Positions 1 to 25,171 of a DNA stretch of 25,171 nucleotides are shown here, one piece after another. The notes beneath the pieces were generated by a model. That model worked only from the letters and a program-made list of their open reading frames with translations. It was not told the DNA's origin and did no database searches. The translations under genes and the position numbers were made by a program. The stretch comes from a bacterium (GTDB lineage Bacteria > Patescibacteriota > Minisyncoccia > UBA6257 > UBA9933), in assembly GCA_021799155.1 (NCBI GenBank), contig JAJZBA010000001.1, positions 1 to 25,171 of the forward strand, in the 5' to 3' direction. Within the stretch, counting starts at the first letter, position 1. Every line of letters begins with the position of its first letter.

Positions 1-200
1 CGATCTATTTTTATTTTATTTTTGACGCTTGACACTTGATTCATGACACATTTTTTCACTGGCGGGGGAGTAATAATCTTTTTTCTGCCAACCGGCTTAT
101 CGGGATTGCAAACAACGGCTTCGGGAATGAAACCTGCGTTTATAAGTTTTTCCAGTATAATTGCCGCAAATTCCGGCGTGCCGAAAAATATGTATTTCAT
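1..200 (-). CDS. fmt: Methionyl-tRNA formyltransferase, N-terminal part (runs off the window edge)
   Basis: Not in the ORF track. Manual translation from ATG at 200 gives [50 protein letters not shown]..., the classic Fmt N-terminus (FxGTPEFA, PDKPVGR, TPPPVK). Open to position 1 and directly downstream of def. Confidence 0.93.
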
Positions 201-202
201 AA

Positions 203-320
203 AAGAATTTTTAATTTCTAATTTTAAATTTCTAATCAATTTTTAATGATTTAATTTTTAATGTTTGAAAATTGTAAAATTGAAAATTTAATGAAAATTG
301 AGAATTGAAAATTATAAATT
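203..320. repeat. Degenerate 7-nt repeat hairpin in the def-fmt intergenic space
   Basis: T-rich arm (aatttct/aatttta/aattttt) followed by a complementary A-rich arm (gaaaatt/taaaatt/gagaatt). Confidence 0.7.
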
Positions 321-321
321 A

Positions 322-855
322 TCATAATTCAGATTTTTTAATAGCATATACATTCTTGCATTTATCAATAAATAGAATTCCGTTAAGATGGTCTGTTTCG
401 TGCTGAAAAACCCTTGCTAACAATCCTTCGGCTTTAATTTTTATTTTTTCGCCGTTTTTGTTTTGACCGATTAAAGTGATTTTTTCCGGCCGCTCCACCT
501 CGCCGTAAACGCCGGGAACGCTTAAACAACCTTCTTCCATTACCGACGTTTTTTTGGAAAATTTTATGATTTCCGGATTAAAAATGGCGTAGAATTTCTC
601 TTGAGCATTAGTGATAGCGTTAACACTATCGGTGTTAAAAGACGGCGTTTTTGGAATTAAAACTATAAACATTTTAAAATTTAAACCAATTTGATTGGCG
701 GAAAGTCCGATGCCTTTGGCTTTAATCATTGTCTCGCGCATTTTTTTGATTAAATCGTTTATTTCTTTTTTTGTGAATTTTCCAAAATCAAAATCCGCGG
801 TTTTCTGCCGCAAAAATTTTTCCTCAGATTTATTGTTGACGGTAAAGATTTTCAT
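322..855 (-). CDS. def: Peptide deformylase
   Basis: All three PDF motifs: GIGLSANQIG, EGCLS, FQHETDHLNG. Start moved from 891 to ATG at 855 (MKIFTV). Ends in TGA. Confidence 0.96.
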   Translation of the reverse strand: MKIFTVNNKSEEKFLRQKTADFDFGKFTKKEINDLIKKMRETMIKAKGIGLSANQIGLNFKMFIVLIPKTPSFNTDSVNAITNAQEKFYAIFNPEIIKFSKKTSVMEEGCLSVPGVYGEVERPEKITLIGQNKNGEKIKIKAEGLLARVFQHETDHLNGILFIDKCKNVYAIKKSEL

Positions 856-948
856 TAGTATAATTAAATTACAATTCTCTGCAATATGCAAGAATTAATC
901 GAAGATATTGCTCTTTTATAAAATATTTTGAGAGGAAAGGAGGATAAA

Positions 949-1134
949 ATGAAAGAAAAAATCAAATACGGCACCATGGATGAATTATTAAAAAATGAAT
1001 TAGAAAATCCTCAATTTTTCGAGGGAGGAAGAACGACGACGAATATCTCTGCTTTAGCTAAGAAGATGAAAGAATATGATCCTGATGGTAAAAAAGCCGA
1101 CGCAATAGCGGAGAAATACAGAAAAAAATTATAA
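949..1134 (+). CDS. Hypothetical small protein (61 aa), SD-led
   Basis: AAAGGAGG at 936-943, 5 nt before ATG 949; first gene of a two-ORF unit ending in a terminator. Confidence 0.7.
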   Translation: MKEKIKYGTMDELLKNELENPQFFEGGRTTTNISALAKKMKEYDPDGKKADAIAEKYRKKL

Positions 1135-1168
1135 TTGGCTAATAAACAACCAAAAATGGAGGTATTAT

Positions 1169-1357
1169 ATGCGTAATGCAATGACAGCGGCAAAAAGAGA
1201 CAAAAGACTTAGTAGCCCAACAAAATGGGATTCTACAACAATGCGCATAGAACACAATCGCGAGTTTACTCCTCTGGGCAGGCGCATCTACGGCGAAGAA
1301 AGACCGAGCGATATTATAAGAATATGCACAGAAATTAAAAAACACTATAAACCGTAA
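1169..1357 (+). CDS. Hypothetical small basic protein (62 aa), SD-led
   Basis: GGAGGT at 1158-1163, 5 nt before ATG 1169; followed by an intrinsic terminator. Confidence 0.62.
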   Translation: MRNAMTAAKRDKRLSSPTKWDSTTMRIEHNREFTPLGRRIYGEERPSDIIRICTEIKKHYKP

Positions 1358-1367
1358 TGCTTCCAAA

Positions 1368-1398
1368 CGGGGATGTCTAAAAACATCCCCGCTTTTTA
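1368..1398 (+). terminator. Intrinsic terminator
   Basis: Stem CGGGGATGT / ACATCCCCG with loop CTAAAA, then CTTTTTAT. Confidence 0.8.
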
Positions 1399-1460
1399 TA
1401 TGAAATTTTGTTCAAAAATATCTTTTCATTTTTTTATTGAGTTCTTTTGAATTTTTTTGG

Positions 1461-1495
1461 AAAATAAAATCCCCACACGTGAATCCGTATGGGGA
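1461..1495 (-). terminator. Intrinsic terminator of the minus-strand islet operon
   Basis: Minus strand reads TCCCCATACG-GATTCA-CGTGTGGGGA-TTTTATTTT: 10-bp stem with one G-U pair plus a U tract. Confidence 0.8.
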
Positions 1496-1519
1496 GTAAT
1501 AAAAGAACACTGGTAAGAA

Positions 1520-1918
1520 TTATTCGGGCGGGAGGAAGAGGCTGTCAGGCGCTTCAACAATAGTGCATTTTGCTCCACCTCTTCCGGTTGCTGAGCCAGA
1601 ATATTCTCCGACCCACAGTTCGCCTTCGCGCTTAAACTTGTAGTAAATGATGTCGTTGCGGTTGTCGTATTTCTTTGCAAACTGCGCCTCTTTCTGGGTG
1701 ATTTTTACATCGAACAGCTCCGATTCGCCAAAATGATCAAACATTTCACCGATCAACTCTTGTTCGTTGTGAGGGTTAGGGAAAATCACCCCCGAGTACA
1801 TGAATCTGCAAAGCCCTTCATTGATTACAACGCCGACTCCGCCCTCAACTTCTGACCGATGAGCAACACTCAGCCAATTTTGATTTTGAAAGAAAAACCC
1901 CTGAATCAAGTGTGCCAT
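1520..1918 (-). CDS. Hypothetical protein (132 aa), SD-led
   Basis: Start reassigned from 2047 to ATG 1918 (MAHLIQGFFF), preceded by TAAGGAGGTG 4 nt upstream. No family recognised. Confidence 0.75.
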   Translation of the reverse strand: MAHLIQGFFFQNQNWLSVAHRSEVEGGVGVVINEGLCRFMYSGVIFPNPHNEQELIGEMFDHFGESELFDVKITQKEAQFAKKYDNRNDIIYYKFKREGELWVGEYSGSATGRGGAKCTIVEAPDSLFLPPE

Positions 1919-1977
1919 TCTACACCTCCTTATTGTATTGTTTGATTGATATGATTTGTTAATTTGAAATGGACTTA

Positions 1978-2208
1978 TTAACCGTTCAACCCGCCAGAAT
2001 ACGCAGAATGGCATGTCGGATAATCTTCGTTGAAAAACGAATGGCATGACTGACAGTGATTAATAATGAATCTTCCTTCATGACGGTAATAAATCTTAGT
2101 TTCTTTGTTGCATTTTGGGCATATTTCTGTTGTTTCTCCATACCTGATTGTAAGTAGTTTTTTCGCTTCCTTACATTCTTCGCAAATTTGTGCCTGATTC
2201 TTACTCAT
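1978..2208 (-). CDS. Small zinc-ribbon-like protein, SD-led
   Basis: Three CxxC motifs (CEEC, CPKC, CQSC) plus a further Cys in 76 aa; AAAGGAGG 4 nt before ATG. Confidence 0.72.
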   Translation of the reverse strand: MSKNQAQICEECKEAKKLLTIRYGETTEICPKCNKETKIYYRHEGRFIINHCQSCHSFFNEDYPTCHSAYSGGLNG

Positions 2209-2319
2209 ATCGCCTCCTTTTGTCTAAAAAATTTTGTTGAATTTAAGACTTTTAACTTCTCGTTCTCCTTTCATTTTTTATTATTAATGTTCAGAAAATA
2301 AAAAATTTCATTTTCAAAA

Positions 2320-2348
2320 AACATATCAGAAAATCACCACCCTGTCAA
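2320..2348 (-). promoter_or_regulatory. Putative sigma70 promoter for the 2208-1520 operon
   Basis: Minus strand TTGACA (2348-2343), 17-nt spacer, TATGTT (2325-2320). Confidence 0.5.
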
Positions 2349-2446
2349 GCCCATGGCCAAAAAAATTCAAAAGGGCTCTTTAACCCGCCTACCACACCAG
2401 CCGGCGGATTCGGATGGGTAAATAAAGACTATATTTTGAAAAAAAC

Positions 2447-2746
2447 TCATTCTCCACTGCGTCTAATTCTCTTTTTTATTTTTACTGTTTTTAAAAACGA
2501 TTTATTTTGCAATACTTTCATAAAATACGCGCCCTTATTTTTTATGTTTTTCCTTTCCGCCACGTCTTTGGCGATTCTTAATAAATCGTCGCTATTATGC
2601 TTTTTCGCCAGCTTAATGTAAAGCGACTTATGTTTTTCGTCGTTTAATAACTGAGCGATCAAAAGACCTGTTAATTGGTATTTTTTATAGACCCGGCTCT
2701 TTTGGGCGCGTTCTTTAAGAATTTCCAAATAATCTTTTTCTTCCAT
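2447..2746 (-). CDS. Small helical hypothetical protein (99 aa)
   Basis: Start moved to ATG 2746 (MEEKDYLE); the 2893 start would overlap the divergent fur/perR gene and its promoter. C-terminal KNKGAYFMKVL motif. Confidence 0.75.
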   Translation of the reverse strand: MEEKDYLEILKERAQKSRVYKKYQLTGLLIAQLLNDEKHKSLYIKLAKKHNSDDLLRIAKDVAERKNIKNKGAYFMKVLQNKSFLKTVKIKKRIRRSGE

Positions 2747-2774
2747 TTTTATAATTCTATCAAATTTCAGGCTC

Positions 2775-2819
2775 TTGACAAATCTTTTATTAAGAATATT
2801 ATTTAAATAATAATTATTA
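2775..2819 (+). promoter_or_regulatory. Putative sigma70 promoter with an overlapping Per/Fur-like box
   Basis: TTGACA 2775-2780, 16-nt spacer, TATTAT 2797-2802. AAATAATAATTATTA (2805-2819) matches 11 of 14 positions of the 7-1-7 Per box TTATAATnATTATAA. The AT-rich context weakens the call. Confidence 0.45.
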
Positions 2820-2830
2820 CTAATAAGAAA

Positions 2831-3193
2831 ATGGAGAGAAAAACATCCCAAAAAGAAACAATCATTCAATATTTGAAAAGCGTCAAAAGTCATCCGACGG
2901 CCGAAGAAGTTTATTTGGCGGTTAAAAGAAAACTGCCGCGAATCAGCTTAGGAACAGTTTATCGGATTTTAAATAATTTCAAAGAAAAGGGAGAAGTTTT
3001 AGAATTAGAAGGCGAGATTAATCGCTACGACGGCTATGTAAAACCTCATAATCATTTTATTTGCGAAAAATGTCAAAAAATTTACGATATTGAAGAAAAA
3101 ATTGATTTAAAACCGGAGAAAATAAAAATTGGAAAAGTTAATAAATATCAAATTTATTTTTACGGTTTATGTAAAAAATGCAAAGGTCGATAA
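2831..3193 (+). CDS. perR: Fur-family regulator, PerR-like
   Basis: HPTAEEVY, SLGTVYR, RYD, HNHFIC-xx-C, IYD and C-terminal CxxC. Asp (not Glu) after the first CxxC and linkage to ahpC favour PerR over Fur. Confidence 0.82.
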   Translation: MERKTSQKETIIQYLKSVKSHPTAEEVYLAVKRKLPRISLGTVYRILNNFKEKGEVLELEGEINRYDGYVKPHNHFICEKCQKIYDIEEKIDLKPEKIKIGKVNKYQIYFYGLCKKCKGR

Positions 3194-3210
3194 CGTTATA
3201 AATCAAAAAC

Positions 3211-3489
3211 ATGCTTTCACAAATACCAATCAATTTTGAAAAAGTTAAAAAAGAAGATTTGGACAAAGAAATTTTAAGAGTCGGAATGATAGCCGAGCTG
3301 GACGCAGTTAGTCTTTACGAACAGTTGGCGGAAATGACGGAAAACGAAAAAATCAAAAAAGTTCTCTTAGATATCGCCAAAGAAGAAAAAACCCATATCG
3401 GAGAATTTCAGGCACTACTTTTGGAGCGCGACCAGGAGCAGGTAGAGGAATTAAAAAAAGGAAAAGAAGAAGTCGAAGAATTAAAATAG
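3211..3489 (+). CDS. Short ferritin-like protein of the encapsulated-ferritin (EncFtn/Flp) type
   Basis: ILRVGMIAELDAVSLYEQ ... LLDIAKEEKTHIGEF ... DQEQVEEL matches the two-helix EncFtn ferroxidase pattern (E-x6-Y, EExxH). Confidence 0.85.
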   Translation: MLSQIPINFEKVKKEDLDKEILRVGMIAELDAVSLYEQLAEMTENEKIKKVLLDIAKEEKTHIGEFQALLLERDQEQVEELKKGKEEVEELK

Positions 3490-3526
3490 TAAAAAGTCGA
3501 AAATAATCACAAACAAAATAAATATT

Positions 3527-4093
3527 ATGGAAAATTTAATCGGTAAAAAAATTCAGGATTTTGAATTGGAGGCTTATCACGAAAACAAAATCAAAAAAAT
3601 CAAATTTTCCGATTACAAAGGAAAATGGATAGTTTTGATTTTTTATCCGGCTGATTTTACTTTTGTCTGTCCGACCGAACTGGAAGAAGCGGCCGAACTT
3701 TATCCGGAATTTAAAAAATTAGGAGCCGAAGTTTTAAGCGTTTCAACGGACACAGTTTTCGTTCATAAAGCCTGGCACGACGCCTCAAAAGCCATCAAAA
3801 AAATCAAATACCCGATGCTGGCCGACCCAACCGGAAAACTCTGCCGCGCTTTAGGGACTTATATCGAAGAAGAAGGTTTATCGCTGAGAGGAAGCTTTAT
3901 TATTGACCCCAACGGTGTAATTAAAGCTTACGAAATCCACGATAATAGTATCGGCCGAAGCGCCAAAGAACTATTAAGAAAACTTCAGGCCGCCAGGTTT
4001 GTTTCCGAACATAAAGGCCAAGTTTGTCCGGCAAGCTGGACTCCCGGTAAAAAAACCTTAAAACCGGGGCTGGACTTAGTAGGAAAAATATAA
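3527..4093 (+). CDS. ahpC: 2-Cys peroxiredoxin AhpC
   Basis: FYPADFTFVCPTE peroxidatic motif and VCPA resolving motif. Confidence 0.97.
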   Translation: MENLIGKKIQDFELEAYHENKIKKIKFSDYKGKWIVLIFYPADFTFVCPTELEEAAELYPEFKKLGAEVLSVSTDTVFVHKAWHDASKAIKKIKYPMLADPTGKLCRALGTYIEEEGLSLRGSFIIDPNGVIKAYEIHDNSIGRSAKELLRKLQAARFVSEHKGQVCPASWTPGKKTLKPGLDLVGKI

Positions 4094-4111
4094 TCTGATA
4101 TAATTAAATTC

Positions 4112-4149
4112 AAAAATAAAACCAGGGTGAGGCTGGTTTTATTTTTTTT
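4112..4149 (+). terminator. Intrinsic terminator after ahpC
   Basis: AAAAATAAAACCAG / CTGGTTTTATTTTT inverted repeat with a T tract. Confidence 0.75.
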
Positions 4150-4169
4150 ATACGTTAAAATAAATAAGT

Positions 4170-4736
4170 ATGCGTCGTCTTTTTATCGCGATAAATCTGC
4201 CGGAAAATATCAAACGACAAATAGAAAACCTTGTTTCTCAAATAAAAATAGACGCCGATATCCGCTGGATCGCACCGGAGAATTGGCATTTAACTATTAC
4301 TTTTTTAGGCTATCAGCCAGATGAAGCAATTAAACTAATTTTAGAATCTCTTAAAGAAACAGCCGCAAGTTTCAAAACGCCGGAGATTAAATTCGAAAAA
4401 ATTATCTTCGGCCCGCCAAATAAATCTCCGAGAATGATTTGGCTGACAACCGCAAAAGAAACGTCTCAAAAACTTTCCACTATTAAAATTTATCTGGAAA
4501 ATGCTTTAATTAAGAACGGCGTGCGGTTTAAAAAAGAAAATAGAGAATATAACGGCCATCTTACTTTAGCGCGATTTCCTCAAACACAGATAACCCCAAA
4601 AATAAATACTTCGCACCGCTACGAATCAACATTGGCGTTTTACGCCACAAATTTAGATTTAATGGAATCGCGTCTTAAAAAAACCGGTTCGGAATATGAA
4701 GTTTTGGCAAAAGTGGATTTTTTAAAACAAATTTGA
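4170..4736 (+). CDS. thpR: RNA 2',3'-cyclic phosphodiesterase (2H phosphoesterase)
   Basis: N-terminal RLFIAI and two HxT motifs (WHLTITFLG, GHLTLAR). Confidence 0.92.
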   Translation: MRRLFIAINLPENIKRQIENLVSQIKIDADIRWIAPENWHLTITFLGYQPDEAIKLILESLKETAASFKTPEIKFEKIIFGPPNKSPRMIWLTTAKETSQKLSTIKIYLENALIKNGVRFKKENREYNGHLTLARFPQTQITPKINTSHRYESTLAFYATNLDLMESRLKKTGSEYEVLAKVDFLKQI

Positions 4737-4749
4737 TAGAATTAATTCA

Positions 4750-5982
4750 ATGAAAAAAATTCTTAAAAATCGGTATTTTGCAATCGGTATTTTAATTATC
4801 GTCGTTGCCGCCCTGACCGGCGGGGCTTTTTATTTTGGATATAAAAGGGGGACGGAAAAACCGCAGACCGTTATTATTCGCGGAGTGGCAAATCTGGAAG
4901 AGGGGAATGTTGAAGCAGTTGATTTTTCTCTTTTTTGGGACGCTTGGAAAACATTAAAAGACAAATACGTTGGGGCAGATAAAATCAATAACCAAGACTT
5001 GGTTTACGGCGCGGTTTCCGGATTATTCGGAGCGCTGAAAGATCCGAATTCTGTCTTTTTTCCGCCATCGGACGCTAAAAAATTTGAAGAAGACATTGCC
5101 GGAGAGTTTTCCGGCATCGGCGCGGAAATCGGCATCAGAAACGACCAGTTAGTCATTATCGCTCCGCTTAAAAATTCGCCGGCCGAAAAAGCGGGTCTGA
5201 AAGCCGGGGATAAAATCATAAAAATTAACGACGCTTTTACCGTTGGCCTAAATGTTGACGAAGCCGTTAAATTAATCAGAGGTGAAAGAGGAACAAAAGT
5301 GATTTTGACAATTTCAAGAAACGGTTGGGAAAAATCAAAAGAAATTTCCATTATCAGAGATATTATTCAAGTCCCAACAATTGATTGGGAAATTAAAGAC
5401 AACAATATTGCTTATATTCATTTGTATAATTTTTACGAAAAAGCGCCGTTTTTGCTTTATCAAGCGATTTCCGAAATTGTTTTTAAAAATCCGAAAGGCA
5501 TTATTCTTGATTTGAGAGACAATCCGGGCGGATATTTAGAAGGGGCGGTTAATATTGCCGGTTGGTTCTTAGATCCCGGTAAAGTAGTTGTTAGCGAAGA
5601 ATTTCGTTCCGGCAAGAAAGAAGTTTTTAAAACTTACGGCAGCGGCTTATTTGACGGCTTTCCGATGGTTGTTTTAGTCAACGAAGGCTCGGCTTCGGCT
5701 TCGGAAATTTTAGCCGGCGCCCTGCGGGATAACAATAAAATTAAATTAATCGGCAAAAAAACTTTCGGAAAAGGAACTGTTCAGGAATTGGAAACGCTTA
5801 AAGACGGCTCAATGGTTAAAATTACAGTCGCTCACTGGCTGATGCCTAATGGCGGACTAATAGAAAAAAACGGCTTGAATCCGGATTATGAAGTCGACTT
5901 AACCGAAGAAGACGTTAAAGCCGGCAGAGACCCGCAGTTGGAAAAAGCAGTGGAAATTTTGAAATCGGAGATTTTAAAATAA
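4750..5982 (+). CDS. ctpA: S41 family C-terminal processing peptidase with PDZ domain
   Basis: N-terminal TM segment, GIG PDZ loop, ILDLRDNPGG, SASASEI, TFGKGTVQ, DPQLEKA. Confidence 0.93.
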   Translation: MKKILKNRYFAIGILIIVVAALTGGAFYFGYKRGTEKPQTVIIRGVANLEEGNVEAVDFSLFWDAWKTLKDKYVGADKINNQDLVYGAVSGLFGALKDPNSVFFPPSDAKKFEEDIAGEFSGIGAEIGIRNDQLVIIAPLKNSPAEKAGLKAGDKIIKINDAFTVGLNVDEAVKLIRGERGTKVILTISRNGWEKSKEISIIRDIIQVPTIDWEIKDNNIAYIHLYNFYEKAPFLLYQAISEIVFKNPKGIILDLRDNPGGYLEGAVNIAGWFLDPGKVVVSEEFRSGKKEVFKTYGSGLFDGFPMVVLVNEGSASASEILAGALRDNNKIKLIGKKTFGKGTVQELETLKDGSMVKITVAHWLMPNGGLIEKNGLNPDYEVDLTEEDVKAGRDPQLEKAVEILKSEILK

Positions 5983-6093
5983 ATTCCAAATCACAAACAA
6001 ATTTTCTAAATTCTAATTTCCAAATTCAAAACGTGAGTTTAGAATTTTGACATTTGATATTGTTTGTAATTTGGTGCTTGGGATTTGGAATTT
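5981..6093. repeat. 113-bp heptamer-repeat hairpin, copy 1 (inverted partner at 6907-7019)
   Basis: 111/113 identical to the reverse complement of 6907-7019; internally self-complementary (AAATTCCAAATC ... GATTTGGAATTT). Confidence 0.95.
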
Positions 6094-6101
6094 AATATAA
6101 T

Positions 6102-6563
6102 ATGCAAGTAATTCTTCTCCAAGACATAAAATCGCTCGGTAAAAAATTTGACGTGAAAGAAGTCAAAGACGGTTATGCTCGCAATTTTTTAATTCCTAAA
6201 GGACTGGCAAAAATCGCAACCGATGCCGCAGTAAAAGAATTAGAATTAAAAAAAGCGGCTCAAGAAAAAGAAGAAAAAGAAACAAAGGATAAACTGGAAA
6301 CACTGGCCGAAAAATTGACGGATAAAGAATTTCAATTCGCGGTTAAGGTCGGAGAAAAAGATGAGGTCTTCGGTTCTGTTAATAAAAACGACATTAAAGC
6401 GTTGATTTGCGCAGAAATAGACGCCGATTTACGAAAACGCATCGAAGATAAAATAGAAATAAATTTAGAGCGGCCAATAAAAACACTCGGTGAACACCAA
6501 GTAGAAATTGATTTAGGAAAAGGAGTTAAGACGAAAATTAAACTGAAAGTACTTGCCCAGTAG
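6102..6563 (+). CDS. rplI: 50S ribosomal protein L9
   Basis: MQVILLQDIKSLGK, VKDGYARNFLIP, FGSV, PIKTLGEH. Confidence 0.97.
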   Translation: MQVILLQDIKSLGKKFDVKEVKDGYARNFLIPKGLAKIATDAAVKELELKKAAQEKEEKETKDKLETLAEKLTDKEFQFAVKVGEKDEVFGSVNKNDIKALICAEIDADLRKRIEDKIEINLERPIKTLGEHQVEIDLGKGVKTKIKLKVLAQ

Positions 6564-6632
6564 TAAAAATTTGGTTTGCGCCTACGGCGCGCATTTTTTT
6601 ATAAAAAATGCAAACCAAAAATTTCACTACTG
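6558..6632. terminator. Composite inverted repeat between convergent rplI and rpmA (possible bidirectional terminator)
   Basis: CAGTAG..AAATTTGGTTTGC / GCAAACCAAAAATTT..CTACTG outer arms, inner GCATTTTTT / AAAAAATGC and a GCGCC-TAC-GGCGC mini-hairpin. Confidence 0.55.
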
Positions 6633-6899
6633 GACTTGGACAACCTTAACCTTTCGGCTGTTGCCGTCAAAACAAACTTTTTTCTTGGAAACAAATTTAA
6701 CGACGCCTGATTTCAAAGCGTAAAGAGTATCGTCTTTGCCGCGGCCGACGTTTAAACCGGCAAGATATTTGGTGCCGCGCTGTCGAATCAAAATTTCGCC
6801 GGCTTTAACCATTTCTCTGTTTTGTCTTTTTACGCCCAATCTTTTGGAAATCGAATCTCTCCCTAATTTAGTTGAACCGTAGGATTTAGTATGTGCCAT
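6627..6899 (-). CDS. rpmA: 50S ribosomal protein L27
   Basis: [36 protein letters not shown]. Start set to ATG 6899; the upstream extension in the ORF track is repeat sequence. Confidence 0.97.
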
Positions 6900-6906
6900 A
6901 ATAATA

Positions 6907-7019
6907 AAATTCCAAATCCCAAGCACCAAATTACAAACAATATCAAATGTCAAAATTCTAAACTCGTGTTTTGAATTTGGAAATTAGAATTTAGAAAATT
7001 TGTTTGTGATTTGGAATTT
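6907..7019. repeat. 113-bp heptamer-repeat hairpin, copy 2 (inverted relative to 5981-6093)
   Basis: Only two substitutions versus copy 1, both in the hairpin loop (ACGTGAG vs ACACGAG). Confidence 0.95.
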
Positions 7020-7062
7020 GTGATTTGGTATTTCTTTGAATTATATTATATAATTCAAAGGT

Positions 7063-7779
7063 ATGTCAATAACCAGTAAACTTATTTTTGATATTGAAAC
7101 CGTCGGCGTTGATTTTGATTCCCTAGATAAAACTACTCAAGACTCTCTTACGCGCTGGATTAAAAAAGAATCGGTCGGTGAAGAAGAATATCAGGTGGCG
7201 CTGGAAGAACTGAAAAACGGACTCGGTTTTTCACCTTTAACCGGAGAAATAGTAGTTATCGGCGTTTTAGATTATGTAAAAAATCAAGGCGTTGTTTATT
7301 TTCAAGCCCCCAATCAAGAAATAAAAGAATTTTGTGAAGATAATATTACATTTAAACAAGCCACCGAAAAAGAAATGCTGGAGCATTTTTGGAATGGCGC
7401 CAAAATGTACGATGAATTTATCGGATTCAATAGCCGGCAGTTTGACGGCCCGTTTTTAATGATCCGTTCGGCTTACCACGGCATCAAGCCGACTAAAAAT
7501 CTTTCCGAAAGCCGGTATTTATACCAACAAAAAACCTGCGCTCATATTGATTTGGCGGACCAACTCACTTTTCAAGGCAATATGAGAAAAAAGGGGAGCC
7601 TGCATTTGTGGAGCAAACTTTTTGACATAAAAAGCCCCAAAGAAGACGGCGTTACCGGAGACGATATGGGCCGACTATTCAAAGAGAAAAAATTTTTAGA
7701 TATTGCGAGATATAATGCGGGCGATCTCCGGGCAACTAAAAAACTTTACGAAAAGTGGAACCAATATCTTAATATTTAA
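7063..7779 (+). CDS. RNase H-like 3'-5' exonuclease domain protein (PolB-exonuclease-like / YprB-like)
   Basis: LIFDIET (ExoI), FNSRQFDGPF (ExoII), YNAGDL (ExoIII): DEDD-type motif set. Confidence 0.8.
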   Translation: MSITSKLIFDIETVGVDFDSLDKTTQDSLTRWIKKESVGEEEYQVALEELKNGLGFSPLTGEIVVIGVLDYVKNQGVVYFQAPNQEIKEFCEDNITFKQATEKEMLEHFWNGAKMYDEFIGFNSRQFDGPFLMIRSAYHGIKPTKNLSESRYLYQQKTCAHIDLADQLTFQGNMRKKGSLHLWSKLFDIKSPKEDGVTGDDMGRLFKEKKFLDIARYNAGDLRATKKLYEKWNQYLNI

Positions 7780-7830
7780 TTCAAAATTCAAAAATCAAAA
7801 TGCAAAATTACAAATCAAAAATAAAAAATA
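7780..7830 (+). repeat. A-rich heptamer array (TCAAAAT-like)
   Basis: TCAAAAT TCAAAAA TCAAAAT GCAAAAT TACAAAT CAAAAAT; contains the ATG of the next ORF. Confidence 0.8.
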
Positions 7831-7976
7831 CAAGAGAATGGTTAGAAAATAATCTCCGAACAATTATTCTTTTCTTTTTAATATTTCTGGTTAGTTCGAT
7901 TAGTTTTGGTTTGGGTTATTTGGTTAATCGCGAATTCACCCATACACCAATTATTATTGAGAAAACATGCAATTAA
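7800..7976 (+). CDS. Small single-pass membrane protein (58 aa), missed by the ORF track
   Basis: Manual translation: MQNYKSKIKNTREWLENNLRTIILFFLIFLVSSISFGLGYLVNREFTHTPIIIEKTCN*. One clear TM helix; 21 nt after the upstream stop. Confidence 0.72.
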   Translation: MQNYKSKIKNTREWLENNLRTIILFFLIFLVSSISFGLGYLVNREFTHTPIIIEKTCN

Positions 7977-8057
7977 TTCGAAATAAGTTTTCCTAAAAAC
8001 TATAAAACTATAGGTGATTTTTGACTATGAAAAATTGAAAATAGATATCCTATCCTT

Positions 8058-8089
8058 ATAGAGTGTTATGCTATAGCATAACACTCTAT
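8058..8089. promoter_or_regulatory. Perfect 32-bp palindrome with core TGTTATGCTATAGCATAACA (copy 1 of 5)
   Basis: ATAGAGTGTTATGCTATAGCATAACACTCTAT is its own reverse complement. Confidence 0.8.
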
Positions 8090-8201
8090 TTTTTCTATTT
8101 TATATTTATAAATTAATAAATTAATCAAAATATCGCGACCGCGGAAATTTTAATTCAACCGCAACTCGATCGTAATAGAGAAGCATTCTAAGTAAAAATA
8201 A

Positions 8202-8316
8202 TATAGCACTTTGCCCACGATCGTGAGCAAAGTGCTATAAAATATTTTGCGACAGATTAGGGATTGACAAATTAAATCAAATATGCTTATATTTTACTGT
8301 CTCAATTTTTGAGACA
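8202..8316. promoter_or_regulatory. Palindromes and putative promoter upstream of the orphan ORF at 8362
   Basis: 38-bp near-perfect palindrome 8202-8239, TTGACA at 8264-8269 with a weak -10 near 8288, and the 8-3-8 palindrome TGTCTCAA-TTT-TTGAGACA at 8298-8316. Confidence 0.5.
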
Positions 8317-8361
8317 TATTTGTTCTTTAAAAAAATAAAATAAAAAAAGGAGGTAATTGTA

Positions 8362-8823
8362 ATGCAAGAATCAATAAGAAGGTTAACAATTAACGATGAG
8401 GACATTGGCAATATGCTGCTTTACTTAGCTTACTTAGATTCTCCTAGTATTGAATGTCTTGGAGAACCGAGCAGTAAAAAATATTATATTGATCATTCTA
8501 GTCTTCCAGACAGCATAATTGGAGCGTTATTCTTTATCATTGATGAAGATGATGAATATATAAGAATAGAGCTCAGATTTCGAAAAGAACATAAGAAAAT
8601 AGACATTAATGTCTGGATTGCACCCTCTAAGATAGGCAAAGAGACAGTTGCATGGAAAGGAGAAGAGATAAATGGAAAACTTTTTCGTATAAATAAAAAA
8701 GTTGACGAGGATGATTCAATGATTAGATTCCCCTTAGGGAAAAGAATTAAAAAAGCAAATCTGTGGGATTTATTTGATGAAAAAAATACAAAAATAACGG
8801 CGTTAGAACACATTCTTGGGTAA
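8362..8823 (+). CDS. Hypothetical protein (153 aa), SD-led orphan
   Basis: AAGGAGGT 8347-8354, 7 nt before ATG; own terminator; no family recognised. Confidence 0.8.
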   Translation: MQESIRRLTINDEDIGNMLLYLAYLDSPSIECLGEPSSKKYYIDHSSLPDSIIGALFFIIDEDDEYIRIELRFRKEHKKIDINVWIAPSKIGKETVAWKGEEINGKLFRINKKVDEDDSMIRFPLGKRIKKANLWDLFDEKNTKITALEHILG

Positions 8824-8827
8824 ATTT

Positions 8828-8866
8828 AGCCCGGTTCAAGGTAAAACCTTGCCGAGCTGTTTTTTT
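8828..8866 (+). terminator. Intrinsic terminator after ORF 8362
   Basis: Imperfect stem AGCCCGGTTCAAGG / CCTTGCCGAGCT followed by a T tract. Confidence 0.6.
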
Positions 8867-8915
8867 GAATTTTGATTTGTAATTTTGATTTTTGAGATTT
8901 GATTTTTGATTTTTT
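8861..8915 (+). repeat. T-rich heptamer array (ATTTTGA-like), inverted relative to 7780-7830
   Basis: 8870-8887 TTTTGATTTGTAATTTTG is the exact reverse complement of 7803-7820. Confidence 0.78.
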
Positions 8916-9690
8916 AAAGATACCCGGCCTGTTTCAGCCAATATTCGTTCTCCCATTCCCAAAGTTTTTTTGCGCCCAAAAACGCCTTATAATCTTCCTG
9001 CCAATAAGGAAATTCTTTAAGTTCGATGTCGCCTCGGAGTTCGGACCATTCGTGTTCGCAATTTTTTGCTCTGAAATCGTAGTTTTTACCATTCCAAGGC
9101 AGCTTTATTTTTTGTCTTCCGCCTTTTTCCCGCAAAGTGGCGCCGCATTTAAAACATTTTTTAATCTGGTCAATTCTTAAAATCCAGCGAGTTTGTAAAT
9201 TTTTAAAATCGCTTTGCAAAGCCGCCATATAAGCCGAAGTTTGAAGATTGTAATCGCGATAAATCGCCTGAGAAGTTTTTATATCCAAAACGCCGAATTT
9301 GCCGTCAATTAAAGCCAAAGCATCTAAAGTGCCGGCATAGCGATCATTAAAATTGACAATTCGTTTTTCCACATGCTCGGAATCAACTTGAATGTTTTTC
9401 TCTTCCAAAAACTGAAAAAAAGCTTCTACCGCCGGCAAAATCGACGGTTCGATATGCGGTCTTTCACCGATAAGAATTTTTTCAATCGTTTCGTGAATCA
9501 AAGTGCCTTCGCTGGCTGATTGTTTTTTAACGGCTTCGCCCTCCGCAAAGCCGTTCATTTCGGCGTAAAAACGATAAAGTGCCGGCTTAGCTTTGATTTC
9601 CACGATTTTAGTAACGCGCGGATACCAAAAACCGTCAATCTCGTAGCCGGCAACTCCTTTAAAGTGTTCAAGATTTGAATAATTATTCAT
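8914..9690 (-). CDS. PD-(D/E)XK nuclease superfamily protein (Cas4/RecB-like)
   Basis: EGTLIHE, YAGTLD, VLDIKTS, YNLQTSAY; a CFKC...CEH insertion suggests a metal-binding loop. Confidence 0.85.
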   Translation of the reverse strand: MNNYSNLEHFKGVAGYEIDGFWYPRVTKIVEIKAKPALYRFYAEMNGFAEGEAVKKQSASEGTLIHETIEKILIGERPHIEPSILPAVEAFFQFLEEKNIQVDSEHVEKRIVNFNDRYAGTLDALALIDGKFGVLDIKTSQAIYRDYNLQTSAYMAALQSDFKNLQTRWILRIDQIKKCFKCGATLREKGGRQKIKLPWNGKNYDFRAKNCEHEWSELRGDIELKEFPYWQEDYKAFLGAKKLWEWENEYWLKQAGYL

Positions 9691-9773
9691 TTTCGCGAAA
9701 TTTTCCGTTAGATGATAACAAAAAATTTGTCTGTTTGTAAACTACTACACCATAACGATTATATATTTTATTT

Positions 9774-11249
9774 TTACGCCGAAGGCGTCAATAATCGTTT
9801 AGTGTGGTGGTAAATATCGCCTGCGCCCATCATTATTACAATAGGATTTAGGGCATAGGGTTTAGGGCATAGTAAAATATTTTCAATTTCTTTTTTGAGA
9901 CTTTTAGGATTTTTAAGATATAAAACAGCGGGAGAATGTTTTCTTTTTTTAATCGCTTCCGCCAATTTTTCCGATGAAATAATTTTTCCGCGTTTGTCAG
10001 CGTTTGTTCCGCGCTGTTCCGCGTCTTGGTCGCGGCCCTTAACCTTAAAAACATCCAACAAAATTAAATTATCGGCGTCGTTAAAAGCCGATACAAATTC
10101 TTTGAATAACGCTTTGAGCCGTTTTTCCTGATGCGGCTGGAAAACACAAATAATTTTTGATTTTGGATATTTTTGGCGAAAACCGGAAAGGGTGGCTTTG
10201 ATTTCCGTCGGATGATGAGCATAATCGTCATAAATAGCAGGTTTTAAGTTTTGGGTTTTAGGTTTTAGATTTAAATAACCGCGAAATTCCATTCTGCGCC
10301 AAGCGCCATGGTAAGAACCGAACGCGCTGAAAATATCCTTATCTTTTATTTTTAGCGCTTTTGCCAAATGATAAACGCCTAAAGCGTTTGAAATATTATG
10401 TTCGCCGGGAATTTTTAAAACGCGATGTAAATCTATAAATACATGCGAATGACGCGAATTTTCTATGCCGTACCAAATAACTTTTAGATTATTTTTCTTG
10501 GCGATTTTTTCTATTTTATTTTTTAAACTGAATAAATTTTTATCATTTTTGTTGACAATTAAAAAACCGCCGGGTTTAATATTTTTTACGAATTTCAAAA
10601 AAACGTTTTTAATTTCCGCTAAATTTTTGTAATAATCGAGATGTTCGCGATCGATGTTGGTAATAATCGCGGCAAAAGGGGAGTAATTTAAAAAAGATTT
10701 GTGATACTCATCCGCTTCCATAACAAGCCAATTACTTTTGCCGTTTCTAAAATTAGCACCCGAAAAGCGCTCGCTCGCGCCTTGCGTTTGCGAAACACGA
10801 AAACGCCCATCCGAATTAAATTCTTTTAATTTCGTGCCGATAATTACCGTCGGGTCAAATCCGGACTTAATTAAAACTAAAGACAATAAAGCAGTAGTCG
10901 TGCTCTTGCCGTGAGCGCCGGCCACCGCAATAGTTTTATATTGTTTAGTTAAATCACCAAGCGCTTCGGCGTAAGATTTAACCGAAATACCCAATTCTTT
11001 AGCTCTTTTAATTTCCGGATTAGATAAGGGAACAGCAGCGCTGAAAATTGCCAAATTTGCCATTTTTGACAAATTTTCCGACCGATGACCTACGAATATT
11101 TTTACACCTTGGCTTTTTAAATCTGAAATAATTTCTGAAATAGCGACGTCCGAACCGGAAACTTCATATCCTTGCGCTAAAAACCAACGAGCTAAGGCGC
11201 TGGTTCCAATTCCGCCGATGCCAATGAAATGAATTTTTTGTTTATTCAT
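9774..11249 (-). CDS. murC: UDP-N-acetylmuramate--L-alanine ligase
   Basis: IHFIGIGGIGTSAL, AGAHGKSTTT, MEADEY, DDYAHHPTEI, VFQPH, MGAGDI. Confidence 0.95.
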   Translation of the reverse strand: MNKQKIHFIGIGGIGTSALARWFLAQGYEVSGSDVAISEIISDLKSQGVKIFVGHRSENLSKMANLAIFSAAVPLSNPEIKRAKELGISVKSYAEALGDLTKQYKTIAVAGAHGKSTTTALLSLVLIKSGFDPTVIIGTKLKEFNSDGRFRVSQTQGASERFSGANFRNGKSNWLVMEADEYHKSFLNYSPFAAIITNIDREHLDYYKNLAEIKNVFLKFVKNIKPGGFLIVNKNDKNLFSLKNKIEKIAKKNNLKVIWYGIENSRHSHVFIDLHRVLKIPGEHNISNALGVYHLAKALKIKDKDIFSAFGSYHGAWRRMEFRGYLNLKPKTQNLKPAIYDDYAHHPTEIKATLSGFRQKYPKSKIICVFQPHQEKRLKALFKEFVSAFNDADNLILLDVFKVKGRDQDAEQRGTNADKRGKIISSEKLAEAIKKRKHSPAVLYLKNPKSLKKEIENILLCPKPYALNPIVIMMGAGDIYHHTKRLLTPSA

Positions 11250-11290
11250 TATTTAATTCGAGTCTATTTTATGACTAATAAATCTTATTC

Positions 11291-11314
11291 GTCGCAAAAG
11301 ATATATTTTGCGAC
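11291..11314. promoter_or_regulatory. 9-6-9 palindrome upstream of murC
   Basis: GTCGCAAAA-GATATA-TTTTGCGAC; a matching half-site TATTTTGCGAC also occurs near 8243-8253. Function unknown. Confidence 0.35.
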
Positions 11315-11335
11315 ACTGTATTAACGCGCTTCTCT

Positions 11336-11503
11336 TTATAAATAAGATACCAGCCACCTAATAATATCGATGAAAAATTCCAATATCTTAATAATTAAAT
11401 CTCCTACTACCTTAAGAAAGGAGGCCAAGCCGGAAATAATATATCTGTCAAACCAAGTCGAAACATAATTTAATAAATCAACAATTTTTGAAATAATTTC
11501 CAT
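11336..11503 (-). CDS. Small amphipathic/membrane protein (55 aa), missed by the ORF track
   Basis: Manual translation: MEIISKIVDLLNYVSTWFDRYIISGLASFLKVVGDLIIKILEFFIDIIRWLVSYL*. Starts 1 nt after the M23 gene stop, same strand. Confidence 0.68.
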   Translation of the reverse strand: MEIISKIVDLLNYVSTWFDRYIISGLASFLKVVGDLIIKILEFFIDIIRWLVSYL

Positions 11504-11504
11504 T

Positions 11505-12755
11505 TTACAAATAATCAGAGGGGTTTAAATCGCCGCCGAACGGCATCGGTCCGCAAACTCTAGAAGGACCCATTTTAAACGTCTGGCCGGCATAGACCGT
11601 AAAATGAAGATGAGGTCCGGTAGAATAACCGGTTTTACCGACATAGCCAATTAATTCCCCTCTTTCTAATTTATCTCCGACCTTTACCGTCTGTAAAGAC
11701 AAATGGGCGTACAAAGTCGTTAAATTATTTTCATGTTCAACAACAATAAATTTACCATAAGCGCCTTTATAACAATAGTTATCCTGATTACCAACGGCTA
11801 TCACCTTCCCTTTTTCCGCCGAGAAAACCGGTGTTCCAATAGGAGCGGCAAAATCCAAACCGTTATGCCATTTGCCTCGATAACCGCCATAACGGGCGAA
11901 TTTAGTGGCGCCGTAATCCTGGGACAATATTCCGGAAACGGGCATCGCCAAAATGCCGGGCCGCTTTGCCGGCAAAGCCGAAGGGTCTATTTTAAGACGC
12001 AATTCTTCGTCCAATTTTTCAATTTCGGCGGCAATTTCCGCCTGTTTCTTTTCCAAATCATCGACGATTTTTTGATAAATTTTTTCCTGATTTTTTGTTT
12101 GTTTTAAAAAATTTTGTTTATCGTCTTTAAGATTATTAAGAATTATTTTTTTGTTTTTCAGATTTTCTTTTTCAATTTCAACCGCCTGTTTTTTACTGCT
12201 TGTTTCTTTTAATTTGTCGCCTAACTCGATTTTAGCATCCATCAAATCTTTAATCTCGGAAGAAAGACCGGCACTAAGGTCGGTCAAATTCTGAGCTTCA
12301 AAAACGCTTTCCGCCAAACTTTTGTTTTTTAAAAGAATAACCAATAAAGATTCGCCGTCTTTTTTTTGGAATTCTTGAAGAGTTTTTGCGATTGCCTCTT
12401 TTTTGGAAATTATCGATTTTTCGGCATCGTTAATGTCATATTTTAAATAATTAATTTCTAAACTAAGTTTTTCTATCGCCACTTCGCTTGAACGCACCCC
12501 TAAATTCACTTGTTTGATGTTGGAATCGATTTTATTGATTTCTTGTTTTAGAGTTTGGCCTTTGTCCTGGATTTCTTCGAGATTTTTCTGATTTTCTTTT
12601 ATTTTTTCATTAATTTCCAAAAGTTCTTTAGATTTTTGATTAATTGATTCTTTCAATTCCTGAGGGGCGGCAGCGAATAACGGAATAGAAAATAAAAAAT
12701 AGAAAATAGAAAATAGAAATAAATAAAAAAATTTTCTTTTGAAAAATTTATTCAT
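11505..12755 (-). CDS. M23 metallopeptidase with signal peptide and long coiled coil
   Basis: HNGLDF (HxxxD) and GPHLHF (HxH) zinc ligands intact; coiled-coil middle; hydrophobic N-terminus. Confidence 0.92.
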   Translation of the reverse strand: MNKFFKRKFFYLFLFSIFYFLFSIPLFAAAPQELKESINQKSKELLEINEKIKENQKNLEEIQDKGQTLKQEINKIDSNIKQVNLGVRSSEVAIEKLSLEINYLKYDINDAEKSIISKKEAIAKTLQEFQKKDGESLLVILLKNKSLAESVFEAQNLTDLSAGLSSEIKDLMDAKIELGDKLKETSSKKQAVEIEKENLKNKKIILNNLKDDKQNFLKQTKNQEKIYQKIVDDLEKKQAEIAAEIEKLDEELRLKIDPSALPAKRPGILAMPVSGILSQDYGATKFARYGGYRGKWHNGLDFAAPIGTPVFSAEKGKVIAVGNQDNYCYKGAYGKFIVVEHENNLTTLYAHLSLQTVKVGDKLERGELIGYVGKTGYSTGPHLHFTVYAGQTFKMGPSRVCGPMPFGGDLNPSDYL

Positions 12756-12776
12756 AGAATTATTTCTTTTTACAAA

Positions 12777-14240
12777 TTATTCAAGTTTTTCGATGGCAAT
12801 CTTCAATCGTCTTAGGGTTTCTTCTTTGCCTAAAACTTCCATAATTTCAAACGGCCCGGGAGAAATTTCCTTTCCTGAAAGACCGGCCCGCAACGGCCAA
12901 AGTAATTCTCCCCTACCCCAGACTTCGGTTAAAGGTATAATCGCTTTTTCCAGATTAGCGGCGTTAAAATCGGCTTTAAAAATTTTACTAATTTCTTCCA
13001 ATAAAAGTTTTAAATTATTAAGCGTTTTTTCTTTGTTTATTTTCTCTATTTCTTTTGGTCGCGGCCAAATCAAAAGTTCGGCTTTATAATCAGGCAGCTC
13101 AAAAAAGAAATCCGCCAATTCTTTAAAGTCGGTCAATTTTTTCATCCTTTCCTTTTCAACCGCAACCGCCCTAATAAATAATTCTTTATTGTTTAACCAT
13201 TCGGAAGGAACGAATTCCGTCAATTTTCCCGCCAAATCAACCGGTTTGATTTTTTTAATGTACTGGCCGTTCAGCCATTCTAATTTGTTAATATCGAAAA
13301 TCGCTCCGGCTTTCTGAATTCTTTTTAAATCAAATTCCTTGATCAATTCTTCGGCCGAGAAAATTTCCTGTTCGTCTTTCGGATGCCAGCCGAGCAAAGC
13401 CAAAAAATTAAACATTGCTTCCGGCAAATAACCCTGTTTTCGATAATCATTAAGCGACGTTTCAAGATACCGTTTTGACAATTTGGTTCTGTTCGGCGCC
13501 AAAATCAAAGGAAGATGGGCGTATTTTACTTCGTCAAATCCCAATGCTCTCTGAATTAAAACTTGTTTTGGCGTATTGGAAATGTGATCTTCTCCTCTGA
13601 TAACATGAGTGATTTTCATTTCAAAATCGTCAACCGCGCCGGAGAAAATAAAAAGCGGCGAACGCAAATTTCTGGCAATAACAATATCGCCGATGAGCGT
13701 CGCGTCGAATTTAAGTTTGCCTCGAATCAAATCTATGAATTCCACTTCTATTCCAGGGGTTTTGAAACGAATTACCGCTTTTTCGCCGTTAGCTATTCGC
13801 TTTTCACTTTCTTCTTTAGATAAATTTCGGCAACGGCCGCTGTATTTGGGCGCCAGACCCTGGGCCAACATCGCCTGACGGTCTAATTCCAATTGTTCTT
13901 TAGAACAAAAACAATAGTAAGATTTGTTTTCGTCGATTAATTTTTGAAGATATTTTTCGTAAATTTCCAGCCGCTCGCTTTGACGATAGGGTCCGTAATT
14001 ACCGCCGACATCGGGACCTTCGTCCCAATCCAAACCGAACCATTTTAAGCCGTTGATAATATCTTTTTCGTATTCTGGAGACGATCTTTCAATGTCCGTA
14101 TCTTCAATACGTAAAACAAAATCGCCGCCTTGCGCTCTGGCAAACAGCCAATTAAAAAGAGCGGTCCGGGCGGTACCGAAATGAAGCGGGCCGGTCGGCG
14201 AGGGAGCCATTCGCACCCTGATTTTACGAAAACCATCCAT
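12777..14240 (-). CDS. gltX: Glutamate--tRNA ligase
   Basis: APSPTGPLHFG (HIGH-like), LRIEDTD, HVIRGEDH, KLSKR (KMSKS-like). Confidence 0.96.
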   Translation of the reverse strand: MDGFRKIRVRMAPSPTGPLHFGTARTALFNWLFARAQGGDFVLRIEDTDIERSSPEYEKDIINGLKWFGLDWDEGPDVGGNYGPYRQSERLEIYEKYLQKLIDENKSYYCFCSKEQLELDRQAMLAQGLAPKYSGRCRNLSKEESEKRIANGEKAVIRFKTPGIEVEFIDLIRGKLKFDATLIGDIVIARNLRSPLFIFSGAVDDFEMKITHVIRGEDHISNTPKQVLIQRALGFDEVKYAHLPLILAPNRTKLSKRYLETSLNDYRKQGYLPEAMFNFLALLGWHPKDEQEIFSAEELIKEFDLKRIQKAGAIFDINKLEWLNGQYIKKIKPVDLAGKLTEFVPSEWLNNKELFIRAVAVEKERMKKLTDFKELADFFFELPDYKAELLIWPRPKEIEKINKEKTLNNLKLLLEEISKIFKADFNAANLEKAIIPLTEVWGRGELLWPLRAGLSGKEISPGPFEIMEVLGKEETLRRLKIAIEKLE

Positions 14241-14266
14241 TACGCCATAATTTTACCACAAAATTC

Positions 14267-15202
14267 TTAAGGACTCCAGTTTATTATCACATCATCAACC
14301 CGTGGACTTTCAGTTTGCGCGGCATTGGAAACCAAAAAAATTTTATAGCGAAAATAGCGGTGGTTATTATGATAAGCTAAATTAATCTGTGCCGGAACGC
14401 CCGGACCGGTAGGCGTGTAATAAGTAGTATTTGAACCGTCGGGCCCTTTATAATTCCAACTGGCCGGCGTTGAAGTGGTATCGGAAGCAATCTGAAATTT
14501 AACCATAGTGCCGGTCGGCTGACTCCCCTGCCACATAATGGTATTAATGGCCGCTCCGGTTGAAACGCCGGTGTCAAAAATTGAAGAGGTTAATTCAGCG
14601 GTTTTTGGATTTGAACGCCAAGCGGTTTTAACTTTGTAATCGGAAGTAGCGCAAATACTAGTATCAGAGCAATTAAAACTAATCCAGCCGACAATATCAT
14701 TCCAAGCCCAACCGGAAAAGTCGCCTGTGGAATTATTAATCGTTACTTGATAAGGATAACTCGAACCGGCAGTACCGCTATCAAAACTAATCCAGCCGAT
14801 GGCATCATTGTAAGCCCAGCCGGTTAAATTGCCGTTGCCGTCATTAGAAACTTTAAAATTAGAAGTGGCGCAGATATCGCCGTTCGGCGAAGTGGCGCAA
14901 TCAAGAGCGATGTAGCCGACCGAAGAAGTAGCGTAACCGGTTAATTGAGTGGAAGTCACATTGACGTTTCCAGTTTGATAAAAATCAATCCAGCCGATGT
15001 TATCGTTCCAGGCGTACCTATATGTAGCATCTATATTTGTTGCCGCACTTACCATCTTTGGAATTAAAGCACTAAGCACCAAGCACCAAATTCCAAATAA
15101 TATCCAACGACCAAAATTCAAATGACCAAAACGTGTTTGGAATTTCGAAAATTGGAATTTGGAATTTATTTGGGATTTGGGATTTGGAATTTGGAATTTC
15201 AT
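14267..15202 (-). CDS. Secreted protein with repeated G(W/Y)AWNDxxGWIxF motifs, last gene of the pilus cluster
   Basis: YAWNDNIGWIDF, GWAYNDAIGWISF, GWAWNDIVGWISF; Ser/Thr/Asn-rich; signal-like N-terminus ending VSA-A. Confidence 0.8.
   Translation of the reverse strand: MKFQIPNPKSQINSKFQFSKFQTRFGHLNFGRWILFGIWCLVLSALIPKMVSAATNIDATYRYAWNDNIGWIDFYQTGNVNVTSTQLTGYATSSVGYIALDCATSPNGDICATSNFKVSNDGNGNLTGWAYNDAIGWISFDSGTAGSSYPYQVTINNSTGDFSGWAWNDIVGWISFNCSDTSICATSDYKVKTAWRSNPKTAELTSSIFDTGVSTGAAINTIMWQGSQPTGTMVKFQIASDTTSTPASWNYKGPDGSNTTYYTPTGPGVPAQINLAYHNNHRYFRYKIFLVSNAAQTESPRVDDVIINWSP
15070..15200. repeat. Heptamer hairpin of the same family as 5981-6093, inside the 5' end of a CDS
   Basis: Shares AAGCACCAAATT, AAAACGTG and GGGATTTGGAATTT words with the rplI/rpmA elements. 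Confidence 0.8.
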
Positions 15203-15204
15203 AC

Positions 15205-15870
15205 TTAATAGCCTTGAATTTTTATTGAACCGCTGGTGCCGGAATAATTAACATCGGTTGAAGTGGCGAATTTGTTGTTTTCACTGGTAATCGGGCCTTC
15301 TTGCCCAGCGCCGCCGGACCAGTCACTTTGGACAAAAACCTTGTTCCGGCTTCTGGTAAAATATTGGACTTTAGTGATTGAACGACCGCCTTCCCAATTT
15401 ACGGTTACGGTAATTTTTTGGGTGGAAGGATCGTCAGCAACACCCAACGAACCCGGTCCGCTGGAACACGTTGTGATCGCATCTGTTGTAATATCACCCG
15501 CTCCGCAAGAATTGCGGCTGACGTTTTCAATAGAAAAATAACGGGTATAACTTTTCCCCTCAACAATAGTCGAAGTACTGCCGGAAGAAATAACAAAAGT
15601 TGTGCTTGAAGCCGTTAAATAAAACTGCGAACCGGAACCTTTTGAAGCCGGCGGGTTATAAATATTATACCAATTAGATTCCGCCATTGATTGAAGATTA
15701 TCCAGATATTCTTGCGCCAATGAACCGGCGATTTGGATCGTTCGAGTTTCAAAATTACTTCTGATAACGGGAACAATAACGGCCGCGGCGCCGCCAATTA
15801 AAATCGCACCAACCGAAATGGCTATTAAAACCTCAACAAGAGATTGACCTTTAATATGTGATTTCTCCAT
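15205..15870 (-). CDS. Minor pilin / pseudopilin (PilV-like)
   Basis: Class III signal KGQSLVEVLIAI followed by a hydrophobic helix. Confidence 0.88.
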   Translation of the reverse strand: MEKSHIKGQSLVEVLIAISVGAILIGGAAAVIVPVIRSNFETRTIQIAGSLAQEYLDNLQSMAESNWYNIYNPPASKGSGSQFYLTASSTTFVISSGSTSTIVEGKSYTRYFSIENVSRNSCGAGDITTDAITTCSSGPGSLGVADDPSTQKITVTVNWEGGRSITKVQYFTRSRNKVFVQSDWSGGAGQEGPITSENNKFATSTDVNYSGTSGSIKIQGY

Positions 15871-16309
15871 TGCTGTTTATGGTTATAGTGCTTGAACTTG
15901 TCGATTTGCCGATTAAAGATATTTTAATAGTACTCGAAGCGTCCGGTAAACCGGTAATGGGAGAAAAAATAACGGTTGAAGAAGAATTGGAAATCGGAAC
16001 GTCAAATTGGATATTGGAACGCAAAACCGATTTTGAAACTATGGTGCCGGTAGCATAAGTTGTTCCCTTAAACAATTCGTAAAAATCGCTGCCGGATGAC
16101 GGATTTTCAAAATAAACTCCCCAGCGACTCCCCTCTTCCTGGGCGATTGAACGATCTTGGGCATTTCTGATGACGGTTGCGATTTCCTGGGTCGTCAAAG
16201 TTAAATCGCGCTCCTGCCGATGACTGACCAAATTCATAATGCCGAGAGTGGCGGCCGCCACGGTAATAGCAATGGTGATAAGAAGCTCGATTAAAGTAAA
16301 ACCGCGCAT
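15851..16309 (-). CDS. Minor pilin / pseudopilin (FimT/GspH-like)
   Basis: Class III signal MRGFTLIELLITIAI. Confidence 0.88.
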   Translation of the reverse strand: MRGFTLIELLITIAITVAAATLGIMNLVSHRQERDLTLTTQEIATVIRNAQDRSIAQEEGSRWGVYFENPSSGSDFYELFKGTTYATGTIVSKSVLRSNIQFDVPISNSSSTVIFSPITGLPDASSTIKISLIGKSTSSSTITINSNGEITY

Positions 16310-16310
16310 T

Positions 16311-17522
16311 TTAGAATTGTCCTGTTAGTTGGTAGATCGGAATAATAATCGCTAAAGCGATAGTACCAATAATTAATCCCATTCCCAAAAGCAAAACCGG
16401 TTCCAAAAAAGTTACCAAGGTTTTAATTGAGGTTTCAACTTCGGCTTCGTAAAAATCGGCCAAAGCGCTTAAAATGTCTTCGATATGGCCGGATTTCTCC
16501 GAAATCGCCATTAAATTAACAATCACCCGGGGAAAAACCGCTTCTTTCCTGAAAGCCTCGCCTATGGTCAATCCCTTAGCAATACCTTCGCGAGAAATTC
16601 TAAGCAAACTGTTTTTTATTTCTTCGGAACCGACCGCTTGGGCGGTAATTTCTAAAGCATCTAAAATCGGAAGCCCCGCTTTAAGTAAGGAAGCCAGAGT
16701 GCTTGAAAAACGCTGGAAAGCTAATTGTTTTAAAACATTTTTAATTACCGGTATTTTAACGATAAACCGGTGCAAAATTTTTCTGCCGCTGGCATTTTTA
16801 AAAAATAAATACCAAATTAAAACCCCTGAAATTATTAAAAATCCAAAGAAAATCCAAATGTAGTCACCGATAAACAAACCGACCGACAAAACGATTTTAG
16901 AAAAAAGCGGCGGCTCGATTCCGCTGGTCATAAAAACTGACGCTATTTTTGGCAAAGCAAAACTAACTAAAAGAAGAAGGATAGCGAATGAAGCAACAAG
17001 AAGGATTATCGGATAAGTCAAAGCGGCTCTGATTTTTCGTCTAAGATCCTGTTCTCTTTCTAAAGAAACGCTTAGTTCTTCAAAAACTTTTTCTAGATTT
17101 CCCGAAGTTTCGCCGGCTTTAATAAGATTTATAAAAACGCCGGAAAAATATTTCGGGTATTTTAAAAAAGTGGTGTAAAACGGCAGGCCTTTTTCCAGGG
17201 CACCGCGAATTTCTATTAAAAGGGCTTTTACCGCCGGTTTATCGAGGTCGGCAATTAAAATATCAATGGCTTTAAAAAGATCGGTGCCAACCTTAAGCAT
17301 TAATGCCAGATATTTCGTCAAAAAAACTTTATCGCCAACCGTAATAGTTTTACCAAAAAACAAGCCGCGACCGACTTCTTCGACGCTTTTAATTGTTTTT
17401 AAAGAAACAGGCCTTAATCCTTGGCTTGCCAAATATTCCAAAACTTCCGCCGGTCCCGATGCTTCAAAATCTCCTTCCGTTATTTTGCCGTTGGGTTGCG
17501 AAGCAATATAGTGAAACCTCAT
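16311..17522 (-). CDS. pilC: Type IV pilus inner-membrane platform protein PilC/GspF
   Basis: Two GspF repeats (NLIKAGETSGNL, MAISEKSGH), ALTYP and LEP motifs. Confidence 0.93.
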   Translation of the reverse strand: MRFHYIASQPNGKITEGDFEASGPAEVLEYLASQGLRPVSLKTIKSVEEVGRGLFFGKTITVGDKVFLTKYLALMLKVGTDLFKAIDILIADLDKPAVKALLIEIRGALEKGLPFYTTFLKYPKYFSGVFINLIKAGETSGNLEKVFEELSVSLEREQDLRRKIRAALTYPIILLVASFAILLLLVSFALPKIASVFMTSGIEPPLFSKIVLSVGLFIGDYIWIFFGFLIISGVLIWYLFFKNASGRKILHRFIVKIPVIKNVLKQLAFQRFSSTLASLLKAGLPILDALEITAQAVGSEEIKNSLLRISREGIAKGLTIGEAFRKEAVFPRVIVNLMAISEKSGHIEDILSALADFYEAEVETSIKTLVTFLEPVLLLGMGLIIGTIALAIIIPIYQLTGQF

Positions 17523-17599
17523 AAAACTTTACTAATATACGAATATAGCGCGAATATACGAATTCGTATATTAATGCTTGATTAGCATATTCATGCAGT

Positions 17600-19309
17600 C
17601 TATTCGCGTATTACGCGCAAAACTTCCTCGACCGTTGTAATGCCAGTGGCGGCTTTTTGCAGGCCGTCTTCAAACATAGTAATCATTCCTTTTTTTCTCG
17701 CTAAAGCGTTTAAATTATCCAAAGAAAAATCCTGACCAATAATCAATTTTCTTATTTCTTCGTCAACGTTTAAAACCTCAAAAATGCCGATTCTGCCCTT
17801 ATAACCGGAATTACCGCAAGATTGACATCCCCGCCCCCGATAAAGAAATTTCGGAATTTTAAAAGTTGATTCGGGATTAAATTCTTTAAGCTGTTTATTT
17901 AGAAAATCAACCACTTCCTGATTCGGCGCATATGATTCAATGCAATCAAGACAAATTTTTCTAACCAATCTCTGAGCGATAATCGCGTTTAAAACCGCGG
18001 CCACCAGAAACGGAGCGATTTTCATATCAATCAACCGAGGCACGGCGGTGGCGGCATCGTTAGTATGCAAGCTGGAAAGAAGCAGGTGACCGGTTAAAGC
18101 CGAATGCACCGCAATTTCGGCGGTTTCTTCGTCGCGAATTTCACCAACCATAATAACATTCGGGTCCTGTCTTAAAATTGCTCGTAGACCGCTGGCAAAA
18201 GTGATGCCTGCCAAGGGATTGATTTGGGTTTGATTAATGTATTTTATATCATACTCTATCGGGTCTTCGATGGTAACGATATTAACTTCCGGTCGATTCA
18301 AAATATTTAAAATCGAATAAAGAGTAGTAGTTTTACCGGAACCGGTCGGGCCGCAAACTAAAATCATTCCGTAAGTTTTTTTAATATTCTCTTCAATAAT
18401 TTTTATCGTGTTTTCAAGCATCCCTACTTCTCCCAAAGAAAGAGGCCGTTGAGCGGAAGGGAGAAGACGCATTTCAATTTTTTCGCCGTAAAAAACCGGA
18501 ATAATTGCGACTCTAACATCAATTAAATCCGGCCCCACTTGATAGCGAAAACGGCCGTCTTGCGGTTTTTGATGTTCGTCAATTTTTAAACCGCCTAACA
18601 ATTTTATTCGGGCAACGATTGCCGGATGAACTTCTTTCGGAATTCTCATAATTTCATGAAGAACGCCGTCTATTCGATATCTGACAAGAATTTCATCTTC
18701 TAAAATTTCAATATGGATATCCGAAGCCTTAAGAGAAGCGGCATAAGAAAGAAATCCGTCGACAATAGCGACAATCGGCACTTCTTTCGCCGCTTCTTCG
18801 ACACTGCCGGCTTTTTTTTGAAGACTGGCATGAATATTTTCTTCAATAATTTTCTTAAAATCTTCTCCGATTCGACGGCTGTATAAAGCAAAACCGCGAT
18901 TTAAATCGTCGGCGGTCGCTAAATACGGCTTGATTTTCGATTTAAGATGTTTTTCCAAAAAACTGATTGCTTCCAAATCGGAAGGGTCTTCCATCGCGGC
19001 GTCCAAAACGCCATCAGGTTCCTGGGCGAAAATAATCGCTCTCTTTTGCCTTGCCAAATCTTCGGATAATTTTCTTAAAACACTTTCATCGATTTTCCGA
19101 CCGCTCAATTCGGCTTTCTCTACTCCGAAATAATTCGCGACCAAATCGTAAAAATAATCAACCGTAATAAACCCTCCGGAAACCAGAAGGTCGGCGATAT
19201 TTTGATTCATTCGCTTGGCTTCGTTTAAAAGATTATCAAACTTTTCTGAAGTAATCAGACCTTCCTTGGTTAAAACTTCTTTAAGTTTTTGGGGTGGAAC
19301 ATGCAACAT
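17600..19309 (-). CDS. pilB: Type IV pilus assembly ATPase PilB/GspE
   Basis: Walker A GPTGSGKTT, TIEDPIEY, MVGEIRD, His box HSALTGH, tetra-Cys CLDC/CQSC. Start set at ATG 19309. Confidence 0.94.
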   Translation of the reverse strand: MLHVPPQKLKEVLTKEGLITSEKFDNLLNEAKRMNQNIADLLVSGGFITVDYFYDLVANYFGVEKAELSGRKIDESVLRKLSEDLARQKRAIIFAQEPDGVLDAAMEDPSDLEAISFLEKHLKSKIKPYLATADDLNRGFALYSRRIGEDFKKIIEENIHASLQKKAGSVEEAAKEVPIVAIVDGFLSYAASLKASDIHIEILEDEILVRYRIDGVLHEIMRIPKEVHPAIVARIKLLGGLKIDEHQKPQDGRFRYQVGPDLIDVRVAIIPVFYGEKIEMRLLPSAQRPLSLGEVGMLENTIKIIEENIKKTYGMILVCGPTGSGKTTTLYSILNILNRPEVNIVTIEDPIEYDIKYINQTQINPLAGITFASGLRAILRQDPNVIMVGEIRDEETAEIAVHSALTGHLLLSSLHTNDAATAVPRLIDMKIAPFLVAAVLNAIIAQRLVRKICLDCIESYAPNQEVVDFLNKQLKEFNPESTFKIPKFLYRGRGCQSCGNSGYKGRIGIFEVLNVDEEIRKLIIGQDFSLDNLNALARKKGMITMFEDGLQKAATGITTVEEVLRVIRE

Positions 19310-19314
19310 AAAAT

Positions 19315-19715
19315 AAAAACCAAATATCAAATATCAAAAATCAAAACCACAAATTAAAAACTGTTAAATATTTTTTCTTTTTCTCATTGTTAATAAACTT
19401 AAAGCGAGAATATTAGACAATTCTCTAGTTTCATTTATTATTTCTTGAATTTTTGTTTTGTCCACTTTATCTAAATCTTTTAAAAGATGAAGCCAATACT
19501 TTGTTTCGTTAGCGGATTTAAAAGCGATATCGAAGTATCTAGCAAAATCCTTTTTAGAATTAGATGCTTTAGCTTCTATAATATTAATGCTGCCAAGAAA
19601 TTTAAGAGATTTCAGAGTGTACAAATAAACTCTATTTTGAAATTCTGTTTTTGAATTTTGATCTGTGGTTTTGGTATCTGGTTTTTGCATTTTGGTTCTA
19701 TATCTTTAAATTGTG
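19315..19715 (-). mobile_element. Four-helix-bundle gene cassette bounded by inverted heptamer arms
   Basis: Minus-strand 5' arm CCAAAATGCAAAAACCAGATACCAAAACCACAGATCAAAATTC and 3' arm TTTAATTTGTGGTTTTGATTTTTGATATTTGATATTTGG are complementary; the unit interrupts the pilus cluster. Mobility is inferred. Confidence 0.55.
19364..19690 (-). CDS. Four-helix-bundle protein (23S rRNA IVS protein / Avd-like family), apparently internally deleted
   Basis: NIIEAKASNSKKDF, AFKSANETKYWL, ETRELSNIL match the family; the usual LLRSxTSIGA segment before NIIEA is absent. Confidence 0.8.
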   Translation of the reverse strand: MQKPDTKTTDQNSKTEFQNRVYLYTLKSLKFLGSINIIEAKASNSKKDFARYFDIAFKSANETKYWLHLLKDLDKVDKTKIQEIINETRELSNILALSLLTMRKRKNI

Positions 19716-19718
19716 AGT

Positions 19719-20315
19719 TTAGAACTTCAACAATCTCCACAAAGGCAGTAATTCAAGCCATCTCTGTATGATTATAACAAAAATCGCGACAGATAACCAC
19801 AAGTAATACAAAGATATACGCCTTTCTTTAACTAACGACCAACGGCTAACGACGGACGACAATAAATGTAAAAACAAATAAATTAAAATTAGACTGATGA
19901 AATAAAACAGGGCGCCTGGCCAACCGGTTAAAAATAAAGCCAAAGCGCCGAAATAAGGTTCTTCGGGCTCAAAAAAACATTCGCCATATTTTTTGTTAAG
20001 TTTTTTTGCCGAAAATAAAAACAAAAAAGCGGCCGCTAAAGAAATTAAATAAGGAGCAAAAAATCTGGTAAACATATATAAAACAAAATAATGAATGCTT
20101 TGATAAGGCGGTAAAAGATATTTTGAAGGCTCATTTTGAGACCAAATTTGATATTGCGAATAAGATTGATAAAAAAGCAAAATAAAAATAGCAACAAGCG
20201 ATAAGTAAAAAGCGACAAGCGACGAGCGCTTGTGTTTATTAAAGAAGCGTCCCGTTTTAAAGCGGGACGCTCCAAAAAATAAAATTAAAATTCCTAAAGA
20301 AAAATAAAACACCAT
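19719..20315 (-). CDS. Multi-pass membrane protein in the pilus cluster
   Basis: About five hydrophobic segments; stop/start overlap with the pilin gene; GALALFLTGWP resembles the prepilin peptidase C-terminal region. Confidence 0.75.
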   Translation of the reverse strand: MVFYFSLGILILFFGASRFKTGRFFNKHKRSSLVAFYLSLVAIFILLFYQSYSQYQIWSQNEPSKYLLPPYQSIHYFVLYMFTRFFAPYLISLAAAFLFLFSAKKLNKKYGECFFEPEEPYFGALALFLTGWPGALFYFISLILIYLFLHLLSSVVSRWSLVKERRISLYYLWLSVAIFVIIIQRWLELLPLWRLLKF

Positions 20316-20848
20316 TACAAATCCAATCCAGGGTCGGTACCGACTTCATAGTAAGAAGCGCTATTTCCGCCGTCAGTGCCGTCTAAGTCCAGTGTGGTTG
20401 CGTATTTAGTACTTTCAAGAGTCGCGTTAAGTTCAAAGGTTAAATTGGTGGCGTCTCCTTTATAAGAATATTGATAAGTAGCATTGTTAGTCGGGTCAAG
20501 CGGCAGAACCGAAAGCGGAGAACCGCCGGTGGTTCCGGTCAAATCTATCGCCACCCATCCCGTACCGCTGACCGAAGAAGTGGCCACAGTGCAGGTTCCA
20601 AAAGAGCAGGTGGCATTTGCCGTTGATCTCGGACCGACTGAAACAGTAGGACTCGAAGCAGTCGCCAAATACAAACCAATTGCACTTTTAACACTGCCCA
20701 AATCGGAAATTCTTTGCGAGTCCCTGGCCTGCGCCAATAATTGGGCCGGATTCAAAACCAAAACCGCGGCGGTAGCTAAAATCGCCAGAATACCGATAAC
20801 AATTAAAAGTTCTATCAGAGTAAAACCACGTTTCGCATTTTTAATCAT
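20315..20848 (-). CDS. Type IV pilin (probable major pilin)
   Basis: KRGFTLIELLIVIGILAIL class III signal, NP helix break, ARDSQRISDL. Confidence 0.92.
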   Translation of the reverse strand: MIKNAKRGFTLIELLIVIGILAILATAAVLVLNPAQLLAQARDSQRISDLGSVKSAIGLYLATASSPTVSVGPRSTANATCSFGTCTVATSSVSGTGWVAIDLTGTTGGSPLSVLPLDPTNNATYQYSYKGDATNLTFELNATLESTKYATTLDLDGTDGGNSASYYEVGTDPGLDL

Positions 20849-20905
20849 ATATGATTATATTATAAAAAAATAAAAACTAATACAATGCCGAAACTGTGAA
20901 TAACT

Positions 20906-21292
20906 TTAACGCGCCTGAATCAAAAACTCTTTGATTTTTCCAACCAATTCGTCTATGGAAGTTTTAGCCTTGATAAAATATTCAATCGCTCCCAATTCCT
21001 GACCGCGATTGACATCTTCCGGCTGGCCTAAATTAGAAACAATAATAATAGGAACCTCTTTTGAAGATATTTGAGGGTCGTTTTTTATTTCTTCCATCAC
21101 CTCAAACCCGGATTTTTTCGGCAGAATAAGATCTAAAAGAATAAGGTTCGGCTGAAGCGATTTTAATAAATTTAAAGCCTCATCGCCGTCTTTGGCAAGA
21201 GACACCCTTAACCCTTCTTTTTCTAATCGGTTTTTCAATAAAGAAGAAAGAAAGACGTCGTCTTCAACGAGAAGTATTTGTGGATTTTCCAT
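20906..21292 (-). CDS. Single-domain response regulator (receiver only)
   Basis: LLVEDD, LLDLILPKKSG (phospho-Asp), IVSN, YFIK. Confidence 0.92.
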   Translation of the reverse strand: MENPQILLVEDDVFLSSLLKNRLEKEGLRVSLAKDGDEALNLLKSLQPNLILLDLILPKKSGFEVMEEIKNDPQISSKEVPIIIVSNLGQPEDVNRGQELGAIEYFIKAKTSIDELVGKIKEFLIQAR

Positions 21293-21362
21293 AAAATAAA
21301 TTATACCAAAATTCTTTTAGTTGTCCCAGACCGAAACTTAAGGTTCCTCGGTCAACACCTTG

Positions 21363-21487
21363 CGTTCGCTCCGCTCGCTACCACCGATACAAAACTACAA
21401 ATAGTTAGTGCGAATCTCCAAATAGTATATTCGTAGATTCGAATGAATTCGTAGTTTCGCATCGCGTAACAGTGAGCGAAACGAACG
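21363..21487 (-). repeat. 125-nt hairpin element, copy in the 16S 3' trailer
   Basis: 122/125 identical to 23082-23206, same orientation. Confidence 0.95.
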
Positions 21488-22103
21488 ATATCGACACTTT
21501 TTTAGTTTAGTTGTTCCACGCACAGCTTCCGCTACGCGTGCCTTGTTACGACTTCTGCCATGTCACCGAACTTACCTTAATCCCGCCTAAGCGAGACTTC
21601 AGGCACTCCCGGCTCCCTTGCAGTGACGGGCGGTGAGTACAGGACTCGAGAACGTATTCACCGCGCCATGGCTGATGCGCGATTACTAGCGATTCCAGCT
21701 TCATGAGGGCGAGTTTCAGCCCTCAATCCGAACTGAGGTCGGCTTTGATGGGATTAGCTCCGCCTTGCGGCTTGGCAAACCCATTGTACCGACCATTGTA
21801 GCATGAGTGTGGCCCAGGGCATCAAAGGGCCATGCGGATTTGACGTCATCCCCGCCTTCCTCCCCCTAATGAGGGCAGTCTTCCGAGACACTTATAACTC
21901 GGAACAGGGGTTGCGCTCGTTACCCCACTTAAGGGAACGCTTCAAAGTACGAGCTGACGACAACCATGCAGCACCTGTCCTGCCGTCCTTGAGAGACGAC
22001 CATCCTTTCGGACGATCTTCGTCAGGATTTCAAGCCCTGGTAAGGTTCCTCGTTTACCGTCGAATTAAACCTCATGCTCCACCGCTTGTGCGAGTCCCCG
22101 TCT

Positions 22104-22135
<32 letters not shown>

Positions 22136-22819
22136 TCCCAGGCGGTCCGCTTAACGCGTTAGCTTCGCCACTCCGAGGGTCGACACTCGAAACAGCTAGC
22201 GGACATCGTTTAGGGCGTGGACTACAAGGGTATCTAATCCTTTTTGCTACCCACGCTTTCGCGGCTCAGAGTCAGGAACGTCCCAGCAGAATGCCTTCGC
22301 CTTTGGTGTTCCGCACGATATCAACGGATTTCACCCCTACACCGTGCGTTCCATCTGCCTCTAACACCCTCTAGTCCAGCCGTATTCATTGCGGTTCCAA
22401 AGTTAAGCTCTGGAATTTAACAATAAACGCGCCAGACCTCCTACCCGCTCTTTACGCCCAATAAATCCGGATAACGCTTGGGGTCTCTGTATTACCGCTG
22501 CTGCTGGCACAGAGTTAGCAACCCCTTATTCAACTGGTACCATCAATCCCACTAAAAGCAGGACTTTTCCCCAGTTAAAAGCGGTTTACAATCCGAAGAC
22601 CTTCTTCCCGCACGCGGCGTCGCTCCATCAGGCTTTCGCCCATTGTGGAATATTCTCGACTGCTGCCACCCGTAGGTGTACGGCCCGTGTCTCAGTGCCG
22701 TCGTTGGAGGACAGCCTCTCAGCCCTCCTACCGGTCATAGCCTTGGTGAGCCATTACCTCACCAACTAGCTGATCGGATCTAGGCCAATCAAGCGCCGAA
22801 TACATTGCTGTATCCTTTA

Positions 22820-22996
22820 CTGCGCACCTCACTAAAGTTCAGTGCTTAAAGTGCTTAACCAAAATTCAAAAACCAAAATTCAAAACCACAAATCAAAAAC
22901 TATAAAATCTATCGTTTGAAAATTTTTACTCTGTGGTTTTGGTCTTTGATATTTAATTTTTGCTTTTTAAACACTTTACCTTAATGAGATGCGCAG
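22820..22996 (-). other. 16S helix 9 insertion (intervening-sequence-like, about 177 nt including closing stem)
   Basis: Stem CTGCGCATCTCATTAAGGT / ACTTTAGTGAGGTGCGCAG (differences all G-U compatible) encloses inverted heptamer arms; sits between AATGGT and TAAAG where helix 9 is normally a short hairpin. Confidence 0.88.
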
Positions 22997-23081
22997 ACCA
23001 TTGGGAATTATCCAATCTTTCGACTGGCTATGCCCAAGCGCTCGGTATGTACCAAGATGTTACTAACTCGTTCGCCGCTAA

Positions 23082-23206
23082 CGCTCGCTCCGCTCGCTAT
23101 CACCGATACAAAACTACAAATAGTTAGTGCGAATCTCCAAATAGTATATTCGTAGATTCGAATGAATTCGTAGTTTCGCATCGCGTAACAGTGAGCGAAG
23201 CGAACG
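23082..23206 (-). repeat. 125-nt hairpin element inserted at the tip of 16S helix 6 (V1)
   Basis: Lies between CAAGTCGAGCGAT and TTAGCGGCGAACG; folds as one long imperfect hairpin. Confidence 0.93.
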
Positions 23207-23278
23207 ATCGCTCGACTTGCATGCCTTATCCACGCCGCCAGCGTTCATCCTGAGCTAGGATCAAACTCTCAAATAAAC

Positions 23279-23365
23279 TAGGTGTTAGGTATTAGGTGTT
23301 AGGTGTTAGAGAGCGAAAATAAATTATTCGCACCCTAAAACCTAAAACCTATAACCTAAAACCTA
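23279..23365. repeat. Heptamer hairpin in the 16S leader
   Basis: (AGGTGTT)n arm and (AAACCTA)n arm separated by a short spacer, immediately 5' of the mature 16S. Confidence 0.82.
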
Positions 23366-23375
23366 ATAAATAAAT

Positions 23376-23394
23376 TGGGACAACTAAAAAAATT
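23376..23394 (-). other. Leader strand of the pre-16S processing stem (partner 21310-21328)
   Basis: Leader AATTTTTTTAGTTGTCCCA pairs 19/19 (one G-U) with trailer TGGGACAACTAAAAGAATT. Confidence 0.8.
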
Positions 23395-23455
23395 CTGATT
23401 TAATTTTAACGCTTCATTTAATTGTCAAAATGCTTTCCGTTTCCATCCTATTTTT

Positions 23456-23483
23456 ATTATAGAATCCCCCACCCTCTTGTCAA
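23456..23483 (-). promoter_or_regulatory. Sigma70 promoter of the 16S gene
   Basis: Perfect TTGACA (23483-23478), 16-nt spacer, TATAAT (23461-23456). Confidence 0.85.
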
Positions 23484-23511
23484 TAGATAAAAACTATAAT
23501 AATATATATTT

Positions 23512-23778
23512 ATGAAAAAAGACATCCATCCAACATATTATTCCGAAGCCAAAGTCCGCTGTGCCTGCGGCGCGGTTTTTACAATCGGCTCGACAAAACC
23601 GGAAATTCAAATTGAAATATGCAGTCAATGCCATCCGTTTTATACCGGCAAAGGAAAACTAATCGACGTTGCCGGCAGGGTGGAAAAATTTAAGGCGCGA
23701 ACCGAAAAAGCGGCCAAAACTCCAATAAGAAAAAAATCGGCGAAGAAAGCCGCAAAAAAAGAAAAGAAGACAAAATAA
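23512..23778 (+). CDS. rpmE: 50S ribosomal protein L31 (zinc-binding form)
   Basis: [30 protein letters not shown]; Lys-rich tail. Confidence 0.97.
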
Positions 23779-23779
23779 A

Positions 23780-23807
23780 AAAAGAGCCCTCCGAACAGGG
23801 CTCTTTT
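23780..23807 (+). terminator. Intrinsic terminator after rpmE
   Basis: AAAAGAGCCCT / AGGGCTCTTTT with a 6-nt loop. Confidence 0.8.
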
Positions 23808-23816
23808 AAATAAATT

Positions 23817-24269
23817 ATGAATTACTATTTCTTAAAAGAAGATTTAAATCATCTTGACTCAAAAATAAACGAAATTAAAAAGAAAATCCAAGCCGCTCGA
23901 AACGATAAAGCGCTGTCAACAACACAATCATCCGAAACATGGCATGATAATTATGGATTTGAAGAAGGAGTAAGACAAATCAATTTTTACGCCAACGAAT
24001 TAATGAAATATCTAGAAATTAAACAAAAAGCGATTATCGCTCCGATTCCGCAAAATAACAAAATTGGAATAGGAAGTTTTGTTCGTATTAAAGACGAAAC
24101 CGAAAAAGAAACCGATATTAAAATTGGAAGTTTTTTGGCTTTCGAAAATGATTCAATTTCTTATAATTCTCCTTTGGGCAGTCTTTTAATGGGAGGAAAA
24201 GTCGGCGAAATTAAAAATGGATTAATCGGAAACAAAAACAAAAAAATAGAGATTTTAGAGATAAAATAA
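23817..24269 (+). CDS. GreA/GreB family elongation factor-like protein
   Basis: N-terminal coiled coil, IGIGSFVRI, ISYNSPLGSLLMGGKVGE, IEILEI C-terminal domain; tip motif ETWHDN rather than DLSEN. Confidence 0.85.
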   Translation: MNYYFLKEDLNHLDSKINEIKKKIQAARNDKALSTTQSSETWHDNYGFEEGVRQINFYANELMKYLEIKQKAIIAPIPQNNKIGIGSFVRIKDETEKETDIKIGSFLAFENDSISYNSPLGSLLMGGKVGEIKNGLIGNKNKKIEILEIK

Positions 24270-24362
24270 TTCTAACGGAAACTATCGGCGAAGAATATCT
24301 TTTAGATTAAAATGTAAAAGCGTAAATGTAAAAAATGTAAATATAAATAACATTGAAAAATC

Positions 24363-24390
24363 TTACTGTTATGCTATAGCATAACAGTAA
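24363..24390. promoter_or_regulatory. Perfect 28-bp palindrome, core TGTTATGCTATAGCATAACA (copy 2)
   Basis: TTACTGTTATGCTATAGCATAACAGTAA. Confidence 0.8.
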
Positions 24391-24465
24391 TAATAAATAA
24401 TTATTAATAAATGATTATATAAATGATTATTTTGGTATTCAATTATCTATTTAAACCTTACCGAA

Positions 24466-24485
24466 TGTTATGCTATGTCATAACA
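24466..24485. promoter_or_regulatory. TGTTATG-CTATGT-CATAACA (copy 3), 1 nt from the stop codon of the TrpR-like gene
   Basis: Same 7-bp arms, asymmetric 6-bp spacer. Confidence 0.75.
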
Positions 24486-24486
24486 C

Positions 24487-24894
24487 TTAATAAGGAATAT
24501 AAATCGTTCCGTATTTTGTGCGCCTTGGCCAGCCTCGCCGTTTCGGCCTTTCCGAAGTCTTAAAAACGCTATATTCTTTCTTCTTTCGCTCTTTTTTGCT
24601 TCTTTCTAAATAACTCCTGTAGTTGTTTTCTGTTATTGCTTTTTTAACTACGCTGATTGTCTGAAGAGAAACAAAAAGTTTTCTACTTATCAATCTCGGT
24701 CCTTTGCCTAATAAAAGCTCTTTTAAAATAGCGGCGCGCATTACCAAATTATGACGTTCATTGGAAGTCGTTAATAATTCTAAGAACTCGTAGGATTTTG
24801 ATATTTTCCGCCAACAGGCAAGTTCCCATTCTTTGCGAGAAGAAAATTTGTCAAGCAATGGTAAACTCATTAATTGTTTTTTATTTATATCCAT
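24487..24894 (-). CDS. TrpR/YerC-like helix-turn-helix protein
   Basis: LLTTSNERHNLVMRAAILKELLLGKGPRLISRKLFVSLQTISVVK aligns by eye with the TrpR LLTPDERxxLxxRxxIxxxL...ISxATI pattern; very basic C-terminal tail. Confidence 0.65.
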   Translation of the reverse strand: MDINKKQLMSLPLLDKFSSRKEWELACWRKISKSYEFLELLTTSNERHNLVMRAAILKELLLGKGPRLISRKLFVSLQTISVVKKAITENNYRSYLERSKKERKKKEYSVFKTSERPKRRGWPRRTKYGTIYIPY

Positions 24895-24914
24895 ACATTA
24901 TCTTAATTATTATT

Positions 24915-24954
24915 TTATATTAGCTATTTGCTCGTTATATTAGTTATTTGCTCG
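24915..24954. repeat. 20-bp tandem duplication upstream of the TrpR-like gene
   Basis: TTATATTAGCTATTTGCTCG followed by TTATATTAGTTATTTGCTCG. Confidence 0.85.
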
Positions 24955-25012
24955 ACCTTTATTTTGTTTTTACTAACATTTTTGATTAAACTAATTATAC
25001 CATCACAGTAAA

Positions 25013-25032
25013 TGTTATGCTAAGTCATAACA
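25013..25032. promoter_or_regulatory. TGTTATG-CTAAGT-CATAACA (copy 4)
   Basis: Same arms, asymmetric spacer oriented like copy 3. Confidence 0.75.
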
Positions 25033-25139
25033 GTGTAATAAACATAATTCTTTTTTTGTTTTTAAACATTTCTCATTTTTCCTTATTCTTTCTTATTCTT
25101 ATTCTTTTCCTTTTTCTTTTTCTTTTTCTTTCTTATTTT

Positions 25140-25169
25140 TAAAGTGTTATGCTATAGCATAACACTTTA
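25140..25169. promoter_or_regulatory. Perfect 30-bp palindrome, core TGTTATGCTATAGCATAACA (copy 5)
   Basis: TAAAGTGTTATGCTATAGCATAACACTTTA. Confidence 0.8.
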
Positions 25170-25171
25170 TT

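Follow-up and report, generated by a model that had tools for sequence, protein, structure and literature searches.

[quoted passage not shown]

Results

SD-led ORFs in the window

The window, the whole stretch of DNA that was analysed (25,171 nt; accession # JAJZBA010000001.1, positions 1-25171, assembly GCA_021799155.1), comes from a tiny uncultured (Parcubacteria-type) bacterium with a 16S rRNA tail lacking CCUCC. Its features are listed in Table 1. The original prediction had named five ORFs of unrecognised family preceded by strong Shine-Dalgarno (SD) motifs. All five motifs are present, with GGAGG located 4-8 nt upstream of the ATG in five out of five ORFs; terminators were found in two of the three units to which these ORFs belong. 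Housekeeping genes had been said to start without GGAGG, and indeed the motif is absent from all remaining gene starts in the window, whose leaders are A/T-rich. The window genes confirmed by Pfam are def, Fur/PerR, AhpC, LigT, CtpA, L9, MurC, GltX, PilB, PilC, and pilins. Across the window as a whole, GGAGG shows no enrichment (17 occurrences against 21.6 expected), but its placement is clearly non-random.

Table 1. Position and description of the features discussed, numbered from the first nucleotide of the window.
Feature	Position	Strand	Description
Promoter-like site, plus unit	836-864	plus	TTGACG-17-TATAAT (11 of 12)
SD core	939-943	plus	AAAGGAGG; 5-nt gap to ATG 949
61-aa ORF, plus unit gene 1	949-1134	plus	no family match (Pfam, PHROGs)
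SD core	1158-1162	plus	TGGAGGT; 6-nt gap to ATG 1169
62-aa ORF, plus unit gene 2	1169-1357	plus	no family match (Pfam, PHROGs)
Intrinsic-terminator hairpin	1368-1398	plus	with T run; end of plus unit
Inverted repeat, right arm	1439-1457	minus	AAAAAATTCAAAAGAACTC; minus-unit boundary
Terminator hairpin, minus unit	1470-1495	minus	conserved across homologous cassettes
132-aa ORF, minus unit	1520-1918	minus	GC 0.47
SD core	1925-1929	minus	TAAGGAGGTG; 6-nt gap to ATG 1918
76-aa ORF, minus unit	1978-2208	minus	zinc-ribbon-like CxxC pattern; true orphan
SD core	2213-2217	minus	AAAGGAGG; 4-nt gap to ATG 2208
Promoter-like site, minus unit	2320-2348	minus	TTGACA-17-TATGTT (with TG)
Inverted repeat, left arm	2360-2378	plus	minus-unit boundary
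Promoter-like site, third unit	8264-8293	plus	TTGACA-18-TATATT (11 of 12)
SD core	8349-8353	plus	AAAGGAGGT; 8-nt gap to ATG 8362
153-aa ORF, third unit	8362-8823	plus	no assigned function
16S rRNA tail past helix 45	about 21504-21524		GGAACAACUAAACUAAAAAAG
16S rRNA gene, sole copy	21504-23276	minus	Rfam RF00177, 1399 bits, full length

The description of these genes as orphans applies to the 76-aa ORF, which matched only itself among 5.8 billion proteins and had weak zinc-ribbon Pfam matches below the cut-off. It does not apply to the 132-aa ORF, with 17 homologs (52-94% identity, all 130-136 aa), or to the 153-aa ORF, with one homolog among 1.84 billion representatives (44% identity). The 132-aa protein is a lipocalin-like beta barrel in the predicted model, with no function assigned, and its gene alone is GC-richer (0.47). 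The inverted repeat bounding the minus unit has only two copies in the genome; its words also flank the 132-aa cassette in other genomes. Every 31-mer sampled from the islet was recovered in five runs from four studies, evidence against a chimeric join.

The 16S rRNA gene

The 3' end of the 16S gene is GGAACAACUAAACUAAA and lacks CCUCC, as had been claimed; CCUCC is also absent from the tail past helix 45 and as far as the next gene. A 125-nt repeat lies just past the 16S 3' end. The single CCUCC within the 16S is helix-paired. Only one 16S gene was detected in the assembly, which is 95%-complete, and a search for a second 16S with an intact anti-SD found none, including in a one-contig relative. 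Similar tails occur in all 30 or more family and order relatives that were read, and in genomes G139, G050, and G033; relatives whose assemblies comprise one to three contigs each carry a single 16S, which has no anti-SD. Judged from these tails, the loss of the anti-SD is old and spans the whole order. The loss per se is already published: a Parcubacteria subgroup has a 16S 3' end without CCUCCU (Tsurumaki, Saito, Tomita, Kanai 2022, RNA 28:1041, PMC9297842). The source genome shows both traits of an anti-SD-less lineage, namely a lineage-wide 16S without CCUCC (30 relatives plus G139, G050, and G033, with a single 16S each) and a majority of genes without an SD (G frequency 0.10-0.15 at positions -12 to -1).

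A genome-wide class of SD-led genes

Genome-wide, 44 of 436 GGAGG occurrences (10%) are followed 4-10 nt downstream by an ATG opening an ORF of at least 50 aa, compared to 1.6-4% in permuted or reverse-complement controls. For AAGGAGG, 27 of 82 (33%) are followed at SD distance by an ATG and an ORF. The gene list favoured SD-led starts, and among the flagged "SD" starts several fall on internal codons of conserved genes or on the end of a tRNA; the excess over permuted controls is 3- to 6-fold when counts begin from the motif and make no use of gene calls. The spacing from GGAGG to ATG peaks at 4-10 nt, with a mode of 6. In the 41 family genomes, the count of SD-led starts is typically several-fold that of a reversed-pattern control (median 25 vs. 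5).

About 45 of 519 starts pair strongly (cut-off -10 kcal/mol) with the canonical anti-SD, compared to seven in the controls; about 474 are weaker. SD strength is thus bimodal genome-wide, the distribution for which the original prediction had suggested a test, and SDs are rare in core genes. The remaining starts are G-poor and often leaderless-looking, the bulk genes having a -10-like hexamer peak 6-9 nt upstream of the ATG. The consensus of the SD-positioned sites is AAAAGGAGGTGA. A T follows GGAGG in 50% of these sites vs. 21% elsewhere, TGA follows in 19%, and the extension of the motif runs exactly along the canonical tail (GGAGGTGA). The leaders have the upstream GGAGG motif of canonical SD initiation, but not the complementarity to the organism's own 16S tail, with which they pair no better than shuffled leaders.

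Including the five in the window, the class comprises about 40 small accessory ORFs out of roughly 550. Each forms a self-contained unit in which a near-consensus sigma-70 promoter is followed by a leader (roughly 30-105 nt), an extended SD, and a small ORF. Ordinary cytoplasmic functions, such as a dCMP-deaminase-like protein and a response-regulator receiver, occur among the products.

Turnover and transfer of the units

Only six of 42 GGAGG-led ORFs (14%) have any homolog in G032, a genome of the same family, compared to reciprocal best hits for 329 of 503 other ORFs (65%); in the reverse comparison, six of 43 GGAGG-led ORFs of G032 have a homolog. Three homologous gene pairs are GGAGG-led in both G000 and G032. 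Among 150 genomes of the order, the 153-aa ORF is found in none and the 132-aa ORF in three. The sole homolog of the 153-aa ORF is likewise SD-led. By these comparisons of gene content, the SD-led genes are a flexible, fast-turnover part of the genome.

The 132-aa cassette sits at a different genomic locus each time. Copies in three holders are 94%, 87%, and 86% identical. In the genome holding the 94% copy, housekeeping proteins are only 67-83% identical to those of the source genome, and in the holders of the 87% and 86% copies the genes flanking the cassette have no detectable homolog in the source genome. As with genomic islets, the distribution is patchy, the loci differ, and the cassettes are more similar between genomes than the housekeeping genes are. 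On this pattern the 132-aa gene is a horizontally mobile cassette gene. One holder appears to have a canonical anti-SD: the only 16S match in the assembly with the 86% copy ends in GGATCACCTCCTTTCT, on a short contig that may be mis-binned.

The composition of the SD-led genes is not atypical (GC 0.384 vs. 0.386 and GC3 0.375 vs. 0.379 for SD-led and other genes, respectively). No integrase or transposase was found in the window. An integron gene cassette was rejected as an identity for the units, which bear their own near-consensus promoters and have no integrase gene nearby; a XerC-type recombinase lies 1.8 kb from one 132-aa copy in another genome. A prophage or phage remnant was likewise rejected, the sole PHROG match being weak (E=0.009), no phage signature being found, and the SD-rich contig C41 carrying groES and groEL.

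SD retention across the class

The class-wide comparison of SD-led starts is new. SD-led starts are a minority in 201 of 201 sampled class genomes, and the canonical anti-SD (GGATCACCTCC) is kept in 34 of these 201. The median excess of SD-led starts is 35 per Mb in the anti-SD-less family vs. 20 per Mb in class members that bear the anti-SD.

In the source genome and at least six others of the family, a dCMP-deaminase-like gene is located downstream of groEL. At this locus the promoter, SD, and terminator are kept, and the remaining intergenic bases have diverged. Of the copies in the source genome's subclade, those of G000, G033, and G035 have an intact SD and that of G024 a degenerate one; the tails of G000, G033, and G024 lack the anti-SD, and G035 has no assembled 16S. 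The locus looks like a case of selection on the SD inside anti-SD-less lineages. In a check for decay of the SD in homologs, most copies had kept it and a minority had lost it: GGAGG is retained in eight of nine homologous 132-aa cassettes, down to 52% protein identity, and about nine of 14 deaminase-like copies family-wide are SD-led.

Discussion

We lean tentatively towards an account in which the SD belongs to a portable expression module, and regard this account as a whole as possible, if somewhat short of probable. The units sit among core genes that lack an SD and often look leaderless. They turn over fast, at least one family crossing between distantly related genomes of the class. The sequence and geometry of the SD are what would be expected from selection by a canonical CCUCC-bearing ribosome, and ribosomes of this kind are still found in at least a sixth of the class genomes sampled; together, these points suggest the portable module. 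Selection somewhere in the shared gene pool, combined with the short residence of each unit, would keep the SD intact. In the source organism it cannot pair with the 16S tail. We infer that translation here probably proceeds without SD:anti-SD pairing, via A-rich unstructured leaders. The original prediction had considered the SD a mark of recent acquisition from an SD-using donor or phage. Horizontal exchange is borne out, but a recent import that is now decaying does not agree with the native GC and GC3, the density of SD-led starts, and the vertical retention of the SD; and no phage signature was detected that would point to a phage donor.

Several observations speak against the portable module as well. 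Across anti-SD-less genera, the vertically inherited deaminase-like gene has retained its SD; GC and GC3 do not set the SD-led genes apart from the rest; and the 16S of canonical type found alongside the 86% copy lies on a short contig and may be mis-binned. SD-led starts are also denser in the anti-SD-less family, which is contrary to a simple flow from source to sink. A rival reading is that something other than the 16S 3' tail, be it RNA or protein, reads the SD inside the cell from the mRNA exit side of the 30S subunit. The SD would then be under purifying selection in the anti-SD-less host, and the leadered accessory mRNAs would have their own initiation route beside the leaderless or SD-less core genes. 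We consider this possible but doubtful. The SD is conserved at the syntenic, vertical deaminase-like locus while adjacent non-coding bases diverged; it also persists in eight of nine copies of the 132-aa cassette, in the sole 153-aa homolog, and on both sides of the three G000/G032 pairs. SD-led starts are not rarer but denser where the anti-SD is gone, their genes are native in composition, and the loss is old and order-wide. However, no candidate reader was found: a second 16S is absent, the 16S-internal CCUCC is helix-paired, and no stand-alone CCUCC RNA was detected, nearly every CACCTCC or ACCTCCT being the antisense of an SD or a tRNA stem. The motif also tracks the canonical tail (GGAGGTGA), a match whose persistence over so long a time would be unexpected under a new reader, and the SD has been lost in five of 14 deaminase-like and one of nine cassette copies. 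That canonical SDs have been read and selected although the anti-SD disappeared before the order diversified is, in our view, unlikely; if true, it would imply a second GGAGG reader on or near the 30S and an initiation channel reserved for leadered accessory genes.

The remaining explanations fare worse than the portable module. An anti-SD might really be present if the assembled tail were wrong, if the mature rRNA differed from its gene, or if a second rRNA went unassembled. Assembly and binning of ribosomal RNA genes are difficult, a 125-nt repeat follows the 16S, and a short contig in one assembly that contains a cassette homolog carries a 16S with the canonical tail; but the same tail type occurs in 30 independent family and order genomes and in G139, G050, and G033, relatives in one to three contigs have one 16S without an anti-SD, core genes lack SDs, and the loss is published for the group (PMC9297842), all of which makes this very improbable. 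Still less credible is the second idea of the original prediction, that the units were built for the canonical ribosomes of another organism, such as a bacterial host of the presumed epibiont, once DNA or mRNA had been transferred. The complete generic module (consensus sigma-70 promoter and canonical SD, joined by a terminator in two of three window units) and the type IV pilus genes in the same window would suit it, but the tests that were run produced no supporting evidence: no secretion or transfer signal was seen on the units, no RNA run contains the locus, relatives with an anti-SD of their own possess the same gene class, and some SD-led genes have ordinary cytoplasmic functions (dCMP-deaminase-like, response-regulator receiver). 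As for chance or an artefact of start choice, GGAGG is not over-represented across the window, the gene list favoured SD-led starts, and several flagged starts were internal codons or a tRNA end. When tested, this reading was unsupported by the gene-call-free counts (3- to 6-fold over permuted controls, with a sharp peak at 4-10 nt) and by the 41 family genomes (median 25 vs. 5 in the reversed-pattern control), and we give it almost no weight.

Comparison with known systems

We found no paper on an SD-led gene class in anti-SD-less genomes. Like genomic islets and mobile cassettes (integron- or MITE-borne), the units are small, patchy, horizontally moving, and located between core genes with short inverted repeats. 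In contrast to these, they have their own promoter and terminator, and no integron integrase, attC, or window transposase was seen.

In Bacteroidota, as is the case here, the core genes have A-rich leaders and no SD, and strong SDs are kept by a small minority of genes; their anti-SD still exists and can be exposed. The Bacteroidota anti-SD, though present, is sequestered, and in a few genes, e.g., rpsU, an SD is retained for autoregulation (PMC10783764). Here, the gene itself has lost the anti-SD, and the SD-led genes are accessory units rather than regulators of ribosomal proteins.

In the leaderless group of GeneMarkS-2 (Genome Res 2018, PMC6028130), a -10 box precedes the start by 6-8 nt, which resembles the -10-like hexamer peak 6-9 nt before the ATG of the bulk genes. 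Leaderless-dominated genomes normally keep the anti-SD and have SDs at internal operon genes, whereas the SD-led genes described here form separate units with their own promoters.

As in the report by Tsurumaki et al. (2022; PMC9297842), CCUCCU loss is lineage-wide in small-genome CPR bacteria, in which SD helices are presumed not to form. That report concerns the rRNA trait only, not residual SD genes, cassette architecture, or turnover. In category iv of PMC10783764, the CCUCC core is likewise absent and only a few per cent of mRNAs have SD-like leaders; its examples are Flavobacteriia, Nanoarchaeota, and others, with CPR bacteria unmentioned. In category iv these few per cent are treated as a residue, whereas the SD-led genes described here form a distinct, bimodal class of accessory genes.

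SD-Led Genes in the Window

In all five ORFs, GGAGG lies 4–8 nt upstream of the ATG, which bears out the five strong Shine-Dalgarno (SD) sites at normal spacing of the original prediction. The ORFs fall into three units. An inverted repeat that occurs nowhere else in the genome bounds the minus unit, and no terminator was detected after the third unit, at whose predicted transcription start lies a hairpin (TGTCTCAATTTTTGAGACA). Neither a Pfam nor a PHROG family was found for four of the five ORFs. The 132-aa protein was modelled as a lipocalin-like barrel, for which no informative match was found; the model of the 153-aa protein is poor (pLDDT 0.34).

Coordinates of the SD-led units, the 16S rRNA gene and associated elements in the window
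Feature	Promoter	ORF(s) or extent	Terminator	Strand	Remark
Plus unit	836-864	949-1134, 1169-1357	1368-1398	+	
Minus unit	2348-2320	2208-1978 (76 aa), 1918-1520 (132 aa)	1495-1470	-	
Inverted repeat		1439-1457 / 2360-2378			bounds minus unit
Third unit	8264-8293	8362-8823 (153 aa)		+	
Hairpin of third unit		8298-8316			
PF05635 gene		19364-19690			GC 0.26
16S rRNA gene		21504-23276		-	single; two large insertions
~125-nt hairpin, copy in 16S helix 6		23082-23208			
~125-nt hairpin, copy just past 16S 3' end		21363-21489			97.6% identity to the helix 6 copy

The backbone of the window is ordinary chromosomal DNA. Pfam matches confirmed def, a Fur/PerR regulator, a rubrerythrin-like protein, AhpC, LigT/ThpR, CtpA, ribosomal protein L9, an exonuclease, MurC, an M23 peptidase, GltX, pilins, PilC, and PilB. 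A gene for a four-helix-bundle protein of the 23S-rRNA-intervening-sequence type, with very low GC, is located between the pilus genes and the 16S region. The assembly of the genome under study (G000) comprises 478.7 kb in 67 contigs at 38% GC, with an estimated completeness of 95% and contamination of 0.08%; the window spans the entire contig C7. That the islets carrying the SD-led ORFs are chimeric joins is unlikely, because all 31-mers sampled from window 900-2400 (100%) were found in five runs from four studies; this is the sole evidence against chimerism. No RNA run was found to contain the locus.

Genome-Wide Occurrence of the SD Motif

We counted the motif without gene calls, requiring GGAGG to be followed by an ATG at 4–10 nt and an ORF of at least 50 aa. 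This criterion was satisfied by 10% of the genome's GGAGG sites, as compared to 1.6–4% in permuted and reverse-complement controls, and by 33% of AAGGAGG sites. The histogram of GGAGG-ATG spacing has a single peak at 4–10 nt (mode 6) over a flat background. The SD consensus in G000 is AAAAGGAGGTGA. The base 3' of GGAGG is T in 50% of SD-positioned sites versus 21% of other sites, and TGA comes next in 19%; this bias indicates that the motif extends along the canonical tail UCACCUCCUUU. No complementarity of the leaders to the organism's own 16S tail was found.

[quoted passage not shown] The energies are bimodal, as the original prediction had proposed to test: 45 of the 519 starts reach -10 kcal/mol or lower versus 7 control windows, leaders of core genes are depleted of intermediate energies between -10 and -7 kcal/mol (12 versus 43 controls), and the remaining starts lie near -2. 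The motif-first counts are the safer figure since the choice of starts favoured SD-led ones; both counts lead to about 40 SD-led genes.

Most of these genes have a TTGACA-17-TAtAAT promoter 30–60 nt upstream. They are short (median 132 aa versus 188 aa), and most have neither a Pfam nor a PHROG assignment; a 3D-domain protein, a response-regulator receiver, and a dCMP-deaminase-like protein are among the exceptions. The bulk of starts is A/T-rich and G-poor, and a -10-like (TATAAT-like) hexamer peaks 6–9 nt upstream of the ATG of bulk genes (for example, window 20906-21292, 6102-6563, and 7063-7779). This box position is the signature of leaderless mRNAs and suggests that many core transcripts are leaderless.

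Two SD-led units with unrelated proteins (C38:6943-7037 and C39:7600-7694; loci L087 and L084) have in common a promoter-leader module of about 90 nt, which carries an operator-like palindrome (CCGACAATTTTTGTCGG) directly 3' of the -10 box. Given this palindrome, the two units may answer to the same regulator.

The 16S rRNA and the Lost Anti-SD

Downstream of helix 45, the 16S rRNA of G000 reads GGAACAACUAAACUAAAAAAG where the canonical molecule has GGAUCACCUCCUUA, and it has no CCUCC there. CCUCC is also absent between the tail and the next gene (start 21292), and no conserved CCUCC was found in the 16S trailers of relatives. No second 16S is present in the G000 assembly, and five relatives whose assemblies consist of one to three contigs have exactly one 16S each, with the anti-SD absent. 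Tails of the GGA-(A/U)(C/U)-AAUUAAA type were found in 30 of 30 relatives from the same family and other families of the order, and also in the relatives' genomes G139, G050, and G033. The loss of the anti-SD is a lineage trait and not an assembly error.

Large insertions in the 16S are common among bacteria of the candidate phyla radiation. Inside helix 6 of the G000 gene lies a hairpin element of about 125 nt, with a second copy just past the 3' end; more diverged copies are found at C21:12593-12716 and C21:14518-14641, and on C22, C54, and C51, including the 23S region. Its behaviour is that of a small palindromic element, either mobile or gene-converted. In G139, a genome of the same order with an anti-SD-less 16S, a second 16S-like 3' fragment (C2:1950-1991, locus L050) ends in GGAACAUCUCCUUUU; this fragment may stem from contamination or from a second rRNA gene.

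Comparison Across the Class

The sequence GGATCACCTCC is retained after helix 45 in 34 of the 201 class genomes sampled. Genomes could not be classified by a search pattern for anti-SD-less tails, which proved too loose and also too narrow, so these 34 genomes were compared to the family whose tails had been read. AAGGAGG-N4-9-ATG is a minority signal in all 201 genomes, with tens of occurrences per genome and never hundreds; an SD-less core with an SD-led minority thus predates the loss of the anti-SD. The 34 anti-SD-bearing genomes have a median excess over a reversed-pattern control of 20 per Mb, versus 35 per Mb for the 41 genomes of the anti-SD-less family; the p-value of this difference is only indicative because relatives are not independent. 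By this comparison, SD-led genes have not become sparser with the loss of the anti-SD.

Turnover and Transfer of SD-Led Genes

We compared G000 gene by gene to the whole genome of G032, a same-family relative that is 99% complete and whose Def is 73% identical. A tblastn match of any kind was found for 6 of 42 clean GGAGG-led ORFs (14%), whereas 329 of the 503 other ORFs (65%) had reciprocal best hits. In the reverse direction, 6 of the 43 GGAGG-led ORFs of G032 were matched in G000. The SD-led genes are part of the flexible genome. The 76-aa ORF matches only itself. The 153-aa ORF was not found in 150 genomes of the order, and a search of 1.84 billion representatives gave one homolog only (44% identity); this homolog is also SD-led, and its neighbours include further small SD-led ORFs. 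A Lon_C/NACHT-type gene (L157:3438-5969, 843 aa) lies directly 3' of the homolog with an overlap of 19 nt, which hints at a defence-island context for the family.

The 132-aa ORF has 17 homologs of 130–136 aa (52–94% identity), and their uniform length places the start at the SD-led ATG at 1918 rather than at the upstream ATG at 2047. Nine loci of this gene represent nine different neighbourhoods. In the genome with the 94% copy, RNase Y, HU, a sigma factor, and the CCA-adding enzyme are only 67–83% identical to those of G000. The gap between the sigma factor and the CCA-adding enzyme is about 3.5 kb there versus about 750 bp in G000 (contig C48), so the four extra genes cannot be at that site in G000. 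The genes flanking the 86–87% copies have no detectable homolog in G000. Horizontal movement of the 132-aa family is thereby demonstrated.

Every copy forms a cassette with a promoter of its own, a terminator, and a leader of about 45 nt, and the inverted-repeat words on either side are similar. GGAGG is kept in eight of nine copies, the remaining leader having diverged. The core genes flanking the cassettes are SD-less at all loci. In several unrelated genomes (loci L037-L042), the inverted repeat around the cassette is made up of CCTTTTGAAATTTTT and AAAAATTTCAAAAGG, which may mark an insertion or recombination site. In the assembly with the 86% copy (GCA_028688515.1, which has a 971-kb chromosome), the only 16S match has a canonical tail and lies on a short contig. 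If this contig is correctly binned, the same cassette resides in both anti-SD-bearing and anti-SD-less hosts.

A Vertically Inherited SD-Led Locus

The dCMP-deaminase-like gene (C41:5679-6275) is located directly 3' of groEL in G000 and at least six other genomes of the family. Within the G000 subclade, the deaminase-like proteins are 68–72% identical, the same as Def. Of the groEL-deaminase intergenic region, only the -35 and -10 boxes, TAAGGAGG, and the groEL terminator have not diverged. An intact SD is present in G000 and the relatives G033 and G035, and a degenerate one in G024; the anti-SD is absent from the 16S tails of G000, G033, and G024, and G035 has no assembled 16S. Across the family, the start is SD-led in about 9 of 14 copies and of the leaderless type in five. 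SD-led genes are not just decaying imports: in at least one case of vertical inheritance, the SD has persisted across genera.

Candidate Readers of GGAGG

No second 16S, free CCUCC RNA, or adaptor-like RNA was found that could read GGAGG. The only internal CCUCC of the 16S lies in helix 12 (as read here) and is paired there, and the CCUCGG of helix 26 is within a stem. A compensatory "new SD" matching the new tail is not enriched. For a trans-acting adaptor RNA (complement of the new tail plus CCUCC), the one 13-nt match, on C30, is a low-complexity repeat adjoining a terminator. A blastn comparison of G000 and G032 for conserved noncoding RNAs with an exposed CCUCC returned only tRNAs, rRNA, and a short repeated hairpin. 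This hairpin, CCCTCC-TTCGCTAAAGCTAC-GGCGGG, occurs in G000 (C64:2-29 and 2661-2688) and G032 (C3:36226-36253 and C1) with up to 96% identity within and between genomes. A tRNA-Met of G000 (C21:795-867) is initiator-like (C1/A72 mismatch), and its anticodon stem, parsed by eye, has GGAGG/UCUCC and not the usual three G:C pairs.

Interpretation of the SD in Anti-SD-Less Cells

The idea that the SD marks recent import from a donor or phage stood in part. Flexible-genome status and the transfer of the 132-aa gene agree with it, while the vertical retention of an SD does not. A phage origin has no PHROG support, and C41, the contig richest in SD-led genes, belongs to the ordinary chromosome and includes groES and groEL. 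GC and GC3 of SD-led genes equal those of other genes; a foreign-DNA GC or codon signature is absent.

Two readings remain close. We tentatively favour the SD as part of a portable expression module of a shared gene pool, because SD-led genes belong to the flexible genome, transfer has been demonstrated, and the motif extends exactly along the canonical tail. The SD would be shaped by canonical ribosomes somewhere in this rapidly exchanged pool and would be inert in this host, where the units would be translated through their A-rich leaders. Somewhat less probable, though a serious candidate, is that the SD is read and selected in these cells via a partner other than the 16S tail. The vertical deaminase-like locus, the density comparison between the anti-SD-less family and anti-SD-bearing genomes, and the native composition of SD-led genes all argue for such a partner; the failed search for a GGAGG reader argues against it. 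Expression of the units by the ribosomes of a host bacterium, also raised in the original prediction, is a low-probability speculation that drew no support from any result.

Pairing of SD and anti-SD is the textbook means of ribosome placement on bacterial mRNA. Anti-SD loss in part of the Parcubacteria is known and was assumed to make SDs irrelevant there. G000 and its relatives each retain about 40 genes with perfect, correctly spaced SDs, and these are fast-turnover accessory genes. If a mobile pool is re-selected in anti-SD-bearing cells, this indicates how much DNA reduced-genome bacteria exchange; if a component other than the 16S tail reads GGAGG, it would be a new initiation mechanism. 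With SD-led and SD-less genes in one cell, the question is directly testable. In practice, the SD also offers an inexpensive way to flag flexible genes in these lineages, and starts will be misplaced by gene callers trained on a single ribosome-binding-site model per genome.

The loss of the anti-SD in this group has already been published, with the CCTCCT motif found in only 48% of Parcubacteria (Tsurumaki et al., 2022, PMC9297842). We found no paper describing the class of SD-led genes in anti-SD-less Parcubacteria. New here are the class-wide comparison, the whole-genome turnover figures, the housekeeping-based transfer test, and the vertical groEL-deaminase locus.

Follow-up and report, generated by a model that had tools for sequence, protein, structure and literature searches.

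Two recent copies of a dispersed palindromic repeat probably form the inverted repeat around rplI and rpmA in a patescibacterial genome

Two ribosomal protein genes, rplI and rpmA, converge in the window analyzed here (the whole stretch of 25,171 nt from contig JAJZBA010000001.1), enclosed by a long inverted repeat that sets nearly the same element directly upstream of both start codons. What this repeat represents is the question raised by the locus: a regulatory leader common to the two genes, an invertible segment, and a recent duplication or gene conversion within a larger family of heptamer repeats had all been put forward in an earlier note on this DNA. The genome-wide distribution of the element supports the last of these, and the inverted repeat is probably a pair of recently copied members of a family of dispersed, noncoding palindromic repeats.

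The inverted repeat and the genes it encloses

The left copy (5981 to 6093, plus strand) and the right copy (6907 to 7019, minus strand) were shown by repeat search and alignment to be reverse complements at 111 of 113 positions, with 813 nt between them. The repeat search of the window delimits slightly longer arms (5981 to 6096 and 6904 to 7019) of 116 nt, which are 97% complementary and 807 nt apart. The two mismatches are adjacent and lie at the center of the 113-nt core, where the left copy reads GT and the right copy, when reverse-complemented, reads AC, and the identity between the copies ends exactly at the element ends. The dinucleotides GT and AC are reverse complements of each other, but they were not retained as the trace of a flipped loop, since two adjacent transitions, at a chance between roughly 1 in 9 and 1 in 4, would account for them just as well. 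The rplI ATG at 6102 lies 8 nt past the left copy, and the rpmA ATG (6899 to 6897, minus strand) lies 7 nt past the right copy. The near-perfect repeat with its central differences and the placement of one element just upstream of both genes, as read from the sequence in the earlier note, are therefore correct. The same holds for the greater divergence of other family members in the window, the sole full-length one (15074 to 15192, minus strand), flanked by two pilin-like genes, being about 75% identical. The predicted RNA fold has an energy of −26.7 kcal/mol (z = −2.5) for the left copy and −24.4 kcal/mol (z = −1.6) for the right copy. At its outer end, the right copy carries two added heptamers (GTGATTT GGTATTT on the plus strand; 7020 to 7033), so that the family match on the minus strand spans 6907 to 7033.

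The gene names at the locus are supported by Pfam families. Upstream of the repeat, thpR (LigT/ThpR) and ctpA (4750 to 5982, plus strand), which encodes an S41 peptidase with a PDZ domain, are followed by the left copy, which overlaps the ctpA stop codon (5980 to 5982) and occupies the intercistronic space up to rplI. Between the convergent genes for L9 (rplI, 6102 to 6563, plus strand) and L27 (rpmA, 6627 to 6899, minus strand) lies a bidirectional terminator hairpin (6565 to 6624) with a GC stem at 6577 to 6591, T runs on both strands, and arms that reach both stop codons. For an extended 108-amino-acid L27 ORF, no exact protein record was found. Beyond the right copy, and divergent from rpmA, is an exonuclease gene of the RNase_H_2/DNA_pol_B_exo2-like type (7063 to 7779, plus strand), here called exo.

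A consensus sigma-70-type promoter for rpmA (TTGACA-18-TATAAT, 12/12 matches; 7040 to 7069, minus strand) lies outside the right copy, with its −35 hexamer overlapping the exo start codon, so that the whole right copy falls within an rpmA 5′ untranslated region (UTR) of roughly 133 nt. The motif TTGACAT of this promoter is visible in about six relatives, and the remaining relatives are consistent with it. On the plus strand, a promoter-like site for exo (TTGGTA-18-TATAAT; 7025 to 7054) takes its −35-like hexamer from the added heptamers of the right copy, and the exo mRNA is probably leaderless because 8 nt separate the −10 hexamer from the ATG at 7063. A promoter search inside the rplI-rpmA segment found none. 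The TATAAT that directly abuts the rplI ATG is too near the start codon to serve as its promoter, and a candidate internal to the element (TTTCCA-17-TAGAAT, 9/12) was rejected because such sites are no more frequent than in shuffled sequence (13 sites versus 9.3 expected); visual inspection of the other aligned family copies did not reveal it. Both copies would accordingly be transcribed, the left one as an intercistronic hairpin in a thpR-ctpA-rplI message and the right one as nearly all of the rpmA 5′ UTR.

A dispersed family of heptameric palindromes

The family unit is an AT-rich quasi-palindrome of about 115 nt with heptamer periodicity over its whole length, the left arm being built of AAATTCC-type heptamers and the right arm of GGAATTT-type heptamers around a short loop. 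The termini (AAATTCCAAAT...ATTTGGAATTT) pair with each other as terminal inverted repeats. For the outer 16 consensus pairs, 230 of 240 cells preserve the pairing, with double-sided changes at five pairs, and the arms covary (CG to GC and the reverse) between a CC and a CG subtype. When the 113-nt sequence was used as a query against the genome, a fragmented metagenome bin of 67 contigs and 95% completeness, it retrieved 36 matches, with full-length copies 70 to 83% identical. An iterated nhmmer census resolved 22 loci, of which about 15 are full length, in a genome of 0.48 Mb (479 kb). The element thus has the properties of a small dispersed repeat, being shorter than 300 bp, without an ORF, and present in many scattered copies. 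An Rfam search with the element, at the gathering threshold and at permissive E values, returned no family, the only matches being spurious sub-threshold ones to microRNA hairpins.

Family copies precede rplI, rpmA, rplO, rpsJ, rpsU, rnc, dnaK, rsmH, parB, and murG, typically 7 to 24 nt ahead of the ATG (about 1 nt for rsmH), in mixed orientation relative to transcription. ORFs also run through copies, as in a 619-amino-acid membrane protein ORF and in the tails of S5, ParA, HIT, and enolase. The flanks of about 12 copies show no consistent direct duplication of a target site. Searches for a cognate transposase, covering the Y1_Tnp and Phage_integrase families in the 95% complete genome, found none: the best match to PF01797 (Y1_Tnp), the domain of Y1 HUH transposases of the RAYT type, scored 15 bits against a cutoff of 23, and the integrase search gave one Xer-like match.

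Besides the pair at rplI-rpmA, the genome contains a second near-identical set, in which three unlinked copies on different contigs share 98 to 99% mutual identity. These are located in helix 25 of the 23S rRNA gene (C21, 16017 to 16145), in the tuf-rpsJ spacer (C26, 12134 to 12262), and, in opposite orientation, in the mraZ-rsmH spacer (C61, 5396 to 5509). Near-identity is consequently not the mark of a ribosomal protein leader; it appears instead to reflect recent copying.

Near-identity could also arise if RecA-dependent gene conversion, acting repeatedly over the 0.8-kb gap, had kept two older, diverged members in inverted orientation alike without any new insertion. The genome contains recA, the copies are close together, and both the confinement of the identity to the element and the position of the two differences at the loop center are consistent with conversion. 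A contig from another sample (L051, assembled at k=31) even shows the center allele of the left copy in the right-hand context, but this swap may result from bubble popping and was set aside as indecisive, because a k=31 graph collapses both repeat halves. Local conversion does not explain why the same near-identity holds among unlinked copies on three contigs, and the other members, at 70 to 83% identity, are expected to be a poor substrate for starting conversion. Concerted evolution of old copies is therefore considered unlikely.

Element-free spacers and fixed gene order in relatives

The gene order ctpA-rplI, followed by the convergent rpmA and the divergent exo, is kept in 19 of 19 relatives, each of a different genus, and is never inverted; 18 of these show all four genes, and one locus is without exo. 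The ctpA-rplI gap measures −7 to +16 nt in 12 of the 19, the ctpA stop abutting or overlapping the rplI start in most, and the rpmA-exo spacer measures 31 to 60 nt in most. With the elements removed, the spacers of the window have sizes seen in relatives. None of the 19 relatives examined has the element in either spacer; some carry palindromes unrelated to it or another structured leader at these positions. The family as a whole is patchy (present in 22 of 51 genomes from this organism's taxonomic family, with 0 to 23 matches each). The short spacers and fixed order in relatives indicate that both copies are lineage-specific insertions.

These comparisons bear first on a regulatory role, in which the identical hairpin 7 to 8 nt upstream of both starts would be under selection and would jointly control the translation or mRNA stability of L9 and L27, for example via a common RNA-binding factor or RNase III. 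Such a role is consistent with the leader or intercistronic positions of both copies, which have equal orientation relative to their own genes, and with the copies ahead of rplO, rpsJ, and rpsU. Moreover, about six relatives present a different rpmA leader hairpin that sequesters the start codon, so that rpmA leaders may be regulatory in the clade. However, both spacers are without the element in all 19 relatives, and a structure that different species retain ahead of the same gene, as expected of an autoregulatory leader, was not found among them. The family also precedes unrelated genes (dnaK, parB, rsmH, and rnc), occurs within ORFs and within 23S rRNA in both orientations, and, in its other near-identical set, neighbors genes that are functionally unlinked. 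The leader dedicated to the two ribosomal protein genes that had been proposed is thus unsupported and has a low probability. Five of about 12 start-proximal copies precede ribosomal protein genes, more than their share of all genes would predict in a post hoc count, which lends a role in expression some plausibility.

The fixed order bears equally on inversion. Recombination between the copies would flip the 0.8-kb rplI-terminator-rpmA segment and, as the earlier note correctly worked out, swap the gene that follows ctpA; it would also exchange the gene under control of the consensus promoter next to exo. As a substrate, the repeat is suitable (113 bp, inverted, 98% identical, in a recA-positive genome), and intact units would result either way, given that each ATG begins 7 to 8 nt beyond the inner end of its copy. 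Among the k=31 contigs, one of low coverage (L050, SRR30558018) reads from exo through the element into rplI, which is a recombinant junction. Yet the repeat halves (55 and 56 nt) exceed k=31, which makes the k=31 graph the same for both arrangements, and this contig ends 46 nt before reaching the rpmA-element junction, precisely the place at which a gap in coverage would generate a chimeric path; it fits traversal of a collapsed repeat and was set aside as indecisive. The window assembly at k=127 (with contig-end overlaps of 126 nt) and k141 contigs show the parental arrangement only. The orientation, which the earlier note proposed to compare among close relatives, does not vary across the 19 genera. 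Neither the segment nor its immediate flanks contain a recombinase gene (ORFs of 4000 to 9500, with ctpA and exo as flanks), the sole tyrosine recombinase being on contig C40, and the segment is made of two whole genes with no promoter inside. Inversion of this segment is therefore very unlikely, as is a RecA-driven flip-flop cassette that would exist in both orientations in natural populations without a dedicated invertase.

In population look-ups by the exact L9, L27, exo, and ctpA proteins, the contigs listed among the matches were all short. A metagenome scan with a 38-nt arm of the element gave QZGF01000006.1 as its sole match, which was discarded as population evidence for this locus because it matches a different copy (the C18 locus).

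A fragmented bin could in principle contain a mis-join or a consensus artifact at one copy, as the earlier note had cautioned, but independent MEGAHIT k141 contigs carry both copies with their flanks, reproducing 5565 to 6982 and 6907 to 8112 exactly. Furthermore, the k=31 contigs listed, from five samples, break off exactly 30 nt into the repeat from either outer side, which is the behavior that a genuine repeat boundary should produce; one exo contig is recorded in five samples altogether. An artifact is contradicted by these contigs and has a negligible probability.

Origin of the two copies and comparison with known elements

Recent copying of dispersed family members can be laid out as follows. 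In the ancestor, ctpA would have run straight into rplI, and rpmA would have stood about 40 nt from the divergent exo. One copy was then presumably inserted into each short spacer in this lineage. Since random reinsertion would rarely place two near-identical copies within 0.8 kb of each other, the second may derive from the first by local copy-and-paste or by gene conversion, its inverted orientation being a 50:50 outcome. Most likely, these are selfish or neutral elements, and they appear to be tolerated because there is no Shine-Dalgarno pairing to disrupt (the 16S 3′ tail is without CCUCC) and because the insertions spare the last 7 to 14 nt before the start codon.

Helix 25 of 23S rRNA is the classic site of intervening sequences, which are excised by RNase III in Salmonella. 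The helix-25 copy of the second set is likewise a hairpin insert at the tip of this helix, whereas the rplI and rpmA copies are in mRNA and not in rRNA. The genome has an RNase III gene, and the hairpins in these messages may be trimmed by the enzyme in the same way as helix-25 intervening sequences.

The Rickettsia palindromic elements reportedly described by Ogata et al. in 2000 are of roughly 100 to 150 nt and are said to occur in a reduced genome between genes, in frame within protein genes, and in RNA genes. By this description, the present family is alike in being palindromic, in its reduced genome, in its intergenic positions, in its apparently in-frame ORF read-through, and in its copy within 23S rRNA; it differs in phylum and in a heptamer periodicity that is not a known trait of the Rickettsia elements. 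The Correia elements of Neisseria (CREE/NEMIS) are also noncoding and 100 to 155 bp long, with terminal inverted repeats and many dispersed copies that insert beside genes and are cotranscribed; they can supply promoter hexamers at their ends, and their RNA hairpins are bound or cut by RNase III (PMC2649163, PMC2229807). The family is similar as a set of small dispersed noncoding elements with terminal inverted repeats that are inserted beside genes and would be cotranscribed, the outer heptamers of the right copy giving the −35-like hexamer of exo in a genome with an RNase III gene. It has no sequence relation to Correia elements, however, shows no TA target duplication, and is quasi-palindromic over its whole length with 7-nt periodicity, whereas Correia elements have terminal inverted repeats around a core; RNase III cleavage would here be a prediction. 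REP/BIME and ERIC/IRU elements are extragenic palindromes that lie in spacers between the genes of an operon and appear in its mRNA as hairpins (PMC3184786). The present family resembles them in being extragenic, palindromic, and placed in such spacers, where it would likewise be transcribed, but REPs are GC-rich, 20 to 40 nt long, and mobilized by RAYTs, whereas the present elements are AT-rich, about 115 nt long, and in a genome with no Y1 transposase above the cutoff. As in the invertible switches fimS, hin, and the Bacteroides invertons, inverted repeats bracket a segment whose flip would change the pairing of genes and promoters. Those systems differ in having an adjacent site-specific recombinase, repeats of 10 to 30 bp (113 bp here), and a promoter as the invertible content in place of two complete genes and a terminator.

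Nothing shows that the inverted repeat is a dedicated switch or regulator. If a flip-flop cassette did exist, the result would be an invertible switch made out of a selfish palindrome, exchanging L9 and L27 between the ctpA operon and the promoter beside exo. The repeat reveals no new mechanism and is instead a clear example of a dispersed palindrome colonizing the sparse noncoding bases of an ultrasmall genome, where, in the absence of Shine-Dalgarno pairing, its copies add length to the leaders of essential genes. Annotators should expect miscalled gene starts and ends where ORFs enter these repeats. The more useful result is the family itself, which joins rRNA intervening sequences, intercistronic hairpins, and in-frame inserts in one mobile sequence class and could inform on the spread and cost of repeats in episymbiotic, reduced bacteria.

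The inverted repeat enclosing rplI and rpmA

A repeat search of the window identified inverted arms of 116 nt each at 5981-6096 and 6904-7019, with 97% complementarity and a spacing of 807 nt. Alignment of the 113-nt cores (left copy, 5981-6093; right copy, 6907-7019) revealed mismatches only at two neighbouring central bases, where the left copy has GT and the right copy, once reverse-complemented, has AC; this confirms the near-perfect inverted repeat described in the earlier note. The genes identified with Pfam as rplI (L9; start at 6102, plus strand) and rpmA (L27; start at 6899, minus strand) begin 8 nt downstream of the left copy and 7 nt downstream of the right copy, respectively, and the left copy begins within the ctpA stop codon. 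With about 73% self-complementarity, each copy is also a quasi-palindrome by itself. Folded as RNA, the left and right copies form long, imperfect hairpins (−26.7 kcal/mol, z-score −2.5, and −24.4 kcal/mol, z-score −1.6, respectively).

The two-copy structure is not an assembly artefact. Many contig ends of the source genome overlap by exactly 126 nt, which points to an assembly graph with k=127, a value that exceeds the repeat length. An ENA assembly contributes two MEGAHIT k141 contigs, which match window positions 5565-6982 and 6907-8112, both at 100%. Among the Logan k=31 contigs shown, from five samples, those carrying ctpA stop at window position 6010 and those carrying exo, the exonuclease gene divergent from rpmA, begin at 6990; both breakpoints lie 30 nt into the element, as expected from a graph branch at a genuine repeat. 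These observations contradict the reading that one copy is an assembly consensus.

Ancestral spacers and the orientation of the segment

The order and orientation ctpA>rplI><rpmA-exo> is invariant in 19 relatives, one per genus, with all four genes present in 18 and exo missing in one. The ctpA-rplI gap measures −7 to +16 nt in 12 of the 19, and the short rpmA-exo spacers span 31 to 59 nt, with a conserved AT-rich core adjoining exo. Removal of the elements from the window leaves ancestral-type spacers of 8 nt (ctpA-rplI) and about 40 nt (rpmA-exo), and from this comparison both copies are lineage-specific insertions. Unrelated palindromic heptamer elements occupy the same spacers in some of the relatives (ctpA-rplI in G023; rpmA-exo in G021 and G019), so that both spacers are recurrent landing sites.

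The rpmA-exo spacers of G023, G022, and G007 contain a conserved GC-rich, single-copy element of about 240 nt upstream of rpmA (L031:815-1056, plus; L078:1501-1740, minus; L079:1501-1739, minus), with 82 to 86% identity. It is modelled with a long enclosing stem and a last hairpin in which CAU pairs with the rpmA AUG, and shorter hairpins are predicted to sequester this AUG in G008, G009, and G011. The 240-nt element has no Rfam match, is absent from the window, and is possibly an undescribed L27 leader.

The earlier note also proposed that the segment is invertible. A substrate for recombination is present (113 bp with 98% identity; the genome also carries recA). A 1,021-nt Logan contig (L050, from SRR30558018) reads exo-element-rplI, the recombinant junction, and another (L051, from SRR28264343) has parental flanks with the centre allele of the other copy. 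Because the element's two identical halves run to 55 and 56 nt, the k=31 graph is the same for both arrangements and both centre linkages. L050 terminates 46 nt before it would reach the junction of rpmA with the element, at precisely the point where a gap in coverage would drop the competing branch. The allele swap in L051, unless it is genuine conversion, indicates that k=31 contigs combine sequence from both copies. Only the window arrangement occurs in assemblies with k longer than the repeat (k=127 and k141), and inversion is therefore taken as possible in principle and undemonstrated. The segment is inverted in none of the 19 genera, the neighbouring ORFs include no recombinase gene in or adjoining it, the single tyrosine recombinase of the genome is on another contig, and no RAYT was found in the genome above the cut-off. 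An invertible segment is thus unsupported and very improbable.

Promoters and translation starts

A promoter scan retrieved a perfect consensus promoter for rpmA (TTGACA-18-TATAAT; 7069-7040, minus strand), the −35 hexamer of which overlaps the exo start codon, being the reverse complement of the exo sequence ATGTCAA (codons 1 and 2 and the base that opens codon 3). The motif TTGACAT is seen in about six relatives, and the remaining relatives are consistent with it. The predicted exo promoter (TTGGTA-18-TATAAT; 7025-7054, plus strand) has its −35-like hexamer within two extra heptamers on the right copy, and the exo mRNA appears leaderless. These divergent promoters overlap at 7037-7069 and have one AT-rich core in common.

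The right copy lies wholly between the consensus promoter and the rpmA ATG and should therefore make up most of the approximately 133-nt rpmA 5'UTR, in place of which minimal relatives have about 10 nt. The scan gave no convincing promoter between ctpA and rplI, so the left copy is most simply an intercistronic hairpin within a message of thpR, ctpA, and rplI. Between the convergent rplI and rpmA lies a long hairpin (6565-6624) that forms a bidirectional terminator. The 3' end of the 16S rRNA (21504-21530, minus strand; tail GGAACAACTAAAC) contains no CCTCC and thus lacks the anti-Shine-Dalgarno sequence, leaving the insertions no Shine-Dalgarno pairing to disturb. Housekeeping starts in this genome are AT-rich and without a Shine-Dalgarno sequence. 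The proposal of a shared leader holds physically, in that the same sequence precedes both ATGs, with no sign of a regulatory device.

A dispersed palindromic repeat family

Further copies were found throughout the genome (478,722 bp, 67 contigs, 95% complete): the 113-nt query has 36 matches, and an iterated nhmmer profile retrieved 22 loci, of which about 15 are full length. Full-length copies on other contigs are 70 to 83% identical to the query. In every copy, AAATTCC-type heptamers make up the left arm and GGAATTT-type heptamers the right, on either side of a short loop; one subtype has AAATCCG/CGGATTT in their place, and the arms covary (CG to GC and the reverse) at several pairs. The element matches no Rfam family, and the literature searched gave no description of it in candidate-phyla-radiation genomes. 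Its spread is patchy: among 51 genomes from this taxonomic family, 22 (17 of 34 genera) have a match, with 0 to 23 per genome.

Other members precede rplO, rpsU, rnc, dnaK, parB, and murG. They start 0 to 18 nt past the upstream gene or within its tail and typically end 7 to 24 nt upstream of the ATG (about 1 nt for the rsmH copy). Judged from which strand gave the best profile match, about 9 copies are sense and 5 antisense. The final 7 to 14 nt before start codons are consistently spared, a pattern suggestive of purifying selection at the initiation region and not of a positive function of the element. Ribosomal protein genes lie downstream of 5 of about 12 start-proximal copies, above their share of genes in a post hoc count, an excess tempered by the small genome dominated by highly expressed operons.

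Certain ORFs continue through an entire copy or half of one. At C26:2301-2430, C5:4775-4900, C52:2735-2863, and C48:7563-7688, the S5, HIT-family, ParA, and enolase ORFs carry on beyond the point where conservation ends, into the element, and gain K/Q/N/S-rich tails (e.g., ...KSQIPNPK); these tails are probably traps for annotation or C-terminal extensions that the proteins tolerate. A full-length element of 129 nt (43 codons) also lies in frame in the middle of a putative ORF at C46:1790-3649 (L009:405-2261, minus strand) for a 619-amino-acid multi-pass membrane protein (...KFQAPSTKSQ...NWNLFGIWNLEFGI...) with no Pfam match.

Genome-wide self-comparison found one other near-identical set in this family, with mutual identities of 98 to 99%: C21:16017-16145 (L062:4018-4146, minus strand), C26:12134-12262 in the tuf-rpsJ spacer, and C61:5396-5509 in the mraZ-rsmH spacer, in opposite orientation relative to transcription. 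The C21 copy is inserted in the 23S rRNA gene, at the hairpin tip of helix 25 (Rfam LSU positions ~572-600; insertion point ~583/584), which is the classic helix-25 intervening-sequence site. It is borne on an extended 11-bp stem, and the same rRNA has a second insert of about 76 nt at LSU position 312/313. The suggestion of recent duplication or gene conversion for the rplI/rpmA pair is supported. With this unlinked set just as near-identical as the pair, near-identity reflects recent copying and not a common function of the neighbouring genes. Two direct-repeat pairs of about 126 nt (98% identity; spacing 1.6 to 1.8 kb) lie in or beside rRNA genes, at window positions 21363-21489/23082-23208 and at C21:12592-12717/14517-14642, and duplication of hairpin elements over short range seems to recur in this genome. 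C15 carries a 522-nt tandem duplication (750-1271/1314-1835; 99.8% identity, 43 nt between).

The element is most probably a palindromic repeat comparable to MITE, Correia, RPE, or REP elements, selfish or neutral in nature and recently copied into two adjacent permissive spacers. It is probably transcribed as a hairpin, possibly trimmed by RNase III; the genome has an rnc gene, and the C21 sister copy occupies the helix-25 site. Rickettsia palindromic elements enter genes and RNA genes, as do copies of this family. Correia elements are co-transcribed and supply promoter hexamers (PMC2649163, PMC2229807), and the present family is predicted to do the same. The inspected flanks of about 12 copies have no consistent target-site duplication, and a Y1/RAYT search found no parent transposase above the cut-off; with neither MITE feature recovered, the family is placed among palindromic dispersed repeats in general, outside any named family. 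These family-level facts are of more interest than the rplI/rpmA pair that was flagged.

Follow-up and report, generated by a model that had tools for sequence, protein, structure and literature searches.

An ORF-less hairpin in helix 9 of a patescibacterial 16S rRNA gene resembles the arms of a nearby PF05635 cassette

The 16S rRNA gene in the window (25,171 nucleotides, the whole of contig C7 of genome G000) carries a hairpin without an open reading frame (ORF) in place of the loop of helix 9. Judged by sequence comparison, this hairpin appears to be homologous to both arms and the inner loop edges of a cassette that lies about 3.2 kb away and contains a four-helix-bundle (PF05635) gene, the gene body being missing from the rRNA copy. 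The best reading of this similarity, short of proof, is that the hairpin would be a gene-less derivative of such a cassette. We put somewhat better than even odds (a probability of about 0.55) on the insertion being an ORF-less rRNA intervening sequence that comes from a gene-bearing PF05635 cassette, one belonging to the subfamily of the decayed copy nearby. The genome comprises 479 kb in 67 contigs (38% GC, rated 95% complete), a size in keeping with a bacterium of the candidate phyla radiation (CPR). It brings together what appear to be three states of one arm family: on contig C8 a cassette with a full-length gene, next to pilB a partly deleted cassette, and in 16S helix 9 a hairpin that lacks the gene.

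A long hairpin replaces the helix 9 loop

The 16S rRNA gene contains two insertions, in helices 6 and 9, and is followed by a copy of the first:

21504..23276, minus strand: 16S rRNA gene with the helix 6 and helix 9 insertions (Rfam RF00177, 1399 bits, model positions 1-1533)
22830..22985, minus strand: ORF-less 156-nt insertion replacing the helix 9 loop at model position 188 (Infernal alignment, folds)
22902..22971, minus strand: A-rich 5' arm and inner loop edge of the helix 9 insertion, aligning to the cassette 5' arm and the first codons of the cassette gene
22847..22901, minus strand: T-rich 3' arm of the helix 9 insertion, aligning to the cassette 3' arm
23082..23208, minus strand: ORF-less hairpin insertion in helix 6, the second in this 16S rRNA gene (Infernal, fold; 108-nt insertion relative to the model)
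21363..21489, minus strand: second copy of the helix 6 insertion (98% identity), just past the 3' end of the 16S rRNA gene (sequence comparison)

In the Infernal alignment, both strands of the native helix 9 stem are preserved next to the 156-nt insertion. The insertion folds into a single long hairpin (-72.1 to -72.8 kcal/mol; z = -10.4, with none of 200 shuffled sequences reaching the same value) of about 70 base pairs, the native helix 9 stem included. Its two arms are complementary, and a tandem-repeat finder detected arrays with periods of 7 and 14 at 22857-22900. The conserved arms enclose about 35 nt, rather than the approximately 25 nt given in the first-pass annotation of this DNA, and there is no four-helix-bundle gene or other ORF between them, whereas the copy at 19364-19690 has one. 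The insertion combines properties of two kinds of elements. As in rRNA intervening sequences, an extended stem-loop stands in place of the terminal loop of an rRNA helix and is sporadically present at a conserved site among relatives; as in heptamer-armed cassettes, the arms are inverted heptamer arrays.

The nearest available genomes are at most 87% identical to G000 in 16S rRNA. Of the 28 16S rRNA genes compared, besides that of G000 only those of G023 and G050 have a comparably large helix 9 hairpin; the other 25 have none or a short one, so the insertion is not simply conserved in the clade. Vertical conservation, which had been considered as a potential argument against mobility, is accordingly not what these 28 genes display. 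The length of the aligned segment around helix 9 in the relatives is 34, 40-48, 58-61, 76-80 or 182-206 nt.

Two other types of elements were considered and rejected. A group I or group II intron was discarded because Rfam yields no intron match: the sole match in the window at the gathering score is the 16S rRNA itself. As in a MITE-like transposon, inverted arms are present, but inspection of the helix 9 junctions and of the pilB gap revealed no direct duplication of the target site, no transposase was identified, and the arms vary between cassettes. No mobility enzyme was identified for the element in this analysis.

The hairpin aligns with both arms of the cassette upstream of pilB

The cassette takes up precisely the interval between two genes on the same strand:

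19719..20315, minus strand: gene for a 198-aa membrane protein, directly upstream of the cassette (tblastn matches beside pilB in G007, G018, G015 and G019)
19314..19713, minus strand: PF05635 cassette, consisting of 5' arm, gene and 3' arm, between the 198-aa membrane-protein gene and pilB (alignment; empty sites in relatives)
19364..19690, minus strand: decayed four-helix-bundle gene, 108 aa (PF05635, 55 bits, profile positions 45-104 of 106; TIGR02436, 55 bits)
17600..19306, minus strand: pilB, type IV pilus ATPase, directly downstream of the cassette (PF00437, E = 2.5e-121; orthologs in 37 of the 37 genomes searched)

Local alignment of the insertion with the cassette requires a single gap of 262 nt, which corresponds to the gene body. 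The 5' arm contributes 32/42 identities, the inner edge 8/9 and 10/11, and the 3' arm 39/45 and 4/4, an alignment over both arms that bears out the initial suggestion of a gene-less likeness of the cassette. The 3' arm is 87% identical to its cassette counterpart over 45 nt, its best non-self match in the genome. Two 14-mers, ACCAAAACCACAGA (22930-22943 and 19662-19675) and ATTTGTGGTTTTGA (22880-22893 and 19341-19354), all on the minus strand, follow each other in the same 5'-to-3' order at the two loci and are found nowhere else in the 479-kb genome; the shared words had indeed been reported to keep order and orientation. Helix 9 and the C7 cassette also share a variant heptamer, which has just one further occurrence, in a solo array next to prfA (C43:8907-8958).

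The C7 cassette is the top non-self match for both helix 9 arms (56.7 and 53.6 bits) by a margin of just 1-2 bits, other A-rich arrays scoring 55.2, 52.0 and 50.4 bits. Profiles of the canonical arms match about 40 arrays in the genome, and among these, only the C8 and C7 cassettes and the helix 9 5' arm extend into the part of the profile that encodes the protein N-terminus (position 100 and beyond). With nhmmer, the helix 9 5' arm could be aligned to positions 17-101 of the canonical 5' arm profile (E = 0.017), and the E-values of the helix 9 arms in profile searches are modest throughout (4e-4 to 0.017). Homology beyond the repeat units is thus suggested by the one-gap pairwise alignment and by the profile alignment that reaches the coding part, yet with this E-value and a small margin over other arrays. 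The putative coding remnant in helix 9 is about 25 nt long and AT-rich.

The 108-aa ORF of the cassette passes the cut-offs of both PF05635 and TIGR02436, but over the C-terminal 60% of the profiles alone. Alignment with the paralogs on contigs C8 and C50 shows that 22 internal residues, including a conserved motif, have been deleted in frame, and for this reason we consider the C7 gene to be a decaying copy.

The 198-aa membrane-protein gene is the conserved left neighbor of pilB in related genomes. In members of three genera (G007, G018 and G015), the gap between the two genes, 12-62 nt, is empty, which provides the empty target sites that the first-pass annotation had proposed to look for. 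In a fourth genus (G019), the gap is occupied by a PF05635 gene that belongs to a separate subfamily and whose CTCTAAA-type arms are quite unlike those of C7. It follows from the three empty sites and the other cassette in G019 that the C7 cassette is an insertion and that filling of this gap took place at least twice. Across five genera, the pilB site is therefore empty, filled, or filled with another cassette.

PF05635 genes are accompanied by inverted arms

The genome encodes seven PF05635 genes, and all seven are bracketed by inverted short tandem-repeat arrays, most with their own repeat unit; the proposed association between four-helix-bundle genes and inverted heptamer arms thus holds for every member of the family in this genome. 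When 408 ORFs were scored for flanking inverted repeats, the five testable PF05635 genes ranked 3, 4, 5, 7 and 11. In related genomes, most of the 27 PF05635 loci examined carry inverted arms, a few of the pairs being short and weak.

A search of species-representative genomes with the alignment of the C7, C8 and C50 copies as the query detected 219 loci of this subfamily, of which the best 80 share 58-85% protein identity. The hosts among these 80 include Planctomycetota (Phycisphaerae, Pirellulales and anammox genera), many Patescibacteria, Gammaproteobacteria, Ignavibacteria, Dehalococcoidia, Nitrospirae, Omnitrophota and others. The loci share the arms as well as the gene, as indicated by the mean pairwise DNA identity of the successive segments:

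non-coding part of the 5' arm: 51%
coding region: 66%
3' arm: 67%
flanks further out: 36-39%, equal to background

The start codon and roughly the first twelve codons of the gene fall within the 5' arm. Judging from these identities, the subfamily travels across phyla as a unit of arms and gene. None of the best 80 loci is located within 2.5 kb of an rRNA gene.

Several additional loci with a similar arrangement were observed. The cassettes at C8:1811-2254 and C50:1257-1742 occupy the same position, upstream of a similar gene, in paralogous loci; the flanks of these loci are about 85% identical by eye, and the arms and genes are much more diverged. At C18:1247-1721 (L158), a GxxExxY gene (TIGR04256, 120 bits) lies between inverted arms and is framed in the same way as the PF05635 genes, as a second type of cargo. 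In the window, two arms of the canonical cassette type, at 7775-7832 and 8858-8925, are inverted relative to each other and separated by about 1 kb. The left one provides the start codon and the first 10 or so residues of a predicted 59-aa membrane peptide, and the region within the arms includes an orphan ORF of 153 aa preceded by a strong Shine-Dalgarno motif.

Origin of the helix 9 hairpin

A cassette-derived hairpin could have arisen by either of two routes. The gene might have been deleted from a filled cassette that resided in helix 9, or the cassette and an older helix 9 hairpin might have exchanged sequence through local copying or gene conversion. The strongest competing explanation, which we consider distinctly less probable, is that the insertion is a generic heptamer-array hairpin that never contained a gene and that originated when repeats expanded or when an intergenic hairpin was copied into an rRNA loop that tolerates insertions. 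Under this scenario, the likeness to the cassette would reflect membership in a shared family of A-rich arrays, or gene conversion between loci 3.2 kb apart.

Generic hairpins are indeed plentiful in this genome. There are 68 hairpin-type inverted repeats in 479 kb, many of which are gene-less heptamer hairpins of 100-200 nt, and rpsM, rpsH, secY and a GxxExxY gene are likewise bordered by inverted arrays. Together with the approximately 40 arrays that match the cassette arm profile and the small score margin that separates the cassette from other arrays, this abundance favors a generic source. So does the local copying of whole hairpins on the contig, with 98% identity between the helix 6 hairpin and the one in the 16S trailer and 96% identity between those at 5981-6104 and 6897-7019. 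The 127-nt helix 6 hairpin and its trailer counterpart are direct copies and, as one resides in helix 6 and the other beyond the 3' end, they bracket most of the 16S rRNA gene.

The main support for an origin from the general pool of hairpins comes from the two relatives with a large helix 9 hairpin. In G023 and G050, these hairpins are built from different heptamers, and within each genome they resemble generic hairpins between genes, not the PF05635 cassettes.

Four observations argue against a purely generic hairpin in G000. The alignment with the cassette runs past the repeats into its inner edges on both sides; the N-terminus-coding part of the profile is reached by true cassettes and the helix 9 arm only; both 14-mers are unique to helix 9 and the C7 cassette (the variant heptamer can be counted too, although it is also present in the solo prfA array); and filled cassettes do occur in 16S rRNA helices of relatives. 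Specifically, within the class to which G000 belongs, G160 has a 432-nt insertion in 16S helix 6 that holds a PF05635 gene between CTAGTAA-type arms, and G165 and G044 contain helix 6 PF05635 cassettes with the same layout, in agreement with the 18 PF05635 ORFs reported in 16S insertions of the CPR (PMC11270868). The search for filled 16S copies covered genomes at the family, order and class levels, about 140 of them with an assembled 16S rRNA gene, and within this sample, filled cassettes were detected in helix 6 and none in helix 9. On these grounds, we favor the gene-less cassette derivative over the generic hairpin.

The broader proposal of the first-pass annotation, that a single family exists in filled and gene-less forms in rRNA genes and elsewhere, survives in part. 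Both forms are found in rRNA genes and between protein-coding genes, as illustrated by helix 6 of the three relatives and by the pilB gap. The arm type is not specific to cassettes, being shared by about 40 arrays, and the G023 and G050 hairpins differ from the cassettes of their own genomes.

All examined rRNA hairpins of G000, two in 16S and four in 23S, are ORF-less. The 23S rRNA gene is split over C21:13619-16729 and C43:1-450, with 126 identical bases in the overlap of the contigs, and contains at least five ORF-less heptamer-array hairpins. One of these, a 200-nt hairpin at C43:168-367, about 130-160 nt from the 5' end, has arms that agree more closely with the canonical profiles than those of 16S helix 9; it is close to what we take to be the classical helix 9 site of 23S intervening sequences. 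Another insertion, of about 170 nt at 23S model position 583, presumably also lies near a classical intervening-sequence site.

Predicted fate of the hairpin in the transcript

We propose that the RNase III of this bacterium, the gene for which is present at C6:1204-1596, would cut the long double-stranded stem out of the pre-16S rRNA. The product would be a fragmented yet working 16S rRNA, which could account for the tolerance of the insertion. The helix 9 stem is asymmetric between strands: the rRNA strand forms about 70 pairs, 10 of them G-U (-72.1 kcal/mol), compared with 60 pairs, 2 of them G-U, on the opposite strand (-44.3 kcal/mol). A similar asymmetry is seen in the helix 6 hairpin, both it and its trailer copy folding far better on the rRNA strand (8-9 G-U pairs), but not in the cassette arms. 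Because G-U pairs favor the rRNA strand in these hairpins, unlike in the cassette arms, the rRNA hairpins are maintained as RNA structures.

The inverted-repeat stems of PF05635-bearing intervening sequences are cut by RNase III, and extended stem-loops in 23S rRNA genes have been cleaved in every tested case (PMC4990558). Furthermore, according to the mention in PMC11270868, Brown et al. reportedly found that rRNA insertions of the CPR are removed from transcripts. Considering that RNase III is encoded in the genome, that 23S stem-loops are its substrates and that CPR insertions are reportedly removed, excision leaving a split 16S rRNA would be the most likely fate of the helix 9 hairpin. Comparison of three groundwater metatranscriptome runs, which have sequence words in common with this 16S rRNA gene, with positions 19000-23500 yielded RNA contigs from other organisms only, matching in pieces of 60-110 nt with up to six mismatches each.

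It appears doubtful that the hairpin is instead left unexcised and kept in the mature 16S rRNA as a bacterial expansion segment. Such retention has a precedent in eukaryotic 18S rRNA, which contains an expansion segment at helix 9, and would be compatible with the continuous variation of helix 9 length among relatives (from 34 to 182-206 nt); the G-U-rich sense stem fits any stable RNA structure, whether excised or retained. Against this stand the length of the stem, which at about 70 pairs makes a good substrate for the RNase III that the genome encodes, the reported removal of CPR rRNA insertions from transcripts (Brown et al., as relayed in PMC11270868), and the cleavage of 23S extended stem-loops in all tested cases (PMC4990558).

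Relationship to known intervening sequences and repeat arrays

The helix 9 insertion resembles ORF-less rRNA intervening sequences (Salmonella-type in 23S, rare in 16S), in which, in the outline given in PMC4990558, a stem-loop without an ORF replaces the tip of a surface helix and is sporadically present at a fixed site, in a host that has RNase III. It differs from these in its location in 16S helix 9, in its tandem heptamer arms and in the homology of the arms to a non-rRNA cassette of the same genome; the G000 element itself is described here from its sequence. ORF-bearing 23S intervening sequences that encode S23p/PF05635 proteins (in helix 45 of Coxiella burnetii, and in Leptospira) have a counterpart in the C7 cassette and in the helix 6 cassettes of relatives, with the same protein family in the loop of an inverted repeat (PMC4990558). 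In contrast to the Coxiella burnetii and Leptospira elements, the helix 9 copy is gene-less, and the filled copy in the window lies between protein-coding genes, outside rRNA. The short rRNA insertions of the CPR described by Tsurumaki et al. (2024, PMC11270868; and by Brown et al., 2015, as cited there) are likewise shorter than 200 bp, lack an ORF and an Rfam intron match, and are located at the top of stem-loops; in PMC11270868, these short insertions are unclassified and are not linked to PF05635 cassettes or heptamer arrays. Intergenic heptamer arrays, such as GGGNATC in cyanobacteria and Xanthomonas (PMC4692102) and TAACTGA in Beggiatoaceae (PMC4679880), are similarly abundant 7-nt tandem repeats near the starts and ends of genes, but these are mainly direct repeats, with no attached gene family and no rRNA copies.

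In the literature on PF05635 and flanking heptamer repeats, we found no described link between the two beyond PMC4990558 and PMC11270868. The suggestion in the first-pass annotation that the system is undescribed accordingly has to be narrowed: intervening sequences with and without ORFs have long been known, and PF05635 ORFs in CPR 16S rRNA are published (PMC4990558, PMC11270868), so that what is new is the link between an empty rRNA copy and a filled cassette. The origin of rRNA intervening sequences has been debated since about 1990, and one published proposal regards them as what is left of mobile elements, the ORF having formerly served mobility (PMC4990558). To this debate, the present analysis adds an rRNA copy that lacks the gene and appears homologous to a filled but decaying copy outside the rRNA genes of this genome; a subfamily of cassettes in which the arms are conserved alongside the gene across phyla; an intergenic site next to pilB that is empty, filled or differently filled over five genera; and filled helix 6 copies in relatives. 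These findings make the notion of intervening sequences as decayed cassettes directly testable and suggest that many of the unclassified short rRNA insertions of the CPR could be classed in the same way. Hairpins of this kind lengthen and may fragment the 16S rRNA, which affects primers, read mapping and rRNA-based surveys of the CPR.

More speculatively, PF05635 cassettes and gene-less heptamer hairpins might be the autonomous and non-autonomous forms of one mobile element that enters the tips of rRNA helices as well as narrow intervals separating genes of the same orientation, passes from phylum to phylum and is neutralized at the RNA level by RNase III, with the four-helix-bundle protein acting on the hairpin RNA or DNA to promote copying. 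We regard this single-element scheme as rather improbable in its entirety. If true, it would imply that the classical rRNA intervening sequences are one landing site of a much wider element.

Assembly support and genomic context

Independent sequence data confirm that the helix 9 insertion exists in the DNA. One public DNA run provides a contig that covers 22653-23130 with zero mismatches and at a depth close to that of the neighboring genome, 89-94% of the sampled words from the 16S region are found in runs from three other studies, and the helix 9 stem that flanks the insertion is intact and complementary. An assembly or binning artifact, such as a chimeric join within the 16S rRNA gene, is therefore rejected as extremely improbable, even though metagenome assemblies often break at rRNA genes and contigs from other samples do stop at the 16S borders. 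Scanning metagenome contigs for the exact flanks of helix 8 and helix 9 yielded no closer relatives, and exact-protein look-ups retrieved the same strain only, from other samples (99.9-100% identity), on contigs that end at the 16S rRNA gene.

Elsewhere in the genome, heptamer hairpins with shared sequences (C26:3979-4359, C26:545-1813 and C6:47-545) separate rpsH, secY and rpsM, as if punctuating the operon. In the window, 5981-6104 and 6897-7019 form a 124-nt inverted repeat, 96% identical, around rplI and rpmA; each copy is a hairpin located immediately upstream of a start codon. There is no 23S rRNA gene after the 16S rRNA gene in the window. The 16S rRNA gene and pilB are located on the same contig, a few kilobases apart, in many genera of the order (G001, G005, G007, G019, G038, G039, G040, G041 and G050).

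Follow-up and report, generated by a model that had tools for sequence, protein, structure and literature searches.

The window analysed here, the whole 25,171-nucleotide stretch of contig JAJZBA010000001.1 from a patescibacterial genome, carries near its right end a minus-strand gene (24487–24894) for a 135-residue helix-turn-helix protein of the TrpR family (Pfam PF01371, Trp_repressor), set among copies of a 20-bp palindrome, TGTTATG-N6-CATAACA. As the first-pass annotation had described, there are five exact copies with invariant arms, at 8064, 24367, 24466, 25013 and 25145, against none expected from 100 shuffles, and a search of the window allowing up to three mismatches adds no further copy. 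The spacers likewise agree with that description: CTATAG in the copies at 8064–8083, 24367–24386 and 25145–25164, CTATGT in that at 24466–24485 and CTAAGT in that at 25013–25032. The three symmetric copies grow into longer perfect palindromes of 32 bp (8058–8089), 28 bp (24363–24390) and 30 bp (25140–25169), and their flanks all differ.

Two of the copies, 24367 and 24466, sit between the convergent ends of a GreA-like gene (23817–24269, plus strand) and the TrpR-like gene, a placement that the reanalysis bears out. The inner of the two ends at 24485, 1 nt off the minus-strand stop codon at 24487–24489. On the upstream side, the inner copy (25013–25032) and the outer copy (25145–25164, 7 nt from the contig end) are separated by a 110-bp low-complexity tract (25033–25144) that is purine-rich on the minus strand, with AAAGA/AAGAA-type repeats. 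The fifth copy stands alone at 8064–8083, 96 bp past a small ORF that is itself downstream of a PolB-exo-like exonuclease gene, and its 32-bp palindrome is followed by a T-run. The genome as a whole (479 kb in 67 contigs) holds eight exact copies, four of them within 800 bp around the TrpR-like gene, and none with one or two arm mismatches anywhere in the 479 kb. Beyond the palindrome itself, the flanks of the copies within the genome have nothing in common.

A putative extended −10 element of the TrpR-like gene, TGgTATAAT, lies on the minus strand at 24994–25002; it is a consensus match only, and homologous TATAAT boxes are also present in close relatives. The inner upstream palindrome precedes this element by 13 nt. 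Because the end of the site lies 13 nt upstream of the −10 box, the site would cover the −35 position of this consensus-inferred promoter, a geometry that fits autorepression. The proximal site stands 12 nt from the same −10 box in the related genome G016 and 14 nt from it in an 81%-identical relative, and among 39 bracketed loci (defined below) the proximal upstream palindrome has a median position about 50 bp ahead of the start codon. Related genomes are denoted here G016, G020, G021, G026, G034 and G050, and the source genome G000.

A TrpR-family protein outside the TrpR and YerC models

The TrpR-like protein scores 35.8 bits against Pfam PF01371 over residues 27–98, where the curated gathering cut-off is 27, and its paralogues in the genome are likewise above the cut-off. 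Against the NCBIfam models the scores are 23.6 bits for TIGR01321 (TrpR equivalog; cut-off 67.25) and 16.6 bits for TIGR02531 (YerC/YecD, the HisR subfamily; cut-off 42.2). Since both fall below their cut-offs, the protein is, as judged by these profiles, a Pfam family member but of a separate subfamily, neither TrpR nor YerC, and its ligand and exact action are therefore not transferable from either. A PDB profile search gives a YerC-like protein of S. aureus (3KOR, E 9e-4) as the nearest solved relative, followed by TrpR. An AlphaFold2 monomer model reaches a mean pLDDT of 74, and a monomer represents the intertwined dimer poorly; Foldseek on this model returns TrpR or TrpR-like proteins as 21 of its 27 top matches, all weak (E 0.5–1.3, TM 0.36–0.5). 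The recognition-helix region reads VSLQTISVVKK. Compared with TrpR, the protein has an extra SRKEWE segment on the N-terminal side, and its basic C-terminal tail is predicted to end in a β-hairpin. In Pfam and NCBIfam profile searches the 135 residues contain the helix-turn-helix only and no catalytic domain, HUH or other, and PADLOC returns no defence-system match. The 242 homologues that we collected are labelled Trp family regulator in Patescibacteria records.

The first-pass annotation had recognised no known site in the palindrome. It is indeed not the sequence of the E. coli trp operator, but its design is a familiar one. The published TrpR and HisR (YerC) operators are 20-bp palindromes, TGTAcTnGTnnACnAgTACA and TGTAnTA-N6-TnTTACA, respectively, whose consensus is lineage-specific, and autoregulation is common in the family (PMC9413887). 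In Firmicutes, roughly half of the genomes have a candidate site ahead of the HisR gene (PMC9413887). The window site has this same 20-bp palindromic layout with TGT...ACA ends (PMC9413887), and as such it is a candidate operator.

Bracketing of TrpR-family genes by their own palindromes

The joint occurrence of motif and gene across relatives, which had been proposed as a check, holds up. Of 61 related genomes, the motif is found in seven and close orthologues in eight, with both in six; the Fisher p value of 3e-6 overstates the case because the relatives are not independent. One genome bears the motif and no orthologue; it is 89% complete and split among about 80 contigs. In G026 the sites are present and the gene is absent. 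In G016, which belongs to a different genus (Candidatus Wolfebacteria), the orthologue has one copy beside its stop codon and two upstream.

The arrangement extends well past the window's own palindrome. All orthologues and paralogues examined have on their flanks a palindrome variant of their own, built on a common frame with a different sequence (TGCTATG..., CACTATG...GAC..., GCTTTGC... and ACTATC... among them), and the four paralogues of G050 each have a palindrome of their own. The source genome, at 0.48 Mb, encodes six or seven members of the family, the further paralogues being at C30:919–1365, C40:247–585, C57:830–1225, C35:13089–13445 with C22:4–144, and C61:2055–2417. Each of those on C30, C40, C57 and C35/C22 has its own palindrome on both sides, and in all four the downstream copy falls within about 30 bp of the stop codon, abutting or overlapping it in three. 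A stop-abutting position (0–2 nt) is also seen in G016 and in several metagenome loci. The palindrome families of the paralogues in the source genome include TACTATCAC-NN-GTGATAGTA (nine copies), AGTCCTCTTAAGAGGACT, GATAGTGTTAACACTATC and GTGTCATTTAAATGACAC. Several of these paralogues lie at contig ends, and the one on C40 is apparently frameshifted.

A gene was counted as bracketed if the same palindrome recurs no more than 450 bp upstream and no more than 300 bp downstream of it, and by this measure 39 of 50 homologous loci qualify. The loci, retrieved with an alignment of close orthologues, were taken from one GTDB genome per species, with titles naming Wolfe-, Jorgensen-, Lipton-, Colwell- and Brennerbacteria and Paceibacterota. 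The same criterion applied to the source genome picks out two of 344 ORFs, and both encode TrpR-family members. The family is patchy, being present in 29 of the 61 related genomes and at zero to six copies per genome among close genera. Many homologues lie on contigs of only 550–1200 bp with ends inside the flanking palindromes; because assemblies break at the palindromes, the genes are often on such very short contigs, and for the same reason binned genomes probably contain too few of them.

A handful of perfectly conserved palindromes per genome, some of them intragenic and some clustered at the gene of the protein that would bind them, is also what parS looks like beside spo0J, and the first-pass annotation had offered nucleoid organisation or segregation, after parS, matS or NBS, with the protein as an architectural factor, among its options. 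We consider this very improbable. A single 0.48-Mb genome can hold as many as six or seven paralogues, each with a different site of its own, while half of the related genomes lack any family member. The sites of G050 are scattered over four contigs. The candidate binder is of the TrpR family rather than of the ParB fold, there is no ParB-like partner, and the relative G034, which has no TrpR-family gene, carries canonical parS palindromes, two of them at 214.6–214.8 kb.

Covariation of the recognition helix with the half-site

Alignment of the proteins against the tabulated consensus half-site of each bracket shows that half-site position 3 varies with the residue just before an invariant Gln, where the recognition helix starts. 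Leu at this place goes with T/A at position 3 in five of five cases and Pro with C in 25 of 26, Ser is found mostly with CT(T/G)TG half-sites, and Arg or Asn goes with G. Further along the half-site, Gln pairs with G at position 7 and Asn or Ser with C at the same position. The window protein, with SLQ in its helix and TGTTATG as its half-site, agrees with the pairing of Leu and T. An independent check gives the same result, in that SLQ occurs in all eight metagenome TrpR-like genes beside TGTTATG sites and in two close relatives. The raw residue-base association has a p value of about 2e-6, and well-supported phylogenetically independent contrasts, on a tree built with the code residue masked, run in the expected direction in three of three cases, which are too few for significance. 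Taken together, the alignments point to an apparent residue-to-base recognition code in TrpR-family regulators.

Of the options raised by the first-pass annotation, it is thus the reading of the palindromes as binding sites of the TrpR-like protein that is well supported, by co-occurrence, by bracketing across the family and by the covariation of protein and site. On the strength of these comparisons we judge it highly probable that the protein recognises TGTTATG-N6-CATAACA.

Variable position of the gene and its flanking sites

Longer contigs from this organism reach beyond the window and show a divergent gene for a peptide-chain release factor, starting 133 bp past the outer upstream site. 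A search with the release factor shows that in G020 and G026 rpmE is followed directly by the release-factor gene and rplY, with no palindrome at the rpmE-prf junction. In the source organism, the GreA-like gene and the TrpR-like gene with its sites are inserted between rpmE and the release-factor gene (window 23512–24894). A search of relatives with the GreA-like protein finds no empty sites. The location of the TrpR-like gene and its palindromes varies among relatives: they lie between greA and prf in the window and in the 81% relative, between NUDIX and tgt genes in a 78% relative, and between comM and uvrD in G016. With such varying loci and a patchy distribution, the unit looks more like an accessory or mobile element than like a core regulator.

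These shifting locations would also suit inner repeats at which recombination excises a gene cassette, the second option of the first-pass annotation, or inverts it. In other strains of the same organism, and likewise in G016, the two inner copies are direct repeats, identical over 20 bp and asymmetric at the centre, and the C40 paralogue adjoins an XerC-like recombinase gene. There is, however, no recombinase gene in or beside the window locus, the inner repeats differ from each other both in the window and in the 81%-identical relative, and the rpmE-prf junction of relatives without the cassette bears no solo site. The contigs of four public runs over 23900–25171, as contigs a weak test, contain no recombined joints and no empty alleles; some of them end at 24444/24448 and 25015/25022, at the inner palindromes. 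Moreover, the sequence of the site covaries with the helix-turn-helix protein and not with any recombinase. The palindromes are therefore far more plausibly protein-binding sites than sites of excision, to which we assign only a slight probability.

Palindrome copies away from the gene

An exact search of metagenomes with the 20-mer returns at least 117 stretches, and contexts were counted in the 80 loci listed. Among the 125 sites in these 80 loci, 26 lie beside a TrpR-like gene; the remainder fall into 47 distinct contexts, 27 co-directional, nine convergent, five divergent and six inside ORFs. Some solo positions are conserved. A pair of sites occurs upstream of infB in loci whose IF-2 proteins are 74–100% identical, a site about 40 bp upstream of thrS recurs where the proteins are 54–67% identical, and the 8064 copy of the window has an orthologous site 265–285 bp after the PolB-exo-like exonuclease gene in metagenome contigs (protein 55% identical).

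Upstream of thrS and after the exonuclease gene, palindromes of three paralogue types stand side by side. Tandem palindromes of these types (TGCTATGCT, CGCTATGAC and TGTTATGCT) occur within about 90 bp upstream of thrS in the metagenome loci L167, L178 and L204, and at L147 11630–11700. Such mixed tandems suggest either combinatorial sites or preferred landing spots. Copies are also found within coding sequence. An 18-bp palindrome of family B inside pgk (G000:C49:2399–2416; L141 2341–2358) encodes TITRDS just ahead of the conserved LLENLRF motif, and in G016 a copy lies inside the linker of an ADP-forming acetyl-CoA synthetase.

Two simple accounts of the solo copies were considered and dropped. 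Next to the solo sites stand unrelated housekeeping genes, none of them common to G000, G016 and G026, which represent three genera, so that no coherent regulon emerges. TGtTATGCT was also considered as an extended −10 promoter in its own right, and this was given up because a scan of 204 unique flanks showed no fixed offset of a −10-like hexamer. Solo sites in convergent, divergent and intragenic contexts, with no fixed distance to a −10 element, would be odd for a simple promoter repressor, and the spread of the solo sites is better fitted by binding sites with more than one use than by a single promoter-repressor regulon.

Dispersal of this kind recalls REP elements and their RAYT partners: semi-selfish palindromes for which the bracketed protein would be the cognate partner, with gene and sites spreading as a unit and solo copies made by a host process. 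There are several points of resemblance. Cognate palindromes stand on either side of the gene and recur elsewhere in the genome, every paralogue keeps a palindrome family to itself as RAYTs do, tandem clusters of different paralogues' palindromes resemble BIME mosaics, and copies are found in every kind of intergenic region as well as within coding sequences, pgk and acs for instance. Genomes differ in copy number and in the locus of the unit, and the all-or-none perfection of the copies suggests copying rather than drift. On the other side, the protein between the flanking palindromes is no HUH Y1 transposase and has a helix-turn-helix fold only, there are only about eight copies per genome, and their flanks share nothing past the palindrome. 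Solo sites are also kept at orthologous positions across 55–75% protein identity, and this persistence therefore points to a host function. We regard a selfish origin of this kind as unlikely, if the least unlikely of the alternatives weighed here, and continue with the palindromes as sites of the TrpR-like protein.

Extension into longer perfect palindromes

Longer symmetry is not confined to the copies in the window. A perfect extension of at least 3 bp is present at 51% of 106 unique sites, compared with 2.3% in the null, and the mean extension is 3.7 bp versus 0.37 bp. GC content is 53% in the extension arms and 33% in the sequence immediately beyond them. At orthologous sites upstream of infB, 8-bp arms differ in sequence yet are equally complementary; because complementarity is kept with different arms, the comparison argues for pairing of the extension arms being favoured.

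Perfect palindromes of at least 20 bp number 34 in the source genome and zero to two in shuffles. That all such long perfect palindromes belong to the TrpR family is false. G034, without the family, has 12 per 400 kb (G034:C1:1–400000), including parS and terminators, and its ordinary-looking terminators are palindromic right through the loop. Because this relative also has long perfect palindromes, a genome-wide symmetrising bias, for example template switching at hairpins, may contribute to the extension.

A separate class comprises perfect palindromes of 26–42 bp centred on CGATCG, many of them with outer arms TTTACT...AGTAAA. Examples are found in the source genome at C41:7346, C51:4604, C66:1806, C9:14108, C41:930 and C59:1393, and elsewhere at G016:C5:22251, G016:C4:36084, G021 L143 3790–3825 and G034 365980–366021. 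The class extends to a relative that has no TrpR-family gene, and after rnhA it takes the same position in G016 and G021 with different arms. In the window, a near-perfect 34-bp palindrome with a CGATCG centre, TAGCACTTTGC...GCAAAGTGCTA, lies at 8199–8240; it is followed at 8265–8295 by a consensus promoter, TTGACA-N17-TTATAT, and both are upstream of an orphan ORF at 8362 led by a Shine-Dalgarno sequence.

Extended, GC-richer and compensating arms would be expected if the palindromes acted mainly as hairpins in RNA or extruded DNA, as terminators, insulators or stability elements, with the association with the protein secondary. The T-run at the 8064 copy and the many copies just past stop codons are in keeping with such a use. 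Yet plain intrinsic terminators do not account for the sites, as only two of 39 unique co-directional sites have at least six T in the next 8 nt, a U-tract-like run, the 8064 copy being one of the two. A loop does not need the two-fold symmetry of the site centre, nor does a stem need 14 invariant arm positions. The sequence of the site tracks the recognition helix of the protein, and the through-loop perfect palindromes in ordinary terminators of the relative without the family suggest a symmetrising bias across the genome. Hairpins as the primary function are accordingly improbable in our assessment, somewhat more so than a REP-like origin.

Proposed role of the palindromes

In the scheme that we favour, a dimer of the TrpR-like protein would set one helix-turn-helix on each half-site, TGTTATG(A/C)(T/C), leaving the central two bases free. 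From the promoter geometry we infer that the protein, bound at the inner upstream site over the −35 position of its own extended −10 promoter, most likely represses its own transcription. That the palindrome is the operator of the protein encoded at 24487–24894, and that this protein autorepresses, is likely when taken as one proposal; that autorepression is the main role at the locus is a narrower claim, which we hold to be somewhat better than even. The downstream sites, together with the outer upstream site facing the release-factor gene, would be part of a unit made of a regulator gene with cognate sites on both sides, which recurs across this protein family in Paceibacteria-type CPR genomes. 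Solo copies, namely that at 8064 and three on other contigs, would be further binding sites, serving at promoters as operators or, between transcription units, as protein roadblocks in both directions. The downstream site abutting the stop codon might serve in looping, might block convergent transcription, or might let the regulator feed back on its own transcript. The extension of sites into longer, GC-enriched perfect palindromes is not accounted for by repression.

A broader proposal would accommodate more of these features, and we put it forward tentatively, as more doubtful than probable. CPR bacteria of the Paceibacteria type may carry an expandable set of portable cassettes, each a TrpR-fold gene bracketed by its own perfect palindrome, whose half-site would follow a code of one or two residues where the recognition helix begins. 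The sites would serve less as classical promoter operators than as protein-loaded barriers or hairpins, effective in both directions, that divide up transcription in very compact genomes, the stop-abutting site feeding back on the transcript of the regulator.

CPR/Patescibacteria cannot be grown alone, and to our knowledge almost nothing is known about how their genes are regulated. A small regulator family in which every gene carries its own site on both sides is one whose predicted DNA sites can, for that reason, be read straight from the genome. From it one could derive predicted pairs of regulator and site in hundreds of uncultivated species, as well as a panel of orthogonal repressors with their operators. 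The apparent residue-to-base code could be checked with a few proteins and oligonucleotides, and the arrangement raises the question of why regulators are flanked downstream by their own sites.

Comparison with known systems

The literature searched contains no description of two-sided bracketing as a trait of the family, of multiple paralogue-site pairs in half-megabase genomes, of the residue-base correspondence, or of extended perfect palindromes. As a whole, the system would work in the manner of TrpR or HisR acting on an operator. E. coli TrpR shares with the window protein its Pfam family, its small helical helix-turn-helix build, a 20-bp two-fold operator with TGT...ACA ends and an operator at its own promoter that allows autoregulation, the operator and promoter of the window being putative. 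The half-site sequence differs, the sites here also lie downstream of the gene, paralogues are many per genome, and the SRKEWE segment and the basic β-hairpin tail are extra in the window protein. HisR (YerC/YecD) likewise keeps a constant 20-bp palindromic frame with a consensus that varies by lineage. It is usually single-copy with a coherent histidine regulon, whereas the CPR family ranges from zero to six copies, with no coherent pathway and with bracketing on both sides.

ParB-parS offers a likeness of another kind, a handful of perfectly conserved palindromes of which some are near the gene of the binder and some intragenic; it differs from the window system in protein fold, and here there are many paralogues with distinct sites, a patchy distribution and no partition ATPase. 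REP/RAYT systems, finally, share a gene flanked by cognate palindromes, paralogue-specific families, and dispersed intergenic copies that are often near gene ends and sometimes in mixed clusters. In contrast to them, the window system has no HUH domain, its copies number about ten and not hundreds, and its palindromes are perfect, with a two-fold symmetry that runs through the centre.
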